From assembly GCF_052425735.1 (NCBI RefSeq), contig NC_135769.1, positions 24,862,001 through 24,926,000 of the forward strand: 64,000 nt of DNA, in the 5' to 3' direction. The DNA comes from Oculina patagonica (Eukaryota). Position 1 is the first letter of the stretch, and every line of letters begins with the position of its first letter. The position numbers and the translations under genes are program-made. The notes under the pieces are model-generated. The model saw only the letters and a program-made list of their open reading frames with translations, did no database searches and was not told where the DNA came from. This document shows positions 1 through 64,000 of this stretch, piece by piece.

Positions 1-943
1 GGTATACTTTCCGGGAAAATTTTCATTTTTCTAACCCCGGAAGCGCTATTTTAGGCATTCTGGTAGAAGTTTTGCACTATTTTAGATACTAACGTACAAC
101 ATTTATAGGTAATTATTTTGAGTGTCCCCCCTCACACATCCCCTTGAAGCCATATTTTTTTGGCCTGCCCCCCACCACCCCATAAACAATGAACGGTCCT
201 AAAAGTATCGGGGTTGAAGATCACTTTTTATATCAATGGTCAAACATCCCAAGTGTAGACGAATTTACATTGTTGACAGATGAACAATCAAACAGAACAA
301 AGGACGAACCAATCAGGCGAAAATCCACAGGAAAAAAAATTGGTATTTGATTGAATGCAGATCACCCTCAGTAATGTGACTGATTACAGATAGATATGGA
401 CTCATGAACCATTCCTACGGATAATTCACAATTCAGATATCAGGATCAGATAAGAAGATAATGTTTGCGCACGACGACCTAACCACTATTCATTATTCCT
501 TTACTGGAAATGACTTATTCATTATTCCAAGCATTGAAACCTCAAATATTCCTTATTCATTTAATTCTGTTTTAGCCCGTTATTCATTATTCATTATACC
601 CCTTCCACCCAATTTTTCGAAAACTTTCGCTTTAATGCCAAAAGTTAACGCCGTCCCTGGAAAGTTAAGGTTTATACGCCGCTTATGGATTGGAAATTTG
701 ATAATTCATCTCCACAAAGTGTCCCAGCTTGAACTATTCTTTCACCGTACTATTTCTTTAACAATTTCTTGCAAAAGTTTGCCCACTTTCGAGTCAAAAG
801 TTCGAGGCGGCAAAGACGGATGTGACGTCAATTTTTGCGTTTGACCGCTGTGAATCACACAACGGCGTGACCTTCACAGCGGTCAAACGCAGCGCGCGTG
901 CGCAGTTCCTGTGTAATTCCCGCCAAAATTTTCCATACAAAGT

Positions 944-1025
944 CATTCTCGTTCCCAGAGCCCGCGTTCCCCTGGACCAGCGGTCGGGAAACTCCAGGGG
1001 AACGCGGGCTCTGGGAACGAGAATG
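944..1025. mobile_element. Palindromic MITE with 9-bp TSD (AcademH-type)
   Basis: cattctcgttcccagag...ctctgggaacgagaatg; TSD atacaaagt. Confidence 0.8.
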
Positions 1026-1367
1026 ATACAAAGTCTAAAATTTTCCGAAAACTTTCGCTTTAAACGCCGTCCCTGGAAAGTTAAGGTTTATACGCCGCTT
1101 ATGGATTGCAAATTTGACAATTCATCTTCACTGAGTGTCCCAGCTTGAACTGTTCTTTCAACGTACTATTTCTTTAACAATTTCTTACAAAAGTTTGCCC
1201 ACTTTCAAGTCGAAAGTTCGAGGCGGCGAAGACCGGATGTGACATCAACTTTTGCGTTTGACCGCTGTGTGGGCGTGACCCGTTTCATTGGGAAATGCCC
1301 TATTTTTGTGACCAACAGCAAAATACAACAAATTATGTGCCAGTAAAAAAAATCTTCACGGTTGTGA

Positions 1368-1818
1368 GAGGGTCTGAATGGGGGTACCTAGATAGCACTA
1401 AACACTTATTTTTTTCTTGGCTCTGTAACATGAAACAGTTTAATTTTTTTGGCATTTTAACACTAACAGTAAAAAAGTCACTGTAACAGTAAATTTTATC
1501 CAGAAAAAAAAAAACGGCTTCAAAAAAGCCAATATTATTTTATTTAGTATATGAAGAATATTCCCAAATACTGCCGAAGATTTCCGGTGAGAAGTCCGAA
1601 AATTTTCTCTGAATTCATAAGTGATTTTATCCGATTTTTGAATATCAGATAAGAATTTACAATGCTAAATTTGAAATGAAAAAAAAAAACCCTCCAAACA
1701 CTTAACAGTATTTTCTCTGAAATCAGTAAGTACTCAAAAATTAAATTGGCCAATGGAACAGCAAACACTAAAAATTATGGGCAAATAATACTTAACACTA
1801 AACCCCATTTAGACCCTC
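1368..1818. mobile_element. MITE of the same GAGGG...CCCTC family (truncated paralog at 8734-9085)
   Basis: TIR gagggtctgaatgggg / ccccatttagaccctc; flanks ttgtga / ttgtca. Confidence 0.75.
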
Positions 1819-2523
1819 TTGTCAGATAGTTCTTGTCTCTTAACGCTTACTTTTTGCACTCAACCCCAACAAGTACCATTTTGACAAAACATCTTTTTTA
1901 AAAGTATGCGTGAATAATTTCCAATTCTTATCATCCAATCAGAAAACAGTGAGGGTACCGTGACGTCAACATGTTGCTAAGCAAATTCTTTGGCGAAAAC
2001 CGCGGGCGCGGACAACTCTTGAAGACTGGATCTTGCATCAGTACATTACTGGTACTTATTCTTCTAACGAAATAAGAACACGAGATTGACACGAGACGGT
2101 TAGATTTTACAAACTTATACAGGAATCCTTTGATTTAGACAAGACAAAATATTAGTGAGTTTGCGAAAAATGATCAAAATTGTTTTTATGTCCGACATAT
2201 AATTACCATAGATTTCGAGTTATAAGCCCTGGGTATGAGTTTGTTGTTGTCTGCAGCTTGTAGTGTTTTTCTCTTTCTGAATGGCGATTATTTAGTTTGC
2301 TTTTACAACAACTGGCATCTTACATCAAAGTCTGAAGTGAGTCGTAAGAATGGGTGCTAAGTTGTTACAGTTCATCTACATTAGACTTTAACTTAGGAAT
2401 CTGCTTTATTTTTGTATATTACATCACTGTGGAAGAAAACAACTCGAGGAAAAGATGAAATAGTAATGTTATGTTTTTTTATAGAAAGATACCGGATAGC
2501 TTCAGAAATGGCGTTTATTTAAG

Positions 2524-3249
2524 TTAAAAGTCAAACACGTGTGTGAATGGTCCATTTGTTTCAACACTTAGCACTTGTCTGTTTCCATACGTGCCTGAAA
2601 ATAAACATATAAATAAGTGAACAAAAAAAAATAGAGTGAAGAAGGGTATAACACTCAATTTAAGTGCATCGACTCCTTACTTCAATCTAAAATGCTGGTC
2701 TGCCAGACCTGGAATAACAGCGGTCAGTTTAATGCAGCCAACGTAAGTCGAACATACAAGGTGTTTGAATGCCAGGGAGAATTGTTCTGTTTCACGCGTA
2801 TGGATCTGTAGCCAAGGAAAAGCTATTGTTGTATGTGACATCGGCTGCACATATGCACCGCTGCAGTAGCTACTTTTGTCTGAAAGCGATTTTCACTAGA
2901 GTGTCGAAAGTAATTCGCATTTGCTTTGGTTTTCCATTACTACACTTGGTGAGTGGTTAAAAAAAACCTCGCACCACTTTCTCAACCAATAAGAAATGAA
3001 ACCCGCGTAACGTTTATGATTGGTTCACTGGAATGCCTGTGTCCTGTGTGATTGGCCAGAGTTTTGGTTTTACAACAATCAATCAAAAATCGCTATACAT
3101 TTGGTTTTAGCAGTTTTTAAGCCTTTAAAGGGGAAAAAACAGCAGGTACTCGTGGTTGTTAGTCATTGCATAACTGAGAGTAACTCACCGTGTTTGACAT
3201 GTTTAGGAGGGGAATCTGATAAACCTGCCGAGTTAGCATGGACTGCTTC
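2524..3249 (-). CDS. DTD2: Second, intact copy of the last two DTD2 exons (alternative 3' cassette or orphan duplicate)
   Basis: Exon 3249-3189 (tag|GAAGCA...CACG|gtgagt, [20 protein letters not shown]) and exon 2594-2524 (cag|GCACG...[26 protein letters not shown]). Paralogous to 20144-20081 and 19455-19385. Confidence 0.8.
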
Positions 3250-4608
3250 CTAAAAAAGTTTTACAGAGGAAAACTGTACTGAATCTATGCCACAAAGGTA
3301 AGGTAACTGAACTGGTAATTAAGGAAAGTTGAGGTGAGACAAGGCGAGGGAAGGGAAGGGAAGAGAAGGGAAGAGAAGGCGAGGGAATAGGAGACGTCTG
3401 AGCGCAGGCTAGATCGCAAGTTACTGTGATCACAGGCCCCTCTTAATCTCTTGCTATCTCTGCGTCTTTTTTAAATTTTATTCCAGGAAAGAAGTTTAGG
3501 CTCAAGGAAAGTTGAAATACTACTGACAAAAAGTTTGGAAACTGGGAAGGACATTTGGTCTGACTTAAATTAAAGTTTGCTTCAGTCTACAGGAACTTGA
3601 CCACTTTATTTCAGCAGAGTCTGGTTTTCCTGCGCGAAATACTCGGAAAGAAGATGCACGGGCGCCTACTATCTCAGCAGAGAGACGCGAGCTAAACCGG
3701 AATACAGACTTTCTTATTGATCAATGAGTAAGAGTTCTAATCCAGCATACAAGTGAATATTATTTTAGCTTATTAATTTTATAAACCTACTTGACAAGGT
3801 TAGTAACACCTATATGCAATTTGTCTCATATTACATCAATTACACAGGCAATTTATGCGTACTCGAAGGGCGAACTAAAAACCATAGAAAACGCATCCTT
3901 TGGTAGAACAAAATATTTATTTTTGGTTAAAGAAAGTATGTTTCGCTTTGCTGAACGCCTTTACATCAACAAAATTATAGTGTCTTGCTCCTGAGCTACA
4001 AAAACAACCACGACTCGAAGATCGTTTGGGGTTAACTCGTTTTCTGAATTTCGATAAATTGCTAACTGAAAATTGTTTGGGAATATTTTTGGAAAGTGAG
4101 CGATACAACAATTGAAAACACATTATTTTCATTTGCCATTCTTTTTAACTTGTAACGTTTTGACAGTCGCAGAAGTCTTAAATAGTGTTTTCAACCGTCT
4201 GTTGAAATTTAAAGTTTGTAGGCAAGTGAAAAGGCAACCCGTCGCCGGTTTCCATAGACGAGCTCACAAAACAAACATGAGGAACTTTCGTATTTTAACG
4301 AGAGAGTTATGAACATAAGTACCTTAAACGTTCACATGGAAAGTATGTCCTTATTAAGTTTCGTCGTATTTAATTACTGAACAACACATAGAAAATTTAT
4401 AATTTATCTATTTGCGGCGCCGGCAGCAAGACAAGAAATAAACTAGCTGCACACTTTGAAGTATATTCGAAAAGCATGAATGAAATCATGATTGTTCAGT
4501 GAATTTAACTCGTATTTTCATTTATATATAAACAAGTACATTACCTTAAAGTTCTCAGATTAACTTCTCGAAAAAAAGCTCCAATTTCCGAATCCGAGAA
4601 GCAGAGCA

Positions 4609-5043
4609 TTAGGCTTGCATTTCTATTAAAATGCGGTTCTCGAACTTTGAGTTCAGGTCTAGAAATAATGCTTTCACCGCTCTGCACGCAAATGGTCTAC
4701 AAAGACACCCTTTAGAACCACAGAAATAGTCACTAAAGTCTTTCTTTTTCTTGTCTAGCCGTCCTGTCCTTACACTTCGAAAAAGGGCTTGATCATGAAG
4801 CAGAAAGTTGTTGTCACATGAACCAATTAAACTGGTGTACCTTGTATATAGTCGTCGTGCTCGATTTTGACCGCTCTGGACAGGGACAGCCGGAAATTTT
4901 CCACAATAGCAATAAACCTGTGCCAAGATGTAAAAAGACATCTTCAATATGTAATAGCTGTCTTTTTCTCTTGACTTCCATTCATTTAAAGTGTTTTTAC
5001 ATTTTGAGTCGAGGCAGTCAGTTTCTTTTTCGCTCGCTGCCAT
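4609..5043 (-). pseudogene. Possible degenerate Crypton (tyrosine-recombinase transposon, DUF3504-type) fragment
   Basis: Pattern KNT..EW...ILKMS...LA...FRSVRT.LDKKKKD...GSK...PF...ALF loosely resembles Crypton N-terminal regions; lies in sequence absent from the paralogous unit. Confidence 0.35.
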
Positions 5044-5458
5044 CTCCACTCTGATCTGACTACAAAACACAACACATTCTACTGGATGCTCCGATTTTTT
5101 TTAGCGACTTCAATGCTGTCATCATCGACAGAAGAGGAGACCAGTGATTCGAATCCGGTAGGTTAAAACCCTCACTAAATGCACGTTTTGATAAACAACA
5201 AGTTGAACAGTAAGAAATTTCGTGATGCCGTGCGCTTGTTTTCAGCAGTTCGGCTCTTCTTGCTCAACTTCAAAAATCTGTTCAACCAATCAAAGGCGCG
5301 CTGTAAAAAATACTTTTACGCTATTGGTTACTAGTTCACGGCAAAAGCCGTCTACGTCATTTTCTCGCGAGCCTCTTGCGCGAGGCTTGTTCTAAAAATA
5401 GCCTACACGCGAATCTGATAGCACAACATCCATTACCAGAGATGTAGACTTCTGGATT

Positions 5459-6339
5459 ATAGCGGAGCTCCTAAGCGTAGCACCACAACCATGAAAGAAG
5501 GAACACTATCGAAATGAGTTTTCATGGTAAACATGGATAGCGGCATGGTTCGCGGGCGCGTACGGCGTACATACGTACGTACGGAGTCGCGCAACATGGC
5601 GGCCATACGGTGACGGTGAAGAGTGAAGCAAGAAGGCCGTATAAAGGCGGCCTTTAAAATTTAAAGAGGTTTGAAAAGAAAAACAAGAAGCAATGAAACA
5701 AAATGTGGCTGAAAATTACGTGTAGAAAGTAATCGACTGCCAGAAAAGTGGACATTGAGAGCCATAATCGATCGATGACTTTCGTGTCTATCTGTAAAGC
5801 CAGCATCGTACATGAAGGAGCATTCGAAAGCTAAATCGGGTTGATATAATAAACAAACCATTTCATTACTACGGGGGACGCTACGGGGTAAACTTGACCC
5901 TCTGGGATTTGAACTCACGACCTCCCGAGCCGCAGACTGGCACCTTACCGATTGAGCTAATCCGACAGACTCTGTAATGCACGTTGAATATATCCTGTAT
6001 CAATGTAATAGATATTGTGGAGTCTACTAAACTGCTGCGAAACTATAACAGGATCGCGAAACTATTTTCTATTGCTAGAAAGCAGATAATTTACTGTACT
6101 CTAAAGTAATTTTTCGTGCCATGAGTAATGATTTTGCCCCGCTTTAAGATTATTATTTTTTGTCGTACTGCTGACATTCAGTTTAACCGTGAGCTATTTA
6201 AATTTGTCTTGCACCTATAAACCACCATAAACATTAGTACTTTGGCCGCTTATTCACTAGAATGAAAACATTGTAAGCTCCAGTGAAAATTAAATAAATG
6301 GGGAGCTCCGCTTTTAGGCGTGCCTAAATCTATATATTG
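5459..6339 (+). mobile_element. Non-autonomous Helentron/DINE-like element containing a tRNA-derived segment (5898-5967, minus strand)
   Basis: Sub-TIRs agcggagctcc (5461) / ggagctccgct (6302) followed by hairpin tttaggc-gt-gcctaaa. Internal A box tagctcaatcgg and B box gagttcaaatccc on the minus strand. Confidence 0.55.
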
Positions 6340-6435
6340 TACTTCTGATTACAATACTAAGTAGGGCTTGCTGTTGGCTGCTTGCTTACGGATTCATAGC
6401 TTAGATAGTTGGGCATTGCTTGTTGAAACCCTTTT

Positions 6436-6815
6436 TTGAACGCCTTACGCCCAATAAAATGTTTCGTTTCCCATCGCCCGACCGACCCATTTTTTTCGAA
6501 AAGTAAAAAAAAAAAAAAAAAAAATCCATATTCACTAGTCAAAGAAGCAAGTACTTCAATTTACAAGCACACGATCTTGTTTATGATCTCTTTGTCTTTA
6601 ATAAACATCGATACTACGTTATTTAAAGACTCTTAAGGAATAACGAACGAAAAGACCACGTTTTCGAGTTGACTTTGTAATCAGGCTTTCTTACTTAGCA
6701 GCCCGGCCTTTTCAAGTGTTCATTCTTTTTTATTTTTTTTTTACCCGACCGACCGACCCACCATCACAAGAGACGGGGCGATGGGAAACGAAACATTTTA
6801 TTGGGATGGCCTTAA
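6436..6815. mobile_element. MITE
   Basis: cccaataaaatgtttcgtttcccatcgccc is inverted at 6776-6806. Confidence 0.7.
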
Positions 6816-7150
6816 CTGCCTTTATTGTATTCTACTCTAACTTCGGACTGAAATACAGTTATGGTTTTCTAAACATTGTTTTCTTAAATTATACTAGTTC
6901 TATCCCAGTCATCGTAAGCTTGTATTTGCTACATTTACAGTGTAATTACAAGTAATGGAAGCGTGAAAGGTTTATAGGATTTTAGGGACCCAACCTCATT
7001 CCAGGATTGGTAGAAAGGTCCCCCCGATTGAAGTTACGTTCTTACAAGCAGTACTCCAAGAACCGTCGTGAACAGAAAACTCTATATGTACAACTGCCAG
7101 ATCGGGCCACTCTCTAACACCTATAAAGACCGGCCCTACAATGGAAAGCT

Positions 7151-8479
7151 CTAGCCGATAAAGAAAAGAGCAGGAAACTGGCCTCTAGTTTCAGTGGTTC
7201 CGTTAGCTGTGCCGCCCGAAGTACGGAAGGTAAATCGCACTCCTTGTGACTCCACCGTTTTTTGTCCTCCTTCTCCATACCATGACTTGGGGCCCGTGAT
7301 AAGTGACATTAACTTATACTCCTTATTTTTCTCCAGATAGACTGGACGACCAAACCGTACATCAAAGCCGTAATAAGAATCAGTCTCGTCCTTTACTGAG
7401 GCATAGGATCCTGACTGCTTCACCAGAGAAGAGCCATCTGCGGCATCTTGAACTTCCGTGGAAACCTTGTACTGCCCACCTTCAGAGCCAAAATGTTGAA
7501 CTCCAAATAACTTGATGGGCTTGGCGACTGTAAAATTAATGCAGTCATTATAACCGGAGTAGTTCCAACCCTGAGAGTCTTTTGGCGGAGAAACAATCTT
7601 ATTAAATCTGTGGCATCGATGTGTAGGTAATCCAGATCTTGAGGCTTGTAAGAATGGCAAAGGAAATGTTAAAACACCGTTGAAGTGTTTCATCATAAAG
7701 CCGATCTCATTAAAGGTAAGAATGTAAGAATCAAATACAGAAGAGACAAACTCCTTCTGTGACATCAATGGAAACCTTATCGCTTTTACGATCTCCTCTC
7801 CCAGAATTCGTCTCTTTGCTTCTTCATCATGAGCGGTCCCTTGCCTTTCACTTTCTTTTATGGCCCAGCGTTCTACGGCTTTAAACAGTTCCACTTCCTT
7901 TACGTTCAACCGTTCTCTCTTCACAACAGACTCGACAAGGGATCGCTCAAGTGTGACAAATTCATCTGACGTCACAGCTTCTTCTGTCTGCTTCTCAATC
8001 ACTTCCCAGCATCGATCTTCCAAATCTTTATCTTCAAATTTCTGAGCGTGCGGCAGAATGCAGAACACGTTTGATGCTTTCAAATTGCTTCGCAGATATT
8101 CGGTACATTTCCCAGCGAGTGAAGGCATCATATATTTGTTCGCCAAGTACAGCACTTGCATCACATTACTTCCGCTTAAACTCACTTGGTCGCTGTACAA
8201 GAAACGAAACAACTCCAACAGACTCTCGTAGTCACAGTCAGGCAGTTCAATAGAGTCTGTAGTCTCCGCCATTTGACCATAGAACATGGCAAAGAACACA
8301 GGACTACTGATTGCAAGCACAAACTTGTGAGCTGGGATCACCTTCTTACTTTCACTTTCGCCAGTAGACACTGGAACAACAAATTTCACATCGCTCAATA
8401 TCTCGTTGTTGAATATGAAGGTCATTCTCTCGACGACAGTTGATCGTTTCGTCTGCCAGTTCTCTTCCACAATAGCCAT
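7151..8479 (-). CDS. Intronless BTB-BACK-PHR protein (BTBD6/BTBD3-like Cullin3 adaptor), copy A, 442 aa
   Basis: ORF with BTB motif (SDVKFVV...[21 protein letters not shown]), BACK region (ELFKAVERWA...IRFPLMS) and PHR terminus (NGT..GQFP). Confidence 0.93.
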   Translation of the reverse strand: MAIVEENWQTKRSTVVERMTFIFNNEILSDVKFVVPVSTGESESKKVIPAHKFVLAISSPVFFAMFYGQMAETTDSIELPDCDYESLLELFRFLYSDQVSLSGSNVMQVLYLANKYMMPSLAGKCTEYLRSNLKASNVFCILPHAQKFEDKDLEDRCWEVIEKQTEEAVTSDEFVTLERSLVESVVKRERLNVKEVELFKAVERWAIKESERQGTAHDEEAKRRILGEEIVKAIRFPLMSQKEFVSSVFDSYILTFNEIGFMMKHFNGVLTFPLPFLQASRSGLPTHRCHRFNKIVSPPKDSQGWNYSGYNDCINFTVAKPIKLFGVQHFGSEGGQYKVSTEVQDAADGSSLVKQSGSYASVKDETDSYYGFDVRFGRPVYLEKNKEYKLMSLITGPKSWYGEGGQKTVESQGVRFTFRTSGGTANGTTETRGQFPALFFIG

Positions 8480-11400
8480 AATCCTTGCTATTTTGGTCTC
8501 TTCGCAGTTTTATTCGATACAGAAATGTTTCGATCGAAGGATCTTTTCAGTCGACACTCTTGTCTCATCGAAAACGAAAGAGGAAGTACTAGCGCAACCG
8601 CTCAACAAGTGACCGGCCAACATGTCACACAACGGCGTGACCCGTTTCATTGGGAAATGCCCTATTTTTGTGACCAACAGCAAAAGACAACAAACTAAAT
8701 GATGTGCCAGTAAAAAAATCTTCACGGTTGTTAGAGGGTCTGAATGGGGGTACCTAGATAGCACTAAACACTTATTTTTTCTTGGCTCTGTAACATGAAA
8801 CAGTTAAATTTTAGGCATTTTAACACTAACAGTAAAAAAGTCACTGTAACAGTAAATTTTATCCAGAAAAGAAAAAAAAAACGGCTTCAAAAAAGCCAAT
8901 ATTATTTTATTCCCAAATACTGCCGAAGATTTCCGAAGACTACCGAAGATTTCCGGTGAGAAGTCCGAACATTTTCTCTGAGTTCATAAGTTATTATATC
9001 CGATTTTTGAATATCGGATAAGAATTTACAATGCTAAATTTTTTCATGAAAAACCCTCCAAACACTAAACAGTATTTTTTCTGAAGATGAAGATAGTTGG
9101 TCTGGACAGATAATCCGTCTGTTTTCCCGTATTTATACACAGACGAATTATCGGACGAACTAAAAAATGCTCGCCTAATTAAAATGCAAGTTCATCCAGA
9201 CGGATCATCCGTCTCTAGTATAAATCGGGCCATTGTTGAAGCCTCAAATGTAATAAATGTCCCTAAATGTAATAAAGGTCCTAAGTGTAATAACGTTTGG
9301 TCCTAAATGTAATAAAGGTCCTAAGTGTAATAAATTTTGGTCCTAAATGTAATAAAGGTCTTAAGTGTAATAACTTTTGGTCCTAAATGTAATAAAGGTC
9401 CTAAGTGTAATAATTTTTTGTCCTAAATGTAATAAATCGAAATAAAGGCGCTAAGTGTAACAACTTTCGGCCCTAAATAAAATAAAGGTCTTCAGTGTAA
9501 TAATAAGGTTCGGCTAAACATGAAATCATGCACGGTGCTTTTCTATTTTATTTTGCATGTCTTATTGGACATGGGCCAACGGAAACAGACGCTTATAGGT
9601 AACAACAGAAGTAGTTTACTCAAAATCCTCAATAGTGCAGAATGAAGTATTGTGATGGTTGTTTTAGTCCAGCCATATGGTGCAAAAAAATACTGGAATT
9701 GTGCACTTCGGGGTAAAAGCACCAAATTTGGCATGGGGATGGGCACAATCTGAGTCAGATGCATGTAAGCCTCAGTGGACCACATCACCTGAAGCATCAA
9801 CAGTATGCCAGGGTGCTGGTGATATGAGGGTGCAAACCTGAGTTAGGTTGCAGAACATTGTTCAAGACTGGCATGTCTTGGACTGCGCTTCGTACATGCT
9901 GTGGGGAATGCGAGGGAGAGGATTAAGTTTGCTTACTTTACAAAGTAAAAAAAAACATGATATGTACTCCCCCACCCCTCCCCTGCCAGATGACATATCT
10001 CAGGACATCGTGCACTGTTAGTATGGCAAATTCAGCTCAACTCTTCGCCTTTTCGGTAAATTACAGCAATTTGTTTCAATATTGCAACTACCCCCCCCCC
10101 TAAGTACAAAAACCTCCCCCCTTGATGGGGACAATACGTAATATTGTTCAGCAACTTGAACAGTAATAGTCCAGGCATTTTATCGCATAAAATAGGTCAA
10201 CCTGATACTAATTGCAACAGAAGGTTTTTTAACGGCTTTTGATCCAGAAACATGTCCTCTATAACATATCAAAAGTCTCTGAAAATCTGAGCAGGGGAAG
10301 GTGACTAAAAACGGGTTTTTTTAGAACCCTGTATCGTCCCTGTATAATGCAGCATGGAAACGAGGCTACTGTACTATCTGCTGTGTTGCTCGAGTTTAAT
10401 GCTACGTTTGGCATGGGCTAGCAGGGAAAGAAATATGTTTGTGTGTTTTCCTGATAGTTAACTCCAATTACATGTAGATTAGATCAGATAATTGCTTTAA
10501 GAAGATGATTAATTCTATAAAAATACACAAATCGACACAAAGCTTGTAGAAAGCGTCTGCGCTGTTGCTTATCTGTTTGAGGTATTTAGCGAAGGAATTT
10601 GTTTTCCGCTAGCAAAGTTAAAACATAAAAAAAGAAGTTTTTAAGCTAAAATAAACATGGATGTCATGTGCTAAGGTTATGCAGTTCAAAAAAAATCATT
10701 GTGGCCTGTGTAGTGAATCCCAAATTGAGTTTCAACTCAGTGCACGAAAACTGATATTGTATTTATCGCTTCGCGCTTCGTGCGTTATCTTTTTCTCATA
10801 ACTTAGAAATCTCTAGATCTGAATTAAAACTTTTCTAAAATGAAAATTTATCCGAACAATAAATTCGTGTTGAGCACAAAACATTTTGCCTAAAATTCAT
10901 TTTCACTGAAGACTTTATCAAAAACGTTATCAAAAACTCACGAAAGCCAATTTAAGTCACATTTACGCAATCAACCTAGACGTTTCCACAAAGCTGTTAT
11001 TAGAATTGAGATTTGTTTTGAGCAAAAAGCGTTGTTGATACATCTATCGTTGCCTTGTTGTCTTTTACGCGTTCCCATCTGCCTGTAATTTCAGAAAACA
11101 AGATACTCAACTATGTATGACACAGAAAAGTGTGTTATTTGTAAAACAAAAAAAAAAATTGACGGCGCGGGCGAGGTCGTAACGCTAAGAGAAAAGAGAA
11201 GCGCGGGAATTAATCGGGCGAGCACAGAGCGAAATGATTCTATTACTACGGTTCCTGTGCAGCAGGTTCATCAGAACTGCCGGCGAGAATATTGTCTGCC
11301 AAGTAACATCAAGCGAGCCAAGAAAATTCTTACTTCTGAAACAACTAGAGTAATCGTCGCTCTCTAACTCGCCAAGTAGAACAATATTTCATTCAAAACT

Positions 11401-12261
11401 GACTGTTTCTTTTGTGATACCAAAGTTGAGTTCGGGAAACAGAGAAAAAGACTGGTGGAAGCGTTCAGGGTTACAACAATTGAAACGAAAGGCACGATAT
11501 TAAAAATTTGTTCAGAGAGAGGGGACGAGTGGTCTGACACGATAAGAGCTAGGCTTCTAAATGTCATGATTTGCCTGCTGTTGACGCGGTTTACCACCAG
11601 ACCTGCAGTGTAAACTTCCGCACAAAGAGGAACTCAAGTTTATGAAGTGGATGAGCAACTGGCTGTCAATTGTTTCCTGTTGCGACGGACCTGCAGCCTG
11701 CGCCAGACTCGCTTTTACAGGTGCATCTGCCGTAAGAATGGTATGCAGTGCTCTCCAGCATGCGACCAGTGCAAAGGGTCCGCGTGCACTAACTTTACCA
11801 ACGCTCTGGAATACGAAAGTGAAGATTCGGAAGACTTCCTTGAATAGCATGCTTGAAGATAAGTGATAAACGTGTCTTGACCAATGTAAGAGGGTCTGAA
11901 TGGGGTTAATCGACTAGCGACAAAGGGCGAAAAATATTACCGACTACCGACAAAACGAGGAAAAAATTACCGATTAGCGACAAATAAATTCTAACCGACA
12001 ACCGACATGGTCCGATGTTATACGGACGTTTGTATTCAGAAAGAACAGCATTTTGAATTTATGTCTAGCTTAGGAAATGTCTAGTTCAGAAGTAACCACA
12101 CCAATTCAAAATTTAGTCAATTATAAAGTTTCCTGTCACTTTTTCGAGCAGCAGCGGAGGTTCATTTGTAGAACAGTGGCTGGTTATCGAGTCCACAAGG
12201 CGTCCCGCTGTTGTATTTTCATTGCGCGTTGGTTATTCATGTGGTGACAGGCCATGATTGT

Positions 12262-13054
12262 TTAAGTGCCTATGAAATGAAAATCAAGTTGAACTCATAT
12301 GAAAGGCCTTTCAAAATGAAGAAAGATGGTGTTTTCATTTTTCTGATATCTTCTCTCGTTCCAGAGATATTAACGATTTTGTATTATGCAAATTAGATAA
12401 CTGATGACGTCATAAGTTTGACAGAAATTGGTGTAAAAACACAAAATCAGTAATATCTCTGTAAATACTAAAGCAAAGTAATTGAAACTTGGCACCAGTA
12501 TTGTACCCTAAGAAATACACCACACGGTACATATAATTATGTTGCTATGGCAACACTTTTGGTCCCAGTCTATTTCTTCTTTGAATAAAATATCATGATT
12601 TATGGCTTTACAGTGAGAAGTAAATGGTGTCATTCCAAACATACGTAATGTGCTCATTGCGCTAGGCACCCAAATGACCCTAAAGATTGGGGATAAGGTT
12701 TGGAATGGATCAAAACCCGGGATTGCTATATCCACATGAAAGAGATCTGGAACCGAGATTGTTGCCATAGCAACATCAACATATGCATCATGTGGTGTAT
12801 TTCTTGGAGTACAATACTGGTGCCAAGTTTCAATTATTTTGCTTAAGTATTTACAGAGATATTACTAATTTTGTGTTTTTACACCAATTTCTGTCAAACT
12901 TATGACGTCATCAGTTATCTAATTTGCATAATACAAAATCGTTAATATCTCTGGAACGAGAAAAGATATCAGAAAAAGGAAAACACCATCTTTCTTCATT
13001 TTGAAAGGCCTTTCATATGAGTTTAACTTGATTTTCATTTCATAGGCACTTTAA
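12262..13054. mobile_element. TTAA-flanked foldback MITE with ~290-bp inverted arms (Kolobok/Crypton-like)
   Basis: 12262-12555 is the near-perfect reverse complement of 12765-13054. Confidence 0.8.
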
Positions 13055-13451
13055 AGTGATTGTAAGGCGAGGAGGTTGCCATCGAACGCCATCGTAGCCG
13101 GGTTCCGGTGGAAAAAAAAAATCTCATAAAGGTGTTTCCAAGCTAAAAAAAACATCTAACGGAGTTTTTTAGGGCTAAAGGAGCAGGCGCATTAATTTGG
13201 CATTGGCAGGTTTTCGCTGAAGTTATTTCGCCTGGCGAAAACGCTTACGGGAAAAATGCGAAAATTTGCAATTGTAACAGATGGGCAGTGGCGGTTTGAG
13301 CTTCCAAATTTAATATCGGATGAAAGTAGCAGTGAGCTCAACGGTGTGTGGAACGTTCTATTAGCCGTTTTAGTTTTAGTGTGCAGCGAAGTTAAATGTT
13401 TCACATGTAGTTCTATAGTTAAGTATTAAGCTCAAACATTAACGTGGTTAA

Positions 13452-13563
13452 TAACCTGCGATCAGGCTTTCTTTTTTTCGCGGCGGAGGGAAGGAGAAAA
13501 TCAGGCGTTCATTTTTCCGTTGACCCCTCCGCCGCGAGAAAAATAACGCCTGATCGCAGGTTA
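13452..13563. mobile_element. MITE with 9-bp TSD (AcademH-type)
   Basis: taacctgcgatcaggc...gcctgatcgcaggtta; TSD cgtggttaa. Confidence 0.8.
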
Positions 13564-15915
13564 CGTGGTTAACCTTTGGTTCTACGTCGGTTTTTTATTT
13601 GCTGTTTTGTTGAACGGAATGTTTGTATACACCGTCCATTTTCCAGGAAAGCAAAATTGAAAAGAAAAATCCCTTACAAATGGAAGAAGCGAGTAAAAGA
13701 GTTTATAAGCATCTTTCTGTTTTATTGGTAAATGAATAACACTGCCTTTACATTTATTCTTTTCTGAGAGCGGTCCAAATTTCAGTTGCGCTCGATGTGT
13801 AAGTAATATCTGACGAGCATTTGCTTATGCAAACTGATTTTATCGGTACTAGACGAACACGCTGCTTAGAAAACCTGAGTTAACGAGGTTTAAGTGCAAC
13901 CAAATAATGAATTATTACAAATTTTCATAAAGTCTAGTGTTTAAAGTCTTAAAACTGCGTAAATTAAATAACAAAAATTAATAATTAACTTGCACTTTTA
14001 ATGATTAACTTAGATTTACCGACAACCGACAAAGGTCGAAAATTTTAACCGACAACCGACAAAGTAAGGAATTTTTAACCGACTACCGACATGTGGACCC
14101 CCCCATTCACACCCTCATGTAAACTTTCGAATAACTTAGCATTTTAAAAATTGCTCTTTTATGGGTCTTTATTTTAAGATTAAGGCCAGGGAAACATTGT
14201 ATTAAGAGTATGTTCTTAATTTTAAAGAAAAGGCATGATTTATACCAATAAAACAGCCGTAAACAGCAACTTCCTGTTTATAGCCTCGTTTTCATGTTGC
14301 AGCAGAAAGCGAGTTAGACGTTGATCGTATTTGGAGGTGTTCCCAAGCTTGAATCTTTAGAGACTTTTAGTATGTTATTGTATAGGCCATTCCTAACTAG
14401 TTTACGTTGAGAAAGCTTCTGTTGCAATTAGTAGTAGGTCTGATTACAAAATGCCTGGACTATAAGCAAGTTCTATCACATCTAACAAATTCGGCTCAAC
14501 TGTACACCTTTTTTCTTGAATTACAGTACTTTCCTCGAAAATTGTAACCACCCCCATCCCAATAAGTACAAAAAATCTCCCCCCCTTGCTGGGGACAACA
14601 CCCAATATTGTTCAGGAACTTGAACAGTAAGCAAGTTCTATCACATCTTATAAATTCAGCATAACTGTACACCTTTTTCTTGAATTAGAGTACTTTCTTT
14701 GAAAATTGTGACCACCCCACCCCCCTTAGTACTAAAAATACCCCCCTTGCTGGGTTAAATACCTAATATTGTTCAGCAACCTGGATAGTAAGTAAGTACT
14801 ACTACATATAACAAATTCGGCTCAACTGTACACCTTTTTTCTTGAATTACAGTCATTTCTTTGAAAAATGTAACCACCCCACCCCCCTAAGTACAAAATC
14901 ACCCCCCTGGCTGGGGTCCATAGCTAATATTGTTCAGCAACTTAAATACTATCACCATGCCAAATTTGGTGCTTTTACCCCGAAGTGCACAATTTTTTCA
15001 CCATATGGCTGGACTATTTGGGCTTGTAGCCCGCTAAAACACTTAGCCCCTTACGCCCTAAGGCTAAAGGTGTAAAGTTTCAATAGTCAATTAATTAATT
15101 TATTTATTTATTTAAAATACCAATAATTATTAATTATTCGCGAGCGCGAAACACGAGTGACTGGTGACGAGCGCGAAGCGCGAGGGACCACGCGAAGGAG
15201 AAAGAAAGCGCCCATGCCATTTCCCCAAACAAGAGAGAGGCGTCAGGGTACAAGGCAGGTATAAATATGTTTCAGAAAGCAATATTCTCTCCTTGTGGAA
15301 CAAAACACTTTGTGCTAAATGCATGCGCAGATGAGTCTACTTTATATACTGAGACACTTACAAACGTTGCATGTTTCTTCCTGCGGAGGGATTCCTGTAG
15401 ACTCTGTGGCACTAACTTAAAACCGCAAAAAAATTAAATGAAACTTGTTTGCAAAGAAGCTGAAGACTATCACGTTTACTGTCTTAACCTCAAATCAAAA
15501 TCCAGTTTACAGAAAGTTAACATAACAGGGACGTGTTTAGAAAAATTTGGTTTCTTAAGCTTGACGTCGTGTGCTTGTTAATGCTGTAGAATTCTTGTAG
15601 ACCTGTGCCGCCAGTAAAACTGTAGTTTAATTAAATTGAACTTGGAAGTGTCAGAGCGGTTTAAAAGAAAACAAAAGTCTAGTACGTTTGCACGAAAAGT
15701 AAAAGTATCATATTTGTTGCTTCAATAGTCTTTTTAAAATTCGAGTTAACGAAAGTGGTTATAAAGCAGGACGGTTCAAACAATCGAAAACTTCCTAAAA
15801 AGTCAGGTAAAAAATTTTACTCTAGTGTCCCGATCGCGTGGATGAACGTTGTCACGTGATTTAGTTGCTTGCTTCATGACAAAATCGAAATAGCATCTTA
15901 CAGTACTGGAAAGAA

Positions 15916-15916
<1 letters not shown>

Positions 15917-15990
<74 letters not shown>

Positions 15991-16060
15991 CATCATCATT
16001 TGTATAGCCCCCTTTTTTATACGTTCAAGGGCGCTTGACAATGTGAAAATGAAGCAAGTA
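15917..16060 (-). repeat. (TAA)n microsatellite forming the tail of a LINE 3' fragment
   Basis: Long AAT array followed by catttgtatagccc...gcgctt, a typical reversed LINE 3' end; cut by the element starting at 16061. Confidence 0.7.
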
Positions 16061-18490
16061 TAGACTAGTCGGTATTTGCGTAAAGTCATTCTCAGATAAA
16101 TCAAGGGGCATTTTTTAGTAAAAGTTGGTAACAGTGGTTTTCTTAAGTAATTTTACCTGCTAAAAACGAAAAGGCTTGTTACCAAAAATTTTTTTGCGAT
16201 CTTCAGTCTCAAAATGACGTCACAAATAAAGACACCTAATATGACGTCATTACACCGTTAACCCTATCCGTAACTTCCTGAATATTAAAGCAATCACAAT
16301 GAAATTTAGAGGATACATCGTATGTCCAAAAATCTGTTTTTTGTAATACGTCATGTGTAATAGTTACGTCACATCACGTGACAATTGCATCATAATTTCA
16401 AAACAGGCGCCATCTTGGATCCGCCATCTTGGATTTTCATAATTTTCCAACGAACGTCAGAAAATCGCCCAAAATTACTAAAAAAAGTACTCAAAATAAA
16501 TAAAACGTTGCAAAAAAATAAAAAGGTGAAAATAATTGCATTAATGTTAACTTAATTCCATTAATAGAACACAAAAATTGCAAATTTTGGAAAAGAAAAA
16601 TATGCCCTTGACGACGAATTTGTAACACAAAGATCCGAAGAAAAGGTCAATTTCACGTTTTGTTGGAACTACATGGAAATGGACTCTATCCTCTTAATTC
16701 TCACACGGGCTCATAGAGAGGGGATATGGCATCTGTACTTGCAAGTTTCCGCCCGATGTTGCCATATGAAGGGAAACTTCCTTTTCAAATGGAATGGAAT
16801 GATCAAATGGAATGGAATGATCACAGTCTTGAATGGCTAAATGAGATAGGGAAAAGAGCAAGAGGGATCGTGGACATATCCAAGAAGTAATCAGCATTGA
16901 GTAGAGCGGTACTGTTCTATAATCCCCTGTCACAGATTGCTGAAATTACACACACAATGTTTGGATTGAGCCAAGAAGTTTTCCCGCAACAAGTCTACTC
17001 CTGGTTGGAAAGATTGGGGCAAGCAGGATGAACCTTTATTGCTCGCCATTCCTAAAAAAAGTATTATTTTCGCCACCAGAAAATCAAACCTGACTTTATA
17101 GCATTGCCACGAACGATCTGTCGCTGTTAAATACCAAAGAGCTTGGTCAAAAAAGCAAAAACAGGAGAGAGAATTTGTGGTGCAAAAGGTTGGAAACTGT
17201 GTCTTGACAAAAGCAAGATGAATCGTCAAAGATGAAATTCTGGGACACGATGCACAAGAATAAAACTCCAACTTTCGATAACTTAATTTTCATTGCCTAT
17301 AAAGCTGGTTGTTCAGTACTTTTATTTCTTCTTAGATACATTTGAAGCAAAAACACCGCCAATATGAATAAGTATAAGGCAAAGATGCAAATGACTATTT
17401 CCTAATAGCGAAACGTCCAAGGAATGTGTTCGTATTTTTTAAATGAAACCGTTCCTTTTTATAGACCCAACGAAGATTCCATAACGGTAAAGGTATAGAT
17501 CTCAGTTGTTTCTTTAAATTTTAGCCACAGTTGAACAGCCTATAAAGTCGACAGTATTTATTATAATTTTCATTCAGAATTTCAATTATCCTGTCGCTGT
17601 GTAGTGAAATGGCAAGCTATCTGTGGCGTCATTACATGACGCCACAGGTTGCCTGGAATGCTTTCTGTGGCCTATTCTAAAAAAAGGAAGGAACTAGGTT
17701 GGAGGCAATTTATTTGGTATAAAAAGATGCAAATACAGTGCATACGGCTTAGAACCTATTTTTATCCACAAAGTTAACCCTATCCAGATCGGTAGGGGAA
17801 GGTGGGAGGGGGAAGTAACCGCGCTAACTTTGAACGCTTATAACTTTTTCAAGATTTAACCGAACGCTGCCAACTTTGCGAGTTTATCTAAAATTTATCT
17901 GGGAATAATTTGGTAGGATGGGTTGTTGTTTGGGGAAGTTGACATTACAATGGCAATGGCATTTTGACAGGAATGGTTTCCAAAATTTGTGATTTTTGTG
18001 TTCTGTTAATGAAATTAATAAAACACAAAATCTTTTTAGGTTTTTTGTTTTGCACCGTTTTATTTATTTTGAGTACTTTGCAGTGAATTTTGGGCGATTT
18101 TCTGACGTTTTGGAAAAAAAATTGAAATTCAAGATGGCGGATCCAAGATGGCGCCTGTTTTGACATTATGATGTAATTGTCAGGTGATGTGACGTAATCA
18201 TCCCACGTGACGTATAACAAAAGATAGATTTTCGGACAAACAATATATCCTCTAAGTTTCATTGTGATTGCTTTAATATTCTGCAAGTTACGGTTAGGGT
18301 TAACGGTGCAATGACGTCATTTTAGGTGCCCTTTTTGTGACGTCATTTTCAGACTGAAGATCGCAAAAGAATTTTTGGTAACAAGCATTTTCATTTTCAG
18401 CAGGTCAAATTACTTAAGAAAAATCCTGTTACCGACTTTTACTAAAAAATGCGTCATAACTTTCAAATTTTATGAAAGTCGTCTAGTCTA
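16061..18490. mobile_element. Academ-type element (TAGACTAG...CTAGTCTA, TSD GTA) with ~490-bp subterminal inverted repeats
   Basis: 16108-16593 is inverted at about 17978-18452; GTA at 16058-16060 and 18491-18493. Confidence 0.78.
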
Positions 18491-19384
18491 GTAAACATAA
18501 AACAGGTTTCAAACTGAATAGAATACATAGAAAAGCACCGAGCATGATTTCATGTTAAGCTGGAACCTTTAATACACTACAGACCTTTATTACATTTAGG
18601 ACCAAAAGTTATTACACTTAGGAACTTTATTACATTTAGGGCCAAAAGTTATTACACTTAGGACCTTTATTACATTTAGGACCAAAAGTTATTACACTTA
18701 GGACCTTTATTACATTTAGGGACATTTATTACATTTGAGGCCTCAACACCATTTTGACAAAACATCTTTTAAGTATGCGTGAATAATTTCCAATTCTTAT
18801 CATCCAATCAGAAAACAGTGAGGATACCGTGACGTCAACATGTTGCTAAGCAAATTCTTTGGCGAAAACAGCGGGCGCGGACAACTCTTGAAGACTGGAT
18901 CTTGCATCAGTACATTACTGGTACTTATTCTTCTAACGAAATAAGAACACGAGATTGACACGAGACGGTTAGATTTTACAAACTCATACAGGAATCCTTT
19001 GATTTAGACAAGACAAAATATTAGTGAGGTTGCGAAAAATTATCAAAATTGTTTTTATGTCCGACATAAAATTACCATAGATTTCGAGTTATAAGCCCTG
19101 GGTATGAGTTTGTTGTTGTCTGCAGCTTGTAGTTTTTTTTCTCTTTCTGAATGGCGATTACTTAGTTTGCTTTTACAGCAACTGGCATCTTACATCAAAG
19201 TCTGAAGCGAGTCGTAAGAATGGGCGCTACGTTGTTACAGCTCATGTACATTAGACTTTAACATAGGAATCCGCTTTATTTTTGTTAGTCATCACTGTGG
19301 AAGAAAACAACTCGAGGAAAAGATGAAATAGTAACGTTATGTTGTTTATGGAAAGAAACCGGATAGCTTCAGAAATGGCGTAAC

Positions 19385-22300
19385 TTAAAAGTCAAACACG
19401 TGTGTAAATGGTCCATTTGTTTCAACACTCAGAACTTGTCTGTTTCCATACGTGCCTGAAAATAAAAATATAAATATAAGTGAACAAACAAACAAAGAAT
19501 AAACAGACTTGAAAAGTACAACACTCAAAATATGTAAATCGACTCCTTACTACAATCTTAAATGCTGGTCTGCCAGACCTGGAATAACAGCAGTCAGTTT
19601 GTTGCAGCGACAGTAAGTCGAACATCCAAGGTGTTTGAATGCCAGGGAAAATAGTTCTATTTTACGCAATATAGTTTTGTAGCCAAAGAAAAGCTTTTGT
19701 TGTATGCGACGTCGGCTTCACTGTTACAGTAGTTACTGTTGTGTTAGAGCGATTTTCACTTGAGTGTCTAAAGTTTTTCGCATTTGCTTTTGTTTTGCAT
19801 TACTACACTTGGTGATTGGTTCAAAAAAACTCGCACTACTTTCTTTACCAATAAGAAATGAAACCCAAACCAATCACGACTCGCTCCTACAGGTTAATGT
19901 TTTCCCGCGCTTCATGTTTGATTGGTTCACTGGGAAGCCTGTGTCCTTTGTGATTGGCCAGAGTGATTAATTCAGCTTTGGTTTTACACCACTTAATCAA
20001 GAATCGCTATACATCTAGTTTTAGCAGCTTCAGGAACAGGTGCTCGTGGTTAAGTTAGTCATTGTATAACTGTATCTTACCGTGCTTGACTTGTTTAGGA
20101 GGGCAATCTGATAAACCTGCTGAGTTACTAGCATGGACTGCTTCCTGAAAAAGATTTACAAAACAAAGGGAAAACTGTACTGAATCGATGTCACAATGGT
20201 AAGATAAATGAACTTGTAAAGGCGGTGTTGCACGGGACAACTTGTAACAATTATTTTTCACTCAACACCGCGTCAACTTTTCGTGGTATGTTAAACGAGT
20301 CAACTTTTCGCGCAACATCGTACAAAATGTACTTGGCAACATGCATGATACACGAGACAATTACTAGCGCAACGTCGACTCGCAACATTTCGCGTATCCG
20401 AACAACGCGGGCGTCCAGGTCATGTTAAACAGAATTCTGGGGAGGTATTGCGCAAAAAATCGACGGCGACCCTGTTACACGAGCCAGCTTTCTAAATATT
20501 CGTCACCTTGCGTTGCGAGTTTTTGACTTGGATTCAAAAACTCGCAACGTGTTGCCGAGTAAAATGTTGCGCAAAAAAATTGTTGTTGCAAGTTGTCCTG
20601 TGTAATGACACCGCCTTAAGGTAAGGCGAGGTGAGGGAAGGGAAGGGAAGGGAAAGGAAGGGAAGGGAAGGTAAAGCCAATTAAAGGGCGACGTCTATGC
20701 GCAGGCCAGATCGCAAGTTACCGTGATAACACGCCCCTCTTAATCTCTTGCTACCTCTAAGTTTTTTATTTTGTCAGGCCAGAACGAAGTTTACACACAA
20801 GGAAAGTTGAAATACGGATAAGAAGTCTGGAAACTGGGAAGGACATTTGGTCTGAATTGAATCAAAGTTTGCTTATGACCACAGGAACATGGCCACTTTA
20901 TTTCAGCAGAGTTTGGTTTTCCTGCGCGAAATACTGGGAAAGATGATGTACAGGCGGTCAACCATCTCATCTGAGAGACATGTGCTAAACTGGAATACAG
21001 ACTTTCTCATACATCAATAACAGTTCTAATCCAACATACAAGTGAATATTATTTTAGTTTATTAATTCTATAAACCTACTTGACAAGATTACTTACACTT
21101 TCACTGTCCTTTCCTCCCACCCCACCATTGAAATATGCAATTTGTTTCGCAATTTGTCGAATTTGCAATTTGTTTTGCAATTTTTCAATTCGTCATTGAT
21201 CATGAAATATAATAATAATTTGTTTCGTACATCGTATAAACTCCAACTAGGCTTTCTTACGTTGAAAACCATTTTTAATGCCTTGAATGCCTTAATTAAT
21301 TAAACCTAGGACTGAAATACAATTATGGCTATCAATAAGTTTTCTTAAACTACACAAGTTCCTAGTATCCCAGTCATCTTTAGCTTGCTTGCAATTGAAA
21401 ACCTATTTTGAATGGCTTGACTATCTTTATTGTTTTCTACATTAAACCTGCATGTAGGACTGAAATACAATTATCACCGGTTGTCAAAATGTTTTCTTAA
21501 ACTACACCAGTTCCTAGTATCCCAGTCATCTTTTTCTCGTATTCAGTTGCTACACTTTCAGCGTTAACATTCATATACCTTTTACAAGTGTAACTATAAA
21601 TTTATAGCACTTCAGGGGCCCAACCACGTGTCATGGTCCCCGGGAACGAAGTTCTACTCGTGAACAGAAAACTCTATATCAAGGTTTAACTGACAGGCCG
21701 GGCCACTTTCTAAGAACTATGAAGGAAAGCTTTAGCTGTTCAGGATTATTTTCTTTTCCCCATTTTCTATAAAAGAGTTTCAGTTTTGTGGAGCGAACCG
21801 GAAATTAACTTCACCGGAAGTTAGGTTTCGCGCGCGCGGATTGATTGACATATTGAGTGGGACTTTTGCCAACTGAAACTTCGGATTTTCGAACGGGAAA
21901 TTTACCGGAAACGTAAGGAGAAACACTAGCCGATAAAGAAAAGAGCAGGAAACTGGCCTGTTGTTTCACCAGTTCCGTTAGCTGTGCCCTCTGAAGTACG
22001 GAAGGTAAATCGTACTCCTTGTGACTCCACAGTTTTTTGTCCTTCTGTTCCATACCATGACCTAGGGCCCGTGATAAGCGAAATTAATTTATACTCCTTG
22101 TTTTTCTCCAAACATACTGGACGAATAAACTGTACATTAAAGCCGTAATAAAAATAAATCTGGTCCTTTACTGAGGCGTAGGATCCTGATTGTTTCACCA
22201 GAGAAGAGCCACATGTGGCATCTTTAATTTCTGTGGAAACATTGTACTCACGACCTTGAGAACCAAAATGCTGAACTCCAAGTAACTTGATGGGCTTGTC

Positions 22301-25300
22301 GACAGTGAAATTAATGCAGTCATTATTACCGGAGTAGTTCCAACGGTCACTTGGCGGAAAAAGATACTTAAATCTATGGCATCGATATCTAGCTGATCCA
22401 AATCTTGGGGCTTGTAAGAATGGCAGAGGAGATGTTAAAACACCATTGTAATGTTTCATCATATCGCCGACCTCTTCCAAAGTAAGAATGTAAGAATCAA
22501 ATACAGGAGAGACAAACTCCTTCTCCGACATCAATGGAAACCTTATCGCTTTCACGATCTCCTCTCCAAGGATTCGTCTTTTCGCACCACCACTAGGAGT
22601 TATCCTTTGCCTTTCACTTTCTTTTGTCGCCCAGCGATCAACAGCTTTAAACAGTTCCACTTCCTTTACATTCAATCCTTCTCTCTTCACAACAGACTCG
22701 ACAAGGGATCGCTTAAGTGTGACAAATTCATCTGACGTCACAGCTTCTTCTGTCTGCTTCTCAATCACTTCCCAGCATTGATCTTCCAAATCTTTATCTT
22801 CGAATTTCTGAGCGTGCGGCAGAATGCAGAACACGTTTGATGCTTTCAAATTGCTTCGCAGATATTCGGAACATCTCCCAGCGAGTGAAGGCACCATATA
22901 TTTGTTCGCCAAGTACAGCACTTGCATCACATTATTTCCGCTCAAATTCACTTGGTCGCTGTAAAAGAAACGAAACAACTCCAACAGACTCTCGTAGTCA
23001 CAGTCAGGCAGTTCAATAGAGTTTGTAGTCTCCGCCATTTGACCATAGAACATGGCAAAGAACACAGGACTGCTGATTGCAAGCACAAACTTGTGAGCTG
23101 GAATCACCTTCTTACTTTCACTTTCGCCAGTCGACACTGGAACAACAAATTTCACATCGCTCAATAACTCGTTGTTGAATATGAAGGTCGTTCTCTCGAC
23201 GACAGTTGATCGTTTCGTCTGCCAATTCTCTTCAACAGCAGCCATCATCCTTGCTATATTGGTCTCTTCACAGTTTTATTCGATATAGCAATGTTACGAT
23301 CGAAGGAGCTTTTCTTCAGTCGACACTCTTGTCTCATCGAAAACGAAAGAGGAAGGAAAGAGGAAGTGCTAGCGCTACCGCTGAACAAGAGACCGGTCTA
23401 CATGTCACACAACAGCGTGACCCGTTTCATACGCTCAAATTAGGCAGAATAAAGAGGGGCCTGAAGGGGTAAAACGAGAACTGGGTTTGGGTCACTGGGA
23501 CTGGGAATCACAAACAAAGAAACAATAGAACTGGGACTGGGATTTGGAAAATCAGGAAAACAATAGGCTGGGAAATGGGATTCGGGCAAAATTTGGCCTG
23601 GGAAATGGGATTTATACCCCACCGATCCCGCCTCCGCCCCAATGCAGGAGCCTCGAATAACTGTCATAAACTGCTGCAAAAAAGGAGGCAAACCTTTGGA
23701 TCACGCACTTTTCAAGCCTGGTTGAAGCCTAGCTAGTTTCCTTAAGTTTGGTTTATTGATTTCCTAAAGTTCTGATGGTTTTAAATATATCTGCGAGACA
23801 AGCTGATGCAACTGAATGGCGCGTCTATCAAAATTGAGGCAAAATATATGAGATTGCCAAAATTTGGGAAGTTCAGCTATAAAAATATCTCATCAAGGAG
23901 ATACCGCGAGGTTTTCTCTCTGTATTGGCATTCTCGATTGTATCTTATTTTCAGCTGCGCTGGTTTGATTGAAATAGACCGCGTCAGTTCTTTCGAAAAT
24001 ACAGTTTGAATTTTTCCCGTTTTTGCGTTTTTGATCAAGCTGTGTTATACGGTTATCGTTTATGTGTCACTGCTAGCTTGATTCGAAACTCAATGTCCTT
24101 GAAAGACGGTTTGGTAAAATTAAACAAACATAATCGAACTGGCTGTGGCGTTTGTTCTGTACAAAAGTCTATGTCTAAGTTGCAAATTCTCGTTAAATTT
24201 ATCTTCAAAGTTGTATTAAATTTAAACCTTGACATTCGTTACAAGCGTTCGTTGGGTCTTCAGCTCGCGGAAGCACGAAAAAAAAAAACACAAAAACCCA
24301 GATCCGATCCACATGATCCAGCGGATTGTGGTGTAAGTATAAGTACATGAAAGTCTTACAACACACAAGAAATGGGATGAGATGGAGGTACTTTTCACGC
24401 CAGATAGACCAGACCGCTTTTACGGACATTGCATCGTAACTGTTTGAAAACTGGAAAGGAATTTTGATCTGACTTGAAAAAGCTTGCTTCAAAGCTCTTC
24501 CTCTGCCTACTAGGGTTACAATGCACATGTTGTGCCATTTGTTTTTGTCTAAAAACTATTATTTAGGTCGGCAATCTTTTTTTCCTAATAAAGCCAGAAG
24601 ATAGAACGAGATGGTAACACCCAATCTTGGCGATGTTGATGATTTAGATCACCTCCGACAGGTTCATTTATAGCTACCTTGTTTGCTTGCTGTGTTCGTC
24701 TGTTTTTGCTTTTGTTCTAGCATGTATTTAACAAATCAACCACGACATTTTCCCCGCAAGGTCTATACCGTAAATGATCTAATAAACGCCCACTCTCAAA
24801 TAAACGCGTCGTACCTAATGAACGCCTCCCTTGAAGTGTTAAGTTTGTATTAGACGCCCCCTCTTATAAACGCCCCGTGTCTAACAGACGCCCCCCTCGA
24901 AGAATCACCTCAAAAATGCTCCATAGAATAAAATCACGCAATATAGTTAGTTTCTTGCTTGACTCCGACATCGAAGAGACCAAGTACGCCAACGTGGTTG
25001 ACCCTGATGACGATGAAAACGGCGATATCGAACTATGAACGACATCTCTAGGTTTTGTATTAGCGCAGAATAGATTAGTCTCCTACCCAAAAACTCTGTT
25101 TTGTAACTTACTCAACTAGCAAACTACGCATCCTATTTGTTTTGCTGAAGTTGTTACAGTTAAATTGAAATAAACGTCTCATATCTATTTAACGCCTCCC
25201 CTAAGACCCCGAAAATTTAATAGACGCCCCGGGCGTTTATTAGATCATTTACGGTACACTCTTTTTTTTTATAAGAATGTAGTTTATAAGAATATCGAGG

Positions 25301-28300
25301 CTGAAATTGGCGAACTTTTAAGAATATCTTAAGAATAAACCCGAGGCTGAGATTTTGAAACGAATATAGTTTTTAGTTGAAGATTTGTAAATACAATACA
25401 ATTAAATGTTTTTAGTTGAAACAAAATCAGGTATTTTCATTTCCGTCACTTTATCTTTGCGAGGAATGCTTTACTTAAAGCCAAAACGATCAGGCTGCAA
25501 CCAAAAGCAATGGTACATGTGCACAATATAACACGAAACAATTCTGGACACCAAAAACTTGTAATTGATTACCCAATACTTGCTAAAACGGAAATGTCAA
25601 ACGATATTTTCTAAGAATGTTTATAAGAATATTTCAGCCTAAAATCGGCAGAAAAATAAGAATATTCAGCCTGGGTCGGAAAAACTGTATTCTTATAAAA
25701 AAAAAAAAAGAGTGTACTCTTTCAAACCAAAGACTCGTAAAATTTTCACTGGAACTTTTTGGACTTGATCTGAAATCCACACACGTTACAGAGCGAACAC
25801 AAAATTCGGATACTCTACGGCCCTGCCATTTTGTCCAAAAATCGCTTGTAACGTGTAACATAACAGCGGAGCCTTAGCCCGAGTTAATCCAGTAAAGTCT
25901 TCTAAAACCAAATTTAGGACTGATAGAAAAAGAGAAATTTGTAACAAAAGTTGAAATAGTATCGAGTTGTTGTCTGCTGCTGTCATTGCAACGTACATGC
26001 CGATTTTCGAGTTTCCTTGCTGCTGGAAGATCGGTAGCCTGCGTGCAAACATCTCCTATACCTTCTATAGAACAATCTCCGCACAGGGCTACGACTTGCG
26101 CAAACGGTCCACGACGTGCGCAAAGGACCTATAAGGAGCGCAAAAGGTTTGCAACGCACACAGAGAGACTGCAACGCACGCAAAGGGTCTACAATACTGA
26201 TAAAAAGGTAAGAAGTGTCTACAAATTGCAAAGTTTCTACAACGTCGGTGAAGCGTCTACAATGCGCAGAGTCTACAAGCGCCAAACGTGCGTTCAGCAA
26301 TCGGGATCTCATCCAGAGAGTAATAAATGATGATGATGACGACGACGACGACGCTAATGATGATGATGAATTTCTGCAGCACCTTTTCTTAGCGATCCAA
26401 AGGCGCTTATAGAAACCAGAGGGTAGTAGAAGTAGGGCTAGAGAGCAGAGGGACTAATTAAAGTAGAGGGTAGAGAGTAGGGACTATCCCAAACGCCAGA
26501 TAATTTCCTACTGGGGATTTTTTGTTGATAGAGCGTAACCTAAATAAATAGGCGCTTTCCTCGCAGGATCCCAGAAAGAGGTCTAAAGGCTTAATCTAGC
26601 TGGAAAAAAAATCCATATTAGTGATGTACTGCATTAGGTTCTTTCCTAATATTAGACTAAAATAACTGAAAACAATTGAAGTTAAATACCTCACAAAGGG
26701 TAATAAACTTTTCATAAAATATCCTTCCCTGGTCTTTTGAGATATTAGAATGATACTGTACACTTTTCCCTTTCATCTTTCCACCAAGAGTTGCCTGGTA
26801 AAACAGAAACAAATTTTCCTGCTACAGTTAATCCATTTATTTCTAGTAGGCTTAACAGGGTCAACTCCCCCTGGTTTAATTAAGAAGGGAGGTGGGGGTG
26901 GGGGATGGGTGTGGCCTGTGTATAGCCGTGTGAGGGGAGTGGGATGGCTGTACACAGGCTATGATAAGGGTTGTACTCCCATTTTTTGTTTGTGTGGGAG
27001 TGAAATTAACGGGATCTTCAATCAATCAATGGTAAACCGCACAATCCATAATACCTTTTGGCATTGTCACATAATATGCTTTGACATTTCTGTAGGACAA
27101 CCTTTCTTGCAACAGTTTATAAAAGGACCATTTTTCCTAGTACAGTGGAACCCCGATATAAGGATATGCCAAGGGAGCAGTAAAACTATATCGTTATATC
27201 GGGGTATTGTTATATCGAAACTCCCGATATAACAATATGGCCGTAAAATAACCGAAAATATCGTTATATCGGGGTCAAGCTAACATGTACTTCAATGTAC
27301 TTCTTTACTGGATAATGAGGCTTAAAACACAGTATCAAAATTGAATATCATCATACAAAGCTGTTGTCAAAAACGTTAGAGATTACTCGATAACAGTAAA
27401 GTTATTGTATTAAATTCAGGGTTTTGCTTAAATTTTGACTGTGTTCTGTTAATATCGTTATATCGGGGAAGATTTTACGTTCGGTTCGCTAACTTCTCAT
27501 CGTTATATCGGGAATATCGTTATGTTGAAGATCGTTATATCGGGGTTCTACTGTACTTACCCTTGAGAATGCAATACTTAAAAAAAGAGAATATACGCTT
27601 CTTTCTTATTTCCTTATCTTGGAATTTAAAAATAACTTATAATTATGCTATGATTTCATGGTTTAGGGCTGATCTTTTATTCACATGAAAAGTCCAGTCC
27701 AGTAAATTTTCAACATCATTGACTTACCTGTGGAACAATAAGAACATCACCAGGTAACTCCAGAACAGACACATTGGTTGGTCTGACTGTGATCTCACTT
27801 AATCGCACATTCAGAATTGATTTAACTGGAAAGAAAAAAACAATAACAAAAAAAAAAAAAATGAAAGACAAAAGACCTGACAAAACTCATTCATTTAAAT
27901 AACCTATCAAAAAGAATACAGGTGAATAAATTTTAAATAAATTATAATGCTTTAAAAAAGCATAAGATGTTCTACTGAACAAATTTACGGCCAAGTGGCC
28001 CATGCGGCTGAAGAAATATACTGTCAAAGGTGTTAATAGGATGCATCATGTTGTCATATGCTATCGGAATCCTCCATCCCATTATAATCGCAGCCAGGTT
28101 TGCCCGGCAATTTGCAAGTATCCAATCCGTACAATCTCCCCAGAGATAATTACAAAATTTTCCCTAACTCATCACAAGGCGTACAAAATGATTTGGAGCT
28201 TACCAAGCTTACGGTACCTTATCCCAAACTTACCAACTTTTGGTACAAGATCCAAGTTTGAGCCCTTGAGAAAACAAAGGTAAATAACAATCCCCCTGGA

Positions 28301-28635
28301 AATCTGAAAAGTACAGAGGGTTTAGGTCAATTAAACCACTCATGCTAGTTCTGTTTCTATTGTTGTAGAAACACCACTTTTAGACTGACTTTCTTAAAAG
28401 ACATTTGACCACAATTTTTCTAAACATCGGTGTTTCAACAGCAACTATAAGGGCAGTCAACCCTCTGTCCTTAATGCCTAATGGTGGGGTACCTGTGTTT
28501 CCCCAGGCTACCCACCTCAACCAACTGTGCATCCTCATTTTCAGTTGGTGGTTGGACCTGAAGTCTGGCAGACAGACACTGCTGAATAATTATCCTCACT
28601 GATGGAGAGCCATTATTAGGACTTGCTGCGGCCAT
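19385..28635 (-). CDS. DTD2: D-aminoacyl-tRNA deacylase 2 / Animalia-specific tRNA deacylase (ATD), 6 coding exons, about 175 aa
   Basis: Exons 28635-28516, 28303-28234, 27825-27728, 26794-26690, 20144-20081, 19455-19385, all GT-AG with matching phases (0,1,0,0,1). Translation: [30 protein letters not shown]...[14 protein letters not shown]...[11 protein letters not shown]...[27 protein letters not shown]...[24 protein letters not shown]. Contains the ATD signatures PQATL and TNGPFTH. Confidence 0.93.
20220..20616. mobile_element. PIF/Harbinger-type MITE (TAA TSD), absent from the duplicate unit
   Basis: aggcggtgttgcacgggacaacttg / caagttgtcctgtgtaatgacaccgcct. Confidence 0.75.
21926..23248 (-). 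CDS. Intronless BTB-BACK-PHR protein, copy B, 440 aa, nested in DTD2 intron 4
   Basis: Same domain motifs as copy A; lies between DTD2 exons at 26690 and 20144 on the same strand. Confidence 0.93.
   Translation of the reverse strand: MMAAVEENWQTKRSTVVERTTFIFNNELLSDVKFVVPVSTGESESKKVIPAHKFVLAISSPVFFAMFYGQMAETTNSIELPDCDYESLLELFRFFYSDQVNLSGNNVMQVLYLANKYMVPSLAGRCSEYLRSNLKASNVFCILPHAQKFEDKDLEDQCWEVIEKQTEEAVTSDEFVTLKRSLVESVVKREGLNVKEVELFKAVDRWATKESERQRITPSGGAKRRILGEEIVKAIRFPLMSEKEFVSPVFDSYILTLEEVGDMMKHYNGVLTSPLPFLQAPRFGSARYRCHRFKYLFPPSDRWNYSGNNDCINFTVDKPIKLLGVQHFGSQGREYNVSTEIKDATCGSSLVKQSGSYASVKDQIYFYYGFNVQFIRPVCLEKNKEYKLISLITGPRSWYGTEGQKTVESQGVRFTFRTSEGTANGTGETTGQFPALFFIG
24768..25254. mobile_element. 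Tc1/mariner-pogo-type MITE (TA TSD)
   Basis: ccgtaaatgatctaataaacgccc / gggcgtttattagatcatttacgg. Confidence 0.85.
25257..25714. mobile_element. Tc1/mariner-type MITE sharing a TA with the preceding element
   Basis: cactctttt...ataagaat / attcttat...aaaagagtg. Confidence 0.8.
27143..27553. mobile_element. Tc1/pogo-type MITE
   Basis: ta|cagtggaaccccgatataa...ttatatcggggttctactg|ta. Confidence 0.85.
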
Positions 28636-29337
28636 ACCTTTAAATAAACAAAGAATGCTTAGCAAAATGTTGTGTACCATCTAGACTATGACATTCCAAG
28701 TCTAAAGAAACTGTGTGCAAAATATTAGCCATCATTTGGCATAGAGGCTTGGGGCATGTGACAAAGTTTTACAAGAAAAGGCCCAGCTGCTCCATTTTCG
28801 TCCCCATGCATAGCCCTTTTTGTTTTTCTAAGCTGGTAGCCGGGGCCTTGGCACAAGGTACTCTCATAAACTTTGGATAGGGATGTGCCGCCAAGGTTCT
28901 TAAACCCTGACCCTATTTAAGGATAAAGAAACCGAAAAATGACACCCTATTCAAGGGGAGGAGAGGCGTTCCGTGACGACCCAAATAACGGCTAACCGCG
29001 CACGGCAAGACACAAATTCTTTATAAAATCGCTTTACTTATACCTTAACAGAAAATTTAGTTTTAAGATACCTTTTTTTCATTTAGCTGGGTGTTAATTT
29101 TAGCTGATAGAATTAAGGTACCCTATCTAAGGATCACACCGGGAACACATTGCCAAAGGGAGCAAAAATGATACCCTATTTAACGACCGAGAACCTCAAA
29201 AACCATACCCTATCGGGCGGCACATACCTATATAGACCACATATGGGAGTACCCCCCCCCACCCCCCCGGGAGCATGGTCCTGCCTGAGAGGTTCAACCC
29301 CTTACCCTTTTATGTACCACCTTTGCTGCAGTTGGGG

Positions 29338-30117
29338 TAACCTGCGATCAGGCGTTCTTTTTTCTTTTTACGAAAGCGAGAGGGAAAAAAGAACGCCTGA
29401 TACATTTATTTAACCAGCCGCCAGCCGCCCCCTAATTTAAATAAACTAATGTGTCGTCAAACTGTCAAACCACTCTTTGTGGTTGGCGGCAAATTCGAGA
29501 CTTGGATTTCCACAAGGCGTGAAAAACGTCTGGAGAAAAATTGTACATATGTACAGCCTGTATTTAAACTTCGCCGTGTTGAGATAAAAATGCTTTTAGT
29601 AGCAAGGTGAGATGGCGCTTGCGAACATATATTTATCAGTTGTACCAGGGGTTGTACTGGATGCCGTCCCTTTATTTCATCTTACACACACAAAAAAAGG
29701 AATTCACTGACAAGAGCTGTTTTACGGCAGATAGGATCGGTCGCTTTTGTAAACATTCCAACATCTCTGGAATATTGTTTTCGAAGAACAACAAAAACAT
29801 CTTCACGGAAACAAAACTATTATGCATTGTCGCTCACTCTATTTGTTCTGCCTTCAGAGAGTCAGCTATTAAACGTAGAAAAGAACTCGTCCTCGCAGTA
29901 AACGTGACTTGTCTTTGCCATTACCAGCTTCTGACCGGAAGTCTCGTTGAAATACGACAACCAATCAGTCCACACCGCTTCATTGAGTATTGTTTCTCGA
30001 CCAATCAGACAAAAAACCAGAATCTGTTTTTTTTTTACATGACTTTCGACAAGCAAATGTATCATGCCCTCCTTTCCCCGCAGCAGTAGTAGGGAGGGAG
30101 GGTATGATTTCAGGTTA
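29338..30117 (-). mobile_element. AcademH-type element with RecQ-like helicase remnant
   Basis: taacctg...caggtta, TSD cagttgggg; broken LKAEQIE...EDVFVVL at about 29780-29860 on the minus strand. Confidence 0.7.
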
Positions 30118-30247
30118 CAGTTGGGGTTGAAGTCACTACACAAAATACAACATAAAATGCCAATGGCTATGAAATGTGTATAGAGGAAAAAACATACTGC
30201 ACTGCAATAAAGAAAAAGATAGACACTTGGAGGGAGAAATAACCTAC

Positions 30248-30717
30248 TCATATGATGCAATTGTGTCGGCTGATCACGTAATGGTGTACATGTAGCTGGC
30301 GAAGATGGAGGGCAGGTTGACTGATCAACAGGATCCCTAGCAATAAAATACAAGCCAAACTTACTTAAATCCGTTATGGACGTAAATAAGCTTTCTGGTA
30401 TTGTAGAATATACCGGTAAACTTAAGCTTATATCATAAATGAAAAGACCTTCAAAGTAAACCTTACCTAAAGCGATTCTGTTCTTGTGCATGCGCATAGA
30501 AGTCCATAAGAAACTCCGCAAGATCTTTGTCCTTTGGGAGACACAAGTGGTCTCTCAATTCACGCCAGCGGGGAAAACAATCCAATAAAGTTATCCTTGA
30601 AGAATCCCTTCGCGCATATGAAGTTTTTCTCCGGTTTGCTTTTTCTTCGTTTGACAAAAAGCGCGGCTTTTCAGCTTTGGCGGACAGCCCCGCGCCGTGC
30701 ACAGAAGCGTCCGCCAT
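30248..30717 (-). CDS. Two upstream exons encoding a ZNF653/ZNF692 N-terminal-like domain; probable 5' exons of the DTD2 transcript
   Basis: Strong start context aaaATGGCGG at 30717. Exon 30717-30467 ends AG|gtaagg; exon 30336-30248 follows ctag|. Peptide RRDSSRITLLDCFPRWRELRDHLCLPKDKDLAEFLMDFY resembles the ZNF692/ZNF653 N-terminus (recognised from memory). Confidence 0.55.
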
Positions 30718-31178
30718 TTTGTTTGTGTGAAATCAACATTCCTCGCATTCCATCAGGTGAGGCTCACAAACATTGGGGACTGAGATCGAGACTGCGCCGT
30801 ACGGACTGGAAATCATCTTTTTAAAAGCACACTTGAAGAATAAATAGGCTTGTTAAAAATAATTTTATATAAAAGAAAAAGATAGCAATGTACTAAAATA
30901 TTACAAATTTAAAAGCACCTTTGCACCTTCTCTTTGCAATCACTGTGATGGGAAACTTTTTTGAATGACCATAAATAAAGAAGTAGATTCTTTTGAAAGA
31001 AAGTAACATCTCCACAAACTTCCACAAACTACATTTTTTGTCTTTATGGGATAACCACGCGGTCTTTTATTATTTGCCGACAATCCGCGCGTTTTCTAAA
31101 GACTGGGTACGAAACGACACATTACCCACAAACCATTTCGGGAGGTTTCAGCTGTCCTTTGGGAAAGCTCCTGGCAGT
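30718..31178. promoter_or_regulatory. Putative bidirectional promoter (MED7 / upstream DTD2 exons)
   Basis: Two divergent ATGs about 460 bp apart; YY1-like aaaATGGCGG at the minus-strand start. Confidence 0.5.
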
Positions 31179-34100
31179 ATGGCCGCCGAAGGAGTTTGTC
31201 CATTTCCCTTGCCTCCAAGTCAATACTATAAGGTATATACGGACGAAAATGTAGAAAAGCAAATAGCTCCTGATCCACCACCTCCGTTTGATGGCGCTTA
31301 TTCGATGTTTGGGGCTACGTTTGAGGTACGGTTTTGTTATAAACATTGATTGTTAACTTCATAAAATCGTTCAAAATTTTGCAGGTTTGCGATCTTATCA
31401 GAAGAAGTTTATAAAAACATCACGCAGACAATGCACAGTGTAGTAAAGTTTTGTTCCGTATTATTCTTGTTCTAGACCGACGAATCTATCATCAGACCTT
31501 TAGAACTCCAGGGTATTACTAGACTATATACAACTCAAGGCAGATTTGGTAAGGCTTATCTGTAGAAATTTAAATTACCAGATCTATAATTTTAAGACAG
31601 AGAGAAAACCATATTGACAGGGGCGGATCCAGGATTATTAAAAGGGGGGTGGCTGTTTTCGATTATTTTTGTTAACTATATTGTTCAAGCCCCAGTTTTT
31701 TTTATGGGGGGGAGAGGGTTTCAGGCTTTTAGGCAATTTTTTTGAAAGAAGAAGTGTAAATTATTTTGGGTCTGAGGCCCATATTTCATGTAGCCGTAGG
31801 CTGCATCCCCCTAGGGGGGTCTGGGGGCATGCCCCCTCAGAAAATTTTGAAAAGTTGAAGCCTCTGAGACGTGATTTCCGCGATTCTGAAAAGCTTTATA
31901 CAGCTGTCAATTAAGTTATTAAACCACTGTTTTTCCTTAAAATTTTAGCAAAATATTCTTTCCTCAACTTACCTTGGGTTATATTTCAGAGAAAAAAGAC
32001 TGGTTCTCAGTTATAAAAATGAACTGTGATTGAAATTTAAAGTTAACAGGGCACGAACTTATAGGAAAGAACAGATATGCGGGTTTTTTTGCTCACCCAC
32101 ATGCGTGGAAATTTTTAGCCCTTGGCAAAGTGGCCTGGGAACAACTTTGGCGACTTTGCTTGCTTGTGAAATCGCTTTGATGCGAAAAACGGTAAGAAAA
32201 CTCGCTAAAAAAGATGTAAAAGGAGAAGAAAATCATTCCAGCAAGGCTAAAACAACTCTTGAAAACTAAAAGGATTCTAAATTTTTAAAATTATACACAC
32301 ATGTTTTGCTTCATTAAGCCAGAAGTTCGTAAAACAGGCTGTCGAAAATCTCCTATTTTGGAAAAATGGTCGTCCTTAACTTTGAACGGTCGCCTGACTA
32401 TGAAAGGTGGATGGAAATTGTCCTTATTATTTTTCTATTTTAAAAGTTTGTTTTCATTTTTCTGGTGGATCAAGGGGGGTGGCTAGCCACCCAATCCACC
32501 CCCCTGGATCCGCCCCTGATTGAAGCAAAAAAAAAAAAAACTGTCTGTTCAGTAATTTTTAAATAGGTCTGGGAAGAGAGCAATTTGCCCTGTATTGATA
32601 TAAGTTTAAGCTGTAGACCTTTTTGTGGTAAAATCCACCATATTGACAAAATTGGGTTCCATGAAGCAGGAGTCTGATTTGTTAATCAGTACAGTCAACT
32701 CTCTCTAAGACGGACACCTTTGGGACTGGTCTGAACTGTCCATCTTAGAAAGGGTGTCCAGCTAGTAGAGAGTGGAGGTAACGTGACACCAGTAATTCCA
32801 AAATAATAAAGCTGAACAGCCATGCACAGTAAATACACGCCTGTTTTAAGTGTGTTTAAAGTCGCTTACTTCAACGAAACCTACAAACTGGAATAAAGAA
32901 TATGCTTTTCAGAAGTGTGCAGTACATACAGTGTATATGTGGTAAACCGTGAAATGTCTCTATGTAGTCGTTTGTTCAAGCAAACTTTCATGGCTTCTAG
33001 TCTAAAACCTTAACTGACTGTGCACACTTGATAAAATAGAACAAAACAAAAATTAATAAAAGATAAAAAGACCGAATTTGCTTGTTGAAGCAAAAGTTGA
33101 GATCTTCTACAAGCAATTTTATTGTAGCACTGTAAGTAGACAGCGACTTCCTTAGTGCCCCGGCAAACACTTCTGCAGAGAAGTGATCCGTTATAGCGGA
33201 TTGTTTTGGGTGAGTAAGAATGGTATGCTTAGAGCGCTGACTGACCAATTTTGTAACTTTGCATTATGTTGATACGAAACTTATTATCGACGAAAAGAAA
33301 TACTTCTCAACTGTTTGTTGATGGTTTCAATCTGTCCGTCTTAGAGAGGTGTCCATCTTAAAGGGAGTTTGGTTACAGTAAAATGACTGAAAAATGGCAG
33401 AGACCAACACCATGTGTCCGTCTTATAGAGGTATCCGAGAGTTGACTGTAGTATACCGGTAATTAGATGGTGCAAAGTCCTAATTGGAACTGATAGTAAC
33501 TGTTAATAAATGTGAGGAGTAGTAATAATTTGTAAACTTTTTAGGTGAATAAGAAAACTTGATATTGTTTGTGATCCACAAGAATATAAAGTACATGAAA
33601 AACAGAATAAAAAGTAACTAAATTAATGGTAGGCAAAACTACTCAGAAAAGTAAAAACTAAACAAGCTTAGTAGTTACAAAAATTAACATTCTTTATCTG
33701 GGTGGTACATGTTAGACACTGAAGGACAAAAAAAAAACAGAAAACAAGACAAACAACTAGTTAAAAAATAAATAAATGGATAAATAAATAAACAAGTGAA
33801 AAACTAGCAATATTTACCAATGTTTCGGTGTCTTGACGACGCCATTGTCAAGGTAAGTGTCTAAAGATTAAATAAGTTCTGCGAGTTCAATAAGATGATA
33901 TGTTACGCTAAATTTACATGATAAGTTACTAATGTGAGGTTAAATTACTTTGTCAGTCAATATCGCTAGTTTTTGCTTGTCCGTGTATAACAAAATCATT
34001 ATTACTACATAAATAAATAAATAAATAGTTTTATTATTATTAATAGTTAATAACCTGTAGTACCTATCATGATAATAATCATTGCGTTAAGATGATATAC

Positions 34101-37100
34101 CAGTACTTGAGAAAAAGTTGTCAAAGGCCATTGGCAGTAAATTTCGACGATATTTAAATATTAAAAAGGCAGGTGTAACTGTCGTATTCCTTAGACTGCC
34201 AGTTATTGTTCAGATTTGATCAGCTGGTAGCCAAACAAATTTGAAAAATTCGAAAAATTAAAGGAAAAGAGCAGCATAACATCTGGTCTTTATCACTCTA
34301 AAATTGATTACCAATCTTAGAGCAATAAGGATCAGACGTTGTACAAATCTAAACAATAGCTGCATTGTATCATGGATGTTGTTTGAAGCAATAGTTAGTG
34401 TTCAATACAGACCCACCGAATAGGTAGTACTTAAGATATTTTTAGTCATAGTTTGTTTAAATTTTAACACAACTTGAAAGAAAAAATAAATAAAAAATAA
34501 GTAAAATAGAATTACCACAGAAGTGCAAAGTAAATTTACCATAGTTAGTTCTAACATGATAGAATAAGTCGATAATAAGTTGATTTTGATGCTAGCGTAG
34601 CCTGTAGTATTACAGTCGAAGCTCTCTTAACGGACACTCTCGTAAGCGGACAGCTCTACTTACGGCCGCCTTGTTGGAAACCCCGTTTTAATTCCCATAC
34701 AAACTCTGTATTTTTACATTCTCGTAAGCGGACATTCCCGTAAGCGGCCGCGGACACTTTCAGAGATTACTACTTAGACTTTTTTCTTTGTTTTTAAGCT
34801 CCCGACCCATAGAAAATCCTATCTACAACCTCTTTATCTTATTTTTATCAATGAACTTTACATCGCCGTTCGTCAATGATTTTACAGTAATTACAGAACC
34901 ATATTTCAGTGTTTGTTTTATCGTCATCTACGTCCGTCCGGTTATTGTTAGCTGGGCAAGCTCCCGTAAGCGGACATCTATCCCCTACACCTCTAGTGGC
35001 CGCTTACGAGAACCATTCTCGTAAGCGACCAGCTCCAGTTACGGACTTTTTTTCTGCGTACCGAGGGTGTCCGCTTACGAGAGCTTCGACTGTATTATCA
35101 AATTTGAAAAATGCTAGAAAAATTAAAGGTAAAAATGCAGCATAACATCTGGTCTTTATCACTCTAAAATTGATTACTAATCTTAGAGCAATAAGGATCA
35201 GATGTCATACAAATCTAAACATGTATGGATGTTGTTAAAGTGCTAAAAAAATAAAAAAATATAAAACATTCAACTTGAATATTCATTCAATCTCTTAAGT
35301 TCCTGTGGAACATAGGTCATCCACCAGAGATCTCCATCTTCTCTTGTCCTTGGCCTCTTTTTCCAGTTGGTTCCAACTCATTCCAGTCTGTTGTACTTCA
35401 GCCTCAGTTGATCCTCTCCATGTTGTTTTAGGCCTTCCTTGGTTCCTTTTGCCCTGAGGTGTCCATCGAAGGGCTTATACATTATAGATGTATAATTTTA
35501 TATACTGATGGTATGTTATTTTATTGTACTCAATCTTAAAGCCACTGTTTGAATTCAACATTTTTTCTTCAGATCGCATAAAAGAACTCAAGAAATTAAA
35601 TCATTCCATTTTTATTAACTTCTTGGAGCTGCTGGATATTCTTATCAAATCACCTTCATCAACCAAGGTACAGTAGTCTCTAGTGACAAAAAAAAAGAAA
35701 GAAAAAAGCTAAATGGGGCAGAGACCATATTTTTCTTGCCCTAGCCTGGCATGTTGGCCTGTTAAACTGGTCAGTGCATATTTGGATGTTTAAATTCAAG
35801 CTAGTCCCCCTATGTGTCCTTGAGAAAACACTCCGACAGCACTTCTCTAGATCTCCACCCCAGTGTGTTAAGGACATGTTACGGGAGATGGACGCATTTC
35901 CTAGTATGCTTACTGTAGGAACACACTTGAGGCAGACTTGCGTTGCGTTCTAGCAATTATGATCTAAGAGGCTATTGTAAGCTTAATCAGCCTACCTTTA
36001 AATCAAAGTTTTTGCATAAATCTTATCGCTACATAACTTCACGTTTATGGAACAACCTACCTGACAATATAAGAGGAGCGTCCTCTCTTAGAATTTTTAA
36101 AAAATTACTGAACAATATTAACCTGACCACCGAGGCCAACTGTTCCTGTAATCTTTGTATCGATTAGTTTTTTTTTAAATTTTTATAGTCTAGTTTTTCA
36201 ATTTTAAATTTTATAGTCTAATTTTTGTATTTTTATTGAATAGATAATCATATTTAAATTTTTTTTACATTGTAATTTTTAGAATACACATTCACTTTTA
36301 AAAGAGCTCCTGGCTCATTGGTGACATGTGTCTAAATAAAGTACCTACCTACCTACCTACCTACCTACCCCCTTGCAAATTTTAACAATTATTATTAGAG
36401 TGTGCCCTCATAAATTAATTATAACAAAAATAGTATGATGCAGTGATGAATACATCTTACAAGTAGTGCATAAAAAGCTTCAAGATTTTATTAACCTTGC
36501 TAATGACATGGTGTTTTTCTTTTTCATTTTTAGAGAGAAGAAAAACTTGAAGACTTGAATTTGTTATTTATTAATATCCATCATTTAATCAATGAACTCA
36601 GACCCCATCAGGTAAATTTTGTTTAAATTGTTTATTTTTATTGATTGAGATTAATTTTATGATTCAATAAAAATTTTAGTTTGAAAAATTTTGCTGCAGG
36701 TTACCATTTTACAGCTGCATAAAATTGCCATTCTGCTTCACAGAGTGTGCCCAATGCCTGACTTTGCCGGTTCTTTTTACTAGCATTCAAGGTTGCTCTT
36801 AGCAGTCATGTTCGAATGTTTCTGTCTCCAAATTATCATTGTTGTTGCTGCTTCTTGCTTAAGCCTTTGATTGATTTTCTGTTGTTTTTATATGTCGATT
36901 TTTAATTAGGGTTTTAGTAGATTTTAAATTAGATTATTGTTTACAGTAGATTTTTAGGGCCACAAATTTATTAGTTGAAAAACTATTATATGTCACCCTC
37001 AATAAATAAAGTTTGATTGATCTGTTTATTGATTGATTTCCTAGACCAATCAAAGAGCTAATAACCTGGCTATCTTGGTCTTGATTGGTCAAGCAACCAT

Positions 37101-38930
37101 AAAACGAACTAGCATACCGTAGAATTCCGGTTATAAGCCCTGGGCTTATACAACTTCGTAAGGGGTTTTGGGTGGGCTTATAAATGGAGGGGCTTATATC
37201 CGGGAGGGCGTATAAGAGGAATAAAAAAAATGTTTCGAAACGAGCCACGGGAGTGTTGATTGAAATACGTTTTTAAGTTAAAAACGCATAATAAAGCAAT
37301 ATTTAGCCCTGTTCAGTACTGTCATCCGACAGAGGGGGGCTTATATCTGGGGGGGTTTATAATCGGATGTATTTTTTTGTTTCCAGGTAGATGGGCCTAT
37401 AACCGGAGGGGCTTATAAGCGGGGGGTGGGGGGGGGGGCTTATAACCGGAATTTTACGGCATAAGATGCCGGAAAACCTTAGCAAATTTTTTTATCAATA
37501 GTGACAGTCAAGTCCTGTTGTTACATTGTAGGCACGAGAGACATTAAGAGTGATGATGGAAAGACAAAAGCAGCAGCGACTGGAAACAGCAGACAAACTG
37601 AACAAGTATTGTGTTTGATTTCAATTAGATAGATATGAGAAGTAGTCTGAGAAAAATCTCGAAAAACTAATTACTAGTATCTGAAAGAAATTGATTTCTC
37701 CGATTGAAGTGAACATCACCTATTTTTCAGCTGCCATGGAGCAGAACTGTGTAAAACTAAGTGTTTTTTTTGGATCATATCTTTGTCAAACAAAGACTGC
37801 ATTTTCTATTTTTCACAGTATTATTTTGTGTTCTTAGAACTCCAAGAGATGTTCACTGTAACTGCCTGTTCATTACAAAATGCCAGCAAGTAACAACAGT
37901 TCATTGGTTTCCGTGGATGATTTCTTTGACGGTGTGGATAGATGGGAGGGGGGGGGGGGGTGCCATGTAGAAGGCATCTTAGATGGTGGGCTTATTTTGA
38001 AGTTGGAAATTAATTTGCCTTAAAGTTACTTCAATACAAATGTTTTTCTGTTCATAGTTTGTCAGAGGGCAGGGACTTGATAGACAGTGGGGCTTATTAA
38101 AAACTTGGGGGATCATCATGAAGGGGGCATTTCATAGAGAGGGATGGCTTAATGAAGCATTTTTGGTAGATACATATCAATATTGACATATAATTATTTA
38201 TTTCTTGCCACAGACACTTGGACAGAGTAGTGGCAATGCTTCAGTCTTGTTTATCCTCATTACAGATAGCCACCAGGCAACAAGACAATTCATTTGAACA
38301 AATGCAGGTACACTGCAGTTTTGTTTTTTTGGCTAAAGATTCAAAGAAAATGCCTACATTACGTTTAGTACAGGGAAGTAAAATACATGCAGATCATACT
38401 CTAGCAAGGTGAAAAAGGTATTAGATACAAAGGAAAAAGGTTTGGGAGCATGCTGATGCGTGGATGGATTTTTTTTTCCCTTGGGAAAGAGACCAAAACA
38501 GTAGAGGGGCAACTTTACTGCCCTCTTCCCATAATTTAAAGGTATTGGGTTAACGCTCCCGCCAGGCTTTTCCTATTAAGATTAGGTAGAAGGGTCCAGA
38601 CTGCTTCCCACCGCCAACATGAATGGGGTAGCCGCAGGAGGGTCCATCTGCCACCTATAACAGATGCATGTGCTCCCTGCAACATGGGCTTGCTATACAG
38701 CTGGTGATGTAAAAATGTAGGCTAGCACAATTATTATTTTTCCTATGATGGTCTTTAATTATTTGTCTTCTATACTACAGTACAGTAAATGTTTCTTGTT
38801 ACCCTAGTTTGAAATTGAGTTTGTGCTGTCTAACTCTCAGGTTGATGAGTCAAATAAGCACACAGAAGATGACGAGCAGTTTAGCAGAGAAGATGAAATA
38901 ATGTGCAGTGCCTTGGAAGAGATCTCCTAG
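31179..38930 (+). CDS. MED7: Mediator subunit 7, 7 exons, about 216 aa
   Basis: Exons 31179-31325, 31476-31548, 35573-35667, 36534-36611, 37532-37605, 38214-38307, 38841-38930 with consistent phases. Motifs [62 protein letters not shown]. Confidence 0.95.
31618..32518. mobile_element. hAT-like MITE with 5-bp TSD ATTGA
   Basis: caggggcggatccagg / cctggatccgcccctg. Confidence 0.8.
32692..33448. mobile_element. Tc1/pogo-type MITE
   Basis: ta|cagtcaactctc...gagagttgactg|ta. Confidence 0.8.
34613..35092. mobile_element. Tc1/pogo-type MITE
   Basis: ta|cagtcgaagctctc...gagagcttcgactg|ta. Confidence 0.85.
35290..35475 (-). mobile_element. RTE-clade LINE 3' fragment
   Basis: [20 protein letters not shown]...[23 protein letters not shown]. 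Confidence 0.75.
35880..36368 (+). mobile_element. LINE 3' fragment with AATAAA and (CTAC)n tail
   Basis: YDLRG...[14 protein letters not shown]...FKK peptide followed by the tail at 36336-36368. Confidence 0.7.
37117..37459. mobile_element. MITE, with a second copy at about 43167-43500
   Basis: ccgtagaattccggttataagccc / gggcttataaccggaattttacgg; near-identical interior in a COX11 intron. Confidence 0.8.
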
Positions 38931-40734
38931 CCATAGTTTCTTCATTAGAACTCTCCACAGTGTTACACACTAGCTATTTTAAAACAATTATTAAAAAAAA
39001 CTGCTTGACTATTTTTAAAAATACTCGACAAGCACAGTAAGCTTTTTAATAAAAATTAAAATGGGCTTAAAGCACAGCCTCCATTACATAATATTATGTA
39101 ATATAAGGTCCTTGTTTTGTAAAGAGAAAAAGTCACACAGAGATTATTGAAATAATGCGTGTCATAAGGTTTGTGCCAGTGTATCATCCATGGACTGATG
39201 ACCAGTGTATCATCCATGGACTGATGACCTGTTGGCAGATCCAGACCTTGAACAAAGGAGGGGCCCCTTTTATGTGTGTACACCCCAAAAAATTTTCGCA
39301 GAAGGAGTCTTTGAAAAAAAAATAATGATTAACTTTAACCAGAAATAAGGATGGCCCAGGGGCCCCCAGGCCCCTCCCCCAGATCTGCCACTGGTAACAT
39401 AAATTGAATTTTGTATTGTAGGTGATGTTGTTGGCACCAATGCCTAATGTCAGTCTGGCAATTCGTACAACACCTTACATGACATTTCATTCTCATTACT
39501 CCCTTGTTCTCATTCTTTCTTGCACCTGACATTCAGGGTAACATTAGTTGAAAAGCAATGACCAGACAACAATGTGGCATGGTTTGAAAATCAGATCGGT
39601 GACATTGATTGCCTTGGTAGGGCTTCAGAGCATATAAAAATTCCGGGGCCCAGTTGTTCAAAGGGTGGATAATGCTATTCACCGAATAAATTGCTATCCA
39701 GTGTATAACTATCATACAAAACCTATCTTTGTTATCCACCTGATAGTGTTTTATCCGGTGGACAACGTTATCCACTTTTTGAACAACTGCAGCCAGTATC
39801 ATATGTATTTATGAAATAAAGAAATATTTTGTATTGACATTTTTTTGTAAGTGTAACTATTGAACAATGAAGTTTTAAGTGTTAGGAAAAAAGAGAGAAA
39901 GAAAAGAGCCATTTCATTTTAATGATCAATCCATAGGGTGAAATATAAATATTTATAATCCTATTGCCATGTTTATGTATAGATCTCTTGTACATTCTTT
40001 TGTACATAAAAGTTGTAAATAAACTGGTATCAAAAACTGTAGAATTGGGTATTTGGTTTGCTGTAGGGATTGATATCAAAATTTGATGAATGTCATGCAT
40101 GGAGATGTATACAGGATTTGTTTTGCGTTGAAAGTGTTCATCACATTTTTTTGCTTCAAAGGGGAGGACAGCAAAAAGAATATGGTCTGTAGGGGGGGGG
40201 GGGGTAAGTGTTATGAGGGCAACTGTAATAGTAAGATATCTTGTAAGAATGCCCAAAATAACATTCCTAAAGGTTCTGAAATGTACCCTGATACATTCTT
40301 TAGTCACAAGACTTGACAACGTTTGAGTTAACTTTTTTATTGTTTTTTTTTTTTTTGGGGGGGGGGGGGCATTGGAAAAAATTGGATTTTGAGTGAGTTG
40401 CAGGTCAAAAAATCTATTGAAGAGGTGACTACCTATCAAATCCCACCAGCGCCTCCCCCTCCCCCCCATCCATATACCCCATAAAAAATGAACGGTCCCT
40501 AAAGTGGCCCACAAGGACTTGTTAAATGGCCCAAGTTTCGCGGTCAAGTCATTGCGCCACTTCGCCCTCCACTCCCAGCGCTAAAATTAAAATGTTCTCG
40601 ACCCAGTCTCCTCTGTCCTAAAGAAGCTAAAATGCAAGATGGCGGACGTGCGAGTGCGTCGATCGTGAAAATTGCCAAAAAAGACGACAATTCAAGTTGA
40701 TCGCGTGTAAAGATTGTTTTGTTAAGCAGGTTTT

Positions 40735-43700
40735 ATGATGCTTTGGTCGCTTTTTCGAACTGCCACTCAGAGGGGGTTTTCTTCGATTCCTCTGTGTCGC
40801 CTTCAGAGCTCAAGGTTATGTAAGATTTCAAGTGAACGTTTTTATGGCATTTCAAGTCACTTTTGGTATGGCTCACAGCGAAGGATAATTTGCAGTAGAT
40901 GCTACAAAGAACTGGATATAGCAAAGAGTTTTACCTTACAACAGGCGAGATGTCTAAACAAGTTTTCAAGTTTGTTACCAGTTGTAAGCCGACGTTTTGT
41001 TGGAACTCGCGTGGACTCGCAAAGGAAAAGTTATTCAGGCTCTAATATGCGGAACAGAACCACAGCAATCTACATAATAGCCCTAGTACTAACAGTTGTG
41101 GGATTTTCCTACCTTGCTGTACCTCTTTATCGCCTTTACTGTCAGGTTAGTAAGTTGTTGTTCGTGGTGGGCCAGCCATATAAACCAGGACGTAACAAGT
41201 CGATAATTTCGATAGTCGATAAAATTCGATCGTTGTCGATCGAATTCGATACTAATCAATCGACAGATATCGGAAATCGATAAAAGTCGATCACACAATT
41301 TCTTGTGATTATCGACTTTGATCGACTGCGATCGACAAGTATCGGAAATACAAAAAACTGTGGTGTTACGTGGTGTTGCAGTGTTACGGCGGGCTAGCAT
41401 GAAGCTGCATGAAGTTCTTGCCATCATTTCGCAAGGTAATTTAAACATTCAATTCTGTAGTCAGCTGTAATGAATAACAGACGACTTTGTTGTTTAGTTT
41501 TTTATTAAACTTTATTGCCATACGGACGGAATAATACACTTCCATATAAAATTCGTTCGAGCTATAACTGGTTTCGATAGTGCTCGGTATTTGCCGATAA
41601 TTGTCACTGAATTGTCAATCGACAAGTTTAATTTGTCGATAAAGGTCGATAATCAGTTGAAAAACTTGTGATTATCGACTTTTATCGACAAATTAAACTT
41701 GTCGATTGACGATTATCGACAAATATCGAGCACTATCGACTTATCGACTACGTTTCCGATGATCGACTTTGATCGACTTGTTACGTCCTGTATAAACTGA
41801 GCTTAACTCTCTCCTTTTCCTACCCTTCACAGGCAATAAATTAAACCTTGTCAGATTGAGAAGTGGTTTATATCCTATGTAGGGTGGGGAAGAGCAGTTC
41901 AGAAAACGGAACTTATGTAATCCCAGCATCCGTCTGGGGAATCATTAGATTATCATCATTATCATTGCTATTGTGCAGTTCCAGAAAATATCCATACCCA
42001 AACAATGGAAGCTCATTGTGTGATTCCAGAAAATGTCCATACTCCCCTACAGAAGGGATTAGAATTTCCTGGGGGTTGGGGGTTTCAGAGACCAAAAACT
42101 TTAAAGGAAGAATTTCCAGAGGGGTAGGGGGTCTTGGGAAAAACCCTTCCGTAGGAGAGGTATGGATAATTTATGGAACTACGTATTGGAAATTTGGCGT
42201 GGGTGGGAGCCTCAAAAGCCAAAGTTTTTAAAAGAAATTATGGAGCTTAGTTGGATAATAATAAAACTTACGTGGAAGGAGTATGGATATTTTCAGGAAC
42301 AACATTTTATAACCATGTAAGTATACTTTTTGCAAGAATCGAGTTCGAACTTGATTTTATATGTGATTCAAGATGGTCTTATGTTGTACAGTTTCTTGGG
42401 TATTAACTTCCCAGCCATGCATTCAAGTGGTCCTGCTCTTTCAGCTTTAGAGAATGGTTGTCGTGGTATAAGAGGAAGGTGTAAAAGTAATATCTGCATT
42501 GTACCTAAACATCTTGGAACTTATCCCAGTTTTTCGTGATGTTTTTAAAATAATCAACTATTTCTACTGCCTTTTGGGATAAAAGTCTGTTACAGGGTAA
42601 CTGCCAGTATTAAAATAGCTGGGTGAAGTGAGGCACTTTGACAGTAAAGTATTGTACCCAAGAACACTAACTTGGGATTTCTGAGAGTGTTAATGGCATC
42701 TATTGTATATTTCCTTTTTTTGTGTGTTTAGGCAACAGGCTTAGGTGGAACAGTGAAGAGAGAAGATGCTGGGGAAAAGATTGAGCAAATGGAAAGAAAG
42801 CCAGAAAGAGACCTTCTTATTAGGTTTAATGCAGATAAAAGTGCATCCATGCAGTGGAACTTCAGGCCTCAGCAAGCTGCTGTCAGGGTAGGCCTTGAGT
42901 GCTAGAAATTATAATATTTCTTTATTATAATTAACTGTACAGTTGAACATTCCATGACAAGACAAGGCTTGGGACCAGAAAAAAGTGGCCATACCACTCA
43001 TGAGAGGTGTCAGCCTACGAATGGATAGACCCAGGAGCGGTTAGTGGGGTGAGGGAAATGCGTAAATACGGGGAAAAAAATTCAGCATTGAATCCATAGT
43101 GAACTTTTTCCTTGTCCAACAAAATCTTGGCGACAGGCAAGATACTGGGCGAACTGGTTTCCATAAAATAAAATTCCGGTTATAAGCCCTGGGCTTATAC
43201 AACTTCGTAAGGGGTTTTGTGTGGGCTTATAACCGGAGGGGCTTATATCCGGGAGGGCTTATAAGCGGAATAAAAAAACGTTGAGAAACGAGCCATGGGA
43301 GTGTTGATCGAAATACGCGTAATAACGCAACATTTAGCCCTGGTTAGTACTGTCATCCGGCACAGGGGGGCTTATACCCGGGGGGGGGGGGATTATAATC
43401 GGATGTATTTTTTTTTGTATCCAGGTAGATGGGCCTATAACTAGGGGGGAAAGGCTTATAAGTGGGGGAGGGGGGGGGTGCTACAACCGGAATTTTATAG
43501 TATAGATTGGGCAGAATAATACAAAGGGAATACAAAAGACTTTTTCTGCCCAATCAGGAGGCAGCATTCAAAGGCAAGACTCTTTCCCCAGGGGAAACTT
43601 TCAATGGCTCCAACTTTTCTATGCTGAATCTTTGTCCCACAGTTTCACATTTCCCTTGCCCCTACTAACTGGCCCTTACAAGGTGTTCATTTTGGTAGGA

Positions 43701-45012
43701 ATTTCTTACTTGGCATGCTTTTGTTTGTTTCAGCTCGTACCAGGGGAAACAGCTCTTGCGTTTTACACAGCTACTAATCCAACTGACGAACCCATAACTG
43801 GAATTTCAACATATAATGTAATTCCATTTGAAGCTGGACAGTATTTTAACAAAATCCAAGTAAGCCAATACAATGCAGTTTGAGTCTTAAATTTGCAGTG
43901 GAAGTCTTGTTGTTTTTATCAGGGGTTGAATTATTAATTTTACCATGGTATGGTCAAGGAGATGAGGGTATTATTTTATAGGCCGATGTTTTTCATTTGT
44001 AAAAATGGTTATTTTAAATACTTATTTTTAAATTCTTATTTTTTAAAACATCTTTAGTTATAAATTCATTTTCATCGAACCAACTCTCCAGTGGCATTTC
44101 AGGAATTTCCAAAGACCTAAGGTCAAAAAAACATCACTGAAAATTCTGTGCTATTGTGCAATTAAAAGAAACAGATTTACTGTTTTAAAGTTATTTACAG
44201 TACTATTATTTCCTTGACAGTGTTTTTGCTTTGAGGAACAGAGACTCAATCCACATGAACAGGTAAGATCAATTTGTTCTCTTATTGGAATGCAACCTAG
44301 CACATACTTTTTAACTGCAAGTTACAGTTCTTATCAGTTTTAAGATTTTTTCAATTCAAGGGTTTTTTTTTTTTTGAAATTTCTTCATGGCCTACTTTTT
44401 ACCATTGCTCATAATTTATTTTTTCTTGACGTTCACAAAAGAGAGTAACCGATGATAAGCCAATGAGAAACCTGCAATCAGAGACGAAGCATGCATGGCT
44501 GGCGTTCAAAGGGGAGGGAGAATAGGATTTCAAGTGCAAAGCAGCGGGGGGGGGGGGGGGGGGGAGGGAGCAGAGGTGCGCGCTCTCCTCGTGCTTTGAG
44601 CTTTGAGCTTTGAGCTTGAACTCCCATTCTCCCTCACCTTTGAATACCTGTCATGCAGGCTACCAGAGGAAACATGAAACTGGCATCATAGGTAAAAAAA
44701 AACAAAAAAACTCTCGTTAAACATCACGTGACTGGTTTGGTCTTACACCTGATTGGCAGAGAAGACAGCAGTTTTGTTCTGACTGGTTTAAAGTCAGATT
44801 TCACGGGCTCACCAACGTACCTTCATAAGTGTGTGCTTTATTGCAGACATTTGGTTGATCTTGGTGTTGTTATTTCTTGGCAGGTTGATATGCCCGTGTT
44901 TTTCTACATTGATCCTGAATTCACCGAGGACCCTGCCATGGCTAAAGTGGACATCATCACTCTCTCGTACACATTTTTCGAGGCTAAAGAAGCCGAGAAG
45001 CTCGGTTTATAG
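40735..45012 (+). CDS. COX11: Cytochrome c oxidase copper chaperone COX11, 5 exons, about 287 aa
   Basis: Exons 40735-41145, 42732-42887, 43734-43859, 44221-44262, 44884-45012. Arg/Ser-rich presequence, TM + SYLAVPLYRLYCQ, PGETALAFY, NKIQCFCFEEQRL, MPVFFYIDP, TLSYTFF. Confidence 0.96.
41186..41790. mobile_element. P-element-like MITE with 7-bp TSD TATAAAC
   Basis: caggacgtaacaagtcgat / atcgacttgttacgtcctg; many ATCGA motifs. Confidence 0.8.
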
Positions 45013-45881
45013 CAGTGTTTATGTGACTGGGCTTGAAAACAAAAACTTCAATTTGATATCCTACCTTACAGACGCTAGTAAAAGGAAAAACAGTGTACCT
45101 CGTCACTTGGAAGGCGTTCTTTTATCAATAAGATTGCTTGCTTATAAGGACCTTGTGCAAAGGAAAGAGAAAATCAAATGCCTGCTAGAGTAGGGAATTT
45201 AAACGCAAAGCAATAATGTCCTTGCTACAATCACATTTTTGATACTGAGAGTCCCGGACATTAATACTCAGAACGCAGGAAAGTTTATTCGCTTAACGCA
45301 CAAAAAACCTTTTATTCCCTACAGTGACAAACAGCTAATTTTTATAACTATTACTGATTTTCTTTTTGCGCAATATTTTAAAAAGTTTATGCTTTAATTC
45401 TAATAAACGGTTTATTAAACCATAGCCATCTGTTAATAAGTTAAGGTGTCAATCATAGAACACAAATGGAAGATTATTGGTACACCTGACCAGAAGTTAC
45501 CTTTATTGGCTTTTTGTCTCTTGCTCGCGAATCCCTCGTCTCTTCCCTCGCGCGCTTCTCATACTCGCGCCCTATATTACTCAGCGCCATAGACTTTTTA
45601 GTAAACTATTAATAAAATGTAATAAGGCGACCATTTTGGAAAACCAGTCAATTTTTTATTTTCACATTTCGCTAAGGTTGACACGATTAAACCTCAGTAC
45701 ATTTTTTTGTTTTCTTAAGCTAATAGACTACGAGAAGTCCTCCTTTTCCCTCACTTCGTCGAACGAGAAGCGAAAAAAAACAACAAGAAAAAAACCAAAA
45801 CAAAATCCGGGAGGTAAAAAAAGCTGCATGCAAGTGCGAGATGCCGGCTGTGATGTTGAAGTTAGTAGAGTGCATATACCA

Positions 45882-48800
45882 TCACGTGATTGTTTTGTAG
45901 TGGAGATGATTGGCTATTCCCGAGTCCCTCTCGTCTTCTGGTCCTTCACCAAATGACACACTAGAAAAGCAACCATTCACAAGTTAGTCCATCGGTTGAC
46001 AAAGACAAGCAAGCATCCTTCCCCAAATTTGGTACAACGGTACTATATTTGTTTATTCTCACCTCTCATAAAGGACGTTTTCTTCTATTTTTGTAACGGA
46101 GAAGCGAGGATTGCAACTAAAACAGATTGAAAAAGAAAGCCAATTTAAAGTTCGAATAAAGTTACAATAATATCGTACATTCTAAAAATAATAATAAAAG
46201 TGTCAAGTTTAAAACACCCTTCCTCCCAAAATATATTTTAACACAACTCACGCCCAAAATACCCACGAAAATTTACGACATTGAAAACACGCTACCAAAA
46301 TCAACGCCTTTTAACCCCAAGAATCCTCCGTTTCACCGTCGTGTCCTTTTTAAACTCGAGTATATATTAATTCCTCTTTTGAACTCTTGTCGAAGCAAAA
46401 AAGACGAAGTTTACCTTTCATACAGTATGTTTTCTGAAGATCTGTCCTCATAACTCTGTGGCTGTGTGCAAACGCTGCAAATATATTAAAAATGAAACAT
46501 TTTTAAATTGTCTCCTACAGGCAAAGACCCAAGTGGACATAAACATACCTATCGTATAAAAGATTTTCTTGTGAAGATGTCTTTTCCATGACTTGCCTGA
46601 AAATAAAAGAAAGAGACCAAAAATTAATTGGTTTGGTCGAGACTAATCTGAAAAATACTGCCAGTAGTGTACTCATGCAGTAGTCTAACGAATCGTTGTC
46701 GGTATAACATTAATTCCATGTTTTTAAAAAAGCTATAGGGAAATGAAACAATAGACATTTACGTTTTCTCCAGTTCAGAATTAATGTTTTATGTAATTCT
46801 GTTTGACGACCACAACTGAAAATTAATTTATTGCAAGCTTGGAGCCAATTAAGTGATTTCATATTTCACGCCAAGTAAAAACCGTAAACCACAGCTCGCA
46901 AAATTCACTTTAAACCCCTTTTAAGGACAAACATCGTACAAACCTGCCAGAAACGAGATCCTCCATGGACAAAGATTTCTCAATATCGCTTGTGCAGGAA
47001 AAACGAAAAGAAAGTTAATGTGCACTAAAGAAATAGAGTTACAGAAGGCAAACGATACGTTGATTCAGTGTTTACCATTTTACTTTATGCGTAGTGTTTT
47101 TAAAGCGCCATGGTTGCAGGTTACTGTGGTTGAAACTATTACAGGAAAATGTGTGTGTGTTTTTTTTTTAAATGGCTAGGTCCCCCTAGCCCCCTCTTTG
47201 CTGACAATAGAAACTGTCGGGATTACCGGTCATCGTACGTCAGGGATCCGATCATGGTACTTTGCCAAATTGACTTCTTAATTTTGTCTTTTCCATTGCA
47301 AACAAGTGACGAAAATGAAGAAAAACATCAACTGGCAGATCTTGTCATGATGTACCACTAAATTTAAAAATGAACATCAAAATAATTGACTGGCAATCAG
47401 TAAAGAGAATTAACATCCTTATGTTAACAATAACAGTGATGTTTAATACTATGTACCTCATGTATACTTTAACATTTGATCCTTTTCGTGGTTTTATGTA
47501 TTTCACTCTGTAAAAAGAACGAAATAAACTGTTCAATCTTTTTTCACTGGCCACAAATATAGGACTGTCCACTCAGTATATTCTGGGTTAAAAAACTAGT
47601 CTGTAAAAAGTTCCTCTGATAATCACTCCCCCACACCGTAAAAAAAAACAAAACAAAACAAAACATCACCATACGTTTATATTGGGCTTCACATAAGTTT
47701 CCTACAGTTATGGCTTCTTTTCTGTGCATAGCGCGTCCTTCAAATTTTTATTTTAAAGTTGTTTCGACGTAAATTGCGTTCATATACAAATGCGTACGTC
47801 TATCCGACATGTCGACACTGAAACAAGCCCAAGTAAAAGCCATTTGATCTCAACTGTTAAACCAGGACATATTAAGTTCAAGTTAGGGTGTGAGAGCTAG
47901 GGTGTGACTCAATCTCGTGCCCAAGGTGCTTTTCCCTGGGCCGAGGTTGAAAAAAGTGATGAGGACTGGGACTGGCAGTTGCAACAACATCTACGGTGGA
48001 CAGGGAGAGATCGTGTTCAATTGTGATGGCCACGTACAGAGCAATTTTATACGCCATGTGGCCGGGAAGGATAGTGTGTTAGTTTATTATCACCTTACCT
48101 TCTTCTGTATAAAACAAACATGGAGATTATTACGCCAAGTAGAACTAAACCACCAACTGCCGTCCCGATCAGGAAATTAGTCCCATGAAACAGTTTACGC
48201 GATGACCTAGCCTCGTTCCCGCGGGGCGGTATACTACTACCAACACTGGATAGGGTAGGGGACTTCGTGCTTGCTGATAACACAACACTCAGCGATGCTG
48301 TAACTTTGGAAACCTGAATCGCCGATGAATAAACAGTAGCAGTCCACAGTCTAGTCTCGCTTTGGTTCCAGCCCCGAGAGGGAGACTGAGCACTAACTAT
48401 ACCAGAAGACACTGCGGTGGGATATGTTATAAAGCTTGATGGAAAGACTGGGCGTGTTATGGGTATAAACGTTGTCGGTTGAGTTGAAACGGTCCTGGCG
48501 GTTGAGTGGTGTGAAACGGAAGTGACAGGCGAGGCTGTAACATTTATAGAAGAAGCACCTAAAAAGGAATTAAAGGGACATGGTCAGCGTTCTTACCGCG
48601 CTGACCTGGACACTAGTTTTCACGTTTTGAAAAAAGACCACTGTGGACTTTTTTTCAAAACAAACCTTCAGAAATCTGCTTCAATCTTCTCAGTGTTTCA
48701 CTAAATGGGAAAATTTAGAAGAAAAAAAAAACACTGAGAAGATTGAAGCAGATTTCTGAAGGTTCTCTACGCGTATTTTGATTTCGGGTTAAGGTGGACT

Positions 48801-51800
48801 TTTTTCAAAACGTGAACGCTGACCATGTCCCTTTAAGATAGAGTTAAACAATGGCGTGCTCTGAAAATAAACTACTTGTCAATTAGAATGTTTTCACAAA
48901 AGGAACCAACATACTCTCTCGTAGTGTTCCTAAAATTTTGTCCAAGTTACTATTCAGTAAGCTGGCCACGTCGCCACTATAAGTGTCTCATAGGTAAGTG
49001 ACTGAGCCCAGCTGTTCAAGGGTGGATAACGCTATCCACCAGGCCCTAGTTGTTCAAAAAGTGGATAACTCTATCCACAGGATAAATAGCTATCCAGTGG
49101 AAAAGTATTAACAAAACATTCTGCACTATCCACCGGATAGTGATTTATCCGGTGGATAGCCTTATCCACCTTTTGAGAAACTGGGGCCTGATAAATCGCT
49201 ATCCAGTGGATAAGTGTTTACAAAACATACTGCGCTATCCACCGGAAAGTGGTTTATCCAGTGGATAGCATTATCCCCCCTTTGAACAACTGGGCCCAGA
49301 ACGATATAACTACCTTATTCTTACTAATTTTCGCGCTTACTTAATTTCGCGAAAAGTCGGAAGCCAAATTTCGCGAGTATTAATTTTCGTGAATGTAAGA
49401 AAAATTAGAGCAAAAGTGTATTAAATTTCGCGATTTCGTCAGTGTTTTTTAAAAGAAACTAATATACAAAGGACTGATTTTTCGCAATGTTTTTTCGCGC
49501 TTATTAAATTTCGCGATTATTTTGAAATCGCGAAAATTAGTACATGTGCTCGCGAAAATTAGTAAGAATAAGGTAATTGATGGCAACTCCATAAACCGAT
49601 GTAAAGCATAGGGACCGCGGTGATGGCTATTGGTTATGGTTTCGCAAAACAAGGAAAACTAACAACTTTGCTGTGATTGATTAAAGCAAGTCGCAAGAGC
49701 ATAATTAACTTTCAGCCATAGAAGTTAAAAGATATTCTGACGGTCACTGAAAAGCTACTTACACTGCCAGCACCTCCACCTCTGCACCATCCTTTTTGGG
49801 GTCGGGAATTCACCAGGGAGGGGGGGGGGGCATCTTGATCGGATAGAAGGGCTTATTTAAAGCGGATTCAACAGCAATAGCCTACTTGAAGAATAGAAAT
49901 TCATACTTTTGCTATCGATATAATGAAGAAACAAACTTACAAATTACTGGCATAATGTAAAACTTACGTTTGCAGCTAGTGACGAAGGGAAACTTCCAGG
50001 TTCCGCTTTCTAAACATGTTGTGGTCTGTCCCGCGGGATTCTCGGGAGTGAACCCAGGATTGCAGGTAACCGAGCATGTATCGTTAAACTTGTTGCGATT
50101 ACTTTCACCACAGCGATCGGGTTTCAATTCTCCGTTGTCAGGTTTTCTTAAAGGGGGACAGTAAATAGCTGCATGGAGAAACATAAAGAACCGCTAAGAT
50201 ATAGCACCCGCAGATTTACTTTGCAGAGCAATATGTACAAGCTACTCTGTCAGGAATTATGTTCCACAAGCGACTGCTGCAATTCGGGCCACCTGAAAGC
50301 CTTACTTGTAAATATTCAAAATCAAATTGATTGCAAGGTTGGTACTCGGCAATAGCGCAAAATGTATTGGCCAGTATTTCAACTAGCAGTGCTAGTCTTT
50401 GGAGCCACTAGCTCTGCTAGTTGAAACACTGGCCAATAAATTCATTGTACCCTTTTGCAGTGGTACAAGCCTCGAAATCAATATTGGTTTTATTTAGTAC
50501 ACTTAGAGTGACGTCAGATGTGGTACGAGCATTTCCTGAGCAAGAGATCCGAAAACAGACAAGTCAAGCAGTTTTATTCTTCATTGCGTGGTCCTCTGCA
50601 TTAAATTGTTTTCCTATTTTAACAATTCATTTTTGTATATGTCTAGAGCATCGGCCGAGCCAATAACCTGCATTTTTTAAAATCTAACATGACAGGAGCA
50701 AGATAAAACCATCAGCTCTAATCACAAAAACAAAAGCGTAGTCGAGCAGTTAATTCTCTTCACCTATTGTTATAATTTTCTTAAATGTAATTAATGAGAA
50801 CTTGTTGGACAATCAGGTCGAATCAGGTTTACGTGAACTGGTTTTGTTTATCAGTGTCGCCGGCCTACTTGTCAATACACGTAAGGAGAAAATTGACATT
50901 TATCACCTTCGACGATTAAAGAATCAAACGTCACTTACGTCTGTAGTAACAGTAGTAGATCACGTGACCAACAGGGTCTCTTGTTACACCATAAGGATGA
51001 GCACCAGCATAATCGTTCTTTGACAGGATTGTCAAATACTCCGTCTCGTAGTAAATGTATTCTAAGTTTGACATGGCCCCTCTGACCGCCTGGCAAGTTT
51101 TACTGCCGTAAGCTATCAGATAGAACGGCCAGTCCAGAGGGAGGCTGATGGGAGATAGGGCCGAGCCACGAGTGCTGCAGCAGTAGTAGATGCGCCTGTT
51201 GGAATATGCAAATGCATTTGCTTAATAAAAAGCGCAATACGTGTGTTGTTTTATTACAGAAACAACAACAAGGTTTATTTGAACTGCAAAATTACTAGTT
51301 ACTACCTAAACAATAAATAAATTAAAAATACATACAGTTGCTGGTCACCCAAAATAACTAGAAAGCTAAACTAGTTGTACCTATCGGTAAGTGCCAACGA
51401 GCGAAATACTCATGTTTGTTCATAAGAACAGATATTGAATGGTTTTTGATAGAACTATATTTGAAATGACCAAAATAAGGTAAATTGTATTTTAGGTAAT
51501 ATGCGAAAAAGTGCTACTATTTCAGTCTCTGGTGTTCATAAATGACACAGGCTTGATAGCCTGCGTAGCAGGCGCCGTAGTTTCCAGCGCGTGTATTCCC
51601 GCGATCGCGCACTCTTTTAAACACACTAAAAAACGTACACAGATGTCTGCTACGCAGGCTACGGGTTTGACAGATTGATAACTCTTGACAAATCTTTAAA
51701 TTCTTTTCAACGTTAAAATGTCACAAAATGTAGGCAATAAATGAGGTTTAATCACTGTTTTTTAAATACAACACGCGATGGTTTAAATGTTTCAAGAACT

Positions 51801-54800
51801 TCTTATAAATCAAATCCCAAAATCAAAACTGCTAAGATGCTTTTTTAAAAATAATTTTCAGTAATCAGAGACAGTAATGCACGGGTCAGATTTCAGTCTC
51901 GCATGCGAAGTGTCATGTTCAGTTACGCAAAACTTGAAAAATTTGAACAGAAAACAAAACTTGAACGGTCAAGGATTATTTGGAGACAAAATTTTTATTC
52001 AAGTTAACATTACATTTGCCGTTAGAAGCAAAAAACTTTTGACTTTCTTGTGTGTATGACATGCAGTAATTTTAGTGAGCGTCGCTTTGTATTGATGTTA
52101 TTCCTACGCGTAGCGAAAATACGTGCCAAATAAAATATAAACGGTATTTGATTTGGAATAAATCATCGGTCAAACAATTACTATAAACACAATCAACACT
52201 AAAAGGAAGCATTTACCCGACTTCAGCATTCTCATAAGTCAAGAAAACTCTATTTGAAGTCAACAGTCCGCTTTTGATTTTCATGTCTCTCTTCGATCGT
52301 AAATCAAAGGACTCCAAAGTCGAAAGATTATTTCGTCGCTTTGAAGACCTTGATGTTCATTTTTTCGGCGGTCGAATATTCTGTAGGGTATTCTCTTTCG
52401 ATTAATAATTCCCTAAAGGTGTATTTATCGGTAAAGGGATGAATGACCACATTGAAAATTTTAACAGCGAGCCGCGTGGACGCCATTTTGGTCATTTGCT
52501 CTCTAGCAAGGAGTGAGAGACTGAGAACCAGTTGGGAAGAACAATACAACCCAAATATGGGGTTTACTTACACCCAAATATGGTCAAAACAAGTCCCTTA
52601 CGCAGAACTTAAGATTTTCTCTGCCTATACACTCACACGCACACGGCTCTATGATTCTGCCGCCTCGACAGCCTCGCCTCTTGGCTCGGCTGTCTCGTTG
52701 GCAACTAGTTGGGTGACCACCATTTATTAATTTAAAGTAAGTATAAGGTTAGAAAAGAGGCATTTTACATTTTACACACTTAATTAAGGAGGTAGATTAC
52801 AGAACAAATAATTCTTAAGCATGTATGTACAATAAAAAAGATAATAGTAAAAAAGAAAAATGGCAGAAATGCCAGAATATAGCAATTAGTAGAAAAACCT
52901 AATAGAAATTAATGAAATGCAAGGATAATTCTCTTTTAAATGAGTAAGGGGTTAGAATCTTAAATCTCTCATCAATTTCATTCCATAATATAGGTCTATT
53001 ATATTGAATTTGCCATAGTTTGTTCGAAAGCTATTGTACTACTTCCTCGCATACATCGAAACGATTTCTTACCCATTTGCTTCCAAGTCTACAATGAATT
53101 TTCTCTTGAAAAGGTTTAACAACTGTTTTTCAATTGCTATCATTTTAATTGTCACACATTAAGGTTTCATAAAGAGACTTAAAGTTAGGACCGCACTTGA
53201 AAGCATAATAAGCAGTACCACATAACAGTACAAAAGTTTTTTTTTCAAAGATTTCTCTCCTCCGCAGAAGCTGCTGAGAGAATCTTAGGACGGGGGAGGG
53301 AGGGGAGCGTCAGTCGTGCATCGAGAGTCTAAAATTTTTCTCTCCCTAATCTTCGCACGCGCACTAATACGCGAATACAACAGAAGCCTCTGAAATTCAA
53401 AAGTTAGAATAACATTGCGCAGTACCACGCGAAAGCACTGCTCAATACATTTCTCAACAGTTTTTTTTATTTCAATGGTCTCAGAGGGCCACTTGGGTCA
53501 AAATGAAAATGAAAAAAAAAGAAATTAGAATCACATCGCTGGTATTTAGTATAGTTTAGAACAAATTTTTTTATGGTGGATTTCCACTGACGCGTAATTT
53601 TTTACGCGCGTGAGAAAATTTAGAGCAAATGTAAGAACGTCTAGCGTAAACGTGTAAGCAAGCCGTTTATACATTGTGTCTAATATTTTTCACGCACGTT
53701 AAAAATTACGCGTCAGTGGAAATCCACCATTAGTCTTTGTACTCACGTATTCTGATCGTAAACTCCCTTCGGCACTGTTCCCCACTTAGAGTTCTTGTTG
53801 TAAGATATAGCGGTATTTTCATCATCCCACTGGACCCAGCCAATGTCCATACCCCAGGGGCATCTCTGGCCCCACAAATAAATACAGTACTTCCCAGAAG
53901 GCCACTTGCTCCTCTGAGAATCGTTTATAGTAGATGTTTTCATACAAAACGATCGCTCGACATCCCCGTTCGGTCTGACGGCAGCATTTAAATGGAATTG
54001 CAGAGAATGTCTCGTCTGCGGGTCTGTATCCTCCAAGTCTTGATACAGTGTTCCTGTGTTCCACTTTATGGATGAGTCGGAGGGACAACCGTTAATAGCC
54101 ATTGGTAGACCATATAATCCCTCCGGCCAACCTGTCATTCCTAAAACGCGACACATATGCACCTCACAACCAAACCACAATTCGTGAGCTACATTCACAC
54201 AAGTACGTTTACTAAGCTTGAGTCCCTGCTCCGTATAAAAATAGCCAAAGTGGTTACATCGATAAACGTTTATGTGTACTTGCATTGGCTTCCCCCTCCC
54301 CAGGGCAAGCCAGTCTTCAAAGTGAGTGACCCTCCACCCAGGATCACCTTCCCCCCAGGCCAGTTTGCAGCTATCAGCCGACAAAGAAATGCATGAAAAG
54401 AAATGTATGGAAAGCTCTCTCGCCTAGGGTAGCTCGGTATGAAGGGTAACCCTCTTACCAGAGACAACTTTTTTAGTCTATATAAACAGGCCCAAAATAT
54501 CGTGCAAACATGGTATCTCCACAAAGTTCTGGTCCCCAGAGGCCGGGATCCTTCCGGTCAGCGCCAGGGATCGACCGGAAGGATCGTGGCCTCTGAGGAC
54601 GAGAATGCGTTACATGTCATAAGCTCCCTCAGCTGAGCTCTGCATATTCCACTCCTGACCGCAAGTGACTCGCGTTTTGCGCCCATGTCTGTCGTTTCTC
54701 TTCTGGTCCGTCACGCAACGCAGTCCTTTCCAATGAACGGAGAGTGCGTGACACAAAGAATCATAAGAGAAACACACCTCCGTGCAGACGACACCACGGG

Positions 54801-55363
54801 AGGTTTTTTATATTATCCATGCAAAACAAAGAAACAAACAGTCCAACCGACAAAAACGACATAAATGACTGCTAATAAAAACGTGCCGAGCATATTAGAA
54901 TTCGGACAAAAAGTTACAAAAAAAGGTTGATTGATCGATTGATTGAAAAGCTAGTAGCCTTTTGTAACGCAATGTGAGTTGAATTTCTCAATACGACAGA
55001 TTGCTAGTGGCGCCACAAGCTCAGCATGCAAAGATATTGTGCTCAGAAATTCACAAACGCTATTATCTTTCTTGATTTCTGGTCAGGATTTGAGATTGGA
55101 GTTTTTAGGTGTCCCATCAAAGATTCACGTGTAATAGCAAAACGCAGCAAAACGCATACTGCCGGAACATGTGCAAAAGTTTCCTATATTCCTCTCCCTA
55201 CGCCCCCGGCTACATAGGCTTAATTACCTCTAGTCTATAATAAAAATATTTAAACACTGCACGATAATATTTCATAAGAAATTCGTAACACAGTACCTTT
55301 GATTCTCGGTGATGGTAAAAGTAGATTTAAAATGAAGAGCTCAAAAACTGTTGCCGCGTACAT
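45882..55363 (-). CDS. Type I membrane protein: leader, apextrin C-terminal (ApeC) domain, Sushi/CCP, Ser/Thr stalk, TM, tyrosine-motif tail; 9 exons, about 536 aa
   Basis: Exons 55363-55297, 54140-53747, 51195-50939, 50168-49968, 48558-48099, 46988-46944, 46596-46549, 46474-46415, 45960-45882, all GT-AG with matching phases. ApeC: WPEGLYGLP..GCP...YQDLED...WPSGKYCI...CP.G...WDDEN...P.G.YDQNTRIYYCC...IYYCYY. Sushi: CPPL..PDNG...C.V.CNPGF...TC.ESGTW....SC. TM: FLIGTAVGGLVLLGVIISMFVLY-RRR. Exon 1 is the least certain. Confidence 0.82.
48574..48832. mobile_element. TTAA-flanked (Kolobok-like) MITE with internal palindrome
   Basis: ttaa|agggacatggtcagcgt...acgctgaccatgtccct|ttaa. Confidence 0.8.
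49004..49573. mobile_element. Cluster: nested Harbinger-type (gtggata-rich) MITEs 49004-49297 and a TA-flanked MITE 49313-49573
   Basis: gcccagttgttcaa-type TIRs; ccttattcttactaattttcgcg / cgcgaaaattagtaagaataagg. Confidence 0.7.
51558..51661. mobile_element. MITE tagcctgcgtagcag...ctgctacgcaggcta
   Basis: TIR with degenerate 9-bp TSD caggcttga / cgggtttga. Confidence 0.7.
53573..53731. mobile_element. Harbinger-type MITE immediately after the ApeC exon donor
   Basis: atggtggatttccactgacgcgtaatttt, inverted at 53702-53730. Confidence 0.75.
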
Positions 55364-57002
55364 TATTGCCGAGAATTACGCCAGCATTACTGCATGTTGG
55401 CTAATCATGATGTTATTGTACGATGTACGTCAAAACAGGTCAAGTACCAAGATCAGTTTACCAGTTAAAAATTAGCTCTGAGAACAAAGGCCCAAGAATT
55501 AGAAAAGCCCACTGAACTTCACATGTATTTCAAATAATAATCCGACTTGTGACTGTGCGTACTTGTTTTGAAATCCTTTCGATGAACTGAGTTGTGTAGG
55601 TGATCGTGGTTATTGTTGACTAAATTGTTAATGACCTTTACAGTGTTTTCCCTCCGCGGGATTGGTTGAGGGGGGACGACTCCCATATGAAACAGACGCG
55701 ATGCTCATCGGAAATTTTTAATTAAACTCCTAAAGAGATCATGCAATCTGGGCTTGGATTAAGCTTTTTTGACCCCTTAAAGATACCAAATTAAAAAAAA
55801 AAATAGAATTCATATTAGACCTTGCCAGCTAAGGGACGGAGCATTATTTTCTTGGAGGGAGGGGGGAGAGGGGGGGGGGGGGGGAGAGATGAAAAATTTT
55901 TCTCTGCGACCTTTTTTTGTTTCGAAATACAAACTATGTTTTGTTATACATATCTTGTTTGCAAACAATAAATTTTACCTTTCTAGGCCCGCAAACATTT
56001 TTTTTCAATATTTTTCATAAAGTTTTCAAGTTATGCGGATTCGGATCACTTAACGAAAATAACGGCGGCTTGAAGGATCATTGACGGATTGGGCCAAAAA
56101 ATAGCACGGATCGGCGGATTTTCGTACCCCTATTCACCCCTTCTTGTACCTCGAAGTAAATTCTGAAAGTTACGGAGAGCTTTCGTTTAAACTAAAGTTG
56201 ATGGAATTATAGGTGGTTTTCACTGTCACGCCACTGTAACGCCGCAAAAAAATAAATCCAAAACTATTGTCAAAAATATCAAGAATATTACAGGTTGTAC
56301 AATACTACTATATAAACTACTTGTCCAAGTCTCAGGTCTGTACGGTATTCCGTAATCGAGTTATCCATCAAAATGTTTTACGCAAATTTAGAAAGCACAG
56401 TATGGAAACGCCATGTTGGAGCCCAACTGCTTGGGCTCCAACATGGCGGCCGGAAATCAACAAAAACAACTGGCATTCACTTCTGCTACAAAAAGCGGTC
56501 AGATGACCATCATGAACAAGTAAACATTCAGATAAACACTTCTTACAAAATCTCAACTGTTCAGATTGTTAAAAATTACAATATGAAGAATTTTCTTAAG
56601 TATACGTGACAGCCTTCTGGCGGCCATTTTTGATCACGTGTGGCGTGAAACTCCGAAATTCAAAATGCTTTATCTTAAAGACGGCGCATGCTATCGAGCT
56701 TAAAACCTTCAACAAGATATATATTTAGGACGTCTAATAGCCAGTGAAGGATAAAAACTAAGGGGACTTGCGATCCTGGATTTTAGAATTTTGATGACGT
56801 CATGTGAAAACCAAGAATTGATCAGTTGAAGGGCAATGCTTATTTCGTGAAAACTCCACTCGTCGAAAGAAATCATTAACAACATCGTAATTACTTGTAT
56901 TACAAATCAAAAAAATAAAATAAAATTTGCCGTAAAGCGAGGCCGGATAAGCACTGCGGTAGTGGTAAGTAATTACATTAGCACATTTTCTTGGTAGTTT
57001 TT

Positions 57003-57070
57003 CAACCTCGTTCCCAGGGCTTTTCCCTTGATTCCAAATCACCAAGGGAAAAGCCCTGGGAACGAGGTTG
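57003..57070. mobile_element. Hairpin MITE with 10-bp TSD
   Basis: caacctcgttcccagggcttttcccttg...caagggaaaagccctgggaacgaggttg; TSD ggtagttttt. Confidence 0.8.
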
Positions 57071-58206
57071 GGTAGTTTTTGAGGGTCTCAATACCTGTAA
57101 AACAGCCAAAAATTTAGCCGTTAGGCGTAAAAATTGAAAAATTTTAACCGTTAGCCATAAAAAATGTTAACCGTAAAAAAACCCAGCCACTAAAACAAAG
57201 GTCTCAAGATCTTTTTCCAAGACATTTTTCTCTTGCTTTTTACGTGTTTTGGTACCAAGTAAGGACGATACTCTAAATTAGACAAACCGAAAGTGTTGGA
57301 AGTGTCTGCCGAATTTGTCATGGCACAAGTTAAGTCGTGGGCTTTCATTGCAACTCCCTGAGTTGCTTTACAAATGTTTACAGCTAATTTGAGAAAGGTT
57401 GTCAGAAAAAACGCAAATGTGCATGCGACAAGACCGAAAGGTAGTATGGGTAGGAGTAGAGAGCTTCTGTACGCGCTTCTGCATGTGCAAAAAGGGTACT
57501 TTTAGCCCCCTGAATTTTAGAAAAATTTTCAAAACACAAACACATGCGACAGAAAAAGTAAAGCAACAAAAAAAAGGCCTCTTGAGAGGAAAAAACAAAA
57601 TCTTAACGTGCAAAAATACAAACTTGTACATATCCTCAAGGCCAATATGCAAAATCCAAGTGAATACCCAGACCACCTTTCGGTCTTGTCACGTGCACTT
57701 TTGTGCTTTTTTCCGACTGCAACCTTCATCAAATTAGCTGTAACTGCAGTTCACACGATTTGTTTCATATCATTATCTCACATCCTCACATTTAGGGCCG
57801 GGTGTAAATAAAGCGTGTTTTTGATCCGCTTGATCAGCGGTTTCACAGTTCAGTTCGTAGTTAAGTACATTTGCGAAGCGGTACAAAAATTAATTTTCCA
57901 ATAAGGCTTTGATACCTTTCTTTAATTGATTCTAAGATATACATGAATTAACATACAGAACTATATTATCTCAGTATTGAGATGTTATTGAGATGTTTTC
58001 AATGCGAAAAAAATAAGCTTGGCTCCTGTCACGGTCATCTTTTATACGTCACGTTCGGTTCGCTCTGATCCAGCCTTTTTCAAGGTCGGTAATGAAGTTA
58101 ATAATATACGTAGTAACACAAAATAAAGGCTATGAACATGGAGCTCTACATACACAAATAGTCATCAATAGACCATTCAACTATCTAAGCGTTATAAATA
58201 AGATAT

Positions 58207-58340
58207 TTAGCTGAACAGTAAGGTGGGAAACTGACCCGTTGTTTTATAGGTTCCATGACTGCTACCAGCTGAAGCACGCCAAAAGGTGAATCGTACTCCT
58301 TGGCACTCTACAAACGCTTGCCCTTCCTTTCCGTACGAGC
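58207..58340 (-). pseudogene. 3' fragment of a fifth BTB-PHR copy
   Basis: Translates SYGKEGQAFVECQGVRFTFWRASAGSSHGTYKTTGQFPTLLFS*, paralogous to the C-termini of the other copies. Confidence 0.8.
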
Positions 58341-58639
58341 GATTCGTATACAGTACATGTAGCTGGGCTGTACAATGTAGTACTCTACTGATAGACAGTG
58401 TGTCTCAATGCTGCATATCAATCAATTTATAATTAGATTCAGTTGAAAGACGAGTGTGAGCCTCATTTTAGTTACTGAACACTTTAAGCTGTCAGTGAAG
58501 TCATAAAAGTGACGTCATAGTGGTGACCTCTATAACTCTCTATAATACAGACACCTCTCTAAAACGGACACTTTGCTCTGTCCCTTCGGTGTCCGTATTA
58601 GAGAGGTTCAACTGCATATCAAAAACCCATACAACTTTA

Positions 58640-59608
58640 TTAGCTGAACAGTAAGGTGGGAAACTGGCCCTTTATTTGAGAGGTTCCATTGTTGGTTATA
58701 TCTTCAATAGTAGGAAAGACGAATTTTACTCCTTGGCACTCAACAGATGCTTTCCCTTCTATTCCGTACCATGATTCAGGACCTTTGATAAGTGACACTA
58801 ACTTGTACGCATTATTTTCCACTAAAAAAACTGGACGATCGAACAGTACAACAAAGCCAAAATAGGTATAATAAGAATGAGTCACGTCCTTTTCTGAGAT
58901 GTAGGATCCTGATTGTTTTCCCAGTAAAGAGCCATTTGTGGCATCTTTAACTTCTATAGAAACTGTGTACTCGGCACTTTCAAGAAAACCAAAATGCCGA
59001 ACTCCGTGTAACATGATAGGCTTGTCGACAGTGAAATCAAGAATGCCTGGCTTTCCGCGCTGGTATTCCCACTCACAAAGATACCGTCTAAATCTATAGC
59101 ATCGATGAAAAGACTGAATTATAGGAGTTTGTATAAAAAATAACGATGATGTTAAAACATCATTATAGTATTTTATCATGTCCTCAGCCTCTTCGAAAGT
59201 TAGAATGCAAGTATCGACCGAGGCAAATTCCTTCTCCGACATCAATGGAAACCTTATCGCTTTCACGATCTCCTCTCCCAGAATTCGTCTTTTCGCATCT
59301 CCATCAGGAGATATTCCTTGCCTTTCACCGTCTTTTATGGCACAGCGATCAACAGCTTTAAACAGTTCCACTTCCTTCACAGTCAATACTTCTCTCTTCA
59401 CAACAGACTCGACAAGGGATCGCTCAAGTGTGACAAACTCATCTGACGTCACAGCTTCTTCTATTTGCTTCTCAATCACTTCCCAGCAACGATCTTCCAA
59501 ATCTTTTTCTTTCTGAGCGTGCGATAAGATACAAAACATGTTGGATGCTTTCAAATTGTCTCGCAGATATTCCGTACATTTCCCAGGTAGTGAAGGCACC
59601 ATATATTT
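58640..59608 (-). pseudogene. 5'-truncated BTB-BACK-PHR copy C
   Basis: Homology to copies A, B and D begins at KYMVPSL (about 59608); most of the BTB domain is missing and a Penelope-like RT lies upstream. BACK and PHR remain open. Confidence 0.85.
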
Positions 59609-59789
59609 AAAGTTCAGCAAGCAAACCCTGTGTACGATCTCCTACCGGTATACGTTGGATCAACTGAGTGATCTAATCGGTTTAACACATAGAAAACTGA
59701 AATTGAAAAGCAGAGACCGATAAAACGTAGAATGAGAGAATTAGTTTTGTACTTTATTTCGGCTGGCCAAACCAGCCTTCTTCAGGTAC

Positions 59790-60990
59790 AATGGGATGAC
59801 GTAAAACCAGGACGATTCTACATACTACCCAAAGTACACAAACCCGGCAATCCAGGACGCCCCATCGTTTCATCTAATAGCCATCCCACTGAACGCATAT
59901 CCCACTTCGTTGACTGCTACCTTCAACCTTTAGTTCATAAAATACCATCCTTTGTTAAAGATATTAACGACTTCCTTAACAAACTCCTCACCATCAGTAC
60001 TTTACCCGCCAACTCTCTGTTATAATGAAGGTATTTATGACTGTGACCACTTTCTTAGTACTTCCTCTCATAAAACCATTCCTACCACCAAACTCTGTGA
60101 CCTCATTCGTATGATTCTCAACTTTAACAACTTCACATTTAACAATAACCACTACCTTCAAATCCACGGCACAGCCATGGGTACCAAAATGGCTCCATCT
60201 TATGCCAACCTTTTCCTGGGCTATTTCGAAGCCAAAGCTTTAGAAAGTGCCCCATTCCAACCCCACACTTGGTTTAGATATATCGATGATATTTTTATGA
60301 TCTGGACTGAAGGTCTGCATAACCTAAAAGTCTTCATCGATTATCTCAACAGCATTCATCCCACCATCAAATTCACCAGCTCACATTCTTCAACTAACGT
60401 ACCTTTTCTTGACGTACTGTCAGTACTGACCTTTACACCAAACCTACCGACAAACACCAACATTTACTTTACTCTTCTTGCCATCCCTCACATACTAAAA
60501 AAGCCATTCCTTTCAGTCTAGCACTCCGTTTACGACGCATTTGTTCTACCGACGAAACGTTCAATACTCGCGCTGCCCAACTTACAACGTACCTTCTCAA
60601 ACGAGGTTACAACCGTAACCTTGTCACCAAACAAATACAACGCACGACCGACATCCCCCGTAGACTTGCCTTACATAACTACTTTTAATCCATCGCTTCC
60701 TCACATCTCTAACATTATCAAAAGACATTTTCATTTACTCTCTTCTAACCGCTGCAAAACCGTTTTTCAACCGTTGCCTGTTGTTGCTTTTTTAGTTTCT
60801 TACAATGTAATATTAATTTCTCTTAGGTAGGTAGTTAGTCACACGTACACACGAACCCTCAAGCATGTATTTGCTTTAAAACAGATCGTGGTTAAATAAA
60901 GGTTTTTATTATTATCAGGCGCTCCCCTAACCTTCGCGATTTACTAGTGAAGGCCGAACTCCCTTCTAATTTGACTAATCCGCATGGCTT
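59790..60990 (+). mobile_element. Degenerate Penelope-like element RT, with a short LINE 3' end inserted at about 60790-60917
   Basis: FYILPKVHKPGNPGRPIVS, YLQIHGTAMGTKMAPSYANLF, WFRYIDDIF, HPTIKFT, with frameshifts; VVAF/RRSPNLRDLLV is split by an AATAAA-ended insert. Confidence 0.88.
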
Positions 60991-61521
60991 CTTTTTGACT
61001 TTTCTTTTACAAACGAAGGGAAACCTTTTGTTTCGCAAAACAATGAAACTAGCTACAGTTTTGGGATTACAGGCCTAGCCCTAACCCCTAAGCTTAACCC
61101 TAGCGAAAAAAGCTTAACCCTAAACCCCAAGGGTTAGGGTTAGGACCGGTGAGAGAAACTCATGCATAATCAGAACTCACTTGTTAGCCACCCTAGAACT
61201 AGAACTTGATTACATAGAACTTGATCACCCTAGAACTTGATCACATACGCGAAATTGGATTGTAATGCGTAAGATTGTGACAGACAAAACGATCAACAAC
61301 AGTAGAAAGAATCAGAGGTTTGGGGTGGTCTGTGTTCAGAGTTTCAATGCAGTTTTTAAATATTTACGCCCGCGTCACGCAGTTGCGTGACACGCTGTAA
61401 GCCTGCAGTCGCAACAATGGTCAATTCAGCGGTAACTTTTCCTGTTTCGAGTGCAATGCGATCGAATAAATCTGCCGAGGGACAAAACTAAAGAAAGAAA
61501 GACTGTACTTGAGTACTAACG

Positions 61522-62712
61522 ATGACTCATGTGGAAGAGAATTGGCAGACGAAACGATCAACTGTCGTCGAGAGAACCACGTTTATTTTCAACAACGAGT
61601 TACTGAGCGATGTGAAGTTTGTTGTTCCAGTGTCGACTGGCGAAAGTGAAAGCAAGAAGGTGATCCCAGCTCACAAGTTTGTGCTTGCAATCGGTAGTCC
61701 TGTGTTCTTTGCCATGTTCTATGGTCAAATGGCGGAGACTACAGACTCTATTGAACTGCCTGACTGTGATTACGAGAGCCTGTTAGAATTGCTTCGTTTC
61801 TTCTACAGCGACGAAGTGAATTTAACCGGAAGTAATGTGATGCAAGTGTTGTACTTGGCGAACAAATATATGGTGCCTTCACTAGCTGGGAAATGCAACA
61901 AATACCTGCAAGACAATTTGAAAGCATCAAACGTGTTCTGCATTCTGCCGCACGCTCAGAAATTCGAAGAGAAAGATTTGGAAAATCGATGCTGGGAAGT
62001 GATTGAGAAGCAGACGGAAGAAGCTGTGACGTCAGATGAATTTGTCACAGTCGAGCGATCCCTTGTCGAGTCTGTTGTGATGAGAGAAGTATTGAACGTA
62101 AAGGAAGTGGAACTGTTTAAAGCTGTTGATCGCTGGGCCATAAAAGAAGGTGAAAGGCAAGGAATAACTCCTGATGGCGATGCGAAGAGACGAATTCTGG
62201 GAGAGGAGATTGTAAAGGCGATACGATTTCCATTGATGTCACTGAAGGAGTTTGCTTCTGTTGTTCTTGACTGCAACATTCTTTCGACGAGAGAGATTAC
62301 CGACATGATGAAGTACTACGGTGACGTATTATCATCGCCGTTGCCATTCATAAAGGCCAGAAGGATGAGAAGATTTCAGCGATGTTTAAGGTTTGGAAAA
62401 GTGGTCTTCGAAGGTGGGTGGAATTATACCTTTTTGGACCAAGAATTTAATGATATTTGTGTAACTGCTAGCAGAGCATTTACCTTACATGGAGTTCAGC
62501 TCTTTGGCTGTCAAGGTGGCCAGTACGAAGTAACCACGGAACTGAGAAATAGGACTGAGAACTCCCTTTTGGCTACACAAGCTGGATCGTATTTACCAGA
62601 GAAGGACGAGACTGGAGCTTACTTTTCCTTTGATGTGTTGTTTGATCATGCAGTTCGTTTAGAAAGTGGTAAAATGTATCAAATATCAGCAACAGTAAGT
62701 GGTCCCCCGTAA
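61522..62712 (+). pseudogene. BTB-BACK-PHR copy D, 3'-truncated by a LINE insertion
   Basis: Intact ORF up to ...ISATVSGPP. The stop TAA comes from the (AAG)n LINE tail, so about 45 aa of PHR (to GQFP) are missing within the window. Confidence 0.88.
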
Positions 62713-64000
62713 GAAAAGAGTAAGAAGAAGAAGAAGAAAGAAGAAGAGTAAGAAAAACTTTATTTACCCACGGAATCCCATTCATCAGTTAATGGTCTTC
62801 CAGAGATCCGTGCTCTAATATAATTACAATTTAAAATAAATAATGAATTCAAATATGTGTAGAATCTATAAATATATATATTAATAATTAACAATTCTCT
62901 TAAAAATATTTAGGTCTTTCGATTTTTTGACTTCTACAGGAAGTGCATTCCATGCCACTACTCCGTTATAGGCGAGGCTCCTTTTAAGGAACTCTGTGTT
63001 AGGTTTTGGAACACATAGGTTTATATGGCAGCCTCTAGTTTCATAGTGATGAGTCTCTCTAACTGGAATGAAGTTTCGTGCCAACGAGTGTGGTGCCAGA
63101 TTGTTGGCAATTTTGTACATAGTTGTTACTTTTTGTTGGTACCAGCGATCTTCTAGAGGCTGCCATCCTAGGTCCTTTCTTAGATCAGCAGATCTGACTT
63201 CATAGCCAGACCTAGTGATAATTCTTGCTGCTCGATTTTGTAGTCTTTGTAATTTTGTCCGTAACCCTTTATCACATGTGTGCCAAACAGGCGAGCAGTA
63301 ATCAAAGTGAGGTTGTATAATTGATTTATAGATTTGATTTAAAGAATCATTAGGGAGTATTTCACGGGTTCGCCTTAGGACACCTAAGCCCTTGCTAACT
63401 TTTTTACTAATATTAGAAACATGTTCCTTCCAAGTAAGGTTTTCATCTAAGGTGACACCCAGCGACACTGTTTTTTCAACTCGTTTTAGATTGGTATCTC
63501 CAATCTTTAGGTTTAGGTCTAAATTTGCGTGATTTAGCCTTTTTCTAGAGCCAATTATCATATATTCAGTTTTTACCACATTAATACTGAGGCGATTTGC
63601 ATCAAGCCAATTTTCTAGTTGTTTTAGGTCTTCATTCAATTTAAGCTCAATAGAATGGGTATCGATGCCACTTGATGTTATGCTGGTATCATCAGCATAC
63701 ATACTTGGAATGGAATAAGTTAAGCAACCAGGCAAATCATTTATGTATAGTAAGAAAAGTAGAGGGCCCAGTATAGAGCCTTGAGGGACTCCACATTTTA
63801 TATTTTCACAGTTGGATATGTTCCCATTAGTATAACAATATTGCGTTCTATTAGTTAGATACGATCTAAACCATTTTAATTCGTTTGCTATTATGCCATA
63901 ACTTTGCATTTTTTTAATTAAAATATCATGGTCAACTGTGTCAAAGGCCTTTTTAAGGTCCAGGAAAACAGCAACATTAATTTTACCTTCATCCATATTT
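62710..64000 (-). mobile_element. LINE retrotransposon (CR1/L2-group) 3' portion with open RT ORF
   Basis: ORF 62881-63996 with DLKKAFDTV, GVPQGSILGPLLF, YADDT, LQNRAARII. AATAAA followed by a (CTT)n-like tail at 62710-62765. Confidence 0.93.

Follow-up and report, generated by a model that had tools for sequence, protein, structure and literature searches.

A transcribed coral gene encodes a membrane-anchored ApeC protein with repeated N-x-x-Y tail motifs and is a candidate microbe-uptake receptor

Gene structure and transcription

A 64,000 nt stretch of the Oculina patagonica genome (contig NC_135769.1, positions 24,862,001 to 24,926,000; hereafter the window, in whose coordinates the exons are numbered) carries on its minus strand a genuine, transcribed coral gene. 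It is a single-copy gene of 11 exons, with every intron GT-AG, and its spliced product is a type-I membrane protein of 571 aa comprising, in order, a leader, a complete ApeC domain, a Sushi domain, a mucin-like Ser/Thr/Pro stalk of approximately 120 aa, one transmembrane (TM) helix and a 114-aa tail (Table 1). We read this protein, with a probability of roughly 0.45, as a microbe-binding endocytic or phagocytic receptor whose tail motifs belong to the NPxY class (as NxxY) and overlap YxxPhi sorting signals.

Table 1. Exons and 3′ UTR of the ApeC receptor gene in window coordinates. A slash marks the position of a splice site within a motif.
Feature	Position	Strand	Content
Exon 1	55297..55363	-	Start codon 55361-55363; 22-aa leader with core LFILNLLLP; phase-1 GT donor
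Exon 2	53747..54140	-	N-terminal half of ApeC (WPEGLYGLP ... DQNT)
Exon 3	50939..51195	-	C-terminal half of ApeC (RIYYCC ... IYYCYYR)
Exon 4	49968..50168	-	Sushi/CCP domain
Exon 5	48099..48558	-	Stalk (121 aa, 45% S/T/P), TM helix FLIGTAVGGLVLLGVIISMFVLY (GxxxG = GTAVG), then RR
Exon 5b	47457..47507	-	51-nt juxtamembrane micro-exon, R-VKYIKPRKGSNVKVYM
Exon 6	46944..46988	-	SDIEKSLSMEDLVSG
Exon 7	46549..46596	-	Motif copy 1, ...SSQENLLYD/S(V); matches NxxY, YxxPhi and ITIM; joints in RNA
Exon 8	46415..46474	-	Motif copy 2, ...SSENILYE/S(C); NxxY, not ITIM when exon 8b follows
Exon 8b	46063..46116	-	54-nt micro-exon, motif copy 3, CNPRFSVTKIEENVLYE/S(V)
Exon 9, coding part	45882..45960	-	Acidic stretch, C-terminal ...HLHYKTIT, TGA stop 45882-45884
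3′ UTR	45450..45881 (at least to 45450)	-	Continuation of the same RNA contigs

An earlier, sequence-only reading had proposed nine exons, and all of the peptides that it quoted were located on the minus strand, flanked by canonical AG/GT. It missed the two micro-exons 5b and 8b inside the tail. The junction that it gave as RRRS is absent, as direct splicing of exon 5 to exon 6 would give YRR-S and the RNA inserts RVKYIKPRKGSNVKVYM, and its motif ILYESV becomes ILYESC, which is not an ITIM, once exon 8b is included, an inclusion that also creates a new NVLYESV. The start of the stalk exon was corrected to 48558, which adds 49 aa; RNA contigs cover this exon from 48099 to 48452, and the acceptor at 48558 is phase-compatible, follows a strong pyrimidine tract and is kept in four other taxa (L004, L006, L007 and L008). 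Conservation in the exon 5 ORFs of six other taxa begins at ASSINV, and the exon is single-copy in the Oculina patagonica genome.

Spliced RNA contigs from two runs (X1 and X2) confirmed seven of the predicted junctions, touching the exons for the C-terminal half of ApeC, Sushi, TM and tail: 50168>50939, 47507>48099, 46988>47457, 46595>46943, 46474>46549, 46116>46415 and 45960>46063. All seven have CT..AC ends, equivalent to GT..AG on the minus strand, and two were also present in raw polyA reads from a separate study. The joints of exons 1 to 2, 2 to 3 and 4 to 5 were not seen in RNA (outside the stretch or unplaced); RNA contig pieces end exactly at the predicted exon 3 acceptor (51195) and exon 4 donor (49968) and then continue. 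One contig piece matches exon 3 exactly and is joined to exon 4, a joint present in contigs from both runs. Both joints of exon 5b occur in X1 and X2 contigs, and those of exon 6 (46595>46943 with the cut at +1) in contigs and in one raw polyA read (X21). Exon 8 is joined on both sides in contigs, with 46116>46415 also in a raw read, exon 8b likewise has both joints in RNA contigs, and a contig piece spanning 45873-45960 carries exon 9 with its upstream joint. The 3′ UTR contigs reach 45450 with indel-type differences, and AATAAA occurs at 45660, 45507 and 45416. In the sampled RNA runs the gene was expressed, with moderate contig depth.

Orthologs and selection

Orthologous loci from three other corals (L004/L005, L006 and L007) keep every exon length and GT-AG site. 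At the 5′ end, the exon 1 ATG, its donor and the upstream 5′ UTR are conserved in L006, and exon 2 shows 78% nucleotide identity to the same locus with AG/GT retained; its acceptor at 54140 is phase-compatible (the alternative is 54131) and its donor reads AC/GTGAGT. Both the length and the splice sites of exons 3 and 5b are shared by L004, L006 and L007, with an omega of 0.12-0.24 for exon 3; exon 4 is kept with its AG/GT in these three and in L008 (omega 0.17-0.28), and exon 6 is conserved in L004 and L006. Exon 8b matches L004 at 97% and L006 at 91% of nucleotides, and neither its length nor its splice sites differ there. The tail is under purifying selection, with omega of approximately 0.3 compared with 0.12-0.28 for ApeC and Sushi. 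SSQENLLYDS of exon 7 is invariant across three coral taxa, EN[IV]LYESC of exon 8 was found in all three corals, and SHLHYKTIT followed by the stop is identical in three.

The gene sits in an anthozoan orthogroup with Nematostella LOC5520256 and a protein of Actinostola, and the sequence-only proposal of a membrane-anchored ApeC receptor is supported by domain order, transcripts, and coral and sea anemone orthologs. LOC5520256 (XP_032221162.1, isoform X1; X2 and X3 are also annotated) is uncharacterised in NCBI, and we know of no published function for it. Like the coral protein it has ApeC, Sushi, a Ser/Thr stalk, a TM helix with a small-residue face, a basic stop-transfer and N-x-L-Y-x-S-[I/L] motifs that close phase-2 micro-exons. 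Unlike the coral protein it has two motif copies (NPLYVSL and NILYESI) rather than three, lacks the HLHYKTIT C-terminus, has an annotated N-terminus without an obvious signal peptide, and has one motif exon annotated as a cassette: isoform X1 carries NPLYV/S and NILYE/S, and isoform X2 skips the 19-aa NILYE exon. The Actinostola ortholog carries DNILYESVS. Among full-length relatives in a representative search, LOC5520256 (as its old model P0005, 47% identity) came closest to the coral ApeC exon.

Leader, ectodomain and membrane helix

The ApeC domain is complete and above gathering score, split over two exons: Pfam PF16977 (gathering cut-off 26.5 bits) matches exon 2 over profile positions 1-126 (153.1 bits, E 1.2e-44) and exon 3 over positions 128-208 (96.6 bits, E 2.4e-27). 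Its eight cysteines fall at spliced-protein residues 41, 88, 108, 116, 159, 160, 188 and 236, in keeping with the eight conserved cysteines given for the domain (PMC8361754). Of the three DxED motifs, which are relatively conserved in ACPs, DLED is intact, and the second and third read DDEN and ETEY, so ligand binding may differ from that of the studied ACPs; the motifs of the Nematostella ortholog are likewise degenerate. The Sushi domain (PF00084) scored 40.1 bits, above its cut-off of 20.7 (E 5e-10), and the orthologs of Nematostella and Actinostola have it too.

The spliced protein has a single strong hydrophobic segment, which carries GTAVG and whose best 19-mer (residues 437-455) has a Kyte-Doolittle value of 2.37. 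It is followed by YRRRVKYIKPRK, with basic residues, the ectodomain is N-terminal, and the helix is conserved in seven other taxa. The exon 1 leader is a candidate signal peptide. It is weak-looking, with a Kyte-Doolittle value of 2.36 for its core, no basic n-region and Glu at position 8; it is kept in L006, and the layout is that of paralogs having clear leaders.

Tail tyrosine motifs

The tail consists of three copies of S/E-E-N-[L/I/V]-L-Y-[D/E]-S-x, then a conserved C-terminal HLHYKTIT. Each copy closes a phase-2 micro-exon such that the invariant Ser is split by the splice site. The number of ITIM-like motifs given in the sequence-only reading, three, stands in the RNA-supported tail, where LLYDSV, VLYESV and LHYKTI, and not ILYESV, match the consensus (I/V/L/S)xYxx(I/V/L); approximately 0.36 matches would be expected for seven tail tyrosines (P ~0.004, with copies that are not independent). 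LLYDS[VL] and LHYKTI are retained in all three corals.

The motif tyrosine is conserved in the orthologs: no aligned copy within the orthogroup departs from N(-3), L(-1), Y or S(+2). The ITIM positions vary, with L, I, V, A or P at -2 and V, L, I or C at +3. Copy 1 and the C-terminal motif retain them; they are broken in copy 2, which has Cys at +3 in every coral, in the third copy of L006 (Ala at -2) and in one Nematostella copy (Pro at -2). The invariant Asn recurs three times per coral, and N-x-x-Y accounts for 11 of 27 orthogroup tail tyrosines against a background Asn frequency of 0.06-0.07. As Pro is replaced by L, I or V (A in one L006 copy) in all three coral copies, these do not conform to canonical NPxY and belong to the NxxY class only.

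The enrichment is family-wide. Six anthozoan ApeC-TM paralogs, drawn from Nematostella, Acropora, Xenia and one Logan contig, together have 45 tail tyrosines. Asn stands at -3 in 20 of them (approximately 2.8 expected from a frequency of 0.063), 13 form canonical NPxY, and none of the 45 fits the ITIM consensus. Stylophora paralog P0222, read separately, likewise carries NPLY motifs. The ApeC-CUB-TM paralogs (Nematostella LOC116614138 and LOC5506407, Acropora palmata LOC141896933, A. digitifera LOC107341595, Xenia LOC124455068 and Stylophora P0222), all uncharacterised, share with the coral protein an N-terminal ApeC, a stalk, a single TM helix and repeated [E/D/K]-N-P-[L/I]-Y tail motifs, and differ in that CUB replaces Sushi, ApeC is dual in some, and canonical NPxY predominates. 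The coral motifs look more like uptake signals of the NPxY type than proven inhibitory ITIMs.

A candidate uptake receptor

In LDLR and LRP1 uptake is driven by tails with NPxY/NxxY and YxxPhi, in CED-1/Draper/MEGF10 such tails signal engulfment, and integrin beta tails rely on NxxY as well as NPxY. These single-pass receptors have repeated N-x-x-Y, some overlapping Y-x-x-aliphatic (LRP1, NPVYATL), and are comparable in the way they work only, as their ectodomains are unrelated and the coral copies lack Pro. In the mechanism that we propose, the ApeC head, spaced from the membrane by Sushi and stalk, would bind a microbial glycan such as peptidoglycan (PGN). The tail of the occupied receptor would then engage adaptors of the PTB-domain or AP-2 type and, once phosphorylated, SH2 proteins. 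Such coupling would drive internalisation or phagocytic signalling, and the number of motif exons is probably tunable by splicing. We infer the ligand, the phosphorylation, the identity of the adaptor and whether signalling activates or inhibits.

Secreted short-form ACPs (amphioxus ACP1/2/3/5, oyster CgACP1 and snail BgACP1), which have an eight-cysteine ApeC like that of the coral protein, bind PGN and agglutinate bacteria in amphioxus and molluscs (PMC8361754, PMC9585378). They differ in lacking the Sushi-stalk-TM-tail portion and in having a C-terminal rather than N-terminal ApeC, and the coral protein keeps only one of three DxED motifs intact. A transmembrane ApeC phagocytic receptor and the ApeC-Sushi-TM architecture are both already known, the latter from the uncharacterised LOC5520256 and the former from AjACP1 of the sea cucumber Apostichopus japonicus (Xiang et al. 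2024, Int J Biol Macromol 275:133737), reported in a review summary to recognise bacteria and promote actin-dependent internalisation (PMC13673367). As far as that summary allows the two to be likened, AjACP1 and the coral protein have ApeC and a TM helix in common; AjACP1 belongs to a different phylum, and ACP papers state that cross-phylum orthologs are absent. The sequence-only reading knew of no described ApeC-TM-ITIM architecture; for membrane ApeC proteins in general, the view that none has been described is wrong in part, and a search of one literature library found no paper that treats ITIM together with apextrin.

Against uptake, all three coral copies lack the Pro of NPxY, and across anthozoans the orthogroup rather consistently pairs an aliphatic residue at -2 with one at +3, as ITIM requires. 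This pairing may reflect a change of function relative to the paralogs.

Alternative readings of the tail

The sequence-only reading had favoured an inhibitory receptor, in which Src-type kinases would phosphorylate LLYDSV, VLYESV and LHYKTI, and these ITIMs would recruit an SHP- or SHIP-type phosphatase and dampen immunity; one use could be tolerance of symbionts or commensals. We consider this unlikely, even with three consensus matches whose chance probability is low, and with most fits persisting in orthologs, including NILYESI in Nematostella and NILYESV in Actinostola, since strict conservation falls on N(-3), L(-1) and S(+2) rather than on the ITIM positions, which are broken in the copies listed above, and no paralog tail tyrosine fits. 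SHP SH2 ligands favour A, S, T or V at +1, and the acidic +1 (YD or YE) is atypical of them; we also know of no paired activating receptor, which counts against inhibition. Vertebrate ITIM receptors (Siglecs, PECAM-1, SIRP-alpha and PD-1) and Hydractinia Alr resemble the coral protein in an ectodomain that binds a glycan or ligand (predicted for the coral protein), one TM helix and several (I/V/L/S)xYxx(I/V/L) motifs, and differ in their Ig-superfamily ectodomains. In Alr, a family of cnidarian receptors, the ITIM-like motifs that have been noted are predicted (PMC9546547). Oculina patagonica has an SH2-SH2-PTP (SHP-type) gene at C6:24359902-24373672, which is permissive for inhibition, and also many SH2 genes and ten PF00640 matches for PID/PTB genes, so the presence of possible partners favours none of the readings over another.

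More doubtful still is that an ancestral NPxY uptake motif became true ITIMs, by change of Pro to Ile, Leu or Val with an aliphatic +3, and that inclusion or skipping of micro-exons, each with one motif, sets the strength of inhibition. If so, the protein would be a splicing-tunable inhibitory sensor of microbes or symbionts, and would mark an origin of ITIM-type signalling that long predates vertebrates, on a pattern-recognition receptor of non-Ig type.

Src-family and Fes SH2 preferences resemble pY-[D/E]-x-[V/I] with upstream acidic residues, and the hemITAM context is acidic. The coral acidic-N-x-L-Y-[D/E]-S-V motifs resemble these sites, and an activating docking tail that recruits Src-, Fes- or Syk-type kinases and starts phagocytosis or immune signalling would suit the many SH2 genes in the genome and AjACP1, which in the review summary promotes rather than inhibits uptake (PMC13673367). 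We give this reading a low probability, lower than those above: there is no YxxL/I pair at ITAM spacing, most coral copies have V or C at +3 where L or I would be expected, the resemblance draws on vertebrate SH2 specificities, and sequence alone does not separate an activating tail from uptake.

Least probable is a non-immune surface or matrix adhesion or developmental protein, with tyrosine motifs serving only constitutive trafficking, polarised sorting or integrin-like NxxY cytoskeletal linkage, a role suggested by the links of apextrins to ectoderm and metamorphosis and the developmental roles proposed for them in sea urchin and Acropora (PMC1896004, PMC8361754), by the degenerate DxED motifs and by a mucin stalk and Sushi domain common in adhesion proteins, but set against the binding of PGN or bacteria by all ApeC domains tested so far. 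Expression at moderate contig depth weighs little either way.

Significance

By what means corals and sea anemones choose the microbes and algae that they admit, tolerate or refuse is a central open question for which few candidate surface receptors with a recognisable signalling tail are available. The gene described here is a concrete, conserved candidate, with a stalk-mounted head from a family of proven peptidoglycan binding and tail motifs kept between stony corals and sea anemones. Tail exons of 45-60 nt are easily missed by gene finders and database searches found no full-length annotated coral ortholog, and the signalling part may therefore be under-annotated in coral genomes. As knock-down, mutants and uptake assays are routine in Nematostella, its ortholog LOC5520256 makes the choice between uptake and an inhibitory signal directly testable.

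Structure and expression of the ApeC-Sushi gene

The window is AT-rich eukaryotic DNA (contig C12:24,862,001-24,926,000 of the 529-Mb host assembly) and carries a genuine, expressed and conserved anthozoan gene for a membrane ApeC-Sushi receptor. All peptides quoted in the sequence-only reading were recovered on the minus strand at 45882-55363, each piece bounded by AG and GT. The ApeC domain is split between two exons according to Pfam, and is followed by a Sushi domain (see table) and by an exon encoding a Ser/Thr/Pro-rich stalk and a single strongly hydrophobic transmembrane (TM) helix with GTAVG (Kyte-Doolittle 2.37), then basic residues. This stalk/TM exon has one copy in the host genome, and a sequence search with the ApeC exon found no PDB relative. 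The nine-exon model proposed earlier was largely right as an observation and incomplete as a gene model: after correction the CDS comprises 1716 nt in 11 exons and encodes 571 aa, the two missing exons being micro-exons of 51 nt (5b) and 54 nt (8b), both multiples of three with AG/GT sites and of equal length in other corals. Exon 5b adds R-VKYIKPRKGSNVKVYM downstream of the TM helix, and exon 8b adds CNPRFSVTKIEENVLYE, a third copy of an EN-x-LY-E|S motif. The 'RRRS' junction of the nine-exon model does not occur, as RNA inserts exon 5b and direct splicing would give YRR-S, and its second supposed ITIM, ILYESV, becomes ILYESC once exon 8b is included. The possibility that the C-terminus is a PDZ ligand was rejected, as the last residue of -T-I-T is not hydrophobic.

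Features of the gene, its splice joints and related loci (window positions unless a contig is named)
Feature	Position	Strand	Evidence
ApeC domain, profile 1-126	53747-54140	minus	Pfam, E 1.2e-44
ApeC domain, profile 128-208	50939-51195	minus	Pfam, E 2.4e-27
Sushi domain	49968-50168	minus	Pfam, 5e-10
Micro-exon 5b	47457-47507	minus	
Micro-exon 8b	46063-46116	minus	
Joint, ApeC-C to Sushi	50168>50939	minus	RNA contigs
Joint	47507>48099	minus	RNA contigs
Joint	46988>47457	minus	RNA contigs
Joint	46595>46943	minus	RNA contigs; single raw polyA read, different study
Joint	46474>46549	minus	RNA contigs
Joint	46116>46415	minus	RNA contigs; single raw polyA read, different study
Joint	45960>46063	minus	RNA contigs
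COX11, last coding exon	44728-45012	plus	Pfam CtaG_Cox11, 3.2e-11
SHP-type phosphatase gene	C6:24359902-24373672	plus	Two SH2 exon matches, then two tyrosine-phosphatase exon matches, one strand, <14 kb

Two contig runs, labelled only 'RNA?', and two raw polyA runs were placed on window positions 45400-51399. We take the contig runs to be spliced RNA because all seven of their joints have CT..AC skipped ends, which read GT..AG on the minus strand, and coincide exactly with the predicted borders of exons. The earlier proposal that transcripts join the ApeC exons to the TM and tail was borne out in part, from the C-terminal ApeC exon (ApeC-C) to Sushi and from the TM exon to all tail exons; the Sushi-to-stalk joint (E4>E5) was not among the joints listed in the RNA contigs. 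Contig pieces stop precisely at two exon borders, the Sushi donor (49968) and the ApeC-C acceptor (51195), and continue there with other sequence; they are therefore spliced onward rather than reading into introns. Beyond the exon-4 donor 49968, 77 further letters were left unplaced on the window, probably owing to stalk divergence beyond what the 90% threshold allows. Neither 46988>48099 nor 45960>46415, both required by the nine-exon isoform, was among the joints listed; eight more fell outside the listing, so this isoform may also exist. No run was recorded as RNA among the runs listed as containing gene sequence.

The stalk exon was placed to start at 48558 because the RNA contigs reach 48452, the acceptor at 48558 has a strong pyrimidine tract, correct phase and an open frame, and conservation in exon ORFs of six other taxa starts at ASSINV, with AG there in four orthologous loci. 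Acceptors at 48411 and 48447 are also phase-compatible and were discarded on the extent of the RNA contigs and the conserved position of the acceptor.

RNA contigs with the same species label differed from the window by approximately 6% in the stalk (48099-48452), 11% in the Sushi exon and approximately 1% in the last exon. Nonsynonymous changes made up 8 of the 11 altered Sushi codons and 9 of the 15 altered stalk codons among the differences listed; the four altered stalk codons closest to the TM helix all changed synonymously. These differences point to a very divergent allele or a cryptic lineage, with a fast-evolving ectodomain. We also noted a repeated element in the Sushi-stalk intron (48569-49600), directly adjoining the exon-5 acceptor, where RNA contig depth rose to approximately 1000 versus 20-50 on exons. 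The element also shows numerous loose ends and a joint on the opposite strand (49194/49253), and it resembles a transposable element or an inverted repeat that is expressed.

Conservation in corals and sea anemones

A search with the stalk/TM exon recovered exon ORFs in seven clusters at 59-86% identity, four of which were traced to genomic loci. Every tail exon was present in the coral loci L004/L005 and L006, and the coral locus L007 contains exons 3-5b; the exons found match those of the window gene in length and in their GT-AG sites. In L006 exon 1 is conserved too, including the ATG, the donor and some of the 5′UTR. The last coding exon of COX11 lies convergently about 450 bases past the 3′UTR contig end in the window and COX11 is also downstream of the ApeC gene in L004, L005 and L006, indicating that the loci are syntenic. 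Protein searches for a full-length coral ortholog yielded anemone proteins and, from genomic contigs, nothing longer than exon-sized ORFs, and the records P0001 and P0002 lie on approximately 1 kb contigs and have no tail.

The spliced tails of three corals aligned without gaps. Conservation of the tail tyrosines, expected under the sequence-only reading, extends to four stretches that are identical or nearly so in all three (SSQENLLYDS, EN[IV]LYESCN, E[ED]N[VA]LYES[VL] and SHLHYKTIT-stop) and not to the Tyr of PQSYEDR. Nei-Gojobori omega was approximately 0.3 for the tail (dS 0.2-0.6) and 0.12-0.28 for ApeC-C and Sushi, values that mark all three as coding exons under purifying selection. Both contigs of sample ERZ25067872, from another coral, carry an in-frame TAA (L004:10409-10411 and L005:10409-10411) five codons upstream of the TM helix, the orthologous exon 5 reading …EARSSR* versus …EARSSRK in the window, yet the TM and all tail exons beyond it are undamaged and strongly conserved. 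Possible explanations are a recent pseudogene, an allele that is naturally secreted (a decoy) and an error of assembly.

A representative search with the ApeC exon led to Nematostella proteins, among which LOC5520256 has the same ApeC-Sushi-stalk-TM-tail order as the coral gene. Its isoform X1 (P0215) contains SEHNPLYV|SL and SSQNILYE|SI, isoform X2 (P0151) lacks the 19-aa cassette exon carrying NILYE, and isoform X3 (P0214) has an alternative end just past NPLY. Judging from these annotated isoforms, splicing may determine how many tyrosine motifs each receptor carries. Stony corals and Nematostella share the motif, its location at the 3′ end of a micro-exon of phase 2, and a Ser codon interrupted by the intron. 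In Actinostola, compared by protein only, the motif alone was seen, as DNILYESVS in a protein with ApeC and Sushi.

Tyrosine motifs and proposed function

Secreted amphioxus and mollusc ApeC proteins bind peptidoglycan through their ApeC domains and agglutinate bacteria (PMC8361754, PMC9585378). In the receptor described here, the ectodomain would bind a glycan or microbe, and binding would then be linked through the tyrosine motifs to internalisation or phagocytic signalling. We consider this the most likely mechanism, at a probability of roughly 0.45.

The sequence-only reading had instead taken the tail motifs for ITIMs of an inhibitory receptor. Three of the seven tail tyrosines do fit the ITIM consensus, and at approximately 5% per Tyr for this loose pattern and this tail's composition chance would seldom give such a number (P about 0.004), but the matching copies are duplicates of one unit. 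Within that unit N(-3), L(-1), Y and S(+2) are constant, while the two ITIM positions vary (L/I/V/A/P at -2 and V/L/I/C at +3). Further evidence came from six ApeC-TM paralogs found in Nematostella, Acropora and Xenia (ApeC-CUB-TM and related proteins, each annotated 'uncharacterized'): none of their 45 tail tyrosines fits ITIM, whereas 20 have N at -3 (approximately 2.8 expected) and 13 lie in canonical NPxY. NPLY motifs also occur in a dual ApeC-CUB paralog of Stylophora that was read apart from these six. The simplest reading of these sequences is that the ancestral tail signal of the ApeC-TM family was NPxY-class. The ApeC-Sushi orthogroup carries a Pro-less NxxY version, which overlaps YxxPhi and in the majority of copies also fits the ITIM pattern. 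Both readings are permitted by the host genome, as it contains an SHP-type (tandem SH2 + PTP) phosphatase gene and several PID/PTB genes. The published membrane ApeC example, the sea cucumber protein AjACP1, points to uptake rather than inhibition, as described in a review (PMC13673367). We regard an ITIM function as unlikely, and the receptor is not a demonstrated inhibitory receptor. An activating SH2-docking tail and a role in adhesion or trafficking unrelated to immunity are each somewhat less probable still.

Novelty and the wider ApeC repertoire

Given AjACP1, membrane ApeC receptors are not new as a kind. Among other receptors of cnidarians, those of the Hydractinia Alr family have predicted ITIM-like motifs (PMC9546547). 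The pairing of ITIM with apextrin was not found in any publication by our literature search, and Miller et al. 2007 (PMC1896004) discuss only MACPF-type apextrin. New here are an architecture with Sushi domain and stalk, a Pro-less N-x-L-Y-x-S motif with one repeat per micro-exon, the conservation of this motif, and the alternative splicing annotated for it in Nematostella. The receptor is a good, testable candidate for studying microbe or symbiont handling.

The host genome yielded 82 exon-level ApeC matches, taken as roughly 40 genes, which points to a large predicted ApeC repertoire in this coral. Three intronless full-length matches lie in tandem at C12:22360633-22390215, approximately 2.5 Mb from the gene studied, and large tandem clusters were found on C14 (0.67-0.76 Mb and 1.17 Mb), C9 (20.4-20.9 Mb) and C4.
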